Positions 1 to 64,000 of a stretch of 64,000 nt of DNA are shown here, piece by piece. Origin of the DNA: a virus (taxonomy: Duplodnaviria; Caudoviricetes); the IMG/VR virus record IMGVR_UViG_3300020045_001345, positions 1-64,000 of that record; one strand, 5' to 3'. The position numbers and the translations under genes were made by a program. Below the pieces are notes generated by a model that worked only from the letters and a program-made list of their open reading frames with translations, searched no databases and was not told the DNA's origin. The stretch's first letter is position 1. Each line of letters begins with the position of its first letter.

Positions 1-116
1 TTGATTGAATGTTAGTGCTTCTGATAAATGATGCCAGTGTAATGTTTTTCATAATAATTTCTCAGTTGGTTTATACAAAATTGTATAACATATTATTTTA
101 TGCTTCTTTTATGCTG

Positions 117-347
117 TCAAGAGTTCTTTTTGAGGTTATTTTGAGTTAAGAAACTGTCAATTGTCCATTTACATTCTTTAATTGTAAATTCTTTAATCCA
201 ATCTTTATTTTCGACAGGATCAAATATACAGTAACACTCAACATCTTTTGACGTTGGTTTTCTGCTAACTACACTACCATTTTTGTCTAGTTTCCAGTCG
301 GCACAAATTGAATAAACCGGATTAATAGTAAATCCTTTATAATTCAT
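117..347 (-). CDS. hypothetical phage protein
   Basis: ORF track 117..362; start moved to MNYKG, which lies just after the stop of the upstream small ORF. Confidence 0.6.
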   Translation of the reverse strand: MNYKGFTINPVYSICADWKLDKNGSVVSRKPTSKDVECYCIFDPVENKDWIKEFTIKECKWTIDSFLTQNNLKKNS

Positions 348-348
348 C

Positions 349-429
349 TCAAAACCCTCCAATAATTGCCAACATTATAAACAATGCCAACATAGCAATA
401 TACGCTTGATTATCCGAAAAGCTTTTCAT
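349..429 (-). CDS. small hydrophobic peptide (26 aa, MKSFSDNQAYIAMLALFIMLAIIGGF)
   Basis: Hand-translated; AGGA upstream, one TM-like stretch, stop abuts the next ATG. Confidence 0.45.
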   Translation of the reverse strand: MKSFSDNQAYIAMLALFIMLAIIGGF

Positions 430-669
430 TTTGACATCCTAACTTTAATATACAAAACTGTTTCAATGGCGAGGGTAATTACAAGGGAAGCTATCATTTT
501 ATTCTTTCAAAAATTAATAAATACATTCTACAGCATGGCAAGCAAAGAAGTGATTTTATAAGCGTTTTAACGTCTAATTGATTCGCCTGACTATTCTATA
601 AAATCTTGCAACATCATCACAATGTTGCCTTTTCTTCTTTCCTCTTCAGATTCGTAAATCCGATGTGAG

Positions 670-821
670 AATAGTCTCATGAATTAAAAGAAGCTGTCAA
701 CTACTTTATACAAACTAATTCAAAATGAAGTATTAAATAATTCGCTTATATATGTACATTCATGCGCTACTCGCAAATAGCAAATAACGCTTGCAAGCTT
801 CCCTATTTTCATGAGACTATT
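670..821. repeat. 14-bp perfect inverted repeat flanking 124 bp
   Basis: AATAGTCTCATGAA (670-683) and TTCATGAGACTATT (808-821). Confidence 0.8.
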
Positions 822-1208
822 TGCATCAGCTACAAAACACCGAAGCAATAAGCTACAAGCAAGATGTGCTTACTCAGCTAATACGTCAATCTCACGCTAG
901 AAAACTGTTCAATATTTAAAAATGTATTTCTTGCCAACTATGGCATTATTTTTAAATGTTGTGCGGAATAATCCACCTACGAGTGGATTGTCTCCGGAAA
1001 TGCCTGTCATATTCATTAATAATATTTCCCTATCAATTCCGACATTTCCATTAATATTCACGTTTGCGCATATGCATATTCAAGTATTTACTTATTTGCG
1101 TGTATATGCAAATAGCTAAAGAAGCAAATGCTTATGAACGTATATACGAATATATCTAAGAACGAATATTCTAGCTGAAATGGATGGGCGAAATCTCCTA
1201 TTACACAA

Positions 1209-1290
1209 CAAACTGCATTTTAATTTTTGCTATACTTATGAAACTGCATTCAAATTTTACATTATTGTTGCAACTGATTCCAAATTATAA
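1209..1290. repeat. three phased imperfect repeats AACTG(C)ATT..AATT
   Basis: AACTG at 1211, 1242 and 1272 (spacing 31 and 30 bp), each followed by (A/T)AATT. Confidence 0.5.
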
Positions 1291-1364
1291 TTTATATTCT
1301 ATACAAATCCACATAAAAACATAGACGTATAAGATTTCCTTCTCAGGTTCTTATACGGCTATTT

Positions 1365-1706
1365 CTATTTGTTCTCAAATTTTAGTTTTAATGCTTCATA
1401 CTCTAGCCGCTCAGCAGCCTCCTTCTGCGCTGTAATCTTATTAGCAAAAGCTTTTCTACTTTCAAATTGAGCATCTGTTTCAATTACACCTTTAGTAATC
1501 TTTAGGGATGTGGACTCATCTTCTTCATTCTCTAACATAGCACCTCCACCATGCCGATCCCTGTAGTGCGTCAATATCTTGATTGCATCATCTATTGTTC
1601 CATCACATAAGTAAATTCCACGTTCCGCTGTTCTTCTAACCAATATCTTCTCACTCATATCATTCATCTCCCAATGTTTCATTAATATTACAGCATTCCA
1701 GTTCAA
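1365..1706 (-). CDS. hypothetical protein
   Basis: ORF track; true start probably MSEKIL. Confidence 0.55.
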   Translation of the reverse strand: MNWNAVILMKHWEMNDMSEKILVRRTAERGIYLCDGTIDDAIKILTHYRDRHGGGAMLENEEDESTSLKITKGVIETDAQFESRKAFANKITAQKEAAERLEYEALKLKFENK

Positions 1707-1822
1707 TGTCCTTCAAAACTGAGTGCATTTAACTGTTGTCGTATTTTGTGGCATATTATCTCTGATAATCCACGTAATAGCCGTTACAGCTTTTGCTAGT
1801 GGTTTAATAGCCTCTTCATTTG

Positions 1823-2083
1823 TCATTCTTGTACTCCTGCAGATTGAATAGTATCTTCTATTTCAAGCTCATACAAGTGTTCCAAGTAATCACTGTATAA
1901 ATACATTCCATTAGTATCCAACACCTTATAAAATCCTCCACAACCTGTTTTAAGGAGCTGTGACAGGCTGCTAGAACTGTCGTTACAAGATTTGCACACT
2001 AACAGGCACAAATCCTTGTGAAGCCTAAATAGGCTCTCATACTCCAATGGCTGAGAGCTTCCTGATGCTATTAGTTCATACAT
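1823..2083 (-). CDS. hypothetical protein
   Basis: ORF track; AAGGAGA RBS upstream. Confidence 0.6.
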   Translation of the reverse strand: MYELIASGSSQPLEYESLFRLHKDLCLLVCKSCNDSSSSLSQLLKTGCGGFYKVLDTNGMYLYSDYLEHLYELEIEDTIQSAGVQE

Positions 2084-2216
2084 ATGTTATTCTCCTTACG
2101 TTGCTGAGATTATTTAGTTGGAATTTCTTGAAGCCCTGCACACCAGAAATATTTGTATCAGGACTATCTGAAACTTTCTCAATGGAAATATTTAGATATT
2201 CCCTCATGTAAAATAT

Positions 2217-2492
2217 TTACAATACACATTCATCGTAGCTAATCTTAATCTTAGCCTTAGACTCCTGCATAACTCCATTCTTAAACCATTTAATCCACAT
2301 GTCACCTTCCTCCTCACCAACCCCTTCAAGGGTAAATAATTCCATAGGGTATTTCTTGGAGAATTCCTTCATATCTTCTTCATGTTCGTACCATTTTACA
2401 TATTCCAAACAATAGTACCCAGAGATATCTTCTTTAGATTCTTTTACAATACTTCTATTGTAAGATAGTTCATACGTTGTGTAATAACTCAT
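2217..2492 (-). CDS. hypothetical phage protein (WYEHEEDM...GEEEGDMW)
   Basis: ORF track; AGGAGA RBS. Confidence 0.7.
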   Translation of the reverse strand: MSYYTTYELSYNRSIVKESKEDISGYYCLEYVKWYEHEEDMKEFSKKYPMELFTLEGVGEEEGDMWIKWFKNGVMQESKAKIKISYDECVL

Positions 2493-2493
2493 A

Positions 2494-2736
2494 TTATTCT
2501 CCTATCAATTTTAAATAACAAGGATGTCTTACTAAGCAATACTCCTTATATACAGGATACAACACTTTGACTATGAAAACAAGTTCATCTACACAATTTT
2601 TGCTAATTTCTATAATCGTCCCAATGTTTTCAAGTTGACTATGCCCATCCTGATCAGGAATTGAATAAACTTCTACATATCGACCAATTTGAAATTTTAT
2701 CAAGTCTTGTTTGTCATATTTTAATTTAAATGTCAT
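2494..2736 (-). CDS. hypothetical protein
   Basis: ORF track; tightly packed between neighbours. Confidence 0.6.
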   Translation of the reverse strand: MTFKLKYDKQDLIKFQIGRYVEVYSIPDQDGHSQLENIGTIIEISKNCVDELVFIVKVLYPVYKEYCLVRHPCYLKLIGE

Positions 2737-2737
2737 C

Positions 2738-3391
2738 TCATTCTCCCTTTAATTTATATTGCTCAAGCTTCCTATTGTACACGTTCTCATACTCTTGTAA
2801 AGCCTTTTCACAACTATATTCTTTCAAATGTCTTTTAACACTAGACAATGATATTGAAAACTTTTTAGCTAGGTTTCCCTGAGACATACTCTTTTTGCTA
2901 GAAATAAGCTGTCTCATATCCACTGGAGATAGTTTATCTGGAGCACCTAATATTGTCCCTTGAGCCTTTGTACGCTCTAAGCCCATCTTAACACGGTATT
3001 TAAGATTAGCAAGCTCCATGGCTGATATGCTGGCTGCTATCGTAAGGATCATGATACCAATTGCACTAGCACAATCAATATTAGGATATTGCAGTATATA
3101 TAGCTCAATACCTAAATCCTTAATCTCATCAATGAATATCAATAAGTCTTTAGTACTGCGTGTAAGCCTGTCCTGAGCAGAGACAACCACTTTGCTACCT
3201 CTTGGAAGAGACTTCATCATCTTGCTAAACTCTACACGCTTCATAGGGGGAACAGTGCCAGAGACACCTATCTCTCGGTATACCTCATCAAGCTTCCATC
3301 CTGCACTCTCTGCTGCTATTTGTTGGTTACTAATATCTTGAGAGTCTATAGTGCTTACACGGCTATACAATACAATTTTAGGCTTGGTCAT
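2738..3391 (-). CDS. small serine recombinase (resolvase/invertase family) with C-terminal HTH
   Basis: Catalytic YSRVST, GVSG, DRLTR, ELANLKYRVKMGLERTKAQGTILGAP; C-terminal HTH SQGNLAKKFSISLSSVKRHL; GGAG RBS before MTKPK. Confidence 0.92.
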   Translation of the reverse strand: MTKPKIVLYSRVSTIDSQDISNQQIAAESAGWKLDEVYREIGVSGTVPPMKRVEFSKMMKSLPRGSKVVVSAQDRLTRSTKDLLIFIDEIKDLGIELYILQYPNIDCASAIGIMILTIAASISAMELANLKYRVKMGLERTKAQGTILGAPDKLSPVDMRQLISSKKSMSQGNLAKKFSISLSSVKRHLKEYSCEKALQEYENVYNRKLEQYKLKGE

Positions 3392-3422
3392 TCTTTTCTC
3401 CACATATCTAAACAATGGAGCT

Positions 3423-3451
3423 ATATTAATCATTATTCTTTCTTATGTCAA
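3423..3451 (-). promoter_or_regulatory. sigma70-like promoter of the recombinase gene
   Basis: TTGACA-17-TAATAT on the minus strand. Confidence 0.6.
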
Positions 3452-3605
3452 CAACTATCTTATTCTTTATTTCTTATTCATTACATTTATTATTGTGCTA
3501 CGATGCTCTACACACTCGTATTCATATTGCATGAACCACTCATCTTGTATGTATGCTTATTATTAACGTATCTATGCTTCCGTACTATACCTGCTAGTGT
3601 CCTTA

Positions 3606-3647
3606 ACAGTACCTTATTAGTAATACTTTACAGTATCCCTATTAGTA
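3606..3647. repeat. direct repeat pair in the AT-rich region upstream of the recombinase
   Basis: ACAGTACCTTATTAGTA (3606-3622) and ACAGTATCCCTATTAGTA (3630-3647). Confidence 0.6.
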
Positions 3648-3659
3648 TAATATCTTCTT

Positions 3660-4078
3660 AGGAAAATTGAGAGTAAAAGATGCCCTACCCTTCCGTGTAG
3701 GAAGGGCTTGTAAGGGTCTTTACTCTCTGTTATCTTCTTGAGGTTTCAGTAGAGTAGAATGTGTAGCTTAGATGCTCACACTCCTTAGCAAAGCTTTACT
3801 GTGTTCTAACAGTTGTCTAGTGTCTCTGCCAGAAGAACGTAACTTTGGATGATACAATGTCTTACGACATTCCATGCTACAATTCTCCCAGATGCTCACT
3901 CGTACCTTAAGACGGCCTATGGTGGGTACGTTAGTTTCATATAGCAGCCAATCAGGGCAAATGCACAGCTATACTAAGGAAGCATAATTATTATGCAACC
4001 CTCAACACTTTCAGTTGTTTTCAATTGCACAGCTTCTCACAGCTTTCTAGCACAAGTCCATGTACTAATTCAATTGAT
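3660..4078 (-). ncRNA. candidate structured non-coding RNA (~410 nt)
   Basis: No substantial ORF on the ORF track; own promoter; several stems, including AAUGUC-GUAA-GACAUU, a long-range 11-bp stem and a 59-nt 3' hairpin. Confidence 0.45.
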
Positions 4079-4084
4079 GGTGAT

Positions 4085-4113
4085 ATTGTACACCCTTGTA
4101 GGTGATTTGTCAA
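4085..4113 (-). promoter_or_regulatory. near-consensus sigma70 promoter
   Basis: TTGACA-17-TACAAT. Confidence 0.8.
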
Positions 4114-4186
4114 GCTTTATTTATGAATCCTAGAACTATTTTAATTGAATCACTCTGAGCCTATTTGCAAGCCTATAAACTGGATT

Positions 4187-4223
4187 AAAAGAGTGGGTTG
4201 ATAGGAATGTACCAACCACACTC
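4187..4223 (-). terminator. intrinsic terminator
   Basis: GAGTG(T)GGTTG...CAACCCACTC stem followed by TTTT, just after ORF 4243..4608. Confidence 0.65.
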
Positions 4224-4242
4224 ATTTGACAGGTTTTAGCCC

Positions 4243-4608
4243 CTAAACTCCATGCGTAGATTCCTCTTTAAGCTCTAATAACAACCCTACAAAGGCATAA
4301 GCACTCCACTCAGGATTATGTTTAATGAAATAAGAGCTATTTGTGTAGTGATTATCAAATGTTTCTCTTGATACTCCTATGCGTCTTAAGTATTTTGTAA
4401 TAAGTCCTGCTGTAACTTTGTCGGCATTGTTAGGCATTCTTACACCATACTTACTAGCAAGACCACTCCAATAGTTACTGTCAAGATACTCCAACTTAAG
4501 ATTGTGAATATTATTAGCTCTGTCTACAGACTTCTTAGCTGATGCTATGTGTGCAAGCCTTAAAGACTCTTTAATTTGCTCTGGTGTTCTGTTTCCAAAT
4601 TTATTCAT
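4243..4608 (-). CDS. hypothetical protein
   Basis: ORF track; GAGGAG RBS. Confidence 0.7.
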   Translation of the reverse strand: MNKFGNRTPEQIKESLRLAHIASAKKSVDRANNIHNLKLEYLDSNYWSGLASKYGVRMPNNADKVTAGLITKYLRRIGVSRETFDNHYTNSSYFIKHNPEWSAYAFVGLLLELKEESTHGV

Positions 4609-5093
4609 TATTTCTCCTCAAGTATTTTAACAGCTTTAATAAAATCCCTCATACGAAACCCCTGATAAGCGTCTGTTTGCACAAAACTATCCATCAATGG
4701 CTCCATATCACTATCGTCATCAAGAATGACAAAGTTGTTAAATTCTGCAGAATATTTATTAACCCATTCTAATATTTCTCTACCCCTACCAAATAAGTTA
4801 CCATCCATACCATTATGACAAGGAGTTTTCCAGCGATCATCAGTGTACATGTAAGTGCCTAATGAGGGGCAAGAAGCTCCCAGAATACCTTGTATAGCGC
4901 AGCAATTGTAAAGCTTCCTCCAAGAGCTGCTAATTACAATTCGACAGTTGTAGTCTTCACACAAACGTTTTACAAGGCCAAGAGACACTGGGTCAAGATA
5001 GTTATAACCACACTTCTCACCCTCAGATATGCAAGTCTCAGGATTACAAATAACTCCATCAAAGTCTAGGAAAATTATATTTGGTTTATTCAT
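4608..5093 (-). CDS. HAD-superfamily phosphatase (RNA-repair/Swiss-army-knife HAD type)
   Basis: IFLDFDGV, IVISSSWR, RGREI..W, FVILDDDSDM. Confidence 0.85.
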   Translation of the reverse strand: MNKPNIIFLDFDGVICNPETCISEGEKCGYNYLDPVSLGLVKRLCEDYNCRIVISSSWRKLYNCCAIQGILGASCPSLGTYMYTDDRWKTPCHNGMDGNLFGRGREILEWVNKYSAEFNNFVILDDDSDMEPLMDSFVQTDAYQGFRMRDFIKAVKILEEK

Positions 5094-5266
5094 TATTCTC
5101 CCTTTTCAAATAGTTTAAAATCTAGTGTCATTGTCTTATCACGCCTACTAATAGAATAACTATCATCTCTAATACTAATATTAGTCAAGAACACGTGGTG
5201 AGATTCTAAAGTTTTATTAAGCATCACTCTAACAGCCTCTTGCATTTTAACTTCGTCTTTAATCAT
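5093..5266 (-). CDS. hypothetical protein (57 aa)
   Basis: Hand-translated MIKDEVKMQE...; AAGGAG RBS; fills the gap exactly. Confidence 0.55.
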   Translation of the reverse strand: MIKDEVKMQEAVRVMLNKTLESHHVFLTNISIRDDSYSISRRDKTMTLDFKLFEKGE

Positions 5267-5610
5267 ACAACTCCTTTATAATTTAAAATCCATGACATAC
5301 CTACTGATAATAGTACATCCTCTGCTGCATTTGCAAGACGTTTTAGTTGCTTAACTTCATACCCGTAAGGAGTTTCATTATTCTTGGCAGAATAATAGCT
5401 CCAACAGTAAGTATCAAATCTTGAATAACACTCAAGCCTTGTTATAGCTTCCTTCTCTGTTAATGTCCGTCCAAATAACCAGAATTTCTTACATTTCATT
5501 TCTCGTAGAATAATACGTCTCAATTTATCCTTATTTTCTATTGTACATTTCTCAATGTACTTCTCAATACATTGCAGGATAATTTCAGAACTAATTAGTG
5601 CACTACTCAT
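5263..5610 (-). CDS. hypothetical protein
   Basis: ORF track; AAGGAG RBS. Confidence 0.65.
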   Translation of the reverse strand: MSSALISSEIILQCIEKYIEKCTIENKDKLRRIILREMKCKKFWLFGRTLTEKEAITRLECYSRFDTYCWSYYSAKNNETPYGYEVKQLKRLANAAEDVLLSVGMSWILNYKGVV

Positions 5611-5622
5611 AATTTCTCCTTA

Positions 5623-6066
5623 TTAATTAACATTAAAATGATTAGACACAGCTTCTTGCACATAACTTTTAACATCATCCTTAAGAGCTTCAACAGTAGC
5701 AAATGGAATAGTTTCTTTAACCACTTCAGCTATCAGATCCTTATTATCTACGATAGCTTTTCGGTAAATATCGTAGGCATGGTTGGTTTCCTTGCTCCAA
5801 GCATCAGGTTTATTAAAGATGTTATACATTGATAAGCTACTAATTAAATCTGTAACTTTATCTGTTAGCACCTCATCTAAGCGACTATTAAATTGCTTAT
5901 CCACAAGCTTATAAACAATGTCATAAGCCACATTAGAAACAAGACGTTTAAAATTATCTTCATTCTCAAAGAATTTCTCACAGCATTTACTGAACTCGTA
6001 TTTAGCAATATCTTTAAATTCATCTTCATCTACAAACTGAAAAACATCAATTTTTAATTCGCTCAT
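5623..6066 (-). CDS. hypothetical protein
   Basis: ORF track. Confidence 0.65.
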   Translation of the reverse strand: MSELKIDVFQFVDEDEFKDIAKYEFSKCCEKFFENEDNFKRLVSNVAYDIVYKLVDKQFNSRLDEVLTDKVTDLISSLSMYNIFNKPDAWSKETNHAYDIYRKAIVDNKDLIAEVVKETIPFATVEALKDDVKSYVQEAVSNHFNVN

Positions 6067-6308
6067 AATTTCTTCTCCTTATTCAAATAAAACAATCTAC
6101 TCTCAGCAATATCAAGCTGGAAGCTCGTATTAGCTAAAGCCTTCTTAGCTACTTGCAACACCTCGTACATAGCTATCAAATCCTCATCCTCTTTATCAGG
6201 CATGTCAGAGAGTTTAACACGTTCTAACGCTTCGTGGTAGGCTTTATATGAAGCTTTGATGTTATCATCTGACATGGGAGTATTATCAGACATTGATTTA
6301 TCAGACAT
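6063..6308 (-). CDS. hypothetical protein
   Basis: ORF track; overlaps neighbours. Confidence 0.6.
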   Translation of the reverse strand: MSDKSMSDNTPMSDDNIKASYKAYHEALERVKLSDMPDKEDEDLIAMYEVLQVAKKALANTSFQLDIAESRLFYLNKEKKL

Positions 6309-6513
6309 TTGGAAGCTCCTGCCATTGATAGGCTTCCATAATTTTCACTATCATTGAAAAAGCTAGAGAAGAATCTTTTGTGAAATACAAATCGTTCATA
6401 GAAGCATGCAGAGAAGTATTAGCAGATAACTTACTAAAATATGTGTTAAAGAAATGCTGCCCAACTCGAAGTTCTGGTGGGACAGATGAAAGGAAATCTT
6501 TAAGGGTTGTCAT
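6301..6513 (-). CDS. hypothetical protein (LRVGQHFFN motif)
   Basis: ORF track; start moved to MTTLK. Confidence 0.6.
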   Translation of the reverse strand: MTTLKDFLSSVPPELRVGQHFFNTYFSKLSANTSLHASMNDLYFTKDSSLAFSMIVKIMEAYQWQELPNV

Positions 6514-6514
6514 A

Positions 6515-6700
6515 TCAGTCCTTCCAATAATTATCATAAGCCTCTTTAGAGGACATATCTACTTCTGTGCTGGCTCCTAAGTGGGTAACACCTTCTGGTA
6601 CAAGGCAGTGGCTATACGTACCATCAATGTGCTCAAAGAACACTATTTCACCATCTTCTAATTTAACGTAAGAGCATCGTGGTACATTATAAAGTTTCAT
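6515..6700 (-). CDS. hypothetical phage protein (MKLYNVPRCS...HIDGTYS)
   Basis: ORF track; AGGAGGT RBS. Confidence 0.7.
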   Translation of the reverse strand: MKLYNVPRCSYVKLEDGEIVFFEHIDGTYSHCLVPEGVTHLGASTEVDMSSKEAYDNYWKD

Positions 6701-6701
6701 A

Positions 6702-7043
6702 TTATTTACCTCCTTTAGATTTACCTACTAATTGTTCGTCAAGCTTACTATCAATTACTTTAAATAGTTTGTCCATTGTGGTAGACACTTTTGGATTACT
6801 TGCAACATCTTTACCAACTTCCGCAGCAGCCATAAGATAGACTGTATTCTTGTCTGGGATTAGCGCTGCCAATAAACCTATAACACCTGCAATTACTACT
6901 AATTTTTTGATATGAGGAATGACTTCCTCTTTAATAATGCAGCCAAACAAAATCACAGCAAAACCTATTGTCATAAGAAGCCACAGAAAATTAGATATAT
7001 TGCTTGAAATTCCTGCCAAATATAACATTATTGTAACGTTCAT
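6702..7043 (-). CDS. membrane protein, 2-3 TM
   Basis: Hydrophobic segments, LIPDKNTVYLMAAAE; AGGAGA RBS before MNVTI. Confidence 0.7.
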   Translation of the reverse strand: MNVTIMLYLAGISSNISNFLWLLMTIGFAVILFGCIIKEEVIPHIKKLVVIAGVIGLLAALIPDKNTVYLMAAAEVGKDVASNPKVSTTMDKLFKVIDSKLDEQLVGKSKGGK

Positions 7044-7044
7044 A

Positions 7045-7515
7045 TTATTTCTCCTCTTTATCAAGAATATATTGTTTGATAGCTGCATTAGCTACTGCTA
7101 ATAAATCTGCATTGCACTTTTCTGGCATACTACTAAAAATAACTGCAAGCTCTTTGCCCGACAAACTCGTCTCAGGAAACACTCGCTCATGAACAACTTC
7201 ATCTGCAAAGCGATATCGATTCTTATCTGACCAAGTTGGATTTTTAGTTTCTATCCAAGTGTGATCTTGCATATATTCAACAACCCTATAAGGGTTAGCA
7301 GCCCATGCGACAATCATGTCGTGATGAGGGTGTTGTTTAGGTGCAGCAATTAATAAATACTCCACAAAATACCAATAATCTGTTTTATCTTCGTTATATA
7401 CGGAATAGCTTTCATCAATAAAATTTCTAACTTCATAAGATTTACCAAGATTAAGAGGACTCCCACTACTATGAAGAATCTGCACCATATCACCAGCTTT
7501 AAATTTCTGTGTCAT
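7045..7515 (-). CDS. hypothetical protein with N-terminal FKAGD.V (SH3/KOW-like) segment
   Basis: ORF track; AAGGAGA RBS. Confidence 0.65.
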   Translation of the reverse strand: MTQKFKAGDMVQILHSSGSPLNLGKSYEVRNFIDESYSVYNEDKTDYWYFVEYLLIAAPKQHPHHDMIVAWAANPYRVVEYMQDHTWIETKNPTWSDKNRYRFADEVVHERVFPETSLSGKELAVIFSSMPEKCNADLLAVANAAIKQYILDKEEK

Positions 7516-7532
7516 TTGTTTCTCCTTATTTG

Positions 7533-7853
7533 TTAATGTGAGCTAATTATATCTAACTTTTCAATATCTGTCAACTTATTCTTAGGCTCTGAAAACATTC
7601 TCATAATTTCTTTCTCGCCCGATGGCAGAGGCTTTATCTTTAAATTGTATTCCAGAAACACCACCCTGCAACCCTCATCATCTTTCATATCCACTCTGTA
7701 TGTACCTTTCAGGCTCATTCCTTTTAGTGTCCCATGTGTAGCCTCTTTGCCTTCTTGACCAACTTCTACTATAGACACTTCACAGCCGTTGTAATGTGTG
7801 TCGTAACGTAAGCTGTGAACAATACAAATATCTCCCACTTTAAACTTTGCCAT
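7533..7853 (-). CDS. hypothetical protein with N-terminal FKVGD (SH3/KOW-like) segment
   Basis: ORF track; start moved to MAKFK. Confidence 0.65.
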   Translation of the reverse strand: MAKFKVGDICIVHSLRYDTHYNGCEVSIVEVGQEGKEATHGTLKGMSLKGTYRVDMKDDEGCRVVFLEYNLKIKPLPSGEKEIMRMFSEPKNKLTDIEKLDIISSH

Positions 7854-8211
7854 ATAGCACCTCATTAAATAATTTCAAGTTCTTTTCTAGGGCTGCCTGA
7901 GCAAGTTTAGTTTCAGACTCTTCTCTTTCAGCTATTTTTGCAAGAGTTATTTTCTTAATGAGTTTGTTGAAATCTCTACTAATAACAAAGTTCTCCCATA
8001 ATGTTAGCTTAATCTTGCCAATATTCTCATCACTGTCATCACGGATACTCGCACTACTGCGAACATACAATTCAGAGTTGTGCACACTAAACCCGTAAGT
8101 TTTTAACCATATTGTGTTCTTATCTAAATTTATCATTGCTTCATTACACAATATAGAGCTTTCAGTTTGTTGCACAATATCCTGCCATATTTGTTCTGTA
8201 GATTTAGTCAT
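7840..8211 (-). CDS. hypothetical protein, first gene of the leftward operon
   Basis: ORF track; AAGGAG RBS. Confidence 0.7.
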   Translation of the reverse strand: MTKSTEQIWQDIVQQTESSILCNEAMINLDKNTIWLKTYGFSVHNSELYVRSSASIRDDSDENIGKIKLTLWENFVISRDFNKLIKKITLAKIAEREESETKLAQAALEKNLKLFNEVLYGKV

Positions 8212-8242
8212 GTAGATTTCTCCTTAAAGTTGATATGTAACG

Positions 8243-8342
8243 ATAATATAGATTATTAATACTTATGTCAATACAGTTGTGCAAATAATTTAAATTCTAT
8301 TTAACTAAAGTTCTTGACAAGCTTATTTATTGTGTTTATTAT
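8243..8342. promoter_or_regulatory. back-to-back divergent sigma70 promoters
   Basis: Minus TTGACA(8271-8266)-17-TATTAT; plus TTGACA(8314-8319)-17-TATTAT; the coding strand switches here. Confidence 0.8.
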
Positions 8343-8372
8343 GAAGCCTTGTTGGATTAATTAGGAGATGAA

Positions 8373-8549
8373 ATGAACATCGTAAACAAACGAATTTTAG
8401 CAGGGATAGTTTCAGCAGTATTAGGATTAAGCCTAGTATGGGTTGCTGGATTTAATTTTAATGAACGTGGAGCTGGTGCATTTGCTGTAGCAGTATTTAT
8501 ATTATGGCTTGTAGGTCTTACATTGTTATTTCCATTTATAGAGGAATAA
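8373..8549 (+). CDS. small two-TM membrane protein (58 aa)
   Basis: Hand-translated MNIVNKRILAGIVSAVLGLSLVWVAGF...; AGGAG RBS. Confidence 0.65.
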   Translation: MNIVNKRILAGIVSAVLGLSLVWVAGFNFNERGAGAFAVAVFILWLVGLTLLFPFIEE

Positions 8550-8598
8550 CATGAAAAACAACAGAGAAAACCCAGAAGAAATTAATTACAAGATTGGC

Positions 8599-8627
8599 TT
8601 GACACTACTGACAATTCTTGTTATATT
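8599..8627 (+). promoter_or_regulatory. sigma70-like promoter
   Basis: TTGACA-17-TATATT. Confidence 0.6.
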
Positions 8628-8669
8628 ACTGTCTTACGTTGCTTTTACTAATTAACAGGAGAATAAATT

Positions 8670-9224
8670 ATGAGTGGATTTAAAATTGGCGATAAAGTTG
8701 TCTGTGTAGACGGATCTAGTCTCAAAGAGATACAAGCAGGGAATACTTATACAATTAAATATGTCAATGGCAGTATCATTAACGGTGTTGTAGGACTGGA
8801 AGAAAACCCCTACACTTGGTATGCTTCAAGATTCATATTAGCAAAGAAACCTAATGGGGTTAATGATACTGGAACACCTATCCACTTTGCTTTAGAGGAT
8901 TTGCAAGACTGGATGAAGATTGTCATGAAAGATGGTAGATCAGGTATTGTTCGCACAGGTAATAATTTGTACGGGACTTGCATCCTTTATACTGACGGTG
9001 GTGGATTTGATAAAATTTATGATATTGAGAGTGTGTCTGAAGTTTATATCTACAACCAATCTTGGGGACTTTTGATGCACAATTATCCAATTAATAACAA
9101 TCTATTATGGAAACAACAAACAATTGTTCCTATCAAAACTCCACAACAAATTGCGATAGAAGAATTGGAAGCGAGTATTAGAGCTTCTCAAGATAAATTG
9201 ACAGCACTGAAAGGTACGTTATGA
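8670..9224 (+). CDS. hypothetical protein with N-terminal FKIGDKVVCV segment
   Basis: ORF track; AGGAG RBS. Confidence 0.7.
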   Translation: MSGFKIGDKVVCVDGSSLKEIQAGNTYTIKYVNGSIINGVVGLEENPYTWYASRFILAKKPNGVNDTGTPIHFALEDLQDWMKIVMKDGRSGIVRTGNNLYGTCILYTDGGGFDKIYDIESVSEVYIYNQSWGLLMHNYPINNNLLWKQQTIVPIKTPQQIAIEELEASIRASQDKLTALKGTL

Positions 9225-9442
9225 TTATCAACATCAATAATAGAGTGTCATTTACTTTAACAAAGCGAGGTGCTGACATACTTAATGAATACGAAGCACT
9301 AAAGCTGCGAACAGTCCTACATACAGAAGGTGAACTTTACAAAGAGCAACTTTGGCATATAATGGAAATATTTGGAGGAGATGTGTCACTCGGAATGGAA
9401 AGCCCATTTGAAAATTGTGAAATAACTGTGGGAGAATCCTAA
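9221..9442 (+). CDS. hypothetical phage protein
   Basis: ORF track; ATGA overlap. Confidence 0.65.
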   Translation: MIININNRVSFTLTKRGADILNEYEALKLRTVLHTEGELYKEQLWHIMEIFGGDVSLGMESPFENCEITVGES

Positions 9443-9477
9443 TGAATCTGATATTCCTGAGCATGTGGAAATACTTG

Positions 9478-9506
9478 TTGACAAACCCTGCAGAAGCTTA
9501 TAAACT
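9478..9506 (+). promoter_or_regulatory. sigma70-like promoter
   Basis: TTGACA-17-TAAACT. Confidence 0.5.
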
Positions 9507-9733
9507 CTTCTTTAATTCCTCTGAGAAGAAACAGGAGGAGCTGCAAGAATCTCAGAAGGCTGAAATGGAATATTTAAAGGAGACAATGTGAGTATAGTTA
9601 TCAAGGAATACACAGAAGAAGAGTTGCAAGAAGCTAATAAAGAGAAGCTTGCAAAGGCTATTGAATATCTTGGCAATAAGTGGTTGTTGCACAAGGATAA
9701 TAGTGTTGGTAAGAAGAACTTGGGAGAGAAGAA

Positions 9734-9988
9734 ATGATTCCACCTAATGAATTTTTCAGTACGCCTTACATGCAGAAAAAACGTCACACGTTTGCACGCA
9801 CTTATGTAAAGGTGCAGACAACATCTGAATTAGATTCAAGCATTGTCGAAGGTTTTGTCAAAGCAATAGGCGAAGCTACAAAACGAAATTTGTTAAATGT
9901 CATAAAAACTAAAATGTCGACTGCTGACAAAGATCTACAAAAATTGTTTGAAATAGCGTTAGCTAAATATAACGGGGTGAAGAAATGA
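9734..9988 (+). CDS. hypothetical protein
   Basis: ORF track. Confidence 0.6.
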   Translation: MIPPNEFFSTPYMQKKRHTFARTYVKVQTTSELDSSIVEGFVKAIGEATKRNLLNVIKTKMSTADKDLQKLFEIALAKYNGVKK

Positions 9989-10488
9989 GACCAGAACACA
10001 CAAAACCGTTCAACGCAGAGCACGCCAAAGCTGGTGCGCCTTATTGTCAGCGTAATGGCTTGGCAGCATTAATTGGAATTTGGAACGGTAGAAATCCAAT
10101 AGTCCCTCTAATTGGTGAGCGCGAAAATTCCAAGGGACAATTTTCAGCAACAACTTGGACTGCTAATGGTGGAAATCCGAATCCGAATGGAACCGAGTCT
10201 AATGATCTAGTAATGCTTCCCCTAGGCTACTGCGAAGGCAAGCCTGTGTTTGTTGGGGATGAGCTTGTCAACAGTGTAGGTGTGCTAAACACTGTATCCG
10301 CTCGGGAGAGGTATTTTGAACCCTCTTTATGGCCTCGCACAGCACCAGTGATGCCGAAAAGCTCTTACGTAAATGAAGGCGAATGGACGACTTACGATAA
10401 AATTTTTGCTCACCATTTAAAGACTCAACGCAAAGAAATCGAAGCCTACTGGAAAGCACTTGATGAATTTAACGGAGAGAAGAAATGA
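9985..10488 (+). CDS. hypothetical phage protein
   Basis: ORF track; ATGA overlaps. Confidence 0.65.
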   Translation: MRPEHTKPFNAEHAKAGAPYCQRNGLAALIGIWNGRNPIVPLIGERENSKGQFSATTWTANGGNPNPNGTESNDLVMLPLGYCEGKPVFVGDELVNSVGVLNTVSARERYFEPSLWPRTAPVMPKSSYVNEGEWTTYDKIFAHHLKTQRKEIEAYWKALDEFNGEKK

Positions 10489-10910
10489 GCAACGATAAAA
10501 TGCGCAGTGAGTTTGATAAAAATTACACAATCCCACCAACTAGAGACGGTGATCTTTACCTCTCTGTACCTGTAACTGTGGATTTTAAACTGTTTCAAAA
10601 GGGCTGGCAAGCAGCACTAAGCAGCCAAGCAAGTCAAGAAGACACACTACATGGAATGCTTGAGGCAAACTATGAGGGCTGCCTCGATTCAAACCAAGAA
10701 CAGCACAAAATAATTAAAGAGCTGAAGCTACGTGTGGCTGAGTTGGAAGTCGATCTAAGTGAGCTAACTCTTGATCTAGGGATGGAGAAGAAATTTGGAA
10801 CGAGGGTACTTGCGGAGCGCAACAGATTGCAGAGTGAGTGCAACAGACTAAAAGAGCAAGAAAAGAATTTTCAAAAGTCTATCATCGGAAATAGGAGATT
10901 TGTATCATGA
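10485..10910 (+). CDS. hypothetical coiled-coil protein
   Basis: ORF track; heptad-like C-terminus. Confidence 0.6.
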   Translation: MSNDKMRSEFDKNYTIPPTRDGDLYLSVPVTVDFKLFQKGWQAALSSQASQEDTLHGMLEANYEGCLDSNQEQHKIIKELKLRVAELEVDLSELTLDLGMEKKFGTRVLAERNRLQSECNRLKEQEKNFQKSIIGNRRFVS

Positions 10911-11185
10911 AAACAGTTACATACGACAAGACACACAAGATTGTAGAGATAAAACTACTAGAAGATACATTGCAAGTACTAAAAGAGTTGTGGTACGAGA
11001 GTTTTGAAGGTAATTATTGTCAAGGTGATGACGACACAATAGATGCTTTGCTTAATTTGCTACACCCACCAGAAGAGGAAGAAGCTGACATGACATGCCC
11101 AACTTGTAATGGATGTGGAGAAGGGGCTTATGAAGGCTCTGATTGTTTTAATTGTGGTGGAAAAGGAGAAGTTTATGGGAGTTGA
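10907..11185 (+). CDS. hypothetical protein with DnaJ-type CxxCxGxG zinc finger
   Basis: CPTCNGCG...CFNCGGKG. Confidence 0.7.
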   Translation: MKTVTYDKTHKIVEIKLLEDTLQVLKELWYESFEGNYCQGDDDTIDALLNLLHPPEEEEADMTCPTCNGCGEGAYEGSDCFNCGGKGEVYGS

Positions 11186-11498
11186 TTACAGAAATGTTAT
11201 TATTTACGGCAAGGAATTCGACAGCTTTATCTGTGCAATGGATGACTTGCTGTACAATAAAATTATCACAGATGAAGAGTATGAAGATCACTGTGAAAAC
11301 GGGGAATACTACAAAGAGAACAGCCTTATTGAATGGGAAGTTTATTCATGTTACACCGGAGGTGTAGGTATTCTAGGCTTAGAAGTAAGTGCAAAGAATC
11401 TCTATACACAACCTGAAGCTTGCCAGAAGAATTTTAAAGAGGTTGATAAATTATTAGGTGATGGTTGTGAAGTACATGAATTTGTTCAAGTTTGCTAA
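11175..11498 (+). CDS. hypothetical protein
   Basis: ORF track; start moved to MGVDY (AAGGAG RBS). Confidence 0.6.
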   Translation: MGVDYRNVIIYGKEFDSFICAMDDLLYNKIITDEEYEDHCENGEYYKENSLIEWEVYSCYTGGVGILGLEVSAKNLYTQPEACQKNFKEVDKLLGDGCEVHEFVQVC

Positions 11499-11889
11499 TA
11501 AAATACTGCTAGTTGTACTGGTACTCCCACTTCTCTGTAATGCTTCAACAATTAAGAAGCCTACAGAGAAGGATTGTTTGCACTGGGCTGCATGGAAGGA
11601 GTCGAGGGGAGAGCCTGTACAGGTTATTGCAGAAGTTATCCATGTTATCAAAAGGCGTGTGAAGAATTCTGGCACAACAATTTGCAAAGTGCTTAAAGAG
11701 AAAGGACAGTTCCCATATTTCAGACATGGAGTTAAGGCTGTCACAGATAAAGAGTTCTTGCATAAGTATAGAAAGGCTGCTATACTAAAATCTAAGTTGA
11801 GTGCTGAGTACCTCTATTTTAATCACAAGAAACATAAGTGGGGTAAGAATACTAGGAAAATTGGCAGACTTTATTTTCAAACAAATTAG
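11476..11889 (+). CDS. SleB/Hydrolase_2-like cell wall hydrolase with N-terminal signal/TM
   Basis: CLHWAAWKESRGE, VIHVIKRRV, TICKVLKEKGQF, KIGRLYF. Confidence 0.8.
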   Translation: MNLFKFANKILLVVLVLPLLCNASTIKKPTEKDCLHWAAWKESRGEPVQVIAEVIHVIKRRVKNSGTTICKVLKEKGQFPYFRHGVKAVTDKEFLHKYRKAAILKSKLSAEYLYFNHKKHKWGKNTRKIGRLYFQTN

Positions 11890-11897
11890 GAGGAATT

Positions 11898-12149
11898 ATG
11901 AATAAAATGAAATATGTAGTAGTGACATCCGAAGATTGTGGAGAACAACTCTTTATCTTTCCATTAGATGTGGATCATGACTCATTTGCAGAAATATTGA
12001 GCTATATCAAAACCGGAGGGAGAAATTGGACACGTGCTTTTAGAAAACCTATTTCAGCTGGATTTACTGATGGTGTACACTGCTTTGGTTATAGTGAAAC
12101 ATTGTCATTAGGCTCTCGTGAATGTGATACAGATTTACTGTATAAATAG
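11898..12149 (+). CDS. hypothetical phage protein (KPISAGF...GYSETLSLGSR)
   Basis: ORF track; AGGAGG RBS. Confidence 0.7.
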   Translation: MNKMKYVVVTSEDCGEQLFIFPLDVDHDSFAEILSYIKTGGRNWTRAFRKPISAGFTDGVHCFGYSETLSLGSRECDTDLLYK

Positions 12150-12157
12150 GAGAAATT

Positions 12158-12457
12158 ATGACATTAGAAGAACTAAAATATTTGGTGAGTGAATCTTATA
12201 ATAAACATCAGTGGTTTATAGGTATTGATGATTTACCTAAGCAAATTTCTGAAGTTGAAAATGAGGGTTGGACTGACGAGGGAAAGTATTCTTACCGTTC
12301 AGACTATTATAAAGATAATGAAGGTAATCATTTCAGAATTGATAACTCACGTTCTGGGAGATATCACTCAGATTACTACTATCACGAACCTTATGTGTTT
12401 CAAGTTGAGCCTAAAGTAGAAACAATTACTAGGGTTGTTTGGAAGGAGATTAAATGA
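12158..12457 (+). CDS. hypothetical phage protein
   Basis: ORF track. Confidence 0.7.
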   Translation: MTLEELKYLVSESYNKHQWFIGIDDLPKQISEVENEGWTDEGKYSYRSDYYKDNEGNHFRIDNSRSGRYHSDYYYHEPYVFQVEPKVETITRVVWKEIK

Positions 12458-13452
12458 TTAAGCTTAATATTTATAACACGAATTTAGGTATATTCCTGCA
12501 TCATTCTGGACTAAGTTTTAATTTAGAAAATTCTGTGAATGTAAAAATTAATGGTGTGTTTGCAAAAGATATTATTAAGTCGAGCAGACAGGGATTTTAT
12601 TTCTTAGAGGGTGTACCAACAATCAGTAAATATGAAACTCTTAAAAAAGGTTCAAAGATTTGCACAGGATACACACTTAAAATATCCTCTATAGCTAATG
12701 ACGAGATTCCTTTGAACCTCTCACCAGAAGATGTTGAGAGCTATTATGATGATGACAGTGAAGAAATTGTATGGAAACATCACAATGACTTGCAAGGTTT
12801 GTATAAGCCTGTCCATGTTGATGCAGAGGATGAGTGGGTTAATCAAGAGTTCGAGGTTACTGTACTGAGAAGTATTATCATTGAAAATTACGAAGAGCCT
12901 ATTAAAACAACTGTAACTAAGGCTACTAATGTTGTCCAGAAGGTTCCTTACGGCTCTAGTAATATCTTAGCTGATATTGTACAATATGAAGAACTTGAGA
13001 AGCTTCTTACTCCTGAGTTTTTATTACACGAGCGCCCATGTGCTCTATCATCTTCTCAAGTATTCCAGATTATTAGGCAATATGTGAAAGAGAATATTAA
13101 CCCCAAGACAGCACGTATCACTTCTGATTATGATTTCTGTTTCACTGTTAAGAAAGTTGTTAAAGTTAAGCCTTACACAACCAAGTCAGAGGTCAAGAAA
13201 CAAAATGGCAGGAGTTATTCAACACCAAAATATAAGACCATTCAAACAAAAGAAAGGTTGGAAGAAATATTTGAAATCGCTCCAAAGGTATATAATAGTT
13301 ATTCTGTAGCTCCACAGTGGAATGCCGAGAGTTTAAAAGATATGGCAGAGCAAGTTAGAATCTATTTAGAAGAATTGATGAGTGTTATTAATGCTGAGAC
13401 AGAAGAGTGTCCACATTGTAATGGCTGTGGTATTATTAAGGAGAATGTATGA
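12454..13452 (+). CDS. hypothetical protein, 332 aa, C-terminal CPHCNGCG
   Basis: ORF track. Confidence 0.75.
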   Translation: MIKLNIYNTNLGIFLHHSGLSFNLENSVNVKINGVFAKDIIKSSRQGFYFLEGVPTISKYETLKKGSKICTGYTLKISSIANDEIPLNLSPEDVESYYDDDSEEIVWKHHNDLQGLYKPVHVDAEDEWVNQEFEVTVLRSIIIENYEEPIKTTVTKATNVVQKVPYGSSNILADIVQYEELEKLLTPEFLLHERPCALSSSQVFQIIRQYVKENINPKTARITSDYDFCFTVKKVVKVKPYTTKSEVKKQNGRSYSTPKYKTIQTKERLEEIFEIAPKVYNSYSVAPQWNAESLKDMAEQVRIYLEELMSVINAETEECPHCNGCGIIKENV

Positions 13453-13697
13453 ACAAAGAACCAGTAACAGATATGTTTGGAAACACTCTCAACATTGGAG
13501 ATTATTTCGCTTATGCAGAGCTTCAAAACAAGACTAGGGCTGTGGTAAATATTTATCAAGTGATTGCAACATCTCCAGATAGATTTAATGCTAGGATTGT
13601 TCGGATGAGTGGTTACGAATCAATGAAAGGTAGTAAGTTTGTACAGTGTGCTAGTGAGAAGGCTATTTTATTGAAGGATTTTAAGGGGAATGTATGA
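13449..13697 (+). CDS. hypothetical protein
   Basis: ORF track. Confidence 0.65.
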   Translation: MNKEPVTDMFGNTLNIGDYFAYAELQNKTRAVVNIYQVIATSPDRFNARIVRMSGYESMKGSKFVQCASEKAILLKDFKGNV

Positions 13698-13897
13698 AAG
13701 TTAAAGAGTTAATAGTAGCTTTACAAAGTATGCCGCAAGAATTAGAAGTATATGGTATCTGTGATCATGGACAGGCTCCTGAGAAGGCATGTATTCCCAG
13801 TATTATTTACACTGATACAGACAGCTATACCATACAAGACTACTGCCTTGAGAGTGAAAATGAATATGGGTACAAGTTTAAAGCTGTATTACTTTAG
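13694..13897 (+). CDS. hypothetical protein (MKVKELIVALQ)
   Basis: ORF track. Confidence 0.65.
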   Translation: MKVKELIVALQSMPQELEVYGICDHGQAPEKACIPSIIYTDTDSYTIQDYCLESENEYGYKFKAVLL

Positions 13898-13905
13898 GAG
13901 AATGT

Positions 13906-13989
13906 ATGACAATTAGTGCTAAAATTTTATGTGATAGTGTGAATGCACAGGGGAATCGTTTAACTACGTTTGAGGCTGATTCGGTATGA
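13906..13989 (+). pseudogene. 27-aa relic of a different ThyX-lineage N-terminus
   Basis: MTISAKILCDSVNAQGNRLTTFEADSV*; AGGAG RBS; its stop overlaps the HNH ATG. Confidence 0.55.
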
Positions 13990-14531
13990 AATGGGAAAGT
14001 CATTTCTACTACGCTCCAGAGATTCCAAACGGCCTAAGGTGGGTAAGAGCGGCATCAAATAATAGACTTAAGGCAGGAGATCCCGCTGGTAGTAAGAAAT
14101 TCGACAAAGGAAAATATTACTACCAACTAAAGTTAGGGTATAATAACTGTCAAAATCATAGAATAGTTTGGGAAATGTTCAATGGAGAAATTCCTGAAGG
14201 TTTTGTAGTAGATCATATTGACGGAAATCCAAGCAATAACACAATAGAAAATCTGAGAGTTTGCACAAACCAAGAGAATGCCTATAACTCTAAGAAGTCA
14301 AAATTAAATAAGTCAGGAATTTCTGGAATAAGTATTAAAGATAATGGGACAGGTACACTTTACGTTACTGCACAATGGAATTATAGTGGTAAACGATGTT
14401 GCAAAAACTTCTCAATAGCTAAGTATGGGTATGACATAGCTTTTGAACTGGCTGTTGCTGCCAGAAATGCTGCACTTAAAACAATTCAAGAAACTGGTAT
14501 AAACATTCACGAAGGGCACGGAAAACGATGA
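13986..14531 (+). CDS. HNH homing endonuclease
   Basis: HRIVWEMFNGEIPEGFVVDHIDGNPSNNTIENLRVCTNQEN; AP2-like C-terminus. Confidence 0.9.
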   Translation: MKWESHFYYAPEIPNGLRWVRAASNNRLKAGDPAGSKKFDKGKYYYQLKLGYNNCQNHRIVWEMFNGEIPEGFVVDHIDGNPSNNTIENLRVCTNQENAYNSKKSKLNKSGISGISIKDNGTGTLYVTAQWNYSGKRCCKNFSIAKYGYDIAFELAVAARNAALKTIQETGINIHEGHGKR

Positions 14532-15193
14532 CATTTAAAGCAAAACTAATAGCAACAACCCAACCTACTGATGAAATGAAAGCTTTAGGTGTTTCAGACT
14601 TGAAAGATTTGATAACTATGTGTGCAAGAGTTTCAAATCCTTCTAACCAAATGAATATGGATACAGCAGATAAACTTATTGCATATCTTATGAAGTATAA
14701 ACATTTCAGTCCTTTTGAAATGGCTAATTGTGTTGTGGAAGTAAACTGTCCGCGAGACATTGCACGTCAACTTCTACGTCATCGCAGTTTTTGTTTTCAA
14801 GAATTTTCACAGCGATATGCTGATGTAACACAACTAGAGGACGCTTTCTGTATCCGAGAGCTGCGAATGCAAGACACTAAAAATCGGCAAAATAGTATTG
14901 TAACAGGTGATGAAACCTTACAACGTGTCTGGAATGATATTCAAAATGAGGTGCTTGATCTCGTAAAAGAGCGCTATAATACTGCTATTAGTTTTGGTAT
15001 TGCAAAAGAAGTAGCTCGTGTTATTCTACCAGAAGGTCTTACAATGTCTCGCCTATACGTCAATGGCACAATCCGTAGTTGGATTCATTATTTAGAAGTT
15101 CGTATGGAGGAAGGTGTTACGCAGGCAGAACACGTACAACTTGCTACATTAATAGCAGAGCAGATTAATACTGTTTTTAAAGTTACTAAGTAA
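14528..15193 (+). CDS. thyX: flavin-dependent thymidylate synthase
   Basis: HFSPFEM, RHRSFCFQEFSQR signature, AKEVARVILP, GTIRSWIHY. Confidence 0.95.
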   Translation: MTFKAKLIATTQPTDEMKALGVSDLKDLITMCARVSNPSNQMNMDTADKLIAYLMKYKHFSPFEMANCVVEVNCPRDIARQLLRHRSFCFQEFSQRYADVTQLEDAFCIRELRMQDTKNRQNSIVTGDETLQRVWNDIQNEVLDLVKERYNTAISFGIAKEVARVILPEGLTMSRLYVNGTIRSWIHYLEVRMEEGVTQAEHVQLATLIAEQINTVFKVTK

Positions 15194-15205
15194 ATAAGAA
15201 CTAAA

Positions 15206-15403
15206 ATGACTATATTTGAAACACAAGAAGCTCTACCACTCTCTAGTAATCAGAAAGATGTCTTAATCAAAATATTTGTAGAAGGACTCTCTCAAAGAGA
15301 TACTTCATTACTACTTGGTATCACACCTCAACGTGTCGGTCAGCTTAAACATGAGGGTGTACTACGTATGATGAAGCTACTAAAAATACAAAGAAACACT
15401 TGA
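15206..15403 (+). CDS. stand-alone sigma70 region-4-like HTH protein
   Basis: LSSNQKDVLIKIFVEGLSQRDTSLLLGITPQRVGQLKHEG. Confidence 0.7.
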   Translation: MTIFETQEALPLSSNQKDVLIKIFVEGLSQRDTSLLLGITPQRVGQLKHEGVLRMMKLLKIQRNT

Positions 15404-15446
15404 CAAATTCCCTCACAAGGCATATTATTTGTTCTGTGAGGGAATT
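15400..15446 (+). promoter_or_regulatory. sigma70 promoter with a 12-bp inverted repeat around the -10 box
   Basis: TTGACA-17-TATTAT; AATTCCCTCACA / TGTGAGGGAATT. Confidence 0.75.
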
Positions 15447-15552
15447 GCTGCATTTGCAGAGGATGTTTTAAGGAGAGCTTTACTTGTACTCCGATGAATA
15501 TATCTTAGAAGATATTGAAAGTGGTTATTTAATATACACATAAGGAGAGATT

Positions 15553-17220
15553 ATGAGTGGTTATTGGAAAGCAGATAAACAAGGAGAAAATGGAATGAAT
15601 AAAGAAGTATTTGTGCCAAAGGAAACACTGAAGGATGTTGAGGGGTATCCCTTTAAAGACTTGCCAGAGCGAGGGCTTAGGAAAGAAACACTACAGCGTT
15701 TTGGTGTCAAAGTAGGACTATCTGAAGAAGATGGTACAACTGTCGTTGCTGTGTATTTTCCATCGTACAATCAGAAGGGTAAAATCACAGGGTACAAAAA
15801 ACAAGATTTAACAAAAGATAAGAGTGAGAAGTATCACTGGTCTACCATTGGCAGCGTTTCTATCCAGAATAAATTATTTGGTCAAGAGGTTGCTGAAAGT
15901 ATTCAAAGAAAACATACATTTCTACACGTAACAGAGGGGGAATATGACGCATTAAGTTGCTTCCAAGCTTTAAAAGATCAAGTGAAAGGTACAAAGTTTG
16001 AAGGGCTTGAACCATCTATCACCAGCATCCCTCTTGGCACAGCCAATGCAGTAGAAGCTATGCTACATAATCAGGAATTTGTTCTGAGCTACTCTTCATT
16101 GTGTATGTTCTTTGATGATGATTATTGCACACCAGCAGAGAAGTTAAAAGGTGTGATGAAGGGGCATGAAGCTCGTGAGGCTGTTGCCAATGCTTTTGTT
16201 GGTGCAAACATAGATTTGTTTACGGTGTCTACTACAGGTGACTATAAAGACGCCTCTGATCTCCTTCAGGACGGTAAGAGTGATGAACTTGCAAAACTTG
16301 TGCAGTTTGGTAAACGTCAATTTAGTGCTGAAAAAATTGCCAATGCAGCCAGTATAAGTTTTGATGAAATCATTGCAAAACCGCCAGAAGGCGTCTATAT
16401 CAAAAGTTTTCCAATGTTGATGGAGAAGATTCATGGTTTTAGGTGTTCAGAACTGACACTACTTACCAGTGGGAGTGGTGTCGGAAAAAGCACTATCACT
16501 TCAATTTTTGCAGCTGATTTTATTGATGCTGGTAAGAAGGTTGGTCTTATTTTTCTTGAGGAAACAAAAGTACAGACATTGCAGCGTATGGTTGCACATA
16601 AACTGAAAGTTAATTTCAATAAGTTTAAGGAAAATCCGCTCTCTGTCGCTTCTAAAGAGAGTATCAGAGAGGCTTATGACAGTATTGTAGATAACGATAT
16701 GGCTGTCTTTCTTGACCATTTTGGTAATCTACCTGTATCAGAGTTGATGAGCAAAGTAAAACACATGCATCTAGTTTCTAAATGTGATTTTATTATTATT
16801 GATCATCTTACTTTGTGTGCGTCAGGTGGAGGGGGTGAGTTAGATGAAAGACGAGTATTAGATCAAGTAATGACAGAGCTGGCAGCGTTTTGTGCATCAA
16901 ACAAAGTAGGTATAATTGCCATCAGTCATATCAATCGTGGAGGTTTTGCAGATAACAAACCTCCAAAGGATGCTGATGAGAATCCTTACTGGGTTAAAGT
17001 GGACAAATCTCACATGCGAGGGTCATCAGCTTTGGAACAGTTGAGTTGGACTATTTTAGGAGTAGAAAACCAGATCATGCCAGACCGAAGCCGTGGCAAT
17101 GTACGCCTCACTGTTTTGAAGAACAGAACATTCGGATCTTTGGGGGTTGCAGACGAGTTTAGTCTTAATCAAGATACATGGGAAGTTGAATTAGCTAACC
17201 AAGACCCTTGTGAATTCTAA
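15553..17220 (+). CDS. T7 gp4-like primase-helicase (TOPRIM + DnaB-like helicase)
   Basis: VTEGEYDALS, FFDDD, GSGVGKST Walker A, IIIDHL, ISHINR, RGSSALEQ, VLKNR. Confidence 0.93.
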   Translation: MSGYWKADKQGENGMNKEVFVPKETLKDVEGYPFKDLPERGLRKETLQRFGVKVGLSEEDGTTVVAVYFPSYNQKGKITGYKKQDLTKDKSEKYHWSTIGSVSIQNKLFGQEVAESIQRKHTFLHVTEGEYDALSCFQALKDQVKGTKFEGLEPSITSIPLGTANAVEAMLHNQEFVLSYSSLCMFFDDDYCTPAEKLKGVMKGHEAREAVANAFVGANIDLFTVSTTGDYKDASDLLQDGKSDELAKLVQFGKRQFSAEKIANAASISFDEIIAKPPEGVYIKSFPMLMEKIHGFRCSELTLLTSGSGVGKSTITSIFAADFIDAGKKVGLIFLEETKVQTLQRMVAHKLKVNFNKFKENPLSVASKESIREAYDSIVDNDMAVFLDHFGNLPVSELMSKVKHMHLVSKCDFIIIDHLTLCASGGGGELDERRVLDQVMTELAAFCASNKVGIIAISHINRGGFADNKPPKDADENPYWVKVDKSHMRGSSALEQLSWTILGVENQIMPDRSRGNVRLTVLKNRTFGSLGVADEFSLNQDTWEVELANQDPCEF

Positions 17221-17247
17221 ATAACCAGACAAACTCTTAGTAAACCC

Positions 17248-17280
17248 TTGACATAGCTATTGTGAGCAATTACAATAGCT
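17248..17280 (+). promoter_or_regulatory. sigma70 promoter with a 9-bp inverted repeat
   Basis: TTGACA-17-TACAAT; AGCTATTGT / ACAATAGCT. Confidence 0.8.
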
Positions 17281-17305
17281 TCATTCAATCAACAAGGAGA
17301 ACATA

Positions 17306-17668
17306 ATGACAGGATTTGTTGCAAATAGATTTGTCAAGCTACTTAAAAACAAAGGCTTCAGGGTGGTAAGGGAAAACCATACACGATACTCGGGCATTTG
17401 GATTGTAAGGGGTTTTGGTATTTACGGTGTTATTGCACCTCACATGAAGGAATACTATAATGCTGATTTCTTTGTAGATAACGAAGAATATTGGGATAAA
17501 TTCTCTCATGCAGTTGTTAAGGTGGACATCTCTAAAGTGAATACAGAAGATTTATTTGAGGATATTTCTTACTTGACTTCTGAAGAAGGTAGAGAGTATA
17601 ATAGAAGTTATGCCTATCTTGATGACAATAGAGCCAGGTTTAAGACAATGATCAATAAGGAGAACTAA
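17306..17668 (+). CDS. hypothetical protein
   Basis: ORF track; AAGGAG RBS. Confidence 0.7.
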   Translation: MTGFVANRFVKLLKNKGFRVVRENHTRYSGIWIVRGFGIYGVIAPHMKEYYNADFFVDNEEYWDKFSHAVVKVDISKVNTEDLFEDISYLTSEEGREYNRSYAYLDDNRARFKTMINKEN

Positions 17669-18268
17669 ATGTCAACACAGATGAAAATTAATGTTCAGAA
17701 GAATACAGCAAACAAGATACTAGACAGCCTATTTGTAGTAGATCCTTTCTGCATTGTAGCAGGAGGTGCTCCGAGAGACTGGCACTTAGGGAAAGTTGCA
17801 ACTGACATTGACATATTTCTTTATATTAAAGAGAATATACAATTAGGAATTGTGAAGAAAATGCTAGAGAAGGTATTGCTCATAAAATTATCAGAAGCTA
17901 TGGAAGGGCATAATATACCGGATTGGTACAAGATGAACCCAAATCTTCGTTGTGTGTTCAATTTTAAGAGATGTGGTGTGAAAATTCAAATTATGGTTAT
18001 GAGGGAATCTACTTTTAAAAGTGTACTTCCAAATTTTCCTCTTAGTATTTGCCATGCTTGGTATAAGAACGAAGTTGTACACTTAGAAAAACATTTTATC
18101 AGATCCATTACACATAAAGCCATATACAAGACTTCAGTTATTTATAATGATGAGCACCAATATATTCAGAAAATCCTTGCCAAATTTCCAGATTTCACTT
18201 ATTATGAAAATTCTGTAGCTTTAGCAGAACACATATTAGATAATCAAGGAGAACCAAATGTTAAATAA
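17669..18268 (+). CDS. nucleotidyltransferase (CCA/poly(A) polymerase head-domain type)
   Basis: CIVAGGAPRDWHLGKVATDIDIF. Confidence 0.8.
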   Translation: MSTQMKINVQKNTANKILDSLFVVDPFCIVAGGAPRDWHLGKVATDIDIFLYIKENIQLGIVKKMLEKVLLIKLSEAMEGHNIPDWYKMNPNLRCVFNFKRCGVKIQIMVMRESTFKSVLPNFPLSICHAWYKNEVVHLEKHFIRSITHKAIYKTSVIYNDEHQYIQKILAKFPDFTYYENSVALAEHILDNQGEPNVK

Positions 18269-18473
18269 AATTAAGCAGCTTTTCACACTTTCCTACATAC
18301 TTACAGTTCATATGAAGTCTGGAAAGAGCATAACTTGCAAGTGTAAAAACTTTACAATTGGTAGGAAAGGAAATGAACTTATGAGTTATAATATTGAGCT
18401 TAGTAAAGACTACCCTGACTATATTTGTTTGTCAGAAGTAGAGGCTATTACATCCGTTAAGACGTATTTCTAA
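18258..18473 (+). CDS. hypothetical protein
   Basis: ORF track. Confidence 0.65.
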   Translation: MLNKIKQLFTLSYILTVHMKSGKSITCKCKNFTIGRKGNELMSYNIELSKDYPDYICLSEVEAITSVKTYF

Positions 18474-18487
18474 ATAAGGAGAACATA

Positions 18488-18880
18488 GTGACAACATATA
18501 TTAAATTTAACGTTAGTGTAGCACGAGAAAATATTGGTGGTGAATATGAGGATGACAGTTGGAGCAGAGATTCTTACATAGGAAGCTGCTCTATTTTGTC
18601 TGCTAAGATTGTCAAAGATGATGGTTATGACACACTTGCAGTTGCTGAGGATTTGAAAGCAGGAGCTATTATCTTCCTAGTATGGGCAGAATACACCACA
18701 GGAGATAGCTTTGGAAGTGATGGAGGGAACTATGAACTTCTTCAAGTGTTTACAGACGCTGACTCTGCTGTGGCAAGTAGAATGTTCTACGAGAATGATA
18801 CACGTAGTTATCACCCTTGGCAGGGATACTTTGAATCTCTTGATGGAATTTTTGTTGAAACTATGATACTAGGTGTATAA
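18488..18880 (+). CDS. hypothetical phage protein (start may be GTG)
   Basis: ORF track; EYTTGDSFG, PWQGYFESL. Confidence 0.7.
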   Translation: MTTYIKFNVSVARENIGGEYEDDSWSRDSYIGSCSILSAKIVKDDGYDTLAVAEDLKAGAIIFLVWAEYTTGDSFGSDGGNYELLQVFTDADSAVASRMFYENDTRSYHPWQGYFESLDGIFVETMILGV

Positions 18881-19201
18881 ATGACAAACGCTAAAAATGA
18901 ACTACTAGATCACATCAACAAACGAGTAATACTAGCAGCAACCATCTCTGATGGAGATTACGATGGTGGGTACAGAGATTATCCAACGTATTATGCAGAG
19001 TTAAAAGTTGGATACACACCAAACCAGTTTGCACAATTCATATTAGCATTAGATTTTGAGTATGATTCTGGGTATGGTTGTCAGGAGTTATACGGTACAA
19101 TTTGGTACTCTGATGGGACATGGAGCAGCCGTGGAGAGTATGATGGCAGTGAGTGGTGGGATTGGAATATACTACCAGATATTCCAGATAATTTGAAATA
19201 A
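18881..19201 (+). CDS. hypothetical phage protein (YDSGYGCQELYGTIW...RGEYDGSEWW)
   Basis: ORF track. Confidence 0.75.
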   Translation: MTNAKNELLDHINKRVILAATISDGDYDGGYRDYPTYYAELKVGYTPNQFAQFILALDFEYDSGYGCQELYGTIWYSDGTWSSRGEYDGSEWWDWNILPDIPDNLK

Positions 19202-19208
19202 GGAGATT

Positions 19209-19424
19209 ATGATGAAAGATGGATACAGAGTAATATATCCAAGAGGTGATAAGTCTAAACTCGCAGTAGCTTTTGTACTAGACTATGAGGAATCGGAATG
19301 GAAACTGGCATCTACGAAAATCTTTGATGAGTGCGCTGATTGTAAGACCTATGCAAAATCACTAGCTTTAAAATATAGTAAGGAGTATGATGGTGGTGAA
19401 GATGAGCAGGATTACTTAGAATAG
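19209..19424 (+). CDS. hypothetical protein
   Basis: ORF track; AAGGAG RBS. Confidence 0.65.
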   Translation: MMKDGYRVIYPRGDKSKLAVAFVLDYEESEWKLASTKIFDECADCKTYAKSLALKYSKEYDGGEDEQDYLE

Positions 19425-19682
19425 GAGACAGAATGGAACATCTAATATTACACACTATTACAGTATTACTTTTTACCCTTAACATAATAGTAGGAGTAAG
19501 CAATTATTTATCAAAGAGCTATGGTTTGGCAGCACTGAGTGCCTTTTCAACAGGTTTATTAATAGGAGGAATGTAATGAATTTTATAATGGCACTACTTT
19601 TAGCATTAAATATGTTTATAGCATTCCACTCCCACCAATGTAACCGTCATTTCTATACTGCACTGGCCTGTTTTACAATGGG

Positions 19683-19973
19683 TTGGATATTGAGAGGATT
19701 CCTATGAACATCATTTCAGCGCTACAGAGCCAGATAGCTCGTAATAAAAATGAATTATGTATCCTAAATGATGATATTAAGCTGTGGAGAAGTTTACTCC
19801 CAGTGCAGACTAGACACTTCTCGCAAGATCTTTACAAGAAAGTTCTACAACGCGATAGACAATTACTTAAGAAACTTGTAGCTATTCAGAAGGCTTTGAA
19901 GAAACAACTTGCTTTGCATATTGAGTTGACAATACACGGTAAACACATTCCTTATAAGCGATATTTAACATGA
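19683..19973 (+). CDS. hypothetical protein (start probably MNIISA)
   Basis: ORF track. Confidence 0.55.
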   Translation: MDIERIPMNIISALQSQIARNKNELCILNDDIKLWRSLLPVQTRHFSQDLYKKVLQRDRQLLKKLVAIQKALKKQLALHIELTIHGKHIPYKRYLT

Positions 19974-20138
19974 GTGTCATTGACAGAAGTAAGCTTGACA
20001 GAATTAGAAGTTACCTGTTAGTATGTCAGGAGTTTGACACGCCTATTATGGATGATGTAGAGTATCAGTATGAGAAGTTTAGAGATGCGTATGAGATACA
20101 TAATAGGTTTATTTTGAAGATTATTGAGGAGTGATAAA

Positions 20139-22211
20139 TTGAGTCATAAGTGGATATACGACATCGAGACTTTCCCTAACATATTCACTTTTAGTATTAT
20201 TCGAGAAGATGGTAAGTTTGCTCAAACATTTGAAGTGAGTTTTCGTAAGAATGAAATCGATCGTATTTTCACTTGTTTGGATTACTTAAATAACGAAGGC
20301 GACTATCTTGTAGGCTTTAACAATTTGGGATTTGACTATCCTATTATTCACAAATTGTTAGTTTTAAGAGATTCTAATAAAATTCCAGTAAATGGTTTGA
20401 CTATTGCTAAAAGAGTTTACAAATTTGCACAAGAACAAATTGAAAGCTTTAAAAGTCAATTTCCAAATACAGTAAGAGAATCTGAAAGATATGTAAAGCA
20501 AATTGATTTATTTAAAATTCATCACTTTGATAATAAAGCTAAAAGTACCAGCCTTAAAATGCTTGAGTTCAATATGCGAGAAAACAATATTGAGGACTTG
20601 CCCTATCCTGTTGGAATGGAATTAACAAGTGAACAATGTGATGTACTTATAAAATATAATGCCCATGATGTAAAGATGACTTTGGTATTTTATAATTACT
20701 CACTTCCGGCCATTAATTTCAGGGAACAATTAACTCATAAATATAATCGTGATTTTATGAATCATAATGATACTAAAATTGGTAAAGACTATTTTATTAT
20801 GAAGCTAGAAGAAGAGCGTGTTCCTGTTTATAAAAAGGTGGACGGTAAGAGGGTTATTAATCAAACTAAAAGACCTTTCATTAAAATTAAGGATTGTCTC
20901 TTTGATTATTATAATTTCAAACAACCTGCCTTCGTTGCCATGAAAGATTGGTTTGCTAAACAAACTATCAGAGAAACTAAGGGGGTCTTTACTGACATTG
21001 AAGAACATTTGTTAGGTGATGTTGCTAAATATGCTGAATTGATTGTAAGCAAGAAGAAATTTAAATTAGAACCAACTCGTGAAGAATATAATTTGTTCAA
21101 GAAAGAACATCCCATGGGGTGGGTTGACAAGGTTGAATTGAAATCTAAGAAGAAAGGTGAAATACAATATTCGTACTGGGGTTGCTGGAAAGTAGCTGAA
21201 ACTTTGAATGTTATTGTTGGTGGTTTTCGATTTGATTTTGGTGTCGGAGGTATTCATGGTAGTTTATCTAGTAAAATAGCTAGAAAAACTAAAACTTATG
21301 ACTTAATTGATGCTGACGTAGCTTCTATGTATCCCAATATTGCTATTTCAAACAATGTATATCCTGAACACTTGACACAGAAATTCTGTACAATTTACAA
21401 AGATGTATATGAACAACGCAAATCGTTTGACAAGAAAAGTGCTGAAAACGCTATGTTGAAATTGGCTCTAAATGGTGTTTATGGTGACTCAAATAATCAG
21501 TATAGTCCATTTTATGATCCAAAATATACAATGCAGATTACGATCAATGGGCAACTTAGTTTGTGTTTGCTTGCTGAACAACTCCTTGAAATAGAAGGGT
21601 TGAAAATAATTCAAGTGAACACCGATGGCATTACTGTTGCTTTACCAGTTGGAACCAGAAATGAATATAATTCAATATGTGAGAACTGGCAGAAACAAGT
21701 TGGTTTACAATTGGAATTTGCTGAATATAACAAAATGATAATCAGGGACGTAAATAATTATATTGCTCTTTACACAGATGGTAAAGCTAAGAACAAAGGA
21801 GCTTATGAATACAAAGATTTAGCTTGGCATAAAAACCAATCCTCTTTGGTAATTCCAATGGCTGCTGAAGCTCACATGTTAACAGGAATAGACCTTCGAG
21901 AATTCATTATGAACCATCCTGAAAAGTTTGATTTTATGTTGAGAACTAAAGTACCTCGTAGTAGTAGACTTGTTTTAGTTGGCGAAGATGGTGTAGATGT
22001 TCCTCAACAAAATATTTGTAGATATTATCCTTGCAAATCAGGTGGAAAGCTTGTTAAAATTATGCCACCATTAATTGAGGGTGGAGAAGAACGTAGATTA
22101 TCAATTGATTCAGCTTGGAACGTAAAAACTTGTAATGATATCAAAGATTTTATTGGTGATATTGATTATGATTATTTTGTTGCAGAAGCTGAGAAATTAG
22201 TTATTAATTAA
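20139..22211 (+). CDS. family-B DNA polymerase with 3'-5' exonuclease
   Basis: YDIET and GFNNLGFDYP exonuclease motifs; DVASMYP, KLALNGVYG, VNTDG polymerase motifs; GAGGAG RBS before TTG. Confidence 0.92.
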   Translation: MSHKWIYDIETFPNIFTFSIIREDGKFAQTFEVSFRKNEIDRIFTCLDYLNNEGDYLVGFNNLGFDYPIIHKLLVLRDSNKIPVNGLTIAKRVYKFAQEQIESFKSQFPNTVRESERYVKQIDLFKIHHFDNKAKSTSLKMLEFNMRENNIEDLPYPVGMELTSEQCDVLIKYNAHDVKMTLVFYNYSLPAINFREQLTHKYNRDFMNHNDTKIGKDYFIMKLEEERVPVYKKVDGKRVINQTKRPFIKIKDCLFDYYNFKQPAFVAMKDWFAKQTIRETKGVFTDIEEHLLGDVAKYAELIVSKKKFKLEPTREEYNLFKKEHPMGWVDKVELKSKKKGEIQYSYWGCWKVAETLNVIVGGFRFDFGVGGIHGSLSSKIARKTKTYDLIDADVASMYPNIAISNNVYPEHLTQKFCTIYKDVYEQRKSFDKKSAENAMLKLALNGVYGDSNNQYSPFYDPKYTMQITINGQLSLCLLAEQLLEIEGLKIIQVNTDGITVALPVGTRNEYNSICENWQKQVGLQLEFAEYNKMIIRDVNNYIALYTDGKAKNKGAYEYKDLAWHKNQSSLVIPMAAEAHMLTGIDLREFIMNHPEKFDFMLRTKVPRSSRLVLVGEDGVDVPQQNICRYYPCKSGGKLVKIMPPLIEGGEERRLSIDSAWNVKTCNDIKDFIGDIDYDYFVAEAEKLVIN

Positions 22212-22406
22212 AGGAGAAATAATGCCAAACATGAGTTCAGAACAACTAGAGCTATTAAAAGTAGCTTCTACAAAAGTCTTTCAGTTAGCTGGAGGAGATG
22301 CTTCTATGCTATTACATAAAGCAATTCCTCTACTTGAAACGGTGTCACGTATTGGTATTGAAGTTAAATACATATTACACCCTAGTATTAATTAAGGAGA
22401 AATAAT

Positions 22407-22943
22407 ATGATTATAGGTTTAGCTGGAAAAGCTGGTTGTGGTAAAACAACCGTTGCAAAATACTTAGTAGCCAAACACGGCTTCACTGAGGTTAGCTTCG
22501 CAACAATCCTCAAAAACATGCTTGTCACAATGGGCTTCCCAGAGCCTTCCAATCGTGACGACAAAGAAAAGCTGATAGAAGGCTTTGACTTCTCTTGGCG
22601 GCATGCTGCCCAGTGCTTAGGTACTGAATATGGCAGGAATTGTCTTGACAAGGACATCTGGGTAAAGCTTACAATGAAAGATTTAGACCCTACTAAGAAC
22701 TATGTGTTCAGTGATGTTAGATTCACGAACGAGAGTGCTGCCATAGAACAAGCAGGAGGCTCTTTGCTCTTAATAGAAGGTCGTAAAGTAGATTTAGGAG
22801 AAGCCTCTACACATGCTTCAGAGAATAGCCTTGACCTGAACTATGTAGATGCTGTGATTGAAAATACTGGCACAATTGAACATTTACACGAATGTGTGGA
22901 AGAGTTTCTAAAGTTTGTTGACAACACCGATCAAATAGATTAA
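22407..22943 (+). CDS. deoxynucleoside monophosphate kinase
   Basis: IIGLAGKAGCGKTT, SFATILK, AQCLGTEYGR, SDVRFTNE, HASE. Confidence 0.9.
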   Translation: MIIGLAGKAGCGKTTVAKYLVAKHGFTEVSFATILKNMLVTMGFPEPSNRDDKEKLIEGFDFSWRHAAQCLGTEYGRNCLDKDIWVKLTMKDLDPTKNYVFSDVRFTNESAAIEQAGGSLLLIEGRKVDLGEASTHASENSLDLNYVDAVIENTGTIEHLHECVEEFLKFVDNTDQID

Positions 22944-22946
22944 TAT
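22918..22946 (+). promoter_or_regulatory. sigma70-like promoter
   Basis: TTGACA-17-TAATAT. Confidence 0.55.
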
Positions 22947-22975
22947 ACAACCTTCAATAAACAAAGGAGAACTAA

Positions 22976-23239
22976 ATGAAACTATCTGTAGAAACAAAAA
23001 CTATTAAAACACCATCACTAACACTCACAGGTCGAGAAGCAGAGATACTTGTAATACTTGGAAACTCACGTGTAATTGCTGACATTGTATTTAATAGTAA
23101 TATTGCTGAAACACTAGAAAGTTATGGACTCACACAGCAGGAACTTTATAAATTATTAATTGACTTACCTAGTATTTCTGAATTTAATGTCAAAACTAAT
23201 GGAAAAATTGTTAGTAAATATAATCAATATGACAACTAA
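22976..23239 (+). CDS. hypothetical protein
   Basis: ORF track; AAGGAG RBS. Confidence 0.65.
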   Translation: MKLSVETKTIKTPSLTLTGREAEILVILGNSRVIADIVFNSNIAETLESYGLTQQELYKLLIDLPSISEFNVKTNGKIVSKYNQYDN

Positions 23240-23254
23240 TGGTGGGGGAACTAA

Positions 23255-23485
23255 ATGCACTGCAAAGACTGTAACCACTGGAAACCTTACCTAGAATTCT
23301 TTTACCTAGCTAAGCCAAATAACTCTGCTGAACAATCAGGAGGCATGTGCACAAACCAACTTATTGATGAAGATTGTGGTAGTGAGTACAACTACTTAGA
23401 AAACTCACTCACCTACCCTTACCAAGAAGGTGGATATTTCTGGACAGGTGCTAAATTTGGTTGTGTTAATTTTGAGGAGAAATAA
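23255..23485 (+). CDS. hypothetical Cys-rich protein (CKDCNHW...FGC)
   Basis: ORF track. Confidence 0.65.
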   Translation: MHCKDCNHWKPYLEFFYLAKPNNSAEQSGGMCTNQLIDEDCGSEYNYLENSLTYPYQEGGYFWTGAKFGCVNFEEK

Positions 23486-23695
23486 ATGGAAATTTCAGAT
23501 AAAACACAAAAGTTTCTAACGTCAGAGTACGGCTATGATTATTCGATAGACGACTACTTCCAAGACTTAGTAGATGAGCACAGTATTAGTTACGAGACAG
23601 TGGAACATCTAGCAGAGCTTCTAGGTGAGGAAGAACTCTTTGATGGACTTATTGTAGCTTGTGAAGATGCTTCAATTCGCACAGAAGGATTTTAA
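23486..23695 (+). CDS. hypothetical acidic phage protein (LGEEELFDGL)
   Basis: ORF track. Confidence 0.7.
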   Translation: MEISDKTQKFLTSEYGYDYSIDDYFQDLVDEHSISYETVEHLAELLGEEELFDGLIVACEDASIRTEGF

Positions 23696-23827
23696 AATGT
23701 CAGCACAATTCACTGAGGGATGGAATGACTACTACAGAAGTGGAGACTACCAGAACCCTTATGAGCCATACTCTACGTCTTATGAAGCGTATGACGAAGG
23801 ATTTGAAGCAGCTAGAGAGGATGACGC

Positions 23828-24100
23828 ATGACTGAAACACCTGAAATGTATTTATTCGTATTCCTAGCATCTCTTTGCGCTGTGTTCCTAAAGACATTTC
23901 AGCAATTCTCAGTAGCTAAGAAGAAGTACTTATGGATAACACCCGTATCTGTTCTAATGTGTATATTGGAAGTGTTCATAGTTGGTATGTATGTTAAGAA
24001 TGGATTGTCATTGATTATTATCATTGCTGGTATTGGGTCTGGAGTCGGATCTATGATAGGAATTTATGCTCATAGTAAGATTGAGGAATTAACTAAATGA
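23828..24100 (+). CDS. small multi-TM membrane protein
   Basis: Three hydrophobic segments; GIGSGVGSMIG. Confidence 0.7.
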   Translation: MTETPEMYLFVFLASLCAVFLKTFQQFSVAKKKYLWITPVSVLMCILEVFIVGMYVKNGLSLIIIIAGIGSGVGSMIGIYAHSKIEELTK

Positions 24101-24543
24101 AAGCCCACAGCCTACACACAACCACAACCTTCCGTGTACCTAAGAAGCCTCCCAAAACTGAAATAGAGAAGTGGAGAGTTCTCAAGGAAACTGTTATGGC
24201 TCTGGTTGTTGCTAACCCTCCTAAGCTTGGTGGCTCACTAGCAAGGAAGCAGCATAATAACCAGCTCTCTGTGCGCTTCAAAGATAGGAAAGGAGTTCCT
24301 AAATGGTATCCCTTCCAGAAATGGGGTAAAGGAGCTGAGTGGGATGTCACTACTAATCATTGTGAAATTATACTTCTTAGGATGTATGAGCAAAGGCTTG
24401 CAGAGCACACTCCAAATATGTTATACCTTGCTAGGAGGGCTTCTTTGGAACAGATAAGAGACCTTGAAAAAGGTGTTGACATTGAGAAGAAGTTTGGTAT
24501 AATAGATGTATTAGAAATTAATGAAGGAGAAGATGAAGAGTGA
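24097..24543 (+). CDS. hypothetical basic protein
   Basis: ORF track. Confidence 0.7.
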   Translation: MKAHSLHTTTTFRVPKKPPKTEIEKWRVLKETVMALVVANPPKLGGSLARKQHNNQLSVRFKDRKGVPKWYPFQKWGKGAEWDVTTNHCEIILLRMYEQRLAEHTPNMLYLARRASLEQIRDLEKGVDIEKKFGIIDVLEINEGEDEE

Positions 24544-24553
24544 TTTAAAAGTG

Positions 24554-24582
24554 TTGACAAGCTCTTTAATATTTGTTACAAT
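24554..24582 (+). promoter_or_regulatory. sigma70 promoter
   Basis: TTGACA-17-TACAAT. Confidence 0.75.
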
Positions 24583-24627
24583 AGTGGTTGTGTTAGTTTA
24601 TTTAATTATCAATATTTAGGAGAATCT

Positions 24628-24918
24628 ATGAAATTTGCTATATTTGTGTTTAGCTGTGTTAATGTGTTTCTGCAAGCATTTTCAATCCAGTTGCTGTGGA
24701 ATACTTGGTTGTTGCCAACGTTTCCAATTACGTTTGCTCAAGCTATTTTAGTCCCTGTGGTTTATAGTTTAGCCACCTTTAAAATGGCAGATATGGTTAA
24801 AAATAATGCAGCTATGAAGGGCTATACTGACGAGGACGTGCTGACATTCTCAGTAGCATTTGCACTGGCATATGGAGTTGCTATCGGAGTGTTTTATGCT
24901 GTAAAAGCTTTTATGTAA
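24628..24918 (+). CDS. membrane protein
   Basis: Hydrophobic; LLWNTWL. Confidence 0.7.
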   Translation: MKFAIFVFSCVNVFLQAFSIQLLWNTWLLPTFPITFAQAILVPVVYSLATFKMADMVKNNAAMKGYTDEDVLTFSVAFALAYGVAIGVFYAVKAFM

Positions 24919-25007
24919 AAGAATATGTGGCAGCTTCTTTAAGCTGTAGCTGGCATAGCAGCTTTAGCAAATGCACTATGCACTAATATATTAAAGGAGA
25001 AGTATAA

Positions 25008-25655
25008 ATGGCAACAATTGATAATGTTTATTTCGCATATTGCAAAATCCAGTCACCAGTAGCAGCAATCAAAAAAGAGAATACAGAAGTATCTGTAAAC
25101 TGTATTGTATCAGAAGATGATGCTGACACATGGGCTGAGAACTGTCCTAACAACCCTGTAAAGTCTTACAAAAATGCAGCGTTTGAAGAGAAGTTCAAAA
25201 TGAAACCTCCTTTTGAAGATCAGAAAAAACAGTTTGTGTTATCTGTTAAGAAAATGATTAGTAAAAATGGTGTGGATTTGCCAGAGAAGTTCCGCCCGCG
25301 TGTGTTTGAAGTAATTGATGGAGAAAATGTAGATATTACATTCCAAAAATTGGTGGCTAACGGAAGTCGTGGTAAACTCTCTTACAGTACTTATTCAGCC
25401 CCAACACCAGAAGGTACTAAGATTAACGCACAGCTTGTGGCTATTCTGGTAGAAGATATGATTGAGTATGTTCCTTCAGAGGGTGAAGGTGGTGACGGAG
25501 AGACTTCTGAAACTCCTGCTAATGCTTTTGGTAAGGTTGCTTTGGCAAGTGCTCCTAAGAATCAGGCAGCAGTTGTTAAGCAGACCGATGTGAAGCCTGT
25601 TAAGAAGGTTGCTAAAGTTGTACTGGAAGACGAATCAGAAGATTCTCCATTTTGA
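25008..25655 (+). CDS. single-stranded DNA-binding protein (T7 gp2.5-like)
   Basis: LVANGSRGKLSY; acidic tail ending EDESEDSPF; position in the replication module. Confidence 0.7.
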   Translation: MATIDNVYFAYCKIQSPVAAIKKENTEVSVNCIVSEDDADTWAENCPNNPVKSYKNAAFEEKFKMKPPFEDQKKQFVLSVKKMISKNGVDLPEKFRPRVFEVIDGENVDITFQKLVANGSRGKLSYSTYSAPTPEGTKINAQLVAILVEDMIEYVPSEGEGGDGETSETPANAFGKVALASAPKNQAAVVKQTDVKPVKKVAKVVLEDESEDSPF

Positions 25656-25673
25656 TGTAAATAATTAGCACAA

Positions 25674-25709
25674 GCCCTATGCCAGTTTTGGTGTAGGGCA
25701 TTTTATTTT
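25674..25709 (+). terminator. intrinsic terminator
   Basis: GCCCTATGCCA-GTTT-TGGTGTAGGGC followed by ATTTTATTTT. Confidence 0.75.
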
Positions 25710-25719
25710 GAGGAGAGTT

Positions 25720-26529
25720 ATGAAACACATCGTATGTTATTCAGGTGGACATTCAAGTGCCTTGGTAGCTATAGAGGTTGTCCGTAGATTCGGAAAGGAT
25801 AACGTTATTCTACTAAACCACGATATTAAAGAGTCTAGTGAGGGTGCTGACATAAAGAGATTCAAACAAGAGGTTGCACAATACTTAGAACTCAGTATCA
25901 CATATGCTAACCACTTGCAATGGGACGAGAAAGATCAGTTTGATGTCTGCATAGATGCTAAAGCTTTTAAGGTTGGCAGTGGAACTGCCCTTTGTACAAA
26001 TAGACTAAAAACTCAACCTTTCGAGAAATACCTAAAAGAACATCACCAAGAGAAAGATTGTATAATTTATTACGGGTTTGATAAGAATGAGGGTGCTCGT
26101 ATCCAGCGCAGGATTGGACATTTAGGAGGTCTTGGATTTAAAACAGATTACCCATTAGCATTGTGGGATGTTAGAACTATAACCAGTACGAAACAAATCG
26201 GTATTGACCCACCTAATACTTACGAGGATTTCAAACATGCTAATTGCGTAGGCTGTTTGAAAGCTGGACAACAACACTGGTATATTGTGTACATGAAGCG
26301 AAAAGATATTTGGGAGAAAGCTAAGAAAACTGAAGAGATAATTGATTATACAATAATGAAAAAAGATTCGCTAGAAGGGTTTGAACCTTTCTTTGAGAAG
26401 ATGTACAGCATGGGAATAACTACAACTGAGCATGAAAATCCAATGACCTTCTTTGCCAGAGTTAAAAAGATATTCAAAGAATTTGAGGCAGACGAAGAAG
26501 ATGTAAAACCTTGTGAATGTGTATTTTAA
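25720..26529 (+). CDS. PAPS reductase-family (PP-loop) protein with Cys clusters
   Basis: IVCYSGGHSSA, CTNRLK, YYGFD, HANCVGCLKAG, C-terminal CEC. Confidence 0.82.
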   Translation: MKHIVCYSGGHSSALVAIEVVRRFGKDNVILLNHDIKESSEGADIKRFKQEVAQYLELSITYANHLQWDEKDQFDVCIDAKAFKVGSGTALCTNRLKTQPFEKYLKEHHQEKDCIIYYGFDKNEGARIQRRIGHLGGLGFKTDYPLALWDVRTITSTKQIGIDPPNTYEDFKHANCVGCLKAGQQHWYIVYMKRKDIWEKAKKTEEIIDYTIMKKDSLEGFEPFFEKMYSMGITTTEHENPMTFFARVKKIFKEFEADEEDVKPCECVF

Positions 26530-26538
26530 GGAGTCGAG

Positions 26539-26724
26539 ATGGTGATAAATAAAGTTGATAAATTTACTTGGCATAGAGTGTTCGTACTCTTCCCGAAAGA
26601 CACAGTTGATAATGAATTAGTATTCATGCAGAAAGTTTATCGTAGGTGGAATGTAGAGCTTGGTGGTTTTTGTGACTCTTCTGGTTACTCTGGTTCGGAT
26701 GGTGGTTGGGAGTATAAGTTATGA
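26539..26724 (+). CDS. hypothetical protein
   Basis: ORF track. Confidence 0.55.
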   Translation: MVINKVDKFTWHRVFVLFPKDTVDNELVFMQKVYRRWNVELGGFCDSSGYSGSDGGWEYKL

Positions 26725-27740
26725 GTTACTTAATAATAGACGCAGATTATCTCGCCTACACTGTGGCTTCTGTATTCCAAGAAACTTACATTCTAGCCAC
26801 ACACCCAGAACTGAAAGAACCTATTAGAGTTAAAAACAAGACAGAGCTTTGGGGAGAGTGGCGCAAGAAGAAAGGTGGTTGGATTGCTGAATACAATTCA
26901 AGGTTCTTTGCAAACTTAAAGCCAGAGGATTTCACATTAGTAGAGTATCAAGAACCACTGTGTATTAAAGCGGCTAAGAAGTCCCTAGACACCCGCTTAC
27001 AAGGTTTGTTAGAAGAAACTGGTGCGAGTAGCTATAAAGGATTTGTAGGTCGTGGGGATACATTTAGAAGCTCTCTAGCTACCTTGTTAGAGTATAAAGG
27101 AAACAGATCAGCATCAAGACCTGTGCACTTGACAGAACTAAAACAATACCTTGTAGATAAACATAAATGTCGATGGGTTGAGGAAGTAGAGACAGATGAT
27201 GCTGTAACAAGTAGTGGGTTTGCAGCATATAAGAAGTGGAAAGAGTCTGGCAAAGAGTCTGATAAGGGGATTATCGTGTTTGCTGATAAGGATCTAGTAC
27301 AGACAGACTCGTGGCAGTATCATGTTGGACAAAACAGTAAGCCAGAGCTTCGTGTTGGGCTTGGAAGTATTTATCGAGATGACAGTGGTAAGGTGAGGGG
27401 GTTTGGGAGGAAACATTTTTATTGGCAGGTTATGACATCGGATCTCAGTGATAATTTTTCAGCTTCCTGTTTCTCTGATATTAAGTGGGGGGATATCAAA
27501 GGCTTTGATTTATTGGTTGAGTGTAAAACTGATAAAGAGTGTTTAGAAGCTCTTGTGAAAGGTTTCAAATACCTCTATCCAGAGCCTAAAACAATTGTTG
27601 GGTGGAGGGGTGATAGCATTAATATTGATTGGCTGTATGTGTTGACAGAATGCTTCAATTTGGCTAAGATGCTACGTACATTAGATGAACAGCCAACAAA
27701 CGTAAAAGAAACTCTTGACAAACTAAAGATTGCCTACTAA
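26721..27740 (+). CDS. 5'-3' exonuclease (T7 gp6 / PIN-like)
   Basis: LIIDADYLAY, YKGNR, ETDD, DKDL. Confidence 0.88.
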   Translation: MSYLIIDADYLAYTVASVFQETYILATHPELKEPIRVKNKTELWGEWRKKKGGWIAEYNSRFFANLKPEDFTLVEYQEPLCIKAAKKSLDTRLQGLLEETGASSYKGFVGRGDTFRSSLATLLEYKGNRSASRPVHLTELKQYLVDKHKCRWVEEVETDDAVTSSGFAAYKKWKESGKESDKGIIVFADKDLVQTDSWQYHVGQNSKPELRVGLGSIYRDDSGKVRGFGRKHFYWQVMTSDLSDNFSASCFSDIKWGDIKGFDLLVECKTDKECLEALVKGFKYLYPEPKTIVGWRGDSINIDWLYVLTECFNLAKMLRTLDEQPTNVKETLDKLKIAY

Positions 27741-27743
27741 ACT
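27715..27743 (+). promoter_or_regulatory. sigma70-like promoter
   Basis: TTGACA-17-TAAACT. Confidence 0.55.
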
Positions 27744-27773
27744 ACTCACAACATAACAAAAGGAGAACTAAAA

Positions 27774-28211
27774 ATGACACAGAATGAAATGACACCTTGC
27801 GAGAAATTAGGATACAAAGTAGGGGATGTATTTATAGTTGAAGAATCTTATGGTGGTGATATTCCATATAATGACAATCTGCATGTAGTTCTTGCAATAG
27901 ATGATGGTACAGAATGTCCTAAATTTGTAGTTTTAGGAGCTAATTTAAGCTCTGATAAAATATCAAAACATGACTACATATACTTATATAATGTCGTAAA
28001 AGTTTCTGCAACCTCTGATACCACAGCACAAGACGTATTCACAGCTATCAAAACATTCCTCGCTAAACAGCCTGAGCATTTTCATGCAGATGTCGCGATA
28101 ACTCCTACAAATTACATTGTGACACTAGTAGGTTTGGAGTTTAGCTGCGAGACAGATGAGAGATTATTAGAAGTTCTTAGTGCGCTGTCAGTGTTGTTTA
28201 AGGGGGATTAA
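27774..28211 (+). CDS. hypothetical phage protein (TPCEKLGYKVGD...DDGTECPKF)
   Basis: ORF track. Confidence 0.7.
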   Translation: MTQNEMTPCEKLGYKVGDVFIVEESYGGDIPYNDNLHVVLAIDDGTECPKFVVLGANLSSDKISKHDYIYLYNVVKVSATSDTTAQDVFTAIKTFLAKQPEHFHADVAITPTNYIVTLVGLEFSCETDERLLEVLSALSVLFKGD

Positions 28212-28213
28212 TT

Positions 28214-28414
28214 ATGGCTACAATATCTAAGAAATCAGAACGTACACAAGCTAAGATTGAACTTCAAGTTGCTCTGGAAGAAATGCAACAAAAGATTCGA
28301 CAAGATGTCACTATTAACAAGTGGAATATGAAGAAGTTGGTAGAATCCCAAACAATTCTGAAACGTAAGGCTGCTGAAATTCATCAGTTGATGCTAAGCT
28401 TGGATGTGTTGTAA
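28214..28414 (+). CDS. hypothetical protein
   Basis: ORF track. Confidence 0.6.
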   Translation: MATISKKSERTQAKIELQVALEEMQQKIRQDVTINKWNMKKLVESQTILKRKAAEIHQLMLSLDVL

Positions 28415-28920
28415 TGGCTGCTAATGGATTTACACACGAGTCACAAGCAGCTGAGTCAGTTTCTTGGTACACACCTAAGTGGGTATTTGATGAACTTTCA
28501 CTACAGTTTAATTTAGATCCTTGTGCTCCTGTAGGTGGAGTACCTTGGATACCTGTTAAACAAGTGTATAGTTTACCTACAGATGGATTAAAAGAAACTT
28601 GGGATGGTTTAGTATGGTGTAATCCCCCTTACGGAAAAGAAACACCTAAGTGGCTTAAGAAGATGTCTGAGCACAAAAACGGGGTAGCTTTAGTGTTCTC
28701 TCGCACAGATGTAAAATGGTTTCATGATCACGTAGCTGGATCAGATGCTATACTATTTTTAAAAGGTCGTATCCAGTTTGTAGATGGTTTAGGTGTCACA
28801 GGAGGCTCTGGTAGTAGTTGTGGGAGTTTGCTTGCTGCTTGGGGAACAGAATCTGTGGAATCTCTCAAGAAAATGTCTGAAAGAGGCTTAGGATTTTTGG
28901 TGACTAACAATGGCTATTAG
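28414..28920 (+). CDS. phage N6-adenine DNA methyltransferase (Dam-like)
   Basis: WYTP, LDPCA, DGL, VWCNPPY, FLKGRIQF. Confidence 0.9.
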   Translation: MAANGFTHESQAAESVSWYTPKWVFDELSLQFNLDPCAPVGGVPWIPVKQVYSLPTDGLKETWDGLVWCNPPYGKETPKWLKKMSEHKNGVALVFSRTDVKWFHDHVAGSDAILFLKGRIQFVDGLGVTGGSGSSCGSLLAAWGTESVESLKKMSERGLGFLVTNNGY

Positions 28921-29425
28921 AAATCCTAAGAAACCCGTAGAATTCTTCACATGGCTGCGCAGTGGGTTAAGGAAGATATCAAGAACTTATCCACCCATCT
29001 ATAAGGCTCTGGCAGATGCTAAACGTCCTTATGTTGGGGATAATGCCAGACAACGAGTGTGCTATTTATGTGCTAAATGCCTGAAAACTTATAGTACAAA
29101 AGAAGTAGCTATTGATCACAGAATAGATTGTGGAAGCTTGAAGTGTTGGGAGGATGTTCAGGGGTTTATGCAGAGACTATTCTGTGGTGTTGAGGGTCTT
29201 GACGTATTATGCCACACATGTCATGATATTAAAACAGCACAGACACGATATGGACTCTCAGAAGAAGAAGCTAAAATCTTGAAAGAGGTAGCAGCTATTA
29301 TGAAAGAGCCTAAAGAGGATGTAATTCAATTTATCCTTGACAATGATTTTGATAACGTTTATAATACAAACAATGCAGCAAATCGTAAAGCTGCTGTAAC
29401 AATGATTTTAGAGAATATAACTTAA
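28910..29425 (+). CDS. HNH/endonuclease VII-like nuclease
   Basis: CAKC...IDH...LCHTCHDIKT. Confidence 0.75.
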   Translation: MAIRNPKKPVEFFTWLRSGLRKISRTYPPIYKALADAKRPYVGDNARQRVCYLCAKCLKTYSTKEVAIDHRIDCGSLKCWEDVQGFMQRLFCGVEGLDVLCHTCHDIKTAQTRYGLSEEEAKILKEVAAIMKEPKEDVIQFILDNDFDNVYNTNNAANRKAAVTMILENIT

Positions 29426-29436
29426 AGGAGATTAGA

Positions 29437-29661
29437 ATGGCAATGTTAGTAATGGTTGATGAAGACACAGTTAAACCAACACAATGGGGTTACGTTAATC
29501 AAGACAAGGATTTAGAGACAGTCACAATTGATCCTAATGATACTGTTGTTGCTAAGATTGAACTGTATGGCCACCATGAAGTTTATATTTACACAAAAGA
29601 TATTCCAAATCTTATTAAAGCTCTGCAGGCGGCATGCAATTCGATTAATAAAAACTTATGA
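29437..29661 (+). CDS. hypothetical protein
   Basis: ORF track. Confidence 0.65.
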   Translation: MAMLVMVDEDTVKPTQWGYVNQDKDLETVTIDPNDTVVAKIELYGHHEVYIYTKDIPNLIKALQAACNSINKNL

Positions 29662-30005
29662 CAACATACATACCAGATACTTGGGCAGTTGTTAAGATTA
29701 GACTAGCAGGCTCTAACACAGCTCCTTACTACAAAATATTAGCAGGATGGCGAGGAGGCTATGCGACAGGAGATAGCTGGAAACTTAGTAGTGGATGTGA
29801 AGGTATTACAAAGGATGAGTTTGGTTGGCACATCCCTCAGTCTAGTGGTAGCTTGTACTCGTGCAGAGAATTTTCAGAGGGCTTAAGTGCTTACACTGAG
29901 AGTGTGTTTAAGGACATTTTTGATAAACTTACTAAAGATGATGTGTTTGAGATTGTCAGTGTTGAGGAGCTTGTTAATCATTTTAAGGGGAATAATATTG
30001 AGTAA
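29658..30005 (+). CDS. hypothetical phage protein (PDTWAVV...GGYATGDSWKLSSG)
   Basis: ORF track. Confidence 0.75.
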   Translation: MTTYIPDTWAVVKIRLAGSNTAPYYKILAGWRGGYATGDSWKLSSGCEGITKDEFGWHIPQSSGSLYSCREFSEGLSAYTESVFKDIFDKLTKDDVFEIVSVEELVNHFKGNNIE

Positions 30006-30888
30006 GAACAATTGGAAGCAACAGGCAGTGGCTTTGATGAATACTAACACGTTATCGTGGAGAGAAATTGCTAGGGTGTTGGATAAAAGTCATAGTACGG
30101 TATCAGATTACTTGCGGAAGCAGTGTAGTATTGACGGAGAATATCAAGAGGTTAAGAAGGAGTTTGAGGGGAGTTTGTTTGTGAGTGGTGTTAATACACG
30201 TGATGATACACCTAAACACGATAACTCTCGCATTCTAGTGCTATCAGACCTTCATGCACCTTATCATCATCCAGACACATTGAAATTTATTGACATGCTG
30301 CACAACCGCTACGCTTTCACAAGGGTTATCTCGGTTGGGGATGAGCAAGATATATCAGCTAGTAGTTTTCATGACCACGATGTAGATATGCTAAGTGCTG
30401 GACATGAACTAAAAGAGGCTCAAAAGTTTATGAAAGAACTTGAGAGTCGATTTCCGGTAATGGATATCATGTCAAGCAACCACGGTGATTTATATTACCG
30501 CAAGGCTAAACACCATGGCATACCTCTACATGTTATTAAGAGCTATAATGATGTGTTGTGTGTTGGTAAGGGTTGGAAGTGGCACAATGACCTAGTAATA
30601 GACCTGCCTACAGGAGAACAAGTTTACTTCTGTCATGGGAAGAGTCAAAATGGTTTGAAACTCTCTCAGAATATGAGCATGAATTGTGTTCAAGGTCACT
30701 ATCACAACTCTTTTAATATCCAATATTGGAGCAGCCCACGAGCTTTATATTGGAGTATGCAAGTGGGGTGTCTTGTAGATGATAAGAGCTTGGCAATGAG
30801 TTATAATAAGCTTACTGTTAATAGGCCTATCATTGGGTGTGGTGTTATTATTGAAGGTATTCCTCAGTTGGAGGCTATGCCGTTATGA
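29998..30888 (+). CDS. calcineurin-like metallophosphoesterase with N-terminal HTH
   Basis: SDLHAP, VGDEQD, SNH, FCHG, QGHYH; SWREIARVLDKSHSTVSDYLR; TTG start. Confidence 0.85.
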   Translation: MSKNNWKQQAVALMNTNTLSWREIARVLDKSHSTVSDYLRKQCSIDGEYQEVKKEFEGSLFVSGVNTRDDTPKHDNSRILVLSDLHAPYHHPDTLKFIDMLHNRYAFTRVISVGDEQDISASSFHDHDVDMLSAGHELKEAQKFMKELESRFPVMDIMSSNHGDLYYRKAKHHGIPLHVIKSYNDVLCVGKGWKWHNDLVIDLPTGEQVYFCHGKSQNGLKLSQNMSMNCVQGHYHNSFNIQYWSSPRALYWSMQVGCLVDDKSLAMSYNKLTVNRPIIGCGVIIEGIPQLEAMPL

Positions 30889-31472
30889 TTGTAGACGACT
30901 TTAAGAATTCAAAAGGGTTGTGGGTAAAAGAAGTCGCTAAAACTGGTAATATCCGTAACTTTACTAGATCAGCTATATTTTATTGGAATATGATGTCACG
31001 GTGTGTTAAGGGTGGGAGTCAACAGGTTAAAAGACCTCGTTATGCGGGTGTGGAGTGTCTATTTAAAGATTTTCAAGAGTTCGCAGAATGGTGCCAATAC
31101 CAAGTAGGATATTACACAAATGGTTTTCAATTAGATAAAGATTTATTATCAGAAAACTCAAAAATATATTCTCCAGAAACTTGTGTGTTTATACCAATAC
31201 AACTTAATACGTTACTAATTAAAAGAGATTCAGATAGAGGTGAATATCCAGTTGGGGTGTGCGCCGCCAACAATAATTTTATGGCTCAATGTTCAGTAGG
31301 TAAAAATAGGCAGGAATATCTAGGTGTTTTTGCAACACCTGAAGGAGCATTTCAAGCCTACAAAACTTTTAAAGAGGGTTTTGTCAAACAACAAGCTAAT
31401 AAGTGGAAAGAACAAATCGACCCGAGAGCTTATCAAGCTTTAATGGATTACGAAGTTCTTATAACTGATTGA
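30885..31472 (+). CDS. HNH-type homing endonuclease with AP2-like C-terminus
   Basis: FQEFAEW, LDKDLL, YSPETCVFIP, YPVGV, YLGVFATPEGAFQAY. Confidence 0.82.
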   Translation: MIVDDFKNSKGLWVKEVAKTGNIRNFTRSAIFYWNMMSRCVKGGSQQVKRPRYAGVECLFKDFQEFAEWCQYQVGYYTNGFQLDKDLLSENSKIYSPETCVFIPIQLNTLLIKRDSDRGEYPVGVCAANNNFMAQCSVGKNRQEYLGVFATPEGAFQAYKTFKEGFVKQQANKWKEQIDPRAYQALMDYEVLITD

Positions 31473-31498
31473 CACTGCTCTACGAATAATGATATAAT
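31469..31498 (+). promoter_or_regulatory. sigma70 promoter
   Basis: TTGACA-18-TATAAT. Confidence 0.7.
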
Positions 31499-31524
31499 AA
31501 ACCTTTCAACACTAAGAGGACAAC

Positions 31525-31806
31525 ATGCAACAAATAGTTATACAGTTACCGTCACTACCACTACAATTAATCTGTACCTCCACAGCACATATAGGCTTTT
31601 CACCAATGGGTTTGTTTAAAACAATTGTAGAATATCTCCCAACAGGTGAAATGGTTGTTATAGATGACACAGGTATTAAAATAGGTGAAACAGAGTATAA
31701 ATATAACACAGGAATTGCTTACAAATCCGAGCCACTTCTGTTAAAATGGCTACAAGGCTTGCAGTTACAGATGCCTGCTTTTAACAACAGCCCTTTTGGG
31801 TTTTAA
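31525..31806 (+). CDS. hypothetical protein
   Basis: ORF track. Confidence 0.6.
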   Translation: MQQIVIQLPSLPLQLICTSTAHIGFSPMGLFKTIVEYLPTGEMVVIDDTGIKIGETEYKYNTGIAYKSEPLLLKWLQGLQLQMPAFNNSPFGF

Positions 31807-31815
31807 GGAGAAACA

Positions 31816-32283
31816 ATGATTACACAGAAAAGTTTAGGTAAGAACTACACGGCCACACAGAAGTTTAACGAGATTTCAGGAAACCTAGACAACATTACAA
31901 CGCAGAGTATTGCCCTGCAACTTGACCTTATTCAAGAGGAATACTTAGAAACTGTACAAGCCTATGACGATAAAAACATGCAAGAGATTTGCGATGGCGC
32001 TGCAGATATGTTTATAGTTGTTTGTGGGCTGCTACAGAAGCTTGACACACACGGCTGTGACATGGAAGAAGTTCTCAATCGTGTATGCGAGAATAACCTC
32101 TCAAAATATCCTCCTGTTGGAGCATCTGTACGGTATGATCCATCACACACTGTAACAGTTAATGAGAAGTATCAGGTTCAGGTTATCAAGGATGTTAATG
32201 GAAAAGTTCGTAAGCCTTTAGACTTCGTACCAGTTAATCTCTACGGGTGTATTCCTAAAACATTCTTTAAGGAGGCTCAATGA
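31816..32283 (+). CDS. MazG/PRA-PH-like nucleotide pyrophosphohydrolase
   Basis: LIQEEYLE, DGAADM, VCENNLSK, GKVRKP. Confidence 0.8.
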   Translation: MITQKSLGKNYTATQKFNEISGNLDNITTQSIALQLDLIQEEYLETVQAYDDKNMQEICDGAADMFIVVCGLLQKLDTHGCDMEEVLNRVCENNLSKYPPVGASVRYDPSHTVTVNEKYQVQVIKDVNGKVRKPLDFVPVNLYGCIPKTFFKEAQ

Positions 32284-32804
32284 TTAATATTAGTCTTAAT
32301 GATTTACTATTATTTCCAGAACTATCAAGCTACACAGAAGATGAATTGTTACCAACATACATGGATATTATCACACTACCATTCCTGCATAAGCTTGGAC
32401 TAGATACAATGCAAGGGTATGAGTTTGTAGCTAATAACTTCCGAACTCTGCAAGACACTGTAATCCTCGGTTATCACGTATCAGGTGAGATTAGACGTGA
32501 TGATGAGTGGCGTAAGAGTCCATTGTGTAGTACACTTGATCGTATGATTATTACTACCAAAGAAGATATTAGTTTGACACGAGAACTTTGTAGTCTTATG
32601 AATTGCTCACTAAATTATAAGAGTTTTGATATTGGTGAAGAGGAAACTGTGATAGACTACGAAGATGATTGTGAGCCAACTTATGAAGCTGTCAGTGGAA
32701 TTATGTTAGAGATGCGAGAGAAGTTGTTAGCTGTTCGTGGAAGTTCTCTTGGAGCTGATGGTGGAATGAAGACATATGAAGAATATTTAGGCTTTGTTGC
32801 TTAA
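32280..32804 (+). CDS. hypothetical protein
   Basis: ORF track. Confidence 0.7.
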   Translation: MINISLNDLLLFPELSSYTEDELLPTYMDIITLPFLHKLGLDTMQGYEFVANNFRTLQDTVILGYHVSGEIRRDDEWRKSPLCSTLDRMIITTKEDISLTRELCSLMNCSLNYKSFDIGEEETVIDYEDDCEPTYEAVSGIMLEMREKLLAVRGSSLGADGGMKTYEEYLGFVA

Positions 32805-32810
32805 ATACTA

Positions 32811-32853
32811 TTGTAATTTAGAGGAGTGTATGATACTATATGCGTCCTCTAAA
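32811..32853 (+). promoter_or_regulatory. sigma70-like promoter with a 9-bp inverted repeat
   Basis: TTGTAA-17-TACTAT; TTTAGAGGA / TCCTCTAAA. Confidence 0.65.
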
Positions 32854-32879
32854 ATTAATAAGAAAGGAAGAGTGATAGT

Positions 32880-33872
32880 ATGTCAAAGTTACGAGAACCT
32901 ACTAACAGTTTTACAATCAAGTATCCAAAACTTGTAGAATACGCAGATTTGCAATTGAATGAATTTTACTGGAAATGGAAAGAAGTGCAAGTAGAGAAAG
33001 ATAAACATCAGTTTTTAACAGAAATCACAGAAGCTGAGAAACATGCTATTTTAACAGCAGCTAAGCTGTTTGTTAAATACGAGAGTTTTGTTGGTAACGA
33101 GTTTTGGATGAATCGAGTTGTGAAGATGTTTCCAAGACCAGAAGTGGAACGACTATCAGCTACGTTCGGAATGGTTGAACTTGCTATTCACAGTCCATTT
33201 TATCAGGCATTAAACACACAGCTAGGACTTGATACAGATGAGTTCTGGGAAAGTTATGTTGATGATCCTGTGTTAAGTGCTCGTATGGAATATCTAAATA
33301 GTTTCATTGACTCTAAAGATGATCGTCTGGCTCTTGCTGTATTTAGTATGATGGAGGGAGCTATTCTTTTTAGCAGCTTTGCTTTGTTTAAATCGTTCAA
33401 TAGCAATGGTCATAACTTGTTAGTAAATTTTGGTGCTGGAATAAATCAGAGTGCATTGGACGAGGGGTTGCACCACGAAGCAGGAGCTTACTTATTTAAA
33501 CAAGACTTGAAAGAATCAAAGCTATCTTTTGAAGAGAAAGAATCTTTGTTTGAGCAAATTAGAGAAGCTGGTGTGCAACTCTATGAGCATGAGGATGCTA
33601 TTATTGAAAAGTTCCATGAAAAGGGAGAGCTGCGAGGAATTACAAAAGACCAGTTTAAGATCTTTATTAAGTCCCGTATTAATTTCTGCCTGTTAAATTT
33701 TGGTATTGATCCTGTGTTTGATATTACAGGAGTAGACAATCCAGTAGATGGTTGGTTTGGTGCTAAGATTAAGGGATACATTGCTAATGACTTCTTCAAC
33801 ACTTTAGGTAGAGAGTACTCTACGAGATTCACAGAAGATAAATTTAGCTGGAAGATTAAGGAGAGTGTATGA
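32880..33872 (+). CDS. nrdB: ribonucleotide reductase class I beta subunit
   Basis: ELAIHSPFY, MMEGAILFSSF, DEGLH di-metal ligands, DFF. Confidence 0.93.
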   Translation: MSKLREPTNSFTIKYPKLVEYADLQLNEFYWKWKEVQVEKDKHQFLTEITEAEKHAILTAAKLFVKYESFVGNEFWMNRVVKMFPRPEVERLSATFGMVELAIHSPFYQALNTQLGLDTDEFWESYVDDPVLSARMEYLNSFIDSKDDRLALAVFSMMEGAILFSSFALFKSFNSNGHNLLVNFGAGINQSALDEGLHHEAGAYLFKQDLKESKLSFEEKESLFEQIREAGVQLYEHEDAIIEKFHEKGELRGITKDQFKIFIKSRINFCLLNFGIDPVFDITGVDNPVDGWFGAKIKGYIANDFFNTLGREYSTRFTEDKFSWKIKESV

Positions 33873-35635
33873 CTAAGAAAAAAGAATTAAGCTACGAAGA
33901 TTACTCAGAATTGCGAAAACAGGGTCACGAAGATGGTACTGTCCCTTTGTGGATGCAGACAGCAGGATTACAAGTATTCCTTAAAAAGTATTTGTACCAA
34001 GCCAAGAATCCATTAGAACAGTTTGGACGTATTGCGTACACCCTTAGTAAGTATGCTCCGTTCATGTCAAGCCCATCTGACCCAACTATTTCTTTTCAGA
34101 ATAAGAAGGAAGTTAGTATTTACTGGGAAGATAAGTTCTTTGAGATTCTTTGGAAAGGTTATTTCTGTTGCTCTACACCACTCCTTGCCAACACAGGTAC
34201 AGATCGAGGACTCCCTGTAAGCTGTTCTGGCGGTATCCCTATTGAGGACTCTGTAATGGGTTTCAGTGAGGCTGCTAAGGAAGTAGCAATGCTTACCAAG
34301 CATGGTTTTGGCACAGCAGTAGATCTTAGTGCTATTCGTCATAGAGGTGCTGAGTTCAAGGGTGGCGGTGTGGCTGGAGGTGTAGTACCAATTGCTAACT
34401 GGATGGATTTTGTAACGACAAATGTAAGCCAAGGAGCATCACGTAGAGGAGCTGTTGCATGTTATTTAGACATTCACCACAAAGACTTCTATGAGCTTGC
34501 TGATTACCTGCAGCATAATCCTGATAAGCTGAATGTAGGTTGGAAAGTCAATGATAAGTTCATTAGTAAACTGGAGTCTGGTAATAAAGAGGCACAGAAG
34601 CGATTTGCAAAAGCTTTGTATGTAAAATCAGTAACTGGCAAAGGCTATTTTCAATTTATGGATAAAGCTAACCGATTAAAAGGTGAAGCCTATGAAAAAA
34701 ATAACCTAAGTATAAGTGCAAGTAATTTATGTAACGAGGTTTTTCTTCACAGTAGCAAAGACTTGACATACACTTGTATTTTGGGTTGGATGAATGGTAG
34801 CAAGTGGCTTGATTGGAAAGATACAGATGCTGTGTTCGTTGCTACTGTTCTGTTAGACTGTGTAGTATCTTATTTCTTGGAAGAAGCTGGAGATATTGAT
34901 GGTCTTGAAAAGTCTGTGGCAATGACTAAGAAGGGACGTGCTGTTGGACTTGGTTTTGGAGGACTTCATACGTTATTTCAACAAGAGATGATTCCATTTG
35001 AATCTCCAGAGGCGTATACGTTGAATAGAGAGATATTTGAGTACATTAATAATGAGTCCTTGAAAGCGTCTAAAGCTCTGGCTGTTGCAGAAGGGGAGCC
35101 TGAATGGTGCAAGGGGTTGGGTATTCGCTTCACACATCGAATGAATGTTGCGCCTACTAAAACTACTGCACTGATTTATGGGGGTGTTAGTGAGGGTATT
35201 AGTCCAGATGTAGCTTTAAGTTTTACTCAGTCTACAGCAGCAGGAGAAGTGGCACGAGTAGCACCTACATTACTTGCTTTAATTAAGAGTAAAGGTTTAA
35301 ATGTAGAAAATTGTATCGCTGACGTAGAGAGTAATAAAGGTAGTGTGCAGAAAGTTTCTTGGTTGACAGCTACTGAGAAGCTTGTGTTTAAGACTGGCTT
35401 TGAGATTCAGCAAGAGGTTATTCTTCGTTTGGCATCTTCTCGACAACGATATATTGATCAAGGACAATCCCTTAATCTATTTATTGATAAACGGCACTCA
35501 GAAGAGTATATTTCCTATATTCATCAACTTGCTTTTAAAGATCCATATATTAAAGGTTTGTACTATTTGATAGGTAAACGTGAGGGCGATAACGAAGAAG
35601 TAGTCGAGCTTGAAGCATGTGAAAGTTGCACATAA
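33869..35635 (+). CDS. nrdA: ribonucleotide reductase class I alpha subunit
   Basis: STPLLAN, VSCSG, SNLCNEV, APT, IDQGQSLNLF, LYY, C-terminal CESC. Confidence 0.95.
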   Translation: MTKKKELSYEDYSELRKQGHEDGTVPLWMQTAGLQVFLKKYLYQAKNPLEQFGRIAYTLSKYAPFMSSPSDPTISFQNKKEVSIYWEDKFFEILWKGYFCCSTPLLANTGTDRGLPVSCSGGIPIEDSVMGFSEAAKEVAMLTKHGFGTAVDLSAIRHRGAEFKGGGVAGGVVPIANWMDFVTTNVSQGASRRGAVACYLDIHHKDFYELADYLQHNPDKLNVGWKVNDKFISKLESGNKEAQKRFAKALYVKSVTGKGYFQFMDKANRLKGEAYEKNNLSISASNLCNEVFLHSSKDLTYTCILGWMNGSKWLDWKDTDAVFVATVLLDCVVSYFLEEAGDIDGLEKSVAMTKKGRAVGLGFGGLHTLFQQEMIPFESPEAYTLNREIFEYINNESLKASKALAVAEGEPEWCKGLGIRFTHRMNVAPTKTTALIYGGVSEGISPDVALSFTQSTAAGEVARVAPTLLALIKSKGLNVENCIADVESNKGSVQKVSWLTATEKLVFKTGFEIQQEVILRLASSRQRYIDQGQSLNLFIDKRHSEEYISYIHQLAFKDPYIKGLYYLIGKREGDNEEVVELEACESCT

Positions 35636-35650
35636 TTATAAAGGATTTAA

Positions 35651-35893
35651 ATGTTAACAGTTTATAGTAAGAATGGATGTAATGCTTGTGAGCAAGCTAA
35701 AGCACTTTTGACAAGTAAGGAGATTGAGTTTGTAGTTAAGAATGTTGATGAAGACTTTGATGCTTATGACTTCATTATCTCAAAGCAACACAGAAGCTTT
35801 CCTCAAATCTACAAAGGTGATAGCCTATTCGTTCAAGGAGGTTATCAAGGGCTTCTACAAATGTGGAAAGATGGAGAATTAAAAGCAGCATAA
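35651..35893 (+). CDS. glutaredoxin (NrdH-like)
   Basis: VYSKNGCNAC, RSFPQI, GGY. Confidence 0.9.
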   Translation: MLTVYSKNGCNACEQAKALLTSKEIEFVVKNVDEDFDAYDFIISKQHRSFPQIYKGDSLFVQGGYQGLLQMWKDGELKAA

Positions 35894-35896
35894 AGC

Positions 35897-35936
35897 TTGA
35901 CAACACTAAGAGAAGCTACTACAATGGCTTCTCTTA
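35897..35936 (+). promoter_or_regulatory. sigma70 promoter with the -10 box in the loop of a 10-bp inverted repeat
   Basis: TTGACA-17-TACAAT; TAAGAGAAGC / GCTTCTCTTA. Confidence 0.8.
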
Positions 35937-35955
35937 ACAAACTAAGGAGAAACAA

Positions 35956-36324
35956 ATGACACAAATTAAAGAATCTGCAACAGAGTTAAAGAGCATTGTC
36001 TCACAAATTGCAAAGAAGAAAGAACTCTTGAAAGACTACAAAGAGAACAATGAGAAAGTGCAAAAGTTACAAGATTTAATCAAAGAAACTCAAGAAGAAA
36101 TTAAAGTTATTCTTGCAGCTGATTTAGATTATTTTGAAGTAGAGAATGAAATGAAGGAGCTTGTAAAAGAGCTTAAGCAAGGAGCTAAGAATGCTTGTAA
36201 GAACACTGGTGTGAAACCAGCAGACTTGATCGCATTTATGAATGCTCAACTTAAAGATGAAGGTGTTGTGAAGGTTGTTGAGAAAGGTCAAATCTTCTCG
36301 TCATTACGTAGTCAAACTAATTAA
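35956..36324 (+). CDS. coiled-coil hypothetical protein
   Basis: ORF track; K/E-rich heptads. Confidence 0.75.
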   Translation: MTQIKESATELKSIVSQIAKKKELLKDYKENNEKVQKLQDLIKETQEEIKVILAADLDYFEVENEMKELVKELKQGAKNACKNTGVKPADLIAFMNAQLKDEGVVKVVEKGQIFSSLRSQTN

Positions 36325-36338
36325 TTAAAGGAAACATT

Positions 36339-36566
36339 ATGAACTATTTAGTATTAATCCCAACAATCATTGAACTTATCAAATCAATTGAAATCCTCTT
36401 GCCACAGTCTTCCGGTAAAGATAAACTGGCAGCTGTTATTGCTGCAGTAGCTAATATTGCAGGAGAAGCCAGTGACATTGCTCCTAAGCTTACACCGTTG
36501 ATTTCAGCTATCGTAGCAGGCTTGAATATCCTTGGAATCTTTAAGAAGAAAGCTGTCACAATCTAA
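36339..36566 (+). CDS. small amphipathic-helix protein
   Basis: MNYLVLIPTIIELIKSIE...GKDKLAAV...LNILGIFKKK. Confidence 0.7.
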   Translation: MNYLVLIPTIIELIKSIEILLPQSSGKDKLAAVIAAVANIAGEASDIAPKLTPLISAIVAGLNILGIFKKKAVTI

Positions 36567-36655
36567 TAGGCGTAAAAATAGGGAGGCTCCCACACGGAAG
36601 TCTCCCTTAATGCCACCCACGGCTCAATCGGTATTGTTAATTCTGAAAGGATGTT

Positions 36656-36859
36656 ATGGACAATGTATTAATTCTCCAACAGCTCGTAGAAGCTGGAGAT
36701 GCTATTACAGCTCAACTTGGAAAACCTCAACAAGAATGGCTGCTAGATAATGTAAAGAACCTGAAAGGGTTTGTTGTTACTGAACAGGGAAGAACTGCTT
36801 TGTTATTATTTCTTGAAGAGTTCTGTGACCACACTTTGAAGCTTAAGACAGCACACTGA
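36656..36859 (+). CDS. hypothetical protein
   Basis: ORF track; AAGGA RBS. Confidence 0.6.
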   Translation: MDNVLILQQLVEAGDAITAQLGKPQQEWLLDNVKNLKGFVVTEQGRTALLLFLEEFCDHTLKLKTAH

Positions 36860-36877
36860 TAACAGTGACACTGAAGG

Positions 36878-36899
36878 GAGGGGCTTGACGCCCCTCTTT
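36878..36899 (+). terminator. terminator at the junction of the convergent arms
   Basis: GAGGGGC-TTGAC-GCCCCTC-TTT. Confidence 0.75.
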
Positions 36900-37009
36900 G
36901 CTGCTTATATGCACTATGAATTACACCTGCGCTGATGTTTCAGTATTCGTGCAACAGCCTTGTCAGCTACGCCCTAGACTATAGTGCTAAGTGAATAGCT
37001 TTATAATCA

Positions 37010-37978
37010 TCAATGAACTTTAGTGTTAGCGGCAGTTTGTTGACCAGAGCTTCCAGACATTGTTCCCAAGTTTACAATACCTTGAGAAATATGTTGTTGT
37101 TGGTTGGCAAGGACAGCCAATGCATTTGACAACACTTGCAATTGTTGTTGCTGCTGGCTTTGTACTTGGTTTTGATTAACATTTTGTGTTACGTTAATCT
37201 CGACATCTCTGCTACGCTGAACAGCACGTTGTTCAGCAAGAGCACCCTCTGCAACTGTCAACTGGCGATTGAGTGTTGCATCATTCTGAGCTATTAGCAA
37301 TGCTCTATTTTTGTCACTCTCGTCACGAATAGCTGAAATTATTGCATGTTGGGCATTTTGTGTAGCTGTTAAGTTTGCAACACCATAAGATGCTACAGTT
37401 TCCTTGACAGCTGAGTTGGCAGACAAAGAAGAGGCAATTGCATCTGAAATATTCTTATTGATCATTGCCTGACCAGTTATAATATTCGTAGAATGATTGC
37501 TAATATTGTTATTAATATCAGCCTGTGCCCCTGCTAGTGCCAATTGCACCTGTGCCTCGTTGTAAGGAATAGCTGCCTTAATATCCCCCAGTGTTTGTAA
37601 AACTGTAGAGTTATTCAGCGTATCTGTAACTCCAGCCAATGCGGCTGTCAATTGGGTTGGGGTTACAACACCACCCTCAGCACCACCTCCCAAAACACCG
37701 TTTCGATTCAGCAGCACACCGCCTAAAATACCACCGAGCAATCCAGCCCCCAAGCCGCCACCCACAGCAGCACCTGTACCACCACCTGCGTTTCCCATTA
37801 ACATAGGAAGAACAGAGCCTAAGCCATCTTTTTGATAAATATTCACGTCTGGAGTTGTCATTTCAATTTCCTTTTCAAGTTGTTTTACTTCCTGCTCAAT
37901 ATGAGCCGCACGTACAGCGGAAGCTGTCTCATGCTCTTGCAACGTAGATACTTCTTGCGGAATCATTTCTTCATCCAT
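37010..37978 (-). CDS. Gly-zipper / Gln-Asn-rich protein of unknown function (possible second start at 37861)
   Basis: GAAVGGGLGAGLLGGILGG; QNVNQNQVQSQQQQQ; AAGGAG RBS before MDEEM and AAGGA before MTTPD. Confidence 0.8.
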   Translation of the reverse strand: MDEEMIPQEVSTLQEHETASAVRAAHIEQEVKQLEKEIEMTTPDVNIYQKDGLGSVLPMLMGNAGGGTGAAVGGGLGAGLLGGILGGVLLNRNGVLGGGAEGGVVTPTQLTAALAGVTDTLNNSTVLQTLGDIKAAIPYNEAQVQLALAGAQADINNNISNHSTNIITGQAMINKNISDAIASSLSANSAVKETVASYGVANLTATQNAQHAIISAIRDESDKNRALLIAQNDATLNRQLTVAEGALAEQRAVQRSRDVEINVTQNVNQNQVQSQQQQQLQVLSNALAVLANQQQHISQGIVNLGTMSGSSGQQTAANTKVH

Positions 37979-38135
37979 TTGAAGCTCCTTTACAATAAGA
38001 ACCTCTTGTATCTCTACAAGAGTCATTCAGCCACTGACATCATGGCAATACTTAAATATAATGAAACTAATAAAACTTTAACATTAATAATTACAACTAA
38101 ACTTAAACTCTATTCCATTTATTGTCTCTACATAA

Positions 38136-38576
38136 TCAGAAATTACTGTCAACGTTCTTTGTTCTGTTGCTGCGTCTATCCTTAACCATTGCTTCCCTTG
38201 CCTCAGCGATAAGGGCTGGAGTGAGGGGGAACAACTCATTAGCTCCTTCTTGCTCTTTAGTAGGCTCGATGATAAGTTCTGGTTGTATTTCTGGCAGAAC
38301 ATCGGATGTAGGCTTTGCTGGCAATCCCATTTTCTTTGTTGTAACGACTGTGAGTACCCAGTTGACGGCTGCAAAGATACCGCCAGCAATAAGCAAAGCA
38401 GTTTCATTATCCAAAGGTATTTCATACTTAGTACCTTTCAACAGTCCAACAATAGCTATTAATAGTGCAGCAATAACAGGTTGACCTTCAGCCTGAACCT
38501 TCTTCCAGAAAGCTGGATTAGCTACTTGCTCACCCATCTTCATGAGATTGTAGAGAGCTTTTAATTTAGCAAACAT
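38136..38576 (-). CDS. holin-like membrane protein
   Basis: Two TM segments; directly downstream of the endolysin. Confidence 0.55.
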   Translation of the reverse strand: MFAKLKALYNLMKMGEQVANPAFWKKVQAEGQPVIAALLIAIVGLLKGTKYEIPLDNETALLIAGGIFAAVNWVLTVVTTKKMGLPAKPTSDVLPEIQPELIIEPTKEQEGANELFPLTPALIAEAREAMVKDRRSNRTKNVDSNF

Positions 38577-39013
38577 TATATAATTCCTTGTGAGTATTTC
38601 ATCTTACCGCTATTCATTGTTGCTGTTAACACTTGGTTTCTGTAAGGCTTATCAGCTAATCCAATATGTACCCAAGTTGGCTCGGCTATTAGCTGATCAA
38701 ACTTAATACCCGAATCACGTATCAATATTGCTAATTGTCTAGGAGTATATCCTGCAACACTTATGTCAGCAGCAAAGCCTTCAACATGAGCACTGTTTAT
38801 AGCCCCTCCAACAGCTTTGTTTAGTGCAGGGCTACGGTAGGCACTACTAACCTTAATTGGCTTGTTTACAAGGCTTCTAACCGCTTCTAGGACGGATGAG
38901 AGAGCCTTTAAATGTTCTATCACTTCCTTAGAAGGAGTGTTATCAATTCCTTTGGCAATTGCTGTGTTGGAACTGGTAAGCTCCTCTAATGTAAAATGTT
39001 CACTGAGGTTCAT
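38576..39013 (-). CDS. endolysin, peptidase M15 family
   Basis: SSAYRSPALNKAVGG..SAH..G.AADI, WVHIG. Confidence 0.92.
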   Translation of the reverse strand: MNLSEHFTLEELTSSNTAIAKGIDNTPSKEVIEHLKALSSVLEAVRSLVNKPIKVSSAYRSPALNKAVGGAINSAHVEGFAADISVAGYTPRQLAILIRDSGIKFDQLIAEPTWVHIGLADKPYRNQVLTATMNSGKMKYSQGII

Positions 39014-39158
39014 TTAAATCTCCAAAGAAGTATAAACGCCATGTTAGCTTTGTCTTAACACTTGTATGAAAAGACTCTGCCAACTTGAACATCATATACT
39101 CCAACACTGTGTATGTTACAACTACGCCTAACAAAAAGCCTAAGAAGAAAATTAACAT
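39000..39158 (-). CDS. small single-TM protein (52 aa)
   Basis: Hand-translated MLIFFLGFLLGVVVTYTVLEY...; TAATG overlap with the upstream gene. Confidence 0.45.
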   Translation of the reverse strand: MLIFFLGFLLGVVVTYTVLEYMMFKLAESFHTSVKTKLTWRLYFFGDLNEPQ

Positions 39159-39556
39159 TAGCCAATCACAGACTTAATACTATTCGCAGTGGCTAGGAGC
39201 CAACCAACTAAGAGTCCAACTGTTACAATAGTGCCAACTGTGACAGTGATTTTAAGCCATAATTTATCAAGTTTATTCTCAAGTCGTTCTAAGTCAAACT
39301 TACTTGCAAACTCTTTCTCGATTTCTTTTTTAAGCTCCCTTTGGTCTGAGACATTCTGTACATTCTGTTCTTTAATCATTACAATAACTTGTGCTACTTG
39401 TAGCTTGATTTCTGTTAAGGCTGTTACGCTCTTGTGATCATTTTCAGCAATCTTCTTCTCCATATCACTCATTCTTTGTTTCGCAACTTCTCTGGCGACA
39501 AGATGCATAGCCTCGTCACGAGAAATCATTTCTGGTATGTGCTCACTAGGTTCCAT
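39158..39556 (-). CDS. coiled-coil protein with C-terminal TM (holin/antiholin-like)
   Basis: Coiled coil then ITVTVGTIVTVGLLVGWLL; GAGGA RBS before MEPSE. Confidence 0.6.
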   Translation of the reverse strand: MEPSEHIPEMISRDEAMHLVAREVAKQRMSDMEKKIAENDHKSVTALTEIKLQVAQVIVMIKEQNVQNVSDQRELKKEIEKEFASKFDLERLENKLDKLWLKITVTVGTIVTVGLLVGWLLATANSIKSVIG

Positions 39557-39560
39557 AATG

Positions 39561-40067
39561 CTATTCCTCGTTAATAAAATAGACAGGGAATCCCTGATTT
39601 TGTAGTTGTTTAACAATTGCTGCTGGTGTGGCTTTATTACCTAAATTGACATTAGAGAGTTTTCTACACTCTATTAGAAACTCTGCACACTGCCACAGGT
39701 TATCTCTTCCAATATTTAATAAGCTGAGTTGTCCCTTGATTGCTTGCCATTTAGAATACTCCCCGACACCAACTTGTGAGAGTGCAAACTCTACTTCTGC
39801 TGAGGTTGTATCTGAGTTTAGAGGAATCCAATAGAAGCCATCTTTGACAAAATGTGACAAGGGTTTTATCCTCACCTTTGGGGTGACAGCCTCTACTACA
39901 AACAATCTTCCCCCTATATCCCACACAAGCCCTACATGGCAGTATTCAGATTCTGTGAATACACGAACAGCCTGTATCTGTAAGTCGTACAGGCTTGCCC
40001 ATTTATAGTGAGAGAGGGCTATAATATCCCCACTCTTGATATTACTTCTTATCTCACTATATTTCAT
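39561..40067 (-). CDS. permuted papain-like amidase (YiiX/YebB, NlpC/P60)
   Basis: SGDII, SEYCHVGLV, VVEA, WQCAE. Confidence 0.8.
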   Translation of the reverse strand: MKYSEIRSNIKSGDIIALSHYKWASLYDLQIQAVRVFTESEYCHVGLVWDIGGRLFVVEAVTPKVRIKPLSHFVKDGFYWIPLNSDTTSAEVEFALSQVGVGEYSKWQAIKGQLSLLNIGRDNLWQCAEFLIECRKLSNVNLGNKATPAAIVKQLQNQGFPVYFINEE

Positions 40068-40068
40068 A

Positions 40069-40380
40069 TTAGCTGGCTACAAAACCGTATTGAGCTTTCC
40101 ACACTCTTGCTAATGCTACACTGTTACGAGCAAGAGAGCTTAAATTTGACCAGTAGGTCATTGAAAAGGTTTGTCCAGCAGCATCTGTGAATACTGCTGT
40201 CAGTTCACCTTCACTTGCACCGTGTGTATCTATGTGGATGATGTGACCACCAGCGAAAGGGAGAGGAATACTGAGAGGGGATGTAGCATAGAAATTATGG
40301 TAATCTGCTAGCATCTTAGGAGGTACTACGGAAGGATCGTTAGTTGCTTCTAAGTATGCTTTGTTTTGTGTGTTTAACAT
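40069..40380 (-). CDS. hypothetical protein in the tail module
   Basis: ORF track; AAGGA RBS. Confidence 0.65.
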   Translation of the reverse strand: MLNTQNKAYLEATNDPSVVPPKMLADYHNFYATSPLSIPLPFAGGHIIHIDTHGASEGELTAVFTDAAGQTFSMTYWSNLSSLARNSVALARVWKAQYGFVAS

Positions 40381-40396
40381 TTTATTTCCTTTAAGT

Positions 40397-40777
40397 TTAT
40401 GAAAAGTATAACTTCTTTAGTGCCATGTTCTCTAAAGCATCAACAGCTGTGTTTAGAATAGAGTTCTTAAGTGTGCTATCCACTCCGACAATACCTTTGG
40501 AGATAAGAATGTCGATAGCTTGAGCTACATCTGGGCGTTTTAAATCAACCCATTTCCTGCTCTGTACATCCTTAATAATAGCTTGAACAAGAACATCTGT
40601 AGAAGCCAATACATTGTATTTTGCAACACCAAATCTGTCAAAGAATGTTCCAATATCTATGAACCACTCTGTTACATCTGAGGCATCTACTACTGGTTGG
40701 TTATTAAGTTCTCTTGAAATTTCAACCCCGTACAAGGTTGTAACAAGATATTCACCATCAATATATGTTTCTCTCAT
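40397..40777 (-). CDS. tail fibre-associated protein
   Basis: IDIGTFFDRFG; position. Confidence 0.55.
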   Translation of the reverse strand: MRETYIDGEYLVTTLYGVEISRELNNQPVVDASDVTEWFIDIGTFFDRFGVAKYNVLASTDVLVQAIIKDVQSRKWVDLKRPDVAQAIDILISKGIVGVDSTLKNSILNTAVDALENMALKKLYFS

Positions 40778-40785
40778 AGTGGTTC

Positions 40786-41274
40786 CTAGAATGTCCTATA
40801 ATTGTAACCAATGACAATAGTGGAAGTCTCTGTTAAAGAACTTGCCACCTCCACTAGTAGACTTGTGTTGAAATAGGTTGGTTGGAAAACTACAGGAATT
40901 CCTGTAGCGCTCGGAATTGTTCCTATAATGGAAGTGCCAGATGGTGCTGCATTAATTGCCGCTGAGGTTGAGTCAAATACTACAAGTCCATCAATTGTAA
41001 CTTTGATTCTATGAGTCCTAGAGGTAGCATCACCATTGATGGTGAATAGTAGATCTATCTGCCCTGATCCAGACACACTTAGAGCAGATTTAAGTATGTT
41101 AGCTGTTACTGCTCCCAGAGATGTAGTTTTCACTGTTCTGGTAACTTCAGTTGAACTAATTTGATTAACTACTCCTGTAAAGCCTGATGTTGAGTGGGCA
41201 TTTACTATCGACTTCGTACTTTTAAGAGCAACAGCACCAATCTGAGGTGTTTGAAACTCGAATCCACTAGCCAT
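40786..41274 (-). CDS. tail-tip/fibre structural protein
   Basis: S/T-rich beta composition; position. Confidence 0.55.
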   Translation of the reverse strand: MASGFEFQTPQIGAVALKSTKSIVNAHSTSGFTGVVNQISSTEVTRTVKTTSLGAVTANILKSALSVSGSGQIDLLFTINGDATSRTHRIKVTIDGLVVFDSTSAAINAAPSGTSIIGTIPSATGIPVVFQPTYFNTSLLVEVASSLTETSTIVIGYNYRTF

Positions 41275-41675
41275 TAGTAATCACCTCCAAAGGTTGTAAC
41301 ATTAATTGCTTTAGCAGCTGTTACCGTAGTTAATGAAGCTATTTTTAGTGTTGCACTTGGCTTTAAGAAGATTGCTCCACTTGTAGGAAGCCAAGGCATC
41401 AACAAAGGCTGCAAGCCTGAAACTGGTGCAGCAGATCCTGTAGTTCCTGCCAGAGCTGGCACAGAAATTGTCCCAACAATAAAGTCAGAAGCACCATTGT
41501 TGACTATTAATGTTAAAATTTGTGGTGCAGTGTCTGTAGAAGTAATTGCAAGTGTGTCAACTCTAGTGCCAAGAGCACCTGCCGTAACTAATATTTTTGC
41601 AGTAGTGGTATCTGCTGGTAATATTTGAACTGATGTACTGACAATACTACCAGCGAAGATTGGATTAGAAGCCAT
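41274..41675 (-). CDS. tail-tip structural protein (MASNPIF...FGGDY)
   Basis: Position and composition. Confidence 0.55.
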   Translation of the reverse strand: MASNPIFAGSIVSTSVQILPADTTTAKILVTAGALGTRVDTLAITSTDTAPQILTLIVNNGASDFIVGTISVPALAGTTGSAAPVSGLQPLLMPWLPTSGAIFLKPSATLKIASLTTVTAAKAINVTTFGGDY

Positions 41676-41740
41676 ATTATTATTTCCTTAATTATTGTGG
41701 GTGTATTTAAATTCTTAACCTATCAACTAAATTGTGTAGG

Positions 41741-42082
41741 TTAGAATCCTTGGTAGTATTGCAGCATGTGAATGTTGACACTATTTGCTATTTTTAATGC
41801 TGCCACAGTGGCAGCTGCACTCCCTGCGGCTGTTTGAGCAGCCAAAGCACTAGAAGCAGCGCTCAAGCTATAGTTGTAAGTTAGTGTTAAATTTGTTGCA
41901 GTTAAGTCAGCATTAGACTGTACAGTGATTGCCAGAGGATTCATCTGAGCTACAAACGCATTTAGTTCTGTGCCAAAAGTAGGCAAAGCACCTAAGAAAT
42001 TATTAGCATTAGTGTTAAATGTAGCAGCAGGTTGTGTCCTAGCAGGTGTAGTAGGTAATGCTGTTATAGTAGGTAGTGCCAT
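41741..42082 (-). CDS. tail-tip structural protein (PTTPARTQPAATFN)
   Basis: Ala-rich helical C-terminus; position. Confidence 0.55.
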   Translation of the reverse strand: MALPTITALPTTPARTQPAATFNTNANNFLGALPTFGTELNAFVAQMNPLAITVQSNADLTATNLTLTYNYSLSAASSALAAQTAAGSAAATVAALKIANSVNIHMLQYYQGF

Positions 42083-42990
42083 TAAGTAAGCCCTTCAATT
42101 GTGAGTGTGCATGTTGATAGTGTTGAGTAGGCTACATTTATCTCAAAGTCTTTATAGAATCCATAAATCAACATAGCTCCTGAAAGTCCTTCTGGATCTG
42201 ATTCATTTGTACCAGACCAAATGATAGGTGTACTTCTGTAACTGGCAAATAGTTTTTGTAGCTCTGTAACAGTGGTTGTTTCTAAGTATAAATTAAAGTT
42301 TCCACGCTTTGAGTATGGTCTTTGTGTTATTGTATAATTACCAAAAGCATCAATAGTTTTTAGAGAGTAATCAATGTTTCCCACTGAGCTTCCCCACTGA
42401 CTGTCGCCAATGAACTTCTGCTGTCCCATTACACAAGTGCCGATAGAAGGAGAGAACCCTGTATCTGTCGCAGTTATTTCAAGAGATACATTACTGTATG
42501 GTGGCAGGTCAAATAGCACTAAGTCATTAGTTCTGACAATAGGCTCAAAGAAATATGGATACCAGTCAATAATTCCTGAGTCTGATATTAATGAAACTGT
42601 GTTATCATAGACAACTCCCTCAATGGCGTCTGTAGCCTTTACTCTGACAGATGCTGCACTTATGTTAATAAATGCCACGCTGTCAACAACAGAATTTGAT
42701 TGAGTTGTTGTGACAATAGTGTTAGGATTTGTAGTAGTAGTCCCTACAATCTTATCAAACATTTTCCAACGGTTTGTATAGCCTATATTCAACCACTTTG
42801 ATGTGTCTGTTACAGGTTGATTTAAGTTTGAATTTACAACAGATTCATACACTTGGTGGGTTGCCACCACAATCACTCTATCACCTATTGAGTAAGTTGT
42901 GGCAGCACTCCAAGCAGCATAATCTGTCTCTGGGACATTAGAACTCAGCAATATTGAGTCTGTTATCGCTAGAGGTCTGATTATCTTCAT
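42082..42990 (-). CDS. tail-tip/baseplate-like virion protein with a CBM5/12-like segment
   Basis: Directly after the tape measure gene; AAWSAATTYSIGDRV. Confidence 0.65.
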   Translation of the reverse strand: MKIIRPLAITDSILLSSNVPETDYAAWSAATTYSIGDRVIVVATHQVYESVVNSNLNQPVTDTSKWLNIGYTNRWKMFDKIVGTTTTNPNTIVTTTQSNSVVDSVAFINISAASVRVKATDAIEGVVYDNTVSLISDSGIIDWYPYFFEPIVRTNDLVLFDLPPYSNVSLEITATDTGFSPSIGTCVMGQQKFIGDSQWGSSVGNIDYSLKTIDAFGNYTITQRPYSKRGNFNLYLETTTVTELQKLFASYRSTPIIWSGTNESDPEGLSGAMLIYGFYKDFEINVAYSTLSTCTLTIEGLT

Positions 42991-43023
42991 TTCATCTTTC
43001 TATTAATTAAATCATTCAACTGA

Positions 43024-46000
43024 TTAAACGACTTGAACTTGAACAGGAGTATTAGCAGTATCACCTTTTACAATCAAACCATTGACATTCCAGTTATCAA
43101 CAATCTTATAAGTTTTTGTAAGTTTGTCTACAACAGCATTGGCTTGTGCTCTAGCTTCACTTCTCAAATCTTTAAGCTCCTGAACAACTTCTCTCATCGA
43201 ATTACCATTCAAGAGTTCTTTAGTTTGAGCAGCGTTGTAGACATGAGCAGGAGAGCTATCAATCAACTCAGCACCTACTTCACCTACAAGAGCCATACCA
43301 CCTGAATGGAAACCACCGTCAGCAAATGCAGGAATGTTAGTTCCTTGTGCTGCTGATAAAGAGCTTCCTGTGGTGACCAAACTTCCCATCACTTGTGCTC
43401 TGATTCTATTAAGTTCTTCCATAGAAGATGCTTGAGAATCAGCCATAGCTAACAATGCTTGAGAAATAGCAGGAAGTTGTTTAGCGGCCTCTATGTCTCC
43501 AGCCCTAGCTTGAGCAGATGTTGTAGCAAATGTTGCTTGTAGACCTGCATAGCTTTGTGCTGTGTTTCCAGTGAGAAGCCCTTTGATACGCTTAACTTCA
43601 GCAAACAAGCTATCTGTCACAGATTGCCAAGCACTTCTAGCTGTGTCAGCTGCTTGTTTGGCAGCATCTCCAGCAGCCTTAGAAGCACTAGCAGCAGCAC
43701 TTTCAGCCTCTGCTTGATCTTGCAAGGCATAGATGCGTAACTGGAAAGGTCTTAACGATTCGTCCATTGCAGCCAACTCGTCAGCACGTCTAGCATTTAA
43801 TGCACCAGCTTTATCACCTGTCAACTCCATGATTTGTATTTCTAAACCTCTTCGCTGACTAGCAATCGCATTAGCTTTTTCTAATGCGGAAGCTTCATCT
43901 TGAAGGGCATAGATACGGTTCATCTGAGCTTGGAGGGTAGCATCTGTTGTGGCAAGTTCCCTCTCTCTACTAGCAGCTAAATTCTCAAGAGAAGTGTGTT
44001 GTAGCTCATACTCTTGTATGTCCATTTCCTTGCGCTTGCTGACCAAATCTGCTGCAGACAATGAAGCCTCTGTAGCAGGAACAATCTCAGCATAGGCTTC
44101 TGATAATTTCATCAGAGACACATACAGTTCGTAGTTACCTTCTCTATTGGCCTTCTCGACTTCAGCCCTAAAATCAGCCCTATCAGTTGGCATTTCTATT
44201 CCAAGTCTGGCAAGAGCCTCTGTCATAGCTGTAACAGCTTTAGCAGACTTTTCACCTTCTGTGTAGAAATTATCATAATAGGAAGACGACACTTCTTGAA
44301 GCTTGTCAATACCACCATACAAATCTATTAAGGATTGTGAAGCTTTGATACCAGCTACGTCTAGTGTGAATAAACTATGACCAAGTTGAGTCATTGTCTC
44401 GTTAGTGACAATCATCTCACTAGAGATACGCACTAATGTTTCAAAAGCACCTTCACCCACTTTAGCAAACTCTAACAACCCAGACATCACACTAGAAGCC
44501 ATTGTGTCAGCAGCTTTGGAAATAACACTGTTGATAGCTTGGGCTAGTGCATCGCCTGAAAGTCCTTTGAGAGAAATACTTGCATCAATTACTAAGTTCT
44601 TCAAAGCATCGTCAACTTGTGCAGCAGATACTCCAAGACCTTGAGCTGCAACTTTTAGAGTTGCTTCTAAGCTTGTAAATATCTTGCCGAACTGTGTAGA
44701 GAGTTCTGCTCCGACACCTTGTGTTTGTACTGAACTGGAAGTACTCTTGCTAAGACCAAACCAGCTTGATTTAGTTGTATCAACATTCGCGTATTGATTA
44801 ACACCTTGACCAGCTTGCAATTGGCCTAGAGTACCTTGTACTTTTAAACCAGCGTCTGTGATATTCTGGGTTACTTTACCCCACAGATTGTTAATAGCTG
44901 AGGAAATTTTACTCCCTAAAAGTGGCCCGAATAATGCTTTTGTTACATGAGTCATGGCACCAGATATCGCATCTGTTGCACTACCTTTAGCATTAATTTG
45001 ACCTTCTTTAATACCAAAGCCAGTACCCTCTGTTAATCCTGTTGTCTTCACAATTAGGTTAGCTAACCCTGACATTGACTTATCAATACTTCTTAATGAT
45101 TTCATCATATCAGACGTATGAGACAATCCTGTGTCAGCATACTGTTCCATCATCTTCAAAGAGTTTTCAATTGAAGCAGATTTGGCAGAGCTATCACCAA
45201 ACACTGTTCCAGTTCCTTGAGTTTTCTGAGCGTCTGCTGCTTTGGCTCCACCGCCAGAACTGCTTTTAAATCCTCCACCAACAGCAAAACCCAGTGTAGC
45301 AACTGCAGCAGCCATAGCAGCCATCCTTGCAAACGCTGTATATGGATCACCATTAGCTTGATTTAGAACAGCCTTTACCGCCATCTGCCCCATTTCAATT
45401 AAGTTCATTGCTACTTGAGCTGCATGAGCTGTTTGTGCAATTCCTTCCATAGTTTTGTAACCATTGCTTCCTTCTTCAAAGAAGCCTTTGGCTGCACTAG
45501 CCATGTCACCATACGAAGCTATTCTATACTCAGTTTCTTTGTTGCTGATTTTCTCTGTGTACTCAGCAAGCTCCTTAGAACCTTTTGAATACTTCTTATT
45601 AGCAGCTTCGCGAAGGTCGTCTATGTGAGCTTGTTTAGCCCCATAAGTGTCAATAGCTTTAGCGAATGGCTGCAGAGCAGCAGCAGCCCCTTTAAACGCA
45701 CCTTTAATAGAATTAGCCCACTTATCTACTTTAGAAGGATTAAAAGCCTTGTCAAGTATGTCCTGCGCTTTCTTAGCCTCTTCCAGACCACCAAGCTCTG
45801 TAGTTAAACCAGCAGCTTGCTTCTTAGCCTCTATTAAATCATAGGCAGCTTGTATCTCATCAAGAGTTCTGGCAGTACCTTTCTTAGATGTTTCAATAGC
45901 TTGCAAATCAGCTAATTCTTTAGCCTCTACAGCACCCTTAGCCATTCCAAAAGTGTCTACTAAACGTTGCAAGTTTTCAGCTTCAGCTTGTGCTGATTTG

Positions 46001-48273
46001 ACAGCTTCTTGGCTAGTTTTTAATCTTGAAGCATAAGCTGTTGCAGCTTCCTTAGTTGCTTCATTCTCATTGAATAGGGCATTAACAAGGACAAGCTTGG
46101 AGATTGCGGCTTCGTTATCAGCAAGTCTTGCCTTAGCTCCTGCTACATTTTTCTCTTTACCTAAAGCTAAATTCTTAGAAATAACTTCGTTTTCTTCTCT
46201 GTGCTTCTCTATAGATTTCTCCATAGGTGATAGCTTTGCACCAGCGCCCTCAGCAGCAAGTTGTTTCTGCAGCTCAAGCTGTTCTTGCATCATTACATTA
46301 GCTTTGTTCAGAGACTCTAGTTGTACTGTGAAGTGCTTCTGAGTGTTCTTGTCAGCATAACTCTTCTTAATCGCTGTAACAGCTTCTGCATACTTCTCAG
46401 CAGATAATCTAGTCTTATCCAGAGCTTCAATCTCAGCTTTCATCTGACCAGCTTTATTTAAATCATACTTAGCATTTATCTCAGAAGTATATTTAGCTTG
46501 ATTAGAATTCTTTACAGCCAAGTCTAGTTCTTGTTTCTTTAATTCTGACAGTCTGATTGAATTGTCAATTTCAGCTTTTTGAGAGATTAATACTTGCATA
46601 GCTGCTGTGCCACCGATTGTCTGTCTTGCAGACTCTTGTTTAGCTAGAGCAATAATACGAGCATTTATGTCAGCCAATCGACCTTCATTAGCTCCACCTT
46701 CTTTTAGATTCAGTTTATCCTTCTCCTGAATAACACCTCTAATTTTATCAATCTGCTTTTGGTATGCCTCTGTTTCAGCGTTAACTTCTTTTACCATATC
46801 AGGGATAGATTTAGAGAGTTCTTCTGTAGACTTCTTAACTTCATTTATACCAAAGCCATATAAATTCCAAACAGCTATACTGGCACCTACTGCAAATGCT
46901 GCTGCAGATATTGCCAAGCCAATAGGAGTTTTACCAAGCAGACTCATAGCCACTTCAACCAACCCTACTGCTTTAGCTAATTGTATTAGAGACAAGGCAG
47001 CTCCTGCAGCCCATCCAGCTAGGCCAAAAGTTACAAGTCCTGAAATTATTACACCGATAGATTTTAAATGATCTATGATAAATACTAAAGTACCGCCTAC
47101 AGCTTTGGCTAAAGTTGGCATGTAGTCTACTAAGTCCATTACAGCTTTTGACAGCTTTGAACCTAATTCAGAATCTTGTCCAAGTTCGCCTATAGCTTTA
47201 AACCATGCATTCTTTACCATTGTCATAGCACTATCAACAGTGATAGGGAGTGACTCAAAATCCTTGCGCATTTGTGGCAAGGCATTCTTCATGGCATTAG
47301 CTAATAATTCTCCTGTAATAAGTCCTTGCGAACCCATCTTCTTAAGAGTTTCTGTGGTGTTTTCACCCCATTGACCTGTCCTACGAAGCTCAGTTTCAAT
47401 TGCTCTTAAGATGATTGGAGCGCCCTCAGCCACAGCATTAAATTCAGCACCGTTCAGCCTACCAGCATTCATAGATTGAGAGAACTGCAGCATAACAGAA
47501 GAAGCCTCAGCAGCTGTACTACCGCCAAGTTGCAAGGCAAGTCCCATTCCTTCAACCATACCCATTGTATCTTTAGCTGACTTTCCCATCATTTGCATTG
47601 GCAGAGCCATACGAGTATAGAGCTTTGCGGCATCTTCTAATGGCACACGTATCTTCTGAGCTAATACAAACAAGTCTTGCTGAATAACTTTAGCAGCTTC
47701 CATAGAGCCTGTTGTGAGTTTCAGCTTCGCTTGCATCATTACCCAAGCATCTGATTGTTCTATGATACCTTTGGCAAAATTAACACCAAGATATGCTGTT
47801 GCTGCCACAGCCATAGACTTTAATGTGTTGTTCCAAATAGAGCCACTAGAATGTGCTGATCTTAAACTCTCTTCATTTTTTTTAGTTGCTTTCTCTAAAG
47901 CTATTGCAGCTCTCTCAGACTCTTTCTGAGCAGATGCTTGTGCTTTGTATATATCAACTTGCTTACCAAGAGCTGCAGCTGTTGCAGTCTGAGCAGCATC
48001 TAATTGCTTAACAACGGACATATATCTTGCAGTTTCCTCTGCATTCTTACCCATTGTGTTAGCTTGTTTGTCAAGCTTTGCTAAGTATTTCTCTGTAGCA
48101 GATGTGGAGGAATTTGTAATAGCTGGAAGTTTTGCTTGTGAGACTAGAAATTGTTTAGTTTCTGAATCAACACTCTTAGCTGCTATTGCTAAGTCTTTTA
48201 AACTCTTAGTGGCATCATCAATACCCTTTGATTTTACTTCTATTCCAAGTGCACTGACATTCATTCCAGCCAT
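43024..48273 (-). CDS. tail tape measure protein (1749 aa)
   Basis: Ala-rich helical; tape-measure domain LQFSQSMNAG...EFNAVAE; follows the chaperone pair. Confidence 0.93.
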   Translation of the reverse strand: MAGMNVSALGIEVKSKGIDDATKSLKDLAIAAKSVDSETKQFLVSQAKLPAITNSSTSATEKYLAKLDKQANTMGKNAEETARYMSVVKQLDAAQTATAAALGKQVDIYKAQASAQKESERAAIALEKATKKNEESLRSAHSSGSIWNNTLKSMAVAATAYLGVNFAKGIIEQSDAWVMMQAKLKLTTGSMEAAKVIQQDLFVLAQKIRVPLEDAAKLYTRMALPMQMMGKSAKDTMGMVEGMGLALQLGGSTAAEASSVMLQFSQSMNAGRLNGAEFNAVAEGAPIILRAIETELRRTGQWGENTTETLKKMGSQGLITGELLANAMKNALPQMRKDFESLPITVDSAMTMVKNAWFKAIGELGQDSELGSKLSKAVMDLVDYMPTLAKAVGGTLVFIIDHLKSIGVIISGLVTFGLAGWAAGAALSLIQLAKAVGLVEVAMSLLGKTPIGLAISAAAFAVGASIAVWNLYGFGINEVKKSTEELSKSIPDMVKEVNAETEAYQKQIDKIRGVIQEKDKLNLKEGGANEGRLADINARIIALAKQESARQTIGGTAAMQVLISQKAEIDNSIRLSELKKQELDLAVKNSNQAKYTSEINAKYDLNKAGQMKAEIEALDKTRLSAEKYAEAVTAIKKSYADKNTQKHFTVQLESLNKANVMMQEQLELQKQLAAEGAGAKLSPMEKSIEKHREENEVISKNLALGKEKNVAGAKARLADNEAAISKLVLVNALFNENEATKEAATAYASRLKTSQEAVKSAQAEAENLQRLVDTFGMAKGAVEAKELADLQAIETSKKGTARTLDEIQAAYDLIEAKKQAAGLTTELGGLEEAKKAQDILDKAFNPSKVDKWANSIKGAFKGAAAALQPFAKAIDTYGAKQAHIDDLREAANKKYSKGSKELAEYTEKISNKETEYRIASYGDMASAAKGFFEEGSNGYKTMEGIAQTAHAAQVAMNLIEMGQMAVKAVLNQANGDPYTAFARMAAMAAAVATLGFAVGGGFKSSSGGGAKAADAQKTQGTGTVFGDSSAKSASIENSLKMMEQYADTGLSHTSDMMKSLRSIDKSMSGLANLIVKTTGLTEGTGFGIKEGQINAKGSATDAISGAMTHVTKALFGPLLGSKISSAINNLWGKVTQNITDAGLKVQGTLGQLQAGQGVNQYANVDTTKSSWFGLSKSTSSSVQTQGVGAELSTQFGKIFTSLEATLKVAAQGLGVSAAQVDDALKNLVIDASISLKGLSGDALAQAINSVISKAADTMASSVMSGLLEFAKVGEGAFETLVRISSEMIVTNETMTQLGHSLFTLDVAGIKASQSLIDLYGGIDKLQEVSSSYYDNFYTEGEKSAKAVTAMTEALARLGIEMPTDRADFRAEVEKANREGNYELYVSLMKLSEAYAEIVPATEASLSAADLVSKRKEMDIQEYELQHTSLENLAASRERELATTDATLQAQMNRIYALQDEASALEKANAIASQRRGLEIQIMELTGDKAGALNARRADELAAMDESLRPFQLRIYALQDQAEAESAAASASKAAGDAAKQAADTARSAWQSVTDSLFAEVKRIKGLLTGNTAQSYAGLQATFATTSAQARAGDIEAAKQLPAISQALLAMADSQASSMEELNRIRAQVMGSLVTTGSSLSAAQGTNIPAFADGGFHSGGMALVGEVGAELIDSSPAHVYNAAQTKELLNGNSMREVVQELKDLRSEARAQANAVVDKLTKTYKIVDNWNVNGLIVKGDTANTPVQVQVV

Positions 48274-48281
48274 AATAATTC

Positions 48282-48737
48282 CTATTCTTTATTCTTGAGT
48301 TTTGCAAAAAGACTCTTAACACTGCTTGCCACTTCATCCCTCACCAATTGAGTTACCTCTAAAGTTTTACTATAAGGTTGTGACCTATTTGCATCTGATG
48401 CTTGATTGTATTCATTAACATAAGCCTTGCTCATGTTCTTTAATGTATTAATTTCCCACAATGAGAAGTCTCTCTGTGTGCATGATATCCAAGCCTTGAG
48501 TTCTTCCCAAGAGAGTTCTACCATACCTCCCATATCACTAGAAGACATTCCACTCTCAAAAAAAAGAGGGACTAGATATTCAGCCTCACAATCTGGTAAG
48601 CTCAATTCTAGTCCCTCTTTATATTTTTCTCTTAGCTCACCAATCCTAGACATCCTAGCTTCTTTAGGAGTGGCATGATACCACCCCAATTGACGAGCAT
48701 AGAGTTCTAGGCTAGACTCAGCACTTAGATAAAATTT
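48282..48737 (-). CDS. tail assembly chaperone, post-frameshift (T) part
   Basis: -1 frame is open from the slippery site through QLGWYHA; LSWEEL..W. Confidence 0.75.
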   Translation of the reverse strand, partial: KFYLSAESSLELYARQLGWYHATPKEARMSRIGELREKYKEGLELSLPDCEAEYLVPLFFESGMSSSDMGGMVELSWEELKAWISCTQRDFSLWEINTLKNMSKAYVNEYNQASDANRSQPYSKTLEVTQLVRDEVASSVKSLFAKLKNKE

Positions 48738-49132
48738 CCAATGTCTTCTACAGCAGCGTCTACAGCTTTACGAATCCAATCTAAATCATTGTCATTATAG
48801 AGCTTGCGAAATTGTGCAGGAGTTGTAAGATTCTCTTCACCATCATATTCCAAGTTAGCGGTGCTTACAGAGCATGCTACCAAGATTTCAGTGGCATCAG
48901 AGTTCATCTGAGCTGGTGTATATTTCTTCTTCAGATTCTCAAAGCGGCGAGCTTGGATAGCTTCAGAAGCATTACGATATTGTTTGGAGTTCTTACCGTA
49001 GATTGTAATTGTGACAGGCTTCTCTTTCAAGTCGCCATCTGCAAACAGCAGATCACCTGTTTCTGGGTTTGTCAATTGCAAGTCGTATGTAGAACCTGAT
49101 TTTACTGCTAATGTTGAAAGTTTGAAGCTCAT
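48725..49132 (-). CDS. tail assembly chaperone (G part)
   Basis: Lies between the tail tube and tape measure genes; ends with the slippery A AAT TTT. Confidence 0.8.
   Translation of the reverse strand: MSFKLSTLAVKSGSTYDLQLTNPETGDLLFADGDLKEKPVTITIYGKNSKQYRNASEAIQARRFENLKKKYTPAQMNSDATEILVACSVSTANLEYDGEENLTTPAQFRKLYNDNDLDWIRKAVDAAVEDIGNFI
48731..48737 (-). other. -1 programmed ribosomal frameshift heptamer A AAT TTT
   Basis: X XXY YYZ pattern; GGA AAT TTT ATC TAA shifts into AAA TTT TAT CTA..., open into ORF 48282. Confidence 0.75.
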
Positions 49133-49190
49133 GTGGGTGTTCCTTTATGTGATTAATATTATGGTTTATTAGGTAGCTCTTTGGCTATTG

Positions 49191-49928
49191 CTAATTGGTG
49201 ATTGCTGGTGGTTCTAATATCAAGGTAGCAATTCTTGATAATAATACTGGTAAATTCACTTCATAGAAGCATTCTGTATAACCTGCAAACTTATTCTCGT
49301 ATTGCTTATGAGTTGTTCGTAGTTGTTTGAGAAGTAAGCTCTCGATATTCTTAATCTTAGTACCTGAGTCTCTAACTGTGTAAATTACCTTAAAAGCTTT
49401 TCCACTATCATTTCTTACTGCTGATAATCTTTTACCTATTTTGGAATTAGTAATACCAACTTTAGTAATTTCACCATCACTGAAGACATATAGAATACCT
49501 TCTTTAGCTGTCTTGTATCCTCCGCCTTCTGAACACATCTGACAACCAGAACCTCCGTTACACAAGAGTTCTCTAGGTATTTTTACAAAATCACCATGTA
49601 TTTGACAGGTCAGTGTTACTTCTGTCCAAGAGTTTTTGTAGATAATTTTATCGTAGTTGTATGTATCATTTCCAACAAGTTTCTTGTGTTTAGCTACAAG
49701 TTCTTCTTTATTACTAGAATACAAATTACTCATACGCTCACATCGGCATTTTGAACAACCTACACCTCTCATGTGATGATTTGGCGTTACTGAAAATATC
49801 CCGTGTTCCTTGCATAATATATCTACTTTGATATGAGAAAACTCGTAATTAGTTGGGGAATAGTCGTAGAGGTTATTGTGTGTTTCTTCTGAACGTCTAA
49901 TAAACTCTTGTTGTGTTAATTTCTTCAT
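49191..49928 (-). CDS. homing endonuclease: Cys/His zinc-binding repeats plus GIY-YIG/T5orf172-like domain
   Basis: CKEHG...GCSKC x2; ILYV...TKVGITN; GYTECF. Confidence 0.8.
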   Translation of the reverse strand: MKKLTQQEFIRRSEETHNNLYDYSPTNYEFSHIKVDILCKEHGIFSVTPNHHMRGVGCSKCRCERMSNLYSSNKEELVAKHKKLVGNDTYNYDKIIYKNSWTEVTLTCQIHGDFVKIPRELLCNGGSGCQMCSEGGGYKTAKEGILYVFSDGEITKVGITNSKIGKRLSAVRNDSGKAFKVIYTVRDSGTKIKNIESLLLKQLRTTHKQYENKFAGYTECFYEVNLPVLLSRIATLILEPPAITN

Positions 49929-49962
49929 ATTAAAAGACAGGGGATTTCTCCCCTGCATTACC

Positions 49963-50397
49963 TTAATATACCGGACTGTCAATCTCAATGTTGGCTGTTC
50001 CGCCAACGATGGAATCAACACTACCAATTTTCTTAACGAAACTCACAACTTGACAAGTGAAATAAGATGTAGTACCATCATTTTCAACGATACGCATTGC
50101 ATAGCTTAAATCAGAATCGGAAGCTGTCTTGAGAATAATCTGACCAGCATCGCTTGTTTGACTAGCAAACTCAAAGCTCATAGTACCAGCATCATAGGAA
50201 CCCTTCAGTTTACGAACATTCCGGTCACCAATTGGACTATGTTTAACTACATTGTATGTTTTACCAAAGTCACCAATTGATACAACTTCACCAATTGGTG
50301 TGTAAGTTTTTGCAGACAAAGTGGACAGATCAACTGTACCAACCATTGCCACTGCTGCGATAGATACTGTAGTACCTGCTGCTGAATGAATAGCCAT
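49963..50397 (-). CDS. major tail (tube) protein
   Basis: AGTTVSI, IGEVVSIGDFG, KLKGSYDAG, DAGQ. Confidence 0.85.
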   Translation of the reverse strand: MAIHSAAGTTVSIAAVAMVGTVDLSTLSAKTYTPIGEVVSIGDFGKTYNVVKHSPIGDRNVRKLKGSYDAGTMSFEFASQTSDAGQIILKTASDSDLSYAMRIVENDGTTSYFTCQVVSFVKKIGSVDSIVGGTANIEIDSPVY

Positions 50398-50440
50398 ATT
50401 TAATTCCTTGTATTATTTAATTGTTTAATGTAATATGCTA

Positions 50441-50806
50441 TTAAGCGTACACAGTGATTTTGAGAGTAGCTGCACCAGACAATGTTACATTGTTAGCTGC
50501 TGTGGAACCTGCCAGATACGCAGTGATTTTATCAAGGTTGATAATCTTCTTAGCTGCTGCTGCAACTACGATTGACAAACCGGCTGACAAGTCGATAGTG
50601 GTAGAAGTACCAGCTACAGGGTAGGTTGCTGAAGGGGCTGTACCTTTGATAACAACTGTCAAAGAACCACCAGTGGTGTTGTCAAGTTCTACCAATTGGT
50701 TGGTGCCTGCAACGTATGTCATTGTATCTGAGGCTGAAGCTGTGTTGACTGTTGCTGTAACTGTGCCATTTACACCTTGCAGAGCTGTTGAAGTTAAAAC
50801 TGCCAT
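50441..50806 (-). CDS. virion structural protein
   Basis: A/T/V-rich; directly upstream of the tail tube gene. Confidence 0.65.
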   Translation of the reverse strand: MAVLTSTALQGVNGTVTATVNTASASDTMTYVAGTNQLVELDNTTGGSLTVVIKGTAPSATYPVAGTSTTIDLSAGLSIVVAAAAKKIINLDKITAYLAGSTAANNVTLSGAATLKITVYA

Positions 50807-50864
50807 TTGTATTTCCTTTTAAATAATTTGCCTTTCGGCTAGAACCCTTGAAAGGGCAAATTTA

Positions 50865-51254
50865 CTAATTTTCGTATCTGTATCTAAATCTAACAGGAAT
50901 AATCCTGAAATCATTTACTACTAGATGTGGTAGCATGCTTGGAGTCTGCTCTACACTTACAGGGCTAAACTTTGGAATGATTGGGAACAAATTCACAATA
51001 TTCTGTGCTAATGTTTCTAGCGTAGCACTACCGTGTCCATCTCTGCCGTAGCAATTTATCTGCACCATACCAACACTACGAATCTTTTCACCGTCAATGG
51101 TTCTATTAATCGTAGTTGATGGTATAATGGATATTTGAAGCCATTGTCCAGAAGTAGGCGGAGTGAATGGTATTCCTTCATAAGCAATCGGTATAACTTG
51201 AAGGTCTGCCCATGCCTTAAGTCTCGTTTCAAAGACTTGTCTTATTACATTCAT
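50865..51254 (-). CDS. tail terminator protein
   Basis: IAYEGIPFTPP..WL, GMVQINCY...G; position. Confidence 0.75.
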   Translation of the reverse strand: MNVIRQVFETRLKAWADLQVIPIAYEGIPFTPPTSGQWLQISIIPSTTINRTIDGEKIRSVGMVQINCYGRDGHGSATLETLAQNIVNLFPIIPKFSPVSVEQTPSMLPHLVVNDFRIIPVRFRYRYEN

Positions 51255-51263
51255 GTGATAGCC

Positions 51264-51701
51264 TTATAAGAATTTTGCAGCAGCTTTTACAAGTGCTTTA
51301 TCAACCATTGCATATTTTGTGGCTCCATTCCAAGTCCATTGCCCAGAAGACTCACCTTTAGGCCAGCCAAGAGCCTCAACCCTGTAAGCATAATCGTGAT
51401 TATTAGTTAGTGTGACAACACCATCTTTTTTAAGGAAGGCTTTGTAGTCTCTGACATCATAAATTCTATTGTAGCTATCAGCACCGTAATCATCAGTTGT
51501 TGTGCTTATATCTGATGAGAATTTATTCTGTGCTGGATACCAAGAATTTATTAATTGACCAGATGAGTAATCACCTGTAGCTGGATTTGGAGATTCTAGG
51601 ACAACATCTTTGAATATCTCCACACAAACCATGTTGAGATTGTCATTAACTTCCTGTAGGACATTGGCAATATTATTTTGTATTGATTGTGCAAAATTCA
51701 T
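51264..51701 (-). CDS. tail completion/neck protein (HK97 gp10-like)
   Basis: GQLINSW, LTNNHDYAYRVE..GW. Confidence 0.7.
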   Translation of the reverse strand: MNFAQSIQNNIANVLQEVNDNLNMVCVEIFKDVVLESPNPATGDYSSGQLINSWYPAQNKFSSDISTTTDDYGADSYNRIYDVRDYKAFLKKDGVVTLTNNHDYAYRVEALGWPKGESSGQWTWNGATKYAMVDKALVKAAAKFL

Positions 51702-51722
51702 AGTTGCCTTTAATTGTCCGTG

Positions 51723-51751
51723 ATTATAGCATGAAGGTTGTATTTTGTCAA
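51723..51751 (-). promoter_or_regulatory. consensus sigma70 promoter for the tail genes
   Basis: TTGACA-17-TATAAT. Confidence 0.8.
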
Positions 51752-51758
51752 GAGATTA

Positions 51759-52544
51759 TTAACGTTGCTTACAAGATAATTTAATAGTTCTGCTATCAGT
51801 TCTTGTTAATGAAGTTGTAATAGTGTTAGTTATCTTATAAATATTGCCAGCAACACCTCCTGTTACAAACAATGAGGTTATACCTCCTGCTATTTGTTCT
51901 AAGGAAGCTACTAGAGGACTTTCAACTGTCCAAGTGCTTGTGGCAATAGTTTCACCACTAGCAAGCCATCCAGAGGATGCCCAATCAAATCCATAGTCTA
52001 AACTGGCAAGTGGTGCATGATCAAATTCGTGATCGCCATCTGCATTGAGCATTTCACCTCCTGTGTTGAGTGTGTAAGTTATTGTTAAGGTTGAGTAGTC
52101 TGAAGACTCTGTTAGTTGTGCTGAGATGTTTATAGAAAGACTCAGTTGAGATACAACAGAATCTGAAAGCTCTTGTAGGTTACTTTGGATGTCTATAACA
52201 TCGGCTACAGTAATAATAGTTGAAGTAATTGTGTCAGACTCTTCAAGAATACTTACTGTTACTGTTGCAGCACCTGCAATTGTGAGAAGGCTACTAGTTA
52301 AAGTATCACCAACCTCAGTTAAGGAAGAGGATACATTTGCAGAAACAAAAACAGCGGCACTTAAAATATCGGAAGACTCTACACTACTAACTTGAGTTGT
52401 AATAACTAAAGCAATAGTGGTAGAGATAATATCTGATCCCTCTATAACAGTGAAATCTATGGTGTTACCTGTTGCTATATCTTGTGTGTTGCTTGAAAAT
52501 ACAGCGTCAGACCCAATAAACTGAGCGGAATATACAGCAGCCAT
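51759..52544 (-). CDS. structural protein: S/T/V-rich E-x-x-D repeats plus a C-terminal LDYGFDW domain (internal start at 52052)
   Basis: ~21-aa repeats; AGGAGGT SD before an in-frame MLNADG. Confidence 0.75.
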   Translation of the reverse strand: MAAVYSAQFIGSDAVFSSNTQDIATGNTIDFTVIEGSDIISTTIALVITTQVSSVESSDILSAAVFVSANVSSSLTEVGDTLTSSLLTIAGAATVTVSILEESDTITSTIITVADVIDIQSNLQELSDSVVSQLSLSINISAQLTESSDYSTLTITYTLNTGGEMLNADGDHEFDHAPLASLDYGFDWASSGWLASGETIATSTWTVESPLVASLEQIAGGITSLFVTGGVAGNIYKITNTITTSLTRTDSRTIKLSCKQR

Positions 52545-54916
52545 TATTGCACCACTACTACACCACTAAAGGCTTTTGCTGGAGGTACTTGGGTATTAGT
52601 TCCATCGGAGTCTGTAACAACTAGCCAACCTAAACCACTCGCTGGAAGTGTTGTAGCAGGGATTACTAATGTCAGCAAACCAGACACATCTGTAGTAGCC
52701 CCAACACCTGATGAAGCGGGTGCAATAAATGCAGTAGGGGACACATTATCGAATAATGCCCACTTCAACCCTGTCAAATTGGCAATAGGTGTTCCAGAGG
52801 ATGTTACCAGATTCATCTGAACTTTTCTAGCATAATATGCAACATTCAGTGTATTGAAAGCTCTAAGCCCCACTTCAATAGTTTCAGCCCCTGTAGCACC
52901 ATAGTGTACTGAACCTGAGAAGGCTCCGTTCATATCCGCTATTCCTACCACATTTGCATTGGTAGTTGCTACATTTGCAATTGCTGCATGGATTGCATTA
53001 AAACCTGTATCACTTGAAGATGTCCCACCACTACCGACTGCACAGCCTGTGGAATTCAGGTTCATCAGAACCCATTTCTTACCTGTACGAGTAAACCAAT
53101 CATCTACTAAAATATTGAGAGAAGATTCATAGGATGAACGAGTTGTACCATCCCCGCAGTTTGTCTCTCCTTGCCACCATAGAGCTGCTTTATATCCACC
53201 TATTGAGGTAGCTGTGGCAAGTGCTGCTCCATATAACTGTGTGGTAGCTAAATTTACAGCCCACGCTGCGATGGAGGTAGAACCCATTGCACAAGGTATG
53301 AATGCACAAGGAACACCTACTGCCATTATTCGGGTTGCAAGATTTCCGAAGTAAGATCCTAATGGGGTAGGATCGGCATGAACTGAATATATAGCTCCTG
53401 TTGCGTCATCGAACTTAGTACCAGCAGTCTCAACGTTCTGTCTCCATGTCCCTGCTTTGTCTCTCTCGATTGGTATCCAAGAAGGGTTCCCAATAGGTGC
53501 AACAGCAGGGACATATATATTTGATTTACCAACATGATTCGATTGACCAAGAACTAAGTAGACATCTCCTACCCCAACGTAAGCCAAGCTTGCAACAACA
53601 CCTGTTGCATTTGAGAATCTTATACTTAAATTTCCTTGACCAACACCAGACAGAACAGTAGTGGTATCAAATACTCCTCCTGTTGGTGAAGCTACCAGTG
53701 TTGTCCATGCACTGCCATTCCAACTTGATTCTATGCTGGTAGGAGTTCCAACATAAGTACCAGTAATACGAATAGTTGCATTATTTGAGGCGTCACGTTG
53801 AAATAGTCTATATGGTACTGCCGCTGTTGCAGGTGTACCGGGGACAGTGAACGCAATTGAATTTGCCACTACTGTCAAACTTGTAACCGTAGTCAATACA
53901 GCTGGTAAGTTCTTCCACCTAACTGTTAATGTACCTGTCCCTACGCTCTGCCCAGACAAGACGCCACTAAATGTACCACCTGTTGGAGCTACAGCAACAT
54001 CAGCGTATGCTCCACCATTAAAGGATGCCTCAATTGTGGTTGGTGTGTTTCCACCAGCGTATGTACCAGTAATTGTTATATTAGTTCCAACTGTAGAGCC
54101 ATTTGTCGGTGTTGAAACTGTTATAGAATCTGCTACTGCTGAGTTTGAATAATAAGAGTATGGATTAGCTGCATGTGCTCCAACCTCAGCAACTGATAGC
54201 TCGCGTGTCCAGTAAATATCATCTAAGAGGATAAAGTCTTGTTCTGCACCCGCTGAATTATCGTACAAACCTGCAATGGTTGCTTGATTTGTCGTGGCAG
54301 CAAAATTCTCAGTATCTCCAGAGACTGTTTTTACCAGTGTACCATTGACATAAAATTTGACTGTCCCACCAGCCGCACTTCGTGTGATGTGCAAGTCAAC
54401 TACAGAATTAATGGCGTTTGCAGGATTACCGGCATCGTTCCAATTCATTTTTGTAGTGCCAGCACCAAAATATGGATACAAACAATATCCCGTTCCAACT
54501 ACTTCATAGACGCCAAAAGTAATGGCTGACTGTGCATTTCCACTATTCAAACGACCAACACTACGAACTACTGTATTTGCTGCAGCAACTGAAGGCATAC
54601 GCATGCGCTTCCATACTGAAAACGCACCTGTGCCGACTGCCATACCGAGAGAATTTAAACTTGGTAATGTGTAGTAAATATTATGGACTGTGCGACCATT
54701 TGAGGTATCTCTCCCTTTACCTGCTGATGTTGTGACTATTGGTGGAGTTGTTCCAGCTACAGTCCAGTGCCTAGAATTTCCACTATTATCTTTACCATTT
54801 GAAGTTGCTGTGCTGCCATCCTCAGAAGCCCATGAATATGCAGCGACAATACCTGTGTTCAATGCATCCGCGGTGAGTGCCAGAGGTTCAATTCGTTGAC
54901 TTCGTAATACGGGCAT
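52544..54916 (-). CDS. LamG/concanavalin-like + Ig-like + SGNH carbohydrate esterase (SASA/CE6-type) protein
   Basis: GAFSVW, VDLHITRS..VKFYVNG, LDDIYW; YLVLGQSN, AMGSTSI..W, WWQGE, SVHY. Confidence 0.8.
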   Translation of the reverse strand: MPVLRSQRIEPLALTADALNTGIVAAYSWASEDGSTATSNGKDNSGNSRHWTVAGTTPPIVTTSAGKGRDTSNGRTVHNIYYTLPSLNSLGMAVGTGAFSVWKRMRMPSVAAANTVVRSVGRLNSGNAQSAITFGVYEVVGTGYCLYPYFGAGTTKMNWNDAGNPANAINSVVDLHITRSAAGGTVKFYVNGTLVKTVSGDTENFAATTNQATIAGLYDNSAGAEQDFILLDDIYWTRELSVAEVGAHAANPYSYYSNSAVADSITVSTPTNGSTVGTNITITGTYAGGNTPTTIEASFNGGAYADVAVAPTGGTFSGVLSGQSVGTGTLTVRWKNLPAVLTTVTSLTVVANSIAFTVPGTPATAAVPYRLFQRDASNNATIRITGTYVGTPTSIESSWNGSAWTTLVASPTGGVFDTTTVLSGVGQGNLSIRFSNATGVVASLAYVGVGDVYLVLGQSNHVGKSNIYVPAVAPIGNPSWIPIERDKAGTWRQNVETAGTKFDDATGAIYSVHADPTPLGSYFGNLATRIMAVGVPCAFIPCAMGSTSIAAWAVNLATTQLYGAALATATSIGGYKAALWWQGETNCGDGTTRSSYESSLNILVDDWFTRTGKKWVLMNLNSTGCAVGSGGTSSSDTGFNAIHAAIANVATTNANVVGIADMNGAFSGSVHYGATGAETIEVGLRAFNTLNVAYYARKVQMNLVTSSGTPIANLTGLKWALFDNVSPTAFIAPASSGVGATTDVSGLLTLVIPATTLPASGLGWLVVTDSDGTNTQVPPAKAFSGVVVVQ

Positions 54917-54933
54917 AAATATTCCTTAAATTA

Positions 54934-56073
54934 TTATTGACAAAGGACATTAACTGCCCTAATATTCTTACCAACATACAATGCCCTGATGTCAACGGGT
55001 ACTTCTACGAATCTAGTATTCTCAAATACTGTCAAGCATCTTCTATCAACTTCTACAAAGGATATTCTTATGTCTTCTGCTATAACAGCTACTCTACAAG
55101 GGTCTACTGCATAGTTAATAGCGTCTGTGACAGTTATTGTGCTTTGTAACGTGTCATCCGTTTCTACAACACTTGTAGCTACTGTTATTGAAATATTTGA
55201 TACAGAAACTAGCTCATCTGCGTCCTCGTTATTAGAAGATGATAAAGTTATCAACAAACTTAAAGATGAGGCTGCTGCGTCAGGTTCTTCAACGACATTG
55301 AACGAAACACTAGCCGGAGGCACAATTACAACTAAATTACTTGATAAGGTGTCTGAGAGTTCTGTAATATTTGAAGCAACACTGATAGAAGAAATAACAC
55401 TAGCTAAGGCTGTGTCAGCAGCTTCTTGTAGCACACTTGACAGTATCACTGCTATAGACACACTACTGACAATCGTGTCTGGCTGTTCTAACACATTAAG
55501 TGAAATGTTTGCACTGGCTGCCACAGTTTGTACTGTTGATGCCAAGCTGTCAGAAACCTCGGTGTTTGCAGAAGTAATTGATATCTGTGAAGTAACACTG
55601 GATGACGCAGCATCCGAGGTTTCTGACAAACTAGATGATATACTTATAAGATTTGTAACACTTGACGACAGAGAGTCACTAGATTCTACGTTGTTGCTAG
55701 TAATACCTATGTTGGCTGTAGCTGCAGAAGATAAGCTATCACCACTCTCTGTGATAGCACCTGTTATAGCTACTGAACTTACAATACTTGCCGTTGCTAT
55801 ATCAGGTGCTTCTGTTACACTAACTGTAATTGTTGCACCAGCTACCACTGTCTGCACACTTGATACAAGAGTGTCAGGTGATTCTGTCAGGCCGCTGTTT
55901 ATTGTTATTGGCGTTGTTATGGCTGATGAAACACTATCAGAAAGCTCTGTAACAACACCTACTACTTGAATTGAAACAACACTACTTGTTGTTAGTATAT
56001 CTGGGGACTCTGCAAGATTAGCACTTACAGAGATTCCACCACTTGATGATAAAAGAGCTAATAATAACGACAT
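54934..56073 (-). CDS. S/T/V-rich repeat fibre protein
   Basis: About 14 repeats of ~21 aa with E-x-x-D (TESPD, TELSD, VESSD...). Confidence 0.75.
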   Translation of the reverse strand: MSLLLALLSSSGGISVSANLAESPDILTTSSVVSIQVVGVVTELSDSVSSAITTPITINSGLTESPDTLVSSVQTVVAGATITVSVTEAPDIATASIVSSVAITGAITESGDSLSSAATANIGITSNNVESSDSLSSSVTNLISISSSLSETSDAASSSVTSQISITSANTEVSDSLASTVQTVAASANISLNVLEQPDTIVSSVSIAVILSSVLQEAADTALASVISSISVASNITELSDTLSSNLVVIVPPASVSFNVVEEPDAAASSLSLLITLSSSNNEDADELVSVSNISITVATSVVETDDTLQSTITVTDAINYAVDPCRVAVIAEDIRISFVEVDRRCLTVFENTRFVEVPVDIRALYVGKNIRAVNVLCQ

Positions 56074-56154
56074 CTAAAGCTCCTATACGATTAAGATATA
56101 CTACCTGCTTCTACTCCTTTATAAACCTGAGATGTTTCATAAAATTGTGACATA

Positions 56155-57618
56155 TTATAATATCCAACCGTAGTCAAAGGTAATGATGAATGTCACTACA
56201 CCAGAGGTTGTTACAGCTCCTAAGTTCTTGGCTGCAATTGCTGTGAATTCTGAGGGATATACAGGGACAGACCTATCAAAATTTATTGATATAGTTTGTC
56301 CTAATGTTCCAACTGGTGCAGCAGCTGCAAATGTTTGTATTCCTAGTGGGATACGTCTAGGAGCTTTAGCAGCAGCTGCTTCAGTCGTTGCGAGAGATAC
56401 GTTTGTATGTCCATAGCACAAACTAAAAGCATAAATAATAGGAGTAGCATTTCCTGCTAACACGGTAGTTACAACTGACTGGATAGTAACGCCACGAATG
56501 ACAAGTTGTTTACCAGATATTGCAACAGTTGGTACAGGGTTTTGATAACTACAAACAATACCATCTGTGGCTACAGCTAGGGTTGGCAGAGCTGAGAATT
56601 GCCCACCAAGACCAACTCCAAGAGCTGCTGTGGTGTTAGTCATTACAGCACCTGCGCCAGCTGCTAAGGAGTTGGTATAGAGGGCTGTGGATCCCACTGT
56701 ATGCCCTTGTTGACCTTGATGTCCACCTGTCAGCAGAGCAGCTGTAGCAGCTTCTGAACGCATGTTAGTGAAGCCACCACTGCTAATGAGGTATTCTACA
56801 ACTTGCATACCTTGTACAGCCGATGCAGCAGTTCCACCTATGGAATGTCGAACAGTGAATGGAGCAGATGCACTGTAAATTGGTCTACGTGTAGCTGCTG
56901 ACAATGAGATTTTACCCATTACTTGGAAGCTATTACCGTCCTGAATATCCATCCAAAACACAACAGATCTTGAGCTAGATGAGATAATTACGTCATACGC
57001 ATTACCAAGAATAGGGCTAAATGCAGCACCTCCGCTGGCAACTACAAAAGTTCCAGTTGTTTGTTCTGTTCCGTTAACATTACTGACACCAAACAATCCT
57101 GTGTTGTTAGCACGGATGTACACACCATCTAAAGGTGCAAATGGAACTGTCTGAGCATTGGTAGATAAGCCGACATCCATTGTAGTGTTAGTCACAGCCC
57201 ATGTACCAGTCCATCTAACTTTTAGGTAGACATAAGTCTCTGTTGCTGCAAGAATTGGAAAATGCTGTCTTGACTGATACAACACACCAGTGTTTAGAGT
57301 GGTGATACCCGAAGCATTTGTTGCCAGCTGACCACCATAGCCGAGTGTCATAGTTGTAGCTACAGCACTTGACAAGCCTGTGTCTTGAGCAGCATAATTG
57401 AAAACATCCCTTCCCAAAATACTATCAAGCTCTGTACGCATGCGATAGTCTTCTGAAGTTTCTGCAGCTAATAGAACAGGAACACCTGTTACCAAGCCTA
57501 CATCAACTTCTGACATTGGTCGGCTGTATCCAGACTGTGCTACCACCATTGGGAGAGTTGTTTTGATATTACCATTTGCATCTACTACTGAGCCAACAAT
57601 CTGAGCATCTAACGCCAT
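56155..57618 (-). CDS. virion structural protein (487 aa, beta-rich)
   Basis: ORF track; A/G/T/V-rich; lies within the structural arm. Confidence 0.7.
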   Translation of the reverse strand: MALDAQIVGSVVDANGNIKTTLPMVVAQSGYSRPMSEVDVGLVTGVPVLLAAETSEDYRMRTELDSILGRDVFNYAAQDTGLSSAVATTMTLGYGGQLATNASGITTLNTGVLYQSRQHFPILAATETYVYLKVRWTGTWAVTNTTMDVGLSTNAQTVPFAPLDGVYIRANNTGLFGVSNVNGTEQTTGTFVVASGGAAFSPILGNAYDVIISSSSRSVVFWMDIQDGNSFQVMGKISLSAATRRPIYSASAPFTVRHSIGGTAASAVQGMQVVEYLISSGGFTNMRSEAATAALLTGGHQGQQGHTVGSTALYTNSLAAGAGAVMTNTTAALGVGLGGQFSALPTLAVATDGIVCSYQNPVPTVAISGKQLVIRGVTIQSVVTTVLAGNATPIIYAFSLCYGHTNVSLATTEAAAAKAPRRIPLGIQTFAAAAPVGTLGQTISINFDRSVPVYPSEFTAIAAKNLGAVTTSGVVTFIITFDYGWIL

Positions 57619-57635
57619 ATAATTCCTTTATAGTT

Positions 57636-57914
57636 TTAAGCCCACACCCATCGTAGCTTAAATTTTCCTGTTAATTTTTCTATTGATCTAGCGTAGATGG
57701 TGAAGCCAGTTGCATCTGTAGGGACTCCACACGAGACTCCCATTAATGTGGCAGCATAGGTGTGATCACTCAGAGTGTGCTCAGAAGAGGCTTCTGCCAT
57801 AATCCAAGCTTCAGCAGCATTTGTAGAGAGTATTGAGGATTGCCCTGTTACGTCTACAAATGCTTCATTTGAACCAGCTCCAAAGTCTATTTCTATTGAA
57901 CCTTGTGCGCTCAT
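57636..57914 (-). CDS. structural/hypothetical protein
   Basis: ORF track; AAGGA RBS. Confidence 0.65.
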   Translation of the reverse strand: MSAQGSIEIDFGAGSNEAFVDVTGQSSILSTNAAEAWIMAEASSEHTLSDHTYAATLMGVSCGVPTDATGFTIYARSIEKLTGKFKLRWVWA

Positions 57915-57921
57915 ATAATTA

Positions 57922-58320
57922 TTACGCGTTAGCTGCTGTGATCTGGAAGCCAGAAACTGTAATTCCTTGGGAAACAGCTAGTACAATATTATCGAAGACG
58001 AATGGGGTTCCAGAAGTTCCTGCCTCGCCTTGGATGTGTGCAACAGTTCCAGCATTGTCATAAATACGACAATAGCCTGCTGATCCGGCGCCTGAGCCAA
58101 CTCCAGTCCAAGTACCAGCTTTAACTTTAACACCAGCAGAAGCAGCTGCCATCCAATCAGCAGGGAGTGTCAGAGTTGCTAACAATGTACCAGTTGCAGC
58201 AGCTGCACAGTTTGCTGGCATAGTACCAGTATAAATCTTCAACAGGGCTGTAGCACCTGTAGCAGTTTCGATAGCATCTAAACGTGCATTGTTGACTGTT
58301 TGTGAATATTGAAATGCCAT
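57922..58320 (-). CDS. virion structural protein (LKIYTGT.PA)
   Basis: A/G/T-rich; position. Confidence 0.7.
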   Translation of the reverse strand: MAFQYSQTVNNARLDAIETATGATALLKIYTGTMPANCAAAATGTLLATLTLPADWMAAASAGVKVKAGTWTGVGSGAGSAGYCRIYDNAGTVAHIQGEAGTSGTPFVFDNIVLAVSQGITVSGFQITAANA

Positions 58321-58335
58321 GAGAATTTCCTTTAA

Positions 58336-58734
58336 TTATTTGCGTATATGAAGTTCTAGGAGTACACTATTAGCACCGCTAGGGTTTGTATCTTTAAGGG
58401 CTAATATTTTCCATATTTCACCATTAATCTTAATTTTATCTTTGTTAGGCTTTACAACGGGCATGGTGTAACGTGTGCTAACTTTATTTCTGGGCTGCAC
58501 AAAGCATTGTCTGTCGCCAGCTTCTATTAGTGTTCCTGTGTTAGAGCTAATACCAGCCTTAGAGGTTGGGTAGTCTAGTAGGATTGTATTCACTAAGTAT
58601 GAAGTTTCTACAGGCTCGTAAATTCCTGTTGATGGATCATAAACAGGTGTAGATTCTATCAGCAGAGTTGCTGTACCTCCCATGTCAACCATCATGTCTG
58701 CTACAACACTGTCAAAGTCTGATAGCATACCCAT
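58336..58734 (-). CDS. head closure (stopper) protein
   Basis: YDPSTG, GTLIEAGDR, INGEIWKI; position. Confidence 0.75.
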   Translation of the reverse strand: MGMLSDFDSVVADMMVDMGGTATLLIESTPVYDPSTGIYEPVETSYLVNTILLDYPTSKAGISSNTGTLIEAGDRQCFVQPRNKVSTRYTMPVVKPNKDKIKINGEIWKILALKDTNPSGANSVLLELHIRK

Positions 58735-58735
58735 G

Positions 58736-59182
58736 TTAGTACCCTGTGTATGGAAGTGTAGCACTAGGTGCTGCTAGAGCATCAAGAGCTAACTGCTGGC
58801 TTTGAGTACCATTAGAGTAGTTGTTGTTCCAGTCCTCCGTGAACTTGATCAAAGGATTAACATCTGTAGAACTACCGCTATAAGGGATAGGACTAATATC
58901 CATCATAAAGGCGGGGTTTGTGAAAGTTAATAATAAGAATTGTTGGTAGTTTTTGAAGGCTTGTTCACCGTATATCTCTATCTGCGATAGCTTCCTGTGC
59001 GTCTTGTGAGCCAGCATTCCAAGAAGGTATGATGCTATGATCTTGGCGGTGCGTATCAGATTGTTATCATTATCTGCTAGTGTCTGAGTGTATACTGAAT
59101 CGGGGAGGAATGGGATGTCACCATAATCAGCCACCCTCAAACGCAGCTTACCTAAATTTGTTGTAGGATCAATATGTGCCAT
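58736..59182 (-). CDS. head-tail adaptor protein
   Basis: DPTTNLGKLRLRVAD; follows the capsid gene. Confidence 0.75.
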   Translation of the reverse strand: MAHIDPTTNLGKLRLRVADYGDIPFLPDSVYTQTLADNDNNLIRTAKIIASYLLGMLAHKTHRKLSQIEIYGEQAFKNYQQFLLLTFTNPAFMMDISPIPYSGSSTDVNPLIKFTEDWNNNYSNGTQSQQLALDALAAPSATLPYTGY

Positions 59183-60119
59183 TCTTTTCCTTTTGTATAG
59201 TTATTAGTTCTTCTACTTTTGATAGGAGAGATTGGTAATCTACTGACAAGAAGCATTCTGAGGAACCTTCAAATTTTGCTTTAGGTTGCTCGTAGAGAGT
59301 TCTTAAATATCTCAGGGCTTCTGTTTCTACAGCATCTGGAATAGAGCCATCCTCGAAGTGATATTCTTTTAGGACTATGAATTCTGCTCCGAAGCTTCTG
59401 GATATAGTGTTAGCCCGTAGTTCAACAGAAATATTGGTAATTCCTACTTTAGTAATATCACCGGACTTTAAAATATATAGTATTCCTGCTTTGTTTGGGC
59501 TATATCCTGTCTTTCTACAGCTCGCACAACCAGAACCACTCATGTGATTTGCAGCAGATTGCATAAAATATCCAGAGTGGTTCTTACAAAATATCTTTAC
59601 TTTATTGCAAGCACAGACATACTCTACAGACTCATAAGAGTAATTACCTTTGTGAACTTCGTTCGATCTACTTACAAACTCTTCTTTAGTTAGTCTGTTA
59701 GCACTCTCTATTCTTTCTTTAGCACACAGAGGACAGCCTTTACCACTAAGATGATTTATAGGTTTCTGTAGAAAATATTCAGAGTGCTTGTTACACCATA
59801 TCTTTACTAGAACATGCGTTCCAACATATTCAACAGCATGATAAGAGTATCTTTCACCTTGGGCTTTTGTCGCCCTGTCCACAAATTTTTCATGTGTTAA
59901 AGTATTACCCGTAGACACAGATTCATACCTACATATAGGACATCCTCTGCCGCTCATGTGTGATGCTGCCGATTGTGAAAACTCTAAAGTATGCTTATTA
60001 CAAATAATGATGACATGACCTGTATTTCTTGTGTACTCTGCTTTAGAGTAATTATACTTATCGCCATGTTTCAATATCGAATTTTCTATAAATTCATCTG
60101 TTGTCAATCTCTTAGACAT
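59169..60119 (-). CDS. homing endonuclease: three zinc-binding repeats plus GIY-YIG/T5orf172-like domain
   Basis: CNKH...GRGCPIC x3; ILYIL..TKVGITN; GSSECF. Confidence 0.8.
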   Translation of the reverse strand: MSKRLTTDEFIENSILKHGDKYNYSKAEYTRNTGHVIIICNKHTLEFSQSAASHMSGRGCPICRYESVSTGNTLTHEKFVDRATKAQGERYSYHAVEYVGTHVLVKIWCNKHSEYFLQKPINHLSGKGCPLCAKERIESANRLTKEEFVSRSNEVHKGNYSYESVEYVCACNKVKIFCKNHSGYFMQSAANHMSGSGCASCRKTGYSPNKAGILYILKSGDITKVGITNISVELRANTISRSFGAEFIVLKEYHFEDGSIPDAVETEALRYLRTLYEQPKAKFEGSSECFLSVDYQSLLSKVEELITIQKEKNGTY

Positions 60120-60134
60120 TTAGTATCCTTATTA

Positions 60135-60158
60135 GAAAAGCCTTGTTAAAGGCTTTTC
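60135..60158 (-). terminator. terminator after the major capsid gene
   Basis: GAAAAGCC-TTTAACAA-GGCTTTTC. Confidence 0.6.
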
Positions 60159-60211
60159 AGGTAAAGATGCTGGCAGGACTTACCCTGCAAAGACATCCGT
60201 ATTAGTTGCTA

Positions 60212-61231
60212 TTAGGCAACAGTTGCACGCACGACTAATTCAGGACGCAGGAGTGCTGAGATGTGGTTACTTTCTGATTCCAAGACAATAGATGAACCGT
60301 TCGTAGAAGGTTGCTCGAACAGATAGACCTGCTCTCCGAGCGTGTTCACCAAGGAAAATTTATTGGCAGGTGAGAAAAAAGTTTTGAAGGAGTCTGTGCC
60401 TGTAGGAACAAAAAATGCTTCATTAGCTGTAATCAATGGTGTACCATTAAATGAGTCGCGCATTTCAATGAAGCGAACGCCCATGAAATTAAATTCACGA
60501 TGCAATGCTGTTACACTACCGCCAGGCGCTTGACGTTGACGCAGAGGCTCTTGGGTAGATGCATAATACTGGTATGCCTGCTTGATTGTGGCATGAGAAA
60601 TCAATCCAGCAAAGAAGCCGGGTGAACACAAACCTACAATCCCAGTCAAACTTGTCATACCAGCATTGTCTTGGATCGCTGCGATAACAGCTTCAATTTT
60701 AGCAGCAACTTCAGTACCTGCTGTTCCCAAAATAAACGGGACAACTGTGCGAGTCACAGAAAATTCCGAGTTCCAATTCTGCGTGATTGTGCCAGAAGGT
60801 GCATATGCTGTTCCTGCAACAATTGCTTGAGCACGAGCAACTTCCAGAGTACGTGCGTGTGCTTTGCGCAGATACAACATCTTCTCAACGCGCTTATTAG
60901 CTAAAGTATCGACATCTGCCGCTGTGCCATAGGCACGCTTGCCTTGAATGTCTTGTGGTAAGATTTGGTCATCCAACGGGAAGTGAGGAACAGCGAATGT
61001 ATGGATTTGTTTAGCAGCACCTTTAGACACGTTGTTACGATCACCACGTACACGGTCAATGATAACACCACCGTTTTCTTGACGAGACTCAAACGCTACT
61101 GTATGCTCTGCTACAGGGACTTCTTCAAACAAACCCAATTGACCAATAGTACCCCATTGGTTTTGAATTGTGGAAATTTCTTGTGTCCAATCGTCAACAC
61201 TGAAATTATTACCAAAGCTACGTACAATCAT
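60212..61231 (-). CDS. major capsid protein (lambda gpE-like family)
   Basis: IIDRVRG, PHFPLDD, RTLEVARAQA, FSPANKF..VNTLG, ESN. Confidence 0.9.
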   Translation of the reverse strand: MIVRSFGNNFSVDDWTQEISTIQNQWGTIGQLGLFEEVPVAEHTVAFESRQENGGVIIDRVRGDRNNVSKGAAKQIHTFAVPHFPLDDQILPQDIQGKRAYGTAADVDTLANKRVEKMLYLRKAHARTLEVARAQAIVAGTAYAPSGTITQNWNSEFSVTRTVVPFILGTAGTEVAAKIEAVIAAIQDNAGMTSLTGIVGLCSPGFFAGLISHATIKQAYQYYASTQEPLRQRQAPGGSVTALHREFNFMGVRFIEMRDSFNGTPLITANEAFFVPTGTDSFKTFFSPANKFSLVNTLGEQVYLFEQPSTNGSSIVLESESNHISALLRPELVVRATVA

Positions 61232-61303
61232 TTTATTTCCTTTAATTTATTATTTGTATTGCAACCAGAGTAATCTAGTTGCTAATGAGTTCTAAGCTAG
61301 GGC

Positions 61304-61732
61304 TTAAACAGTAGCTTCTAGGAAGATACCAAGAGCCTTCAAAGAAGCATAAACAACACCCTTCTTAGTAGCATCGTTATAGGTAGCATCCAACAAGATT
61401 GCATCCTTCGACAGAACAACCTTACCACGTGTCAGTAAGAGTGCATTGACATCGGTAGCAGCTGCTGTTACAGTGGATTCAGTAGCACCGAAAGCATTAC
61501 CAATATATACGCCTGCAGCAACTTTTGATCCATCAACTGCTGTCTCAACTGCAGGGATATACTTACCAGAAGCTGTGATCTTACCCATGATAGTACCTAA
61601 TGGAATTGTAACAATACCTGCTGTATTAACTACTACAACATCATTGAACAACTCTGGAGACTCGGGAGCGTCATATTTTTTAATCAAGTCACTCAGAAGA
61701 GCGTAGCCAGATTGCGAAGCGATTATTGCCAT
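61304..61732 (-). CDS. head decoration protein
   Basis: LGTIMGKITASGKY..A.DGS.VAAG; lies between the scaffold and capsid genes. Confidence 0.85.
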   Translation of the reverse strand: MAIIASQSGYALLSDLIKKYDAPESPELFNDVVVVNTAGIVTIPLGTIMGKITASGKYIPAVETAVDGSKVAAGVYIGNAFGATESTVTAAATDVNALLLTRGKVVLSKDAILLDATYNDATKKGVVYASLKALGIFLEATV

Positions 61733-61749
61733 TTTATATTTCCTTTAAA

Positions 61750-62283
61750 TTATTTTGCAGACGAGGCTTGTTTAGCCTTGATGATTTGCATTTCTTTGCT
61801 TTCTACGACCTCTGGAGCTTTCGCTTCAGCAGTCACACCAGTTTCCTGAAACATTTGGCTAGTAGCCTCTTTATCAAGATTACTACTCATGCTTGAAACA
61901 ACACTATCAAACGAAGCGTCATCCAATACACTCAATGTACTTAGCAAAGTAGTAGCTTTTTCAGTGCCTACAGCCATTTCCAAAGATTCTTTACGGTGAG
62001 CTAACTGCTTTGCAGCAGCAACAGCTACGAGTTCTTGTTTAGCAGCCTCAACAGCTAACAGAGCTTCTTGAGCTTCTGCAAACTTAGTTGACATCTCTGT
62101 AAACTTACTATTCAGTTCACTGAAAGCAGCAGTTTGAAGTGCAAGAGACTCCTGTGCAGCACTCAATTGAACAACCATTTCAGCGGCTGACAATTGTGCC
62201 AGAGCTTCTTCTTTCTTCATATCTACTTCCTTTTCACTCACGTTAAAAACCTTGTTAAATTCTTTTCGGATGCCTTTAAGCAT
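61750..62283 (-). CDS. scaffolding protein
   Basis: Ala/Glu coiled coil; AAGGAG RBS before MLKG. Confidence 0.7.
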   Translation of the reverse strand: MLKGIRKEFNKVFNVSEKEVDMKKEEALAQLSAAEMVVQLSAAQESLALQTAAFSELNSKFTEMSTKFAEAQEALLAVEAAKQELVAVAAAKQLAHRKESLEMAVGTEKATTLLSTLSVLDDASFDSVVSSMSSNLDKEATSQMFQETGVTAEAKAPEVVESKEMQIIKAKQASSAK

Positions 62284-63133
62284 TTGTAACTCCTTGTTTT
62301 GATACAATGTATTTTACGAATTCTCTGTTAGTCATGATTTTGTTTACAAGACCAATTTCAAGAGAGTCTTTTGCTAGGAATGTTTTAGCCTCAGTATCCT
62401 TGACAGATTGCTCGGATAATCCTGTATAATTTGATACATGGGAGATAAACTCACCATATAAGAAATCGACTTTCATCTGTAGATCACCTAAGAACTCTTT
62501 TCGGAAGCTTCCATCTTCTGCATAAGGAATCTTTTCAGATCCTGCTGTGATGAAGACTGGTTTAAGTCCTTCCTGCTCTAGTTGTTTAGACCTGTCGCAC
62601 AAACTAATCAACACACCTATACTTCCAGTTTCTGCGTAAGGATTGCAAACAACCTCATCAGCTACACACGCAAACAAGTAAGCTGCAGAAGCTGCGCATC
62701 CTTGTACATAGGATACTAGAGTTACTCCTGCGTCATCACACATTGCTCTCAGGTCATTTGCACTCTCAAATGCTCCTGATGCTTCACCGCCGCCGCTGTC
62801 AATGTCTAGGATAATAGTTGTACAGCCAGATTCTATTAGTTCGTCAGCTTGTTCTAGGATGTCCTCGTAAGAACAACCCCCACACATTGCCTCCCATCCA
62901 GTGGGCTTGTTTGTCAAAGCCCCGTGAATCTCGATAACACCTACATTGTTGATATCATCTAAATCGTCAGGTTCTCCTTCGACTTCTGGAGTTTCTGGAA
63001 CGACTGGAAGCACCATCAACCCTGCGTTACGAGAATTTAAGAAAGCCTCAATAGAGTTAAAACTTGATTGTGAGATAAGAAGAGGGGTATGGTACAATTG
63101 CTGTGTAAATCTTAGTAATTTATGTGACTTCAT
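62276..63133 (-). CDS. prohead protease, peptidase S49
   Basis: IDSGGG, ASAAY, TGSIGV, FISHVS..TG. Confidence 0.9.
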   Translation of the reverse strand: MKSHKLLRFTQQLYHTPLLISQSSFNSIEAFLNSRNAGLMVLPVVPETPEVEGEPDDLDDINNVGVIEIHGALTNKPTGWEAMCGGCSYEDILEQADELIESGCTTIILDIDSGGGEASGAFESANDLRAMCDDAGVTLVSYVQGCAASAAYLFACVADEVVCNPYAETGSIGVLISLCDRSKQLEQEGLKPVFITAGSEKIPYAEDGSFRKEFLGDLQMKVDFLYGEFISHVSNYTGLSEQSVKDTEAKTFLAKDSLEIGLVNKIMTNREFVKYIVSKQGVTNA

Positions 63134-63765
63134 TCTGTTCCTTCTTGTAATTTTAACCAACTCATGTAGGCTGTATCTTCAGAAGGATTCCACCCTGACT
63201 TTATTTTATTTATAACCTTCATAACACTGTCAGAGCCAATGTTTAACATTCTACCAATACTCCTTCTTCCCATGCCTTGTTCAACTACAAAAGGATATAT
63301 AATTAGTGATGACTTCCAAGCATCCTTATTAGAATAAGGATGCTGCCAAGGGAACTCAAAAGAATACTGTAACACCCCTCTTTTCCTATTTTCCTCATTA
63401 CACTTACTTGTTCTTTTTTTACCTGTATTCTTCTTGGATACTTTCAATATATGATCAGGAGTATTTTCACAACCCTCTCTGGTGTATTTTCCACCTGTTG
63501 CAAGATTCCAACCAATTTTCTCAGAAGACCTAAGTGTGTTTTCCATGTAATAACAGTAGTCAATATCACCTGAAATTAAGGTGTCACAAACAAGTATATC
63601 TTTATGAGATTTTATGGCATTTATAATCCTAGTTATGCCTTTGGAGTTAGCAGCAGACAAGTGTCTAGTATATCTATCTTTCACAGAGAGGCTAGTTACT
63701 CCTACATACCCCTGAGTTAAAATATCTGTGTGAGTTGGTAGATGTATCCAATATACGTATGCCAA
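63130..63765 (-). CDS. GIY-YIG (Seg-like) homing endonuclease
   Basis: YVYWIH...GYVGVT...RY..H, GWNLATGG; AAGGAG RBS before TTG. Confidence 0.82.
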   Translation of the reverse strand: MAYVYWIHLPTHTDILTQGYVGVTSLSVKDRYTRHLSAANSKGITRIINAIKSHKDILVCDTLISGDIDYCYYMENTLRSSEKIGWNLATGGKYTREGCENTPDHILKVSKKNTGKKRTSKCNEENRKRGVLQYSFEFPWQHPYSNKDAWKSSLIIYPFVVEQGMGRRSIGRMLNIGSDSVMKVINKIKSGWNPSEDTAYMSWLKLQEGTE

Positions 63766-63766
63766 A

Positions 63767-64000
63767 TTAATTCTCCTTATTTGCGACTGAAGTATCACCA
63801 CTGCCGAAAGGATCTTTTGCTGTTCCGTTACCAGTTGGTGACTTCATACCTTCACCAGATTTACTTTGCACACCTGACATATTGGCTGGAAGTAATTCAC
63901 TGTGAACTGGTTCGTCATCTGGAAGCGGTTGCACTCCCAACATAACACGAATTCTGTTCATCAAGTCTCTTGTCATCTCTACCCCACCAACAGCAAATAT
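63767..64000 (-). CDS. portal protein C-terminus (truncated by the window edge)
   Basis: NRIRVMLG...SKSGEGM..GNGT...D.SVAN.EN; position upstream of the protease. Confidence 0.7.
   Translation of the reverse strand: MFAVGGVEMTRDLMNRIRVMLGVQPLPDDEPVHSELLPANMSGVQSKSGEGMKSPTGNGTAKDPFGSGDTSVANKEN

What the first reader, a model, noticed from the sequence alone, without database searches (positions are those of the whole stretch)
3660..4113. Promoter-driven, ~410-nt structured non-coding region beside a serine recombinase
Seen: a terminator (4187-4223) closes the upstream operon. A near-consensus promoter (TTGACA-17-TACAAT, 4113-4085) then points into about 410 nt with no substantial ORF. The minus strand is dense with stems: GCAUAA/UUAUGC (3982-3996), UAUAGC/GCUAUA (3940-3973), CGUACC/GGUACG (3901-3930) and AAUGUC-GUAA-GACAUU (3856-3871), whose loop is a GNRA tetraloop only in this orientation. 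An 11-bp long-range helix (3876-3886 with 3756-3767) closes a ~110-nt domain, GUGAGCAUCU occurs twice 120 nt apart, and a 59-nt hairpin ends the region (3669-3727). I could not match it to tmRNA, RNase P, 6S, tRNA or group I/II intron signatures. Inference: an uncharacterised phage ncRNA. It may be linked to the neighbouring recombinase (guide, regulator or scaffold), or the adjacency may be coincidental.
Basis: partly seen in the sequence, partly recalled or inferred. Interest (0 to 1): 0.75.

Follow-up and report, generated by a model that had tools for sequence, protein, structure and literature searches.

The report
Orphan non-coding insert beside phage recombinase
About 650 bases with their own promoter and terminator but no gene sit in front of a recombinase gene in one freshwater phage; they probably give a ~400-nt RNA, but all seven related recombinase loci lack them and the RNA body folds barely better than chance, so this is an unproven, lineage-specific insert and not a recombinase partner.

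Summary
The listed sequence features are real. There is an 11/12 sigma-70 promoter (4113-4085), no coding potential in any frame, a GUAA hairpin, a strong terminal hairpin (3669-3727) and a terminator behind the upstream gene. The claim of a densely structured RNA is only partly upheld. The whole-region z-score (-3.9) comes mainly from the terminator hairpin (z -6.3).

Seven relatives with orthologous recombinases (51-71% identity) all lack the unit. Three have p121, a terminator hairpin, a promoter and then the recombinase within about 150 nt, or with a protein gene in between. The window's promoter resembles their recombinase promoter. The unit is therefore a lineage-specific insertion of about 650 nt into the recombinase leader, at a variable site.

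I found no homologue in Rfam, 50,697 phage records, plasmids or about 500 kb of related loci. Exact-word scans of IMG/VR and GTDB genomes also gave none. Covariation therefore cannot be tested.

Best reading: a moron-like non-coding transcription unit giving a ~400-nt early RNA of unknown role, not tied to the recombinase. Interest is low to moderate.

The parts
4243..4608 (-). p121, last gene of the upstream operon (phrog_21723, function unknown)
   Evidence: ORF list; PHROG hit 7.6e-15; 7 homologues at 44-62% identity
4187..4217 (-). Terminator-like hairpin and T-run behind p121. It is conserved in relatives, but the 6-nt loop is inverted here.
   Evidence: Scan; the same hairpin in L036, L035 and L003
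4085..4113 (-). Promoter P4113, TTGACA-17-TACAAT. It resembles the single recombinase promoter of the relatives.
   Evidence: 11/12 match; genome-wide promoter set; local alignment with the L036 promoter and leader start
3683..4078 (-). Predicted non-coding transcript of about 395 nt. The start and end are inferred, not measured.
   Evidence: Position of promoter and terminator; no coding potential; fold z -3.86 overall
3990..4078 (-). 5' domain of three hairpins
   Evidence: MFE -22.5 kcal/mol, z -2.86, 2 of 200 shuffles as good; helix probabilities 0.82-0.98
3831..3889 (-). Extended hairpin capped by the AAUGUC-GUAA-GACAUU tetraloop hairpin (3856-3871)
   Evidence: Pair probabilities 0.72-0.99
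3756..3784 (-). Hairpin GGAGUGUGAGC/GCUACACAUUCU holding the second GUGAGCAUCU copy.
3768..3875 (-). Candidate 35-aa basic ORF with GGGAGA 8 nt upstream. It is unsupported.
   Evidence: Translation; the Shine-Dalgarno sequence resembles those of the phage's own genes; codon score 0.007 against 0.22 +/- 0.10; no homologue
3669..3727 (-). 59-nt terminal hairpin, an intrinsic terminator whose A-tract pairs with its U-tract
   Evidence: Terminator scan 3702-3683; -30.4 kcal/mol, z -6.29
3966..3986 (.). Arm 1 of a 21-nt imperfect inverted repeat (18/21 complementary)
   Evidence: the repeat finder I1; 0.03 matches expected by chance in the window; closes the MFE fold of 3560-4000
3573..3593 (.). 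Arm 2 of the inverted repeat. It lies downstream of the terminator.
3452..3660 (-). AT-rich spacer (about 30% GC over 3440-3660) with three pairs of short direct repeats. It is part of the same insertion.
   Evidence: D5, D6 and D11; composition; absent from L036 and L003
3423..3451 (-). Second promoter P3451, TTGACA-17-TAATAT, directly in front of the recombinase
   Evidence: 10/12 match; alignment A3
2738..3391 (-). Small serine recombinase of 217 aa. The true start is the ATG at 3391.
   Evidence: Pfam Resolvase 2.2e-27 and HTH; homologues of 217-222 aa and alignment A1 start at M15 of the 231-aa frame

Best explanation
This is a lineage-specific, non-coding, promoter-to-terminator cassette of about 650 nt (roughly 4056-3452). 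It is inserted into the short leader between the recombinase promoter and the recombinase start codon, at a site where related phages differ in content.

Proposed working:
- Host sigma-70 RNA polymerase starts at P4113, together with the phage's other early promoters.
- It transcribes about 395 nt that encode nothing.
- It stops at the strong 3727-3669 hairpin.
- The recombinase is then expressed from the second promoter, P3451.

The product would be a free early RNA of about 400 nt with a few stable hairpins. It acts, if it acts at all, independently of the recombinase, for example as a trans-acting or decoy RNA.

Shown: the insertion, the lack of coding potential, the promoter and terminator motifs, and the absence from relatives. 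Inferred: that it is transcribed, where the RNA ends, and any function.
For: - Relatives L003 and L036 (recombinase 71% and 67% identical) have the terminator hairpin, one promoter (TTTGACA-17-TAGAAT) and the recombinase within about 150 nt. L035 has a 148-aa gene there. L004, L002, L063 and L064 have 0-72 nt.
- P4113 and the first ~20 transcribed bases align with the relatives' recombinase promoter and leader.
- P4113 matches the consensus 11/12 and belongs to a set of 22 such promoters that follow gene direction over most of the genome.
- The terminal hairpin is exceptional: -30.4 kcal/mol, z -6.3.
- There is no coding signal in six frames, no Pfam or PHROG hit and no homologue of the longest frame among 1.84 billion representatives apart from noise from repeat proteins.
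- The minus strand folds better than its shuffles while the plus strand does not: z -1.87 against +0.05 for the body, and -4.2 against -2.3 for 3560-4000.
- Body GC is 40.7% against 35% for the early region.
Against: - There is no expression data.
- No homologue was found anywhere, so there is no covariation or conservation.
- The body's folding z-score (-1.9) equals the most extreme of 17 coding windows. The core with most proposed stems is at z -1.6.
- A unit absent from every relative may be recent and without function.
- A 35-aa ORF with a phage-like ribosome-binding site lies inside it.
- A 21-nt inverted repeat spans the terminator, which a 395-nt RNA does not explain.
Confidence: 0.45

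Rival explanations
1. It is a non-functional remnant. DNA acquired by illegitimate or promoter-to-promoter recombination at a variable site is transcribed only because it landed behind the recombinase promoter, and the terminator and P3451 came along with it.
For: It is absent from 7 of 7 relatives and the site is variable: empty, a 148-aa gene, or other genes. The body folds within the coding background. The longest open frame matches chance. No homologue was found.
Against: The promoter is near-consensus and the terminator very strong. No trace of protein homology or codon bias remains in any frame. The strand asymmetry in z-score is 2.4 sd. GC is higher than in the surroundings.
Confidence: 0.22
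2. It is a cis-acting long leader or attenuator of the recombinase operon. P4113 is the ancestral recombinase promoter, and the terminator hairpin gates read-through into the recombinase and downstream genes. The 21-nt long-range helix (3986-3966 with 3593-3573) forms only in read-through RNA.
For: P4113 is homologous to the relatives' recombinase promoter. The inverted repeat closes the MFE fold of 3560-4000, z -4.2, with pairing probability 0.64-0.98.
Against: A separate 10/12 promoter lies directly before the recombinase. No Rfam riboswitch or leader matched. I did not identify an alternative antiterminator pairing. Relatives do without any such leader.
Confidence: 0.1
3. It is a small-protein gene. 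The 35-aa basic peptide (3875-3768) is the cargo and the rest is untranslated region.
For: GGGAGA lies 8 nt before the ATG and resembles the GGGAGAAT/AAGGAGA sites of the phage's real early genes.
Against: The codon score is 0.007 against 0.22 +/- 0.10. No homologue was found. The Shine-Dalgarno sequence is paired in the predicted fold with probability 0.82. The ORF covers only 108 of about 395 nt.
Confidence: 0.1
4. It is a DNA-level element. The 414-bp segment bounded by the 21-nt inverted repeats (3573-3593 and 3966-3986) would be either an invertible switch flipped by the adjacent serine invertase or a MITE-like insertion.
For: The inverted repeat is improbable by chance, with 0.03 matches expected. 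A small serine recombinase of the resolvase/invertase type lies next to it. The segment contains the terminator, so its orientation could matter.
Against: I see no internal dyad symmetry in the arms and no target-site duplication in the bases flanking them (sequence; arms). The terminator hairpin is nearly symmetric, so inversion would change little. Orthologous recombinases in 7 relatives have no such segment. The arm motif was not found in GTDB genomes. In IMG/VR it occurs in only one unrelated lineage, over 23 nt and with no recombinase nearby.
Confidence: 0.08
5. One reading: the RNA is a guide, regulator or scaffold of the neighbouring recombinase.
For: Adjacency only. P4113 shares ancestry with the recombinase promoter.
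Against: It is not co-conserved: 0 of 7 orthologous loci carry it. The enzyme is an ordinary resolvase-type protein with an HTH domain, which binds DNA by itself. A literature search for RNA-guided serine recombinases returned only IS110 and TnpB systems.
Confidence: 0.03

Closest known systems
Phage morons (independent promoter-gene-terminator cassettes inserted between conserved genes of related phages; from established knowledge of lambdoid phages)
   Same: It is inserted between genes or signals that are adjacent in relatives. It carries its own promoter-like and terminator-like signals and lies at a site with variable content.
   Different: The cargo has no ORF with coding signal. Classical morons encode a protein.
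Intergenic small RNAs of Pseudomonas phage PAK_P3 (sRNA1 and sRNA2; PMC4933390)
   Same: This phage is kin of the Pakpunavirus-like group: its polymerase and capsid are closest to Limnohabitans phage DC31 and Curvibacter phage P26059A. Virulent phages of that group do express abundant intergenic non-coding RNAs of unknown function.
   Different: The PAK_P3 RNAs are about 100 nt, late, and lie beside tRNA genes. Here the RNA would be about 400 nt, in the early arm and with no tRNA nearby. There is no sequence similarity to any of 50,697 phage records.
Large structured RNAs found in phages and prophages (GOLLD, ROOL, HEARO) and other Rfam families
   Same: It is a non-coding stretch of several hundred nucleotides in a phage.
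   Different: No Rfam model matches even at E<=10. Folding of the body is not exceptional. No conservation is known.
RNA-guided recombination systems (IS110 bridge RNA; IS607/IS605 TnpB omega-RNA)
   Same: A non-coding RNA gene lies next to a recombinase gene.
   Different: The recombinase here is a resolvase/invertase-type serine enzyme with its own HTH domain, not a DEDD/IS110 enzyme, and there is no TnpB. The RNA is not co-inherited with the enzyme.
Hin/Gin/Cin-type invertible segments
   Same: A small serine recombinase lies beside a segment bounded by inverted repeats.
   Different: The arms lack the dyad-symmetric 26-bp architecture. No enhancer was tested. The segment is absent from orthologous loci, and no second orientation has been seen.

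Membership tests
Any Rfam 15 family (including tmRNA, RNase P, 6S, group I/II introns, GOLLD, ROOL, HEARO, riboswitches) | Covariance-model score at or above the gathering threshold | tested here: not met
   0 matches in the window at gathering thresholds. At E<=10 on 3300-4400 the only match was a spurious bxd_4 hit inside the recombinase gene.
tRNA / tmRNA | Cloverleaf or tmRNA detected by ARAGORN | tested here: not met
   None in the window. Only implausible intron-containing calls appear at relaxed thresholds.
Structured functional ncRNA (generic) | Folding energy clearly beyond dinucleotide shuffles and beyond the genomic background | tested here: inconclusive
   The whole unit gives z -3.9 to -4.2. 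The body without the terminator gives z -1.87 and the core z -1.63. The coding background is -0.25 +/- 1.0.
Structured functional ncRNA (generic) | Covariation among homologues | not testable with these tools
   No homologue in phages, plasmids, about 500 kb of related loci or exact-word scans.
Phage moron | Insertion between elements that are adjacent in related phages | tested here: met
   L003 and L036 have the terminator hairpin, promoter and recombinase within about 150 nt. Alignment.
Phage moron | Own promoter and terminator | tested here: met
   Consensus scans only; hairpin z -6.3. Not verified by expression data.
Phage moron | Protein-coding cargo | tested here: not met
   No coding signal and no family hit.
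RNA-guided recombinase system (IS110 bridge RNA, TnpB omega-RNA) | IS110-type DEDD recombinase or TnpB nuclease next to the RNA | tested here: not met
   The neighbour is PF00239 Resolvase plus an HTH domain. No such gene among the neighbours scanned.
RNA-guided recombinase system (IS110 bridge RNA, TnpB omega-RNA) | RNA co-conserved with the recombinase | tested here: not met
   0 of 7 orthologous loci carry it.
Serine-invertase switch (Hin/Gin type) | Inverted repeats bounding a segment next to the invertase gene | tested here: met
   21-nt arms, 18/21 complementary, 372 nt apart.
Serine-invertase switch (Hin/Gin type) | Crossover sites with internal dyad symmetry, and both orientations present in a population | tested here: inconclusive
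   I saw no dyad symmetry in the arm sequences (sequence; arms).
Type I toxin-antitoxin locus | Small hydrophobic peptide ORF with a ribosome-binding site in a structured mRNA | tested here: not met
   The minus-strand ORFs are not hydrophobic. The hydrophobic plus-strand ORFs are what a T-rich strand gives and, bar one with a weak AGGA, lack a Shine-Dalgarno sequence.

The most novel reading that the evidence does not exclude
It is a previously unseen phage RNA of about 400-500 nt. It has a three-hairpin 5' domain, a GNRA-capped arm and, in read-through form, a 21-bp long-range closing helix. It would have been acquired as a mobile non-coding cassette and act in trans during early infection, for example as a decoy or regulator against the host.
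Probability: 0.15. Interest if true: 0.55.

Novelty: new member of a known kind. Interest (0 to 1): 0.25.

Why it matters
If the RNA is real and functional, it would be a non-coding 'moron' in a freshwater relative of the PAK_P1-like phages, a group already known to make abundant unexplained small RNAs. It would also show that non-coding cassettes are exchanged at the same hot spots as protein genes. As things stand the value is mostly negative. The adjacency to a serine recombinase that attracted attention is coincidental, so this does not point to a new RNA-guided recombinase. The apparent wealth of structure is largely one terminator hairpin.

Tried and rejected
- Rfam at gathering and permissive thresholds gave nothing. 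ARAGORN at normal and relaxed settings gave nothing credible.
- blastn of the gap against 50,697 phage records and 72,556 plasmids gave no match.
- blastn and nhmmer against all fetched loci (about 500 kb, including Limnohabitans phage DC31 and part of Curvibacter phage P26059A) gave nothing beyond short chance words. BLAST over three whole related IMG/VR records gave E>0.1.
- Exact-pattern scans:
  - The inverted-repeat arm consensus hit 14 IMG/VR contigs. They are one near-identical lineage, share only 23 nt and have no recombinase nearby, so I judged this chance.
  - The same arm consensus gave 0 hits in GTDB genomes.
  - The double GUGAGCAUCU pattern hit only unrelated repeats.
  - The GNRA hairpin word, the loop word and the 3784-3756 hairpin word each gave 0 hits.
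- The recombinase alignment against metagenome contigs found only one distant locus. Single-protein scans of IMG/VR found nothing.
- Pseudogene or small-ORF test: six stop-to-stop frames against Pfam and PHROGs at E<=1 gave nothing. The word-index search on the 66-aa frame gave nothing. The full HMMER search gave three hits, and the two I compared are eukaryote-like repeat proteins whose scores are inflated by repeats.
- TATGCTTC as a phage-wide binding motif: 6 copies against 3.1 expected, so not enriched.
- I did not build a single-sequence covariance model. The full unit exceeds practical model size and would add little over nhmmer.

Full report
CONTEXT
The window is the first 64 kb of a 77,919-bp IMG/VR virus record. 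Its family-B polymerase and major capsid protein are closest to Limnohabitans phage DC31 (filed under Pakpunavirus) and Curvibacter phage P26059A, at 47-59% identity. Bases 1-8200 form a minus-strand arm of small early-type genes.

The finding lies in the gap between p121 (4243-4608, phrog_21723, unknown function) and a small serine recombinase (Pfam Resolvase 2.2e-27 plus an HTH domain). Homologues of the recombinase are 217-222 aa and align from Met15 of the 231-aa frame. The true start is therefore the ATG at 3391, preceded by GGAG, and the gap is 3392-4242, 851 nt.

CHECKING THE OBSERVATION
- Promoter. TTGACA-17-TACAAT at 4113-4085 matches 11/12. The genome holds 22 such near-consensus promoters. 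In the early arm and the plus-strand block they follow the direction of the genes, so this phage relies on host-type promoters and this one is credible.
- Upstream terminator. The hairpin at 4217-4196 with its T-run is real and recurs behind the p121 homologue in three relatives.
- Coding capacity. The largest ORF with a start codon is 43 aa, and the longest stop-free frame is 66 codons, about what chance gives.
  - A codon-usage score trained on the phage's 53 long ORFs gives 0.17-0.23 per codon for real small genes that were not used in training.
  - The best 90-nt window of the gap, in any of six frames, reaches 0.078 at most.
  - Pfam and PHROG scans of the frames at E<=1 found nothing.
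  - A full HMMER search of the 66-aa frame against 1.84 billion representatives returned three hits. The two I compared are repeat proteins whose E-values are inflated by many weak repeats.
  - The region is non-coding.
- Known RNA families. Rfam and ARAGORN found nothing.

HOW STRUCTURED IS IT?
The stretch 3660-4080 folds at -126.5 kcal/mol on the minus strand, z -3.86, against z -1.94 on the plus strand. In a sliding scan of the early arm only this gap and 601-1200 stand out.

Dissection changes the picture:
- The 59-nt terminal hairpin alone gives -30.4 kcal/mol, z -6.3.
- Without it, the 344-nt body (3735-4078) gives z -1.87, with 5 of 100 shuffles as good.
- The 5' 89 nt give z -2.86.

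Seventeen coding windows of 344 nt from the same arm give z -0.25 +/- 1.0, with a minimum of -1.89. The body therefore lies at the edge of the background and not outside it.

The raw energy gap between the strands (-18 kcal/mol) is typical of this region's composition (-15 +/- 8). The z-score gap (-1.9) is 2.4 sd from the coding mean, a modest hint that the minus strand is the relevant one.

Base-pair probabilities for the whole transcript:
- Supported: the GUAA hairpin (0.99), the terminal hairpin (about 1), and strong local hairpins at 3889-3831 and 3784-3756.
- Weak: CGUACC/GGUACG (0.22).
- Not supported: GCAUAA/UUAUGC and UAUAGC/GCUAUA (0.02), and the 11-bp long-range helix (0).

A 21-nt imperfect inverted repeat (3966-3986 with 3573-3593, 18/21 complementary) brackets 372 nt, including the terminator. 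A pattern covering both arms is expected 0.03 times by chance in the window. It becomes the closing helix when 3560-4000 is folded, with z -4.2 on the minus strand and -2.3 on the plus strand. Its second arm lies beyond the terminator, so it can form in RNA only on read-through.

COMPARATIVE EVIDENCE
This is the decisive part. The recombinase has homologues at 51-71% identity. I recovered seven of their loci:
- L003 (71%) and L036 (67%) read terminator hairpin, one promoter (TTTGACA-17-TAGAAT), about 35 nt, then the recombinase. L036 also shows the p121 homologue in front, and the whole gap is about 150 nt.
- L035 (71%) has the same frame with a 148-aa gene inserted between hairpin and promoter. 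That gene is a homologue of window ORF 5623-6066.
- L004 (62%) has the HAD_SAK_2 gene 60 nt before the recombinase.
- L002, L063 and L064 have 56 nt, an overlap and 72 nt.

None carries anything like the window's unit by blastn or nhmmer.

The best local alignment of the L036 promoter region is to P4113 and the first ~20 transcribed bases (GTGTACAATA..ATTGAATTAGTACATGGA). The ribosome-binding site and start region align with the sequence behind the second promoter, P3451.

The simplest history is that about 650 nt were inserted into the recombinase leader. This block comprises the non-coding body, the terminator, an AT-rich repeat-bearing spacer and a second promoter. The site is one where related phages differ in content. 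In form this is a moron without a gene.

SEARCH FOR HOMOLOGUES OF THE UNIT
Nothing was found in 50,697 phage records, in plasmids, in three whole related IMG/VR genomes or in about 500 kb of fetched loci.

Exact-word scans:
- The inverted-repeat arm consensus hit one unrelated IMG/VR lineage (14 near-identical contigs). The shared stretch is only 23 nt, it lies in a terminase-side intergenic region, and no recombinase is near, which is compatible with chance.
- The same pattern and a hairpin word gave 0 hits in 185,579 GTDB genomes.
- Two further words gave 0 hits in IMG/VR.
- The double GUGAGCAUCU pattern hit only unrelated repeats.

These scans find only close relatives, so absence of distant homologues is not shown.

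INTERPRETATION
Shown:
- The stretch is non-coding and specific to this lineage.
- It is bounded by a strong promoter motif and a strong terminator hairpin.
- It is not co-inherited with the recombinase.

Inferred:
- It is transcribed from about 4078 to about 3683.

I rank the readings as follows:
- A stand-alone early RNA of unknown trans function: 0.45.
- A functionless recent acquisition: 0.22.
- A cis-acting leader or attenuator: 0.10.
- A 35-aa basic peptide gene: 0.10. It has a phage-like GGGAGA site, but a codon score near 0, no homologue and a paired ribosome-binding site.
- A DNA-level element, either an invertible segment or a MITE: 0.08.
- A guide or scaffold for the recombinase: about 0.03. 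The enzyme is an ordinary HTH-bearing resolvase/invertase type. A literature search for RNA-guided serine recombinases returned only IS110 and TnpB systems.

COMPARISON WITH KNOWN THINGS
- It works like a moron, but the cargo is not a protein.
- It parallels the unexplained intergenic sRNAs of PAK_P3 (PMC4933390) only in kind. Those are about 100 nt, late and beside tRNA genes.
- It is not a member of any Rfam family.

VERDICT

Noticed in passing
window 363-1364 (minus strand); L003 2300-3222: A second gap of about 1 kb with no ORF of 75 aa or more lies downstream of the recombinase operon. Unlike the finding, parts of it are conserved at the DNA level in relative L003 (69-80% over 45-179 nt). 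Bases 600-1000 fold at z -7.2, largely because of the perfect 14-nt inverted repeat at 670-683 and 808-821. With only two sequences, covariation is not informative (4 of 26 pairs changed on both sides).
   Followed up: partly
window 670-821; L003 2733-2777: L003 has only one copy of the ATAGTCTCA(T/C)GAA arm. Its adjacent TTGACA module points the opposite way to the window's copy at 700-671, and the window's other arm has a decayed TTGCAAG in that place. This looks like an inverted duplication of an arm-plus-promoter module. It does not prove inversion.
   Followed up: partly
window 4196-4217; L036 239-259; L035 and L003 equivalents: The terminator hairpin behind p121 is conserved, but its 6-nt loop is reverse-complemented in the window (CATTCC against GGAATG in three relatives). 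This is a small hairpin-loop inversion.
   Followed up: no
window 2738-3433: The 231-aa ORF call for the recombinase is too long. Homologues and the ribosome-binding site place the start at the ATG at 3391 (217 aa).
   Followed up: yes
window 3440-3660: The AT-rich spacer (about 30% GC) between the terminator and P3451 carries three pairs of short direct repeats, spaced 14, 21 and 25 nt. It is part of the same insertion and is absent from L003 and L036. These may be protein-binding sites.
   Followed up: no
L035 559-1005; window 5623-6066: In relative L035 a 148-aa gene sits between the p121 terminator and the recombinase promoter. Its homologue (51% identity) lies 1.5 kb further upstream in the window. 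The site is a hot spot for cassette shuffling.
   Followed up: partly
L038-L051 (IMG/VR, one lineage), e.g. L041 3135-3157: A 23-nt stretch identical at 22 positions to the window's inverted-repeat arm lies in the intergenic region beside a terminase/peptidase M15 operon of an unrelated virus seen in 14 samples. It is probably chance.
   Followed up: yes
L003 2451-2510: The unit TATATGCTTCTATACGTAT occurs three times in a row in the conserved non-coding region of relative L003.
   Followed up: no
L034 (Limnohabitans phage DC31) 16848-17667 and 19819-20751: This cultured relative also has unannotated gaps of 820 and 930 nt in its early arm. I did not examine them for transcripts or structure.
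   Followed up: no
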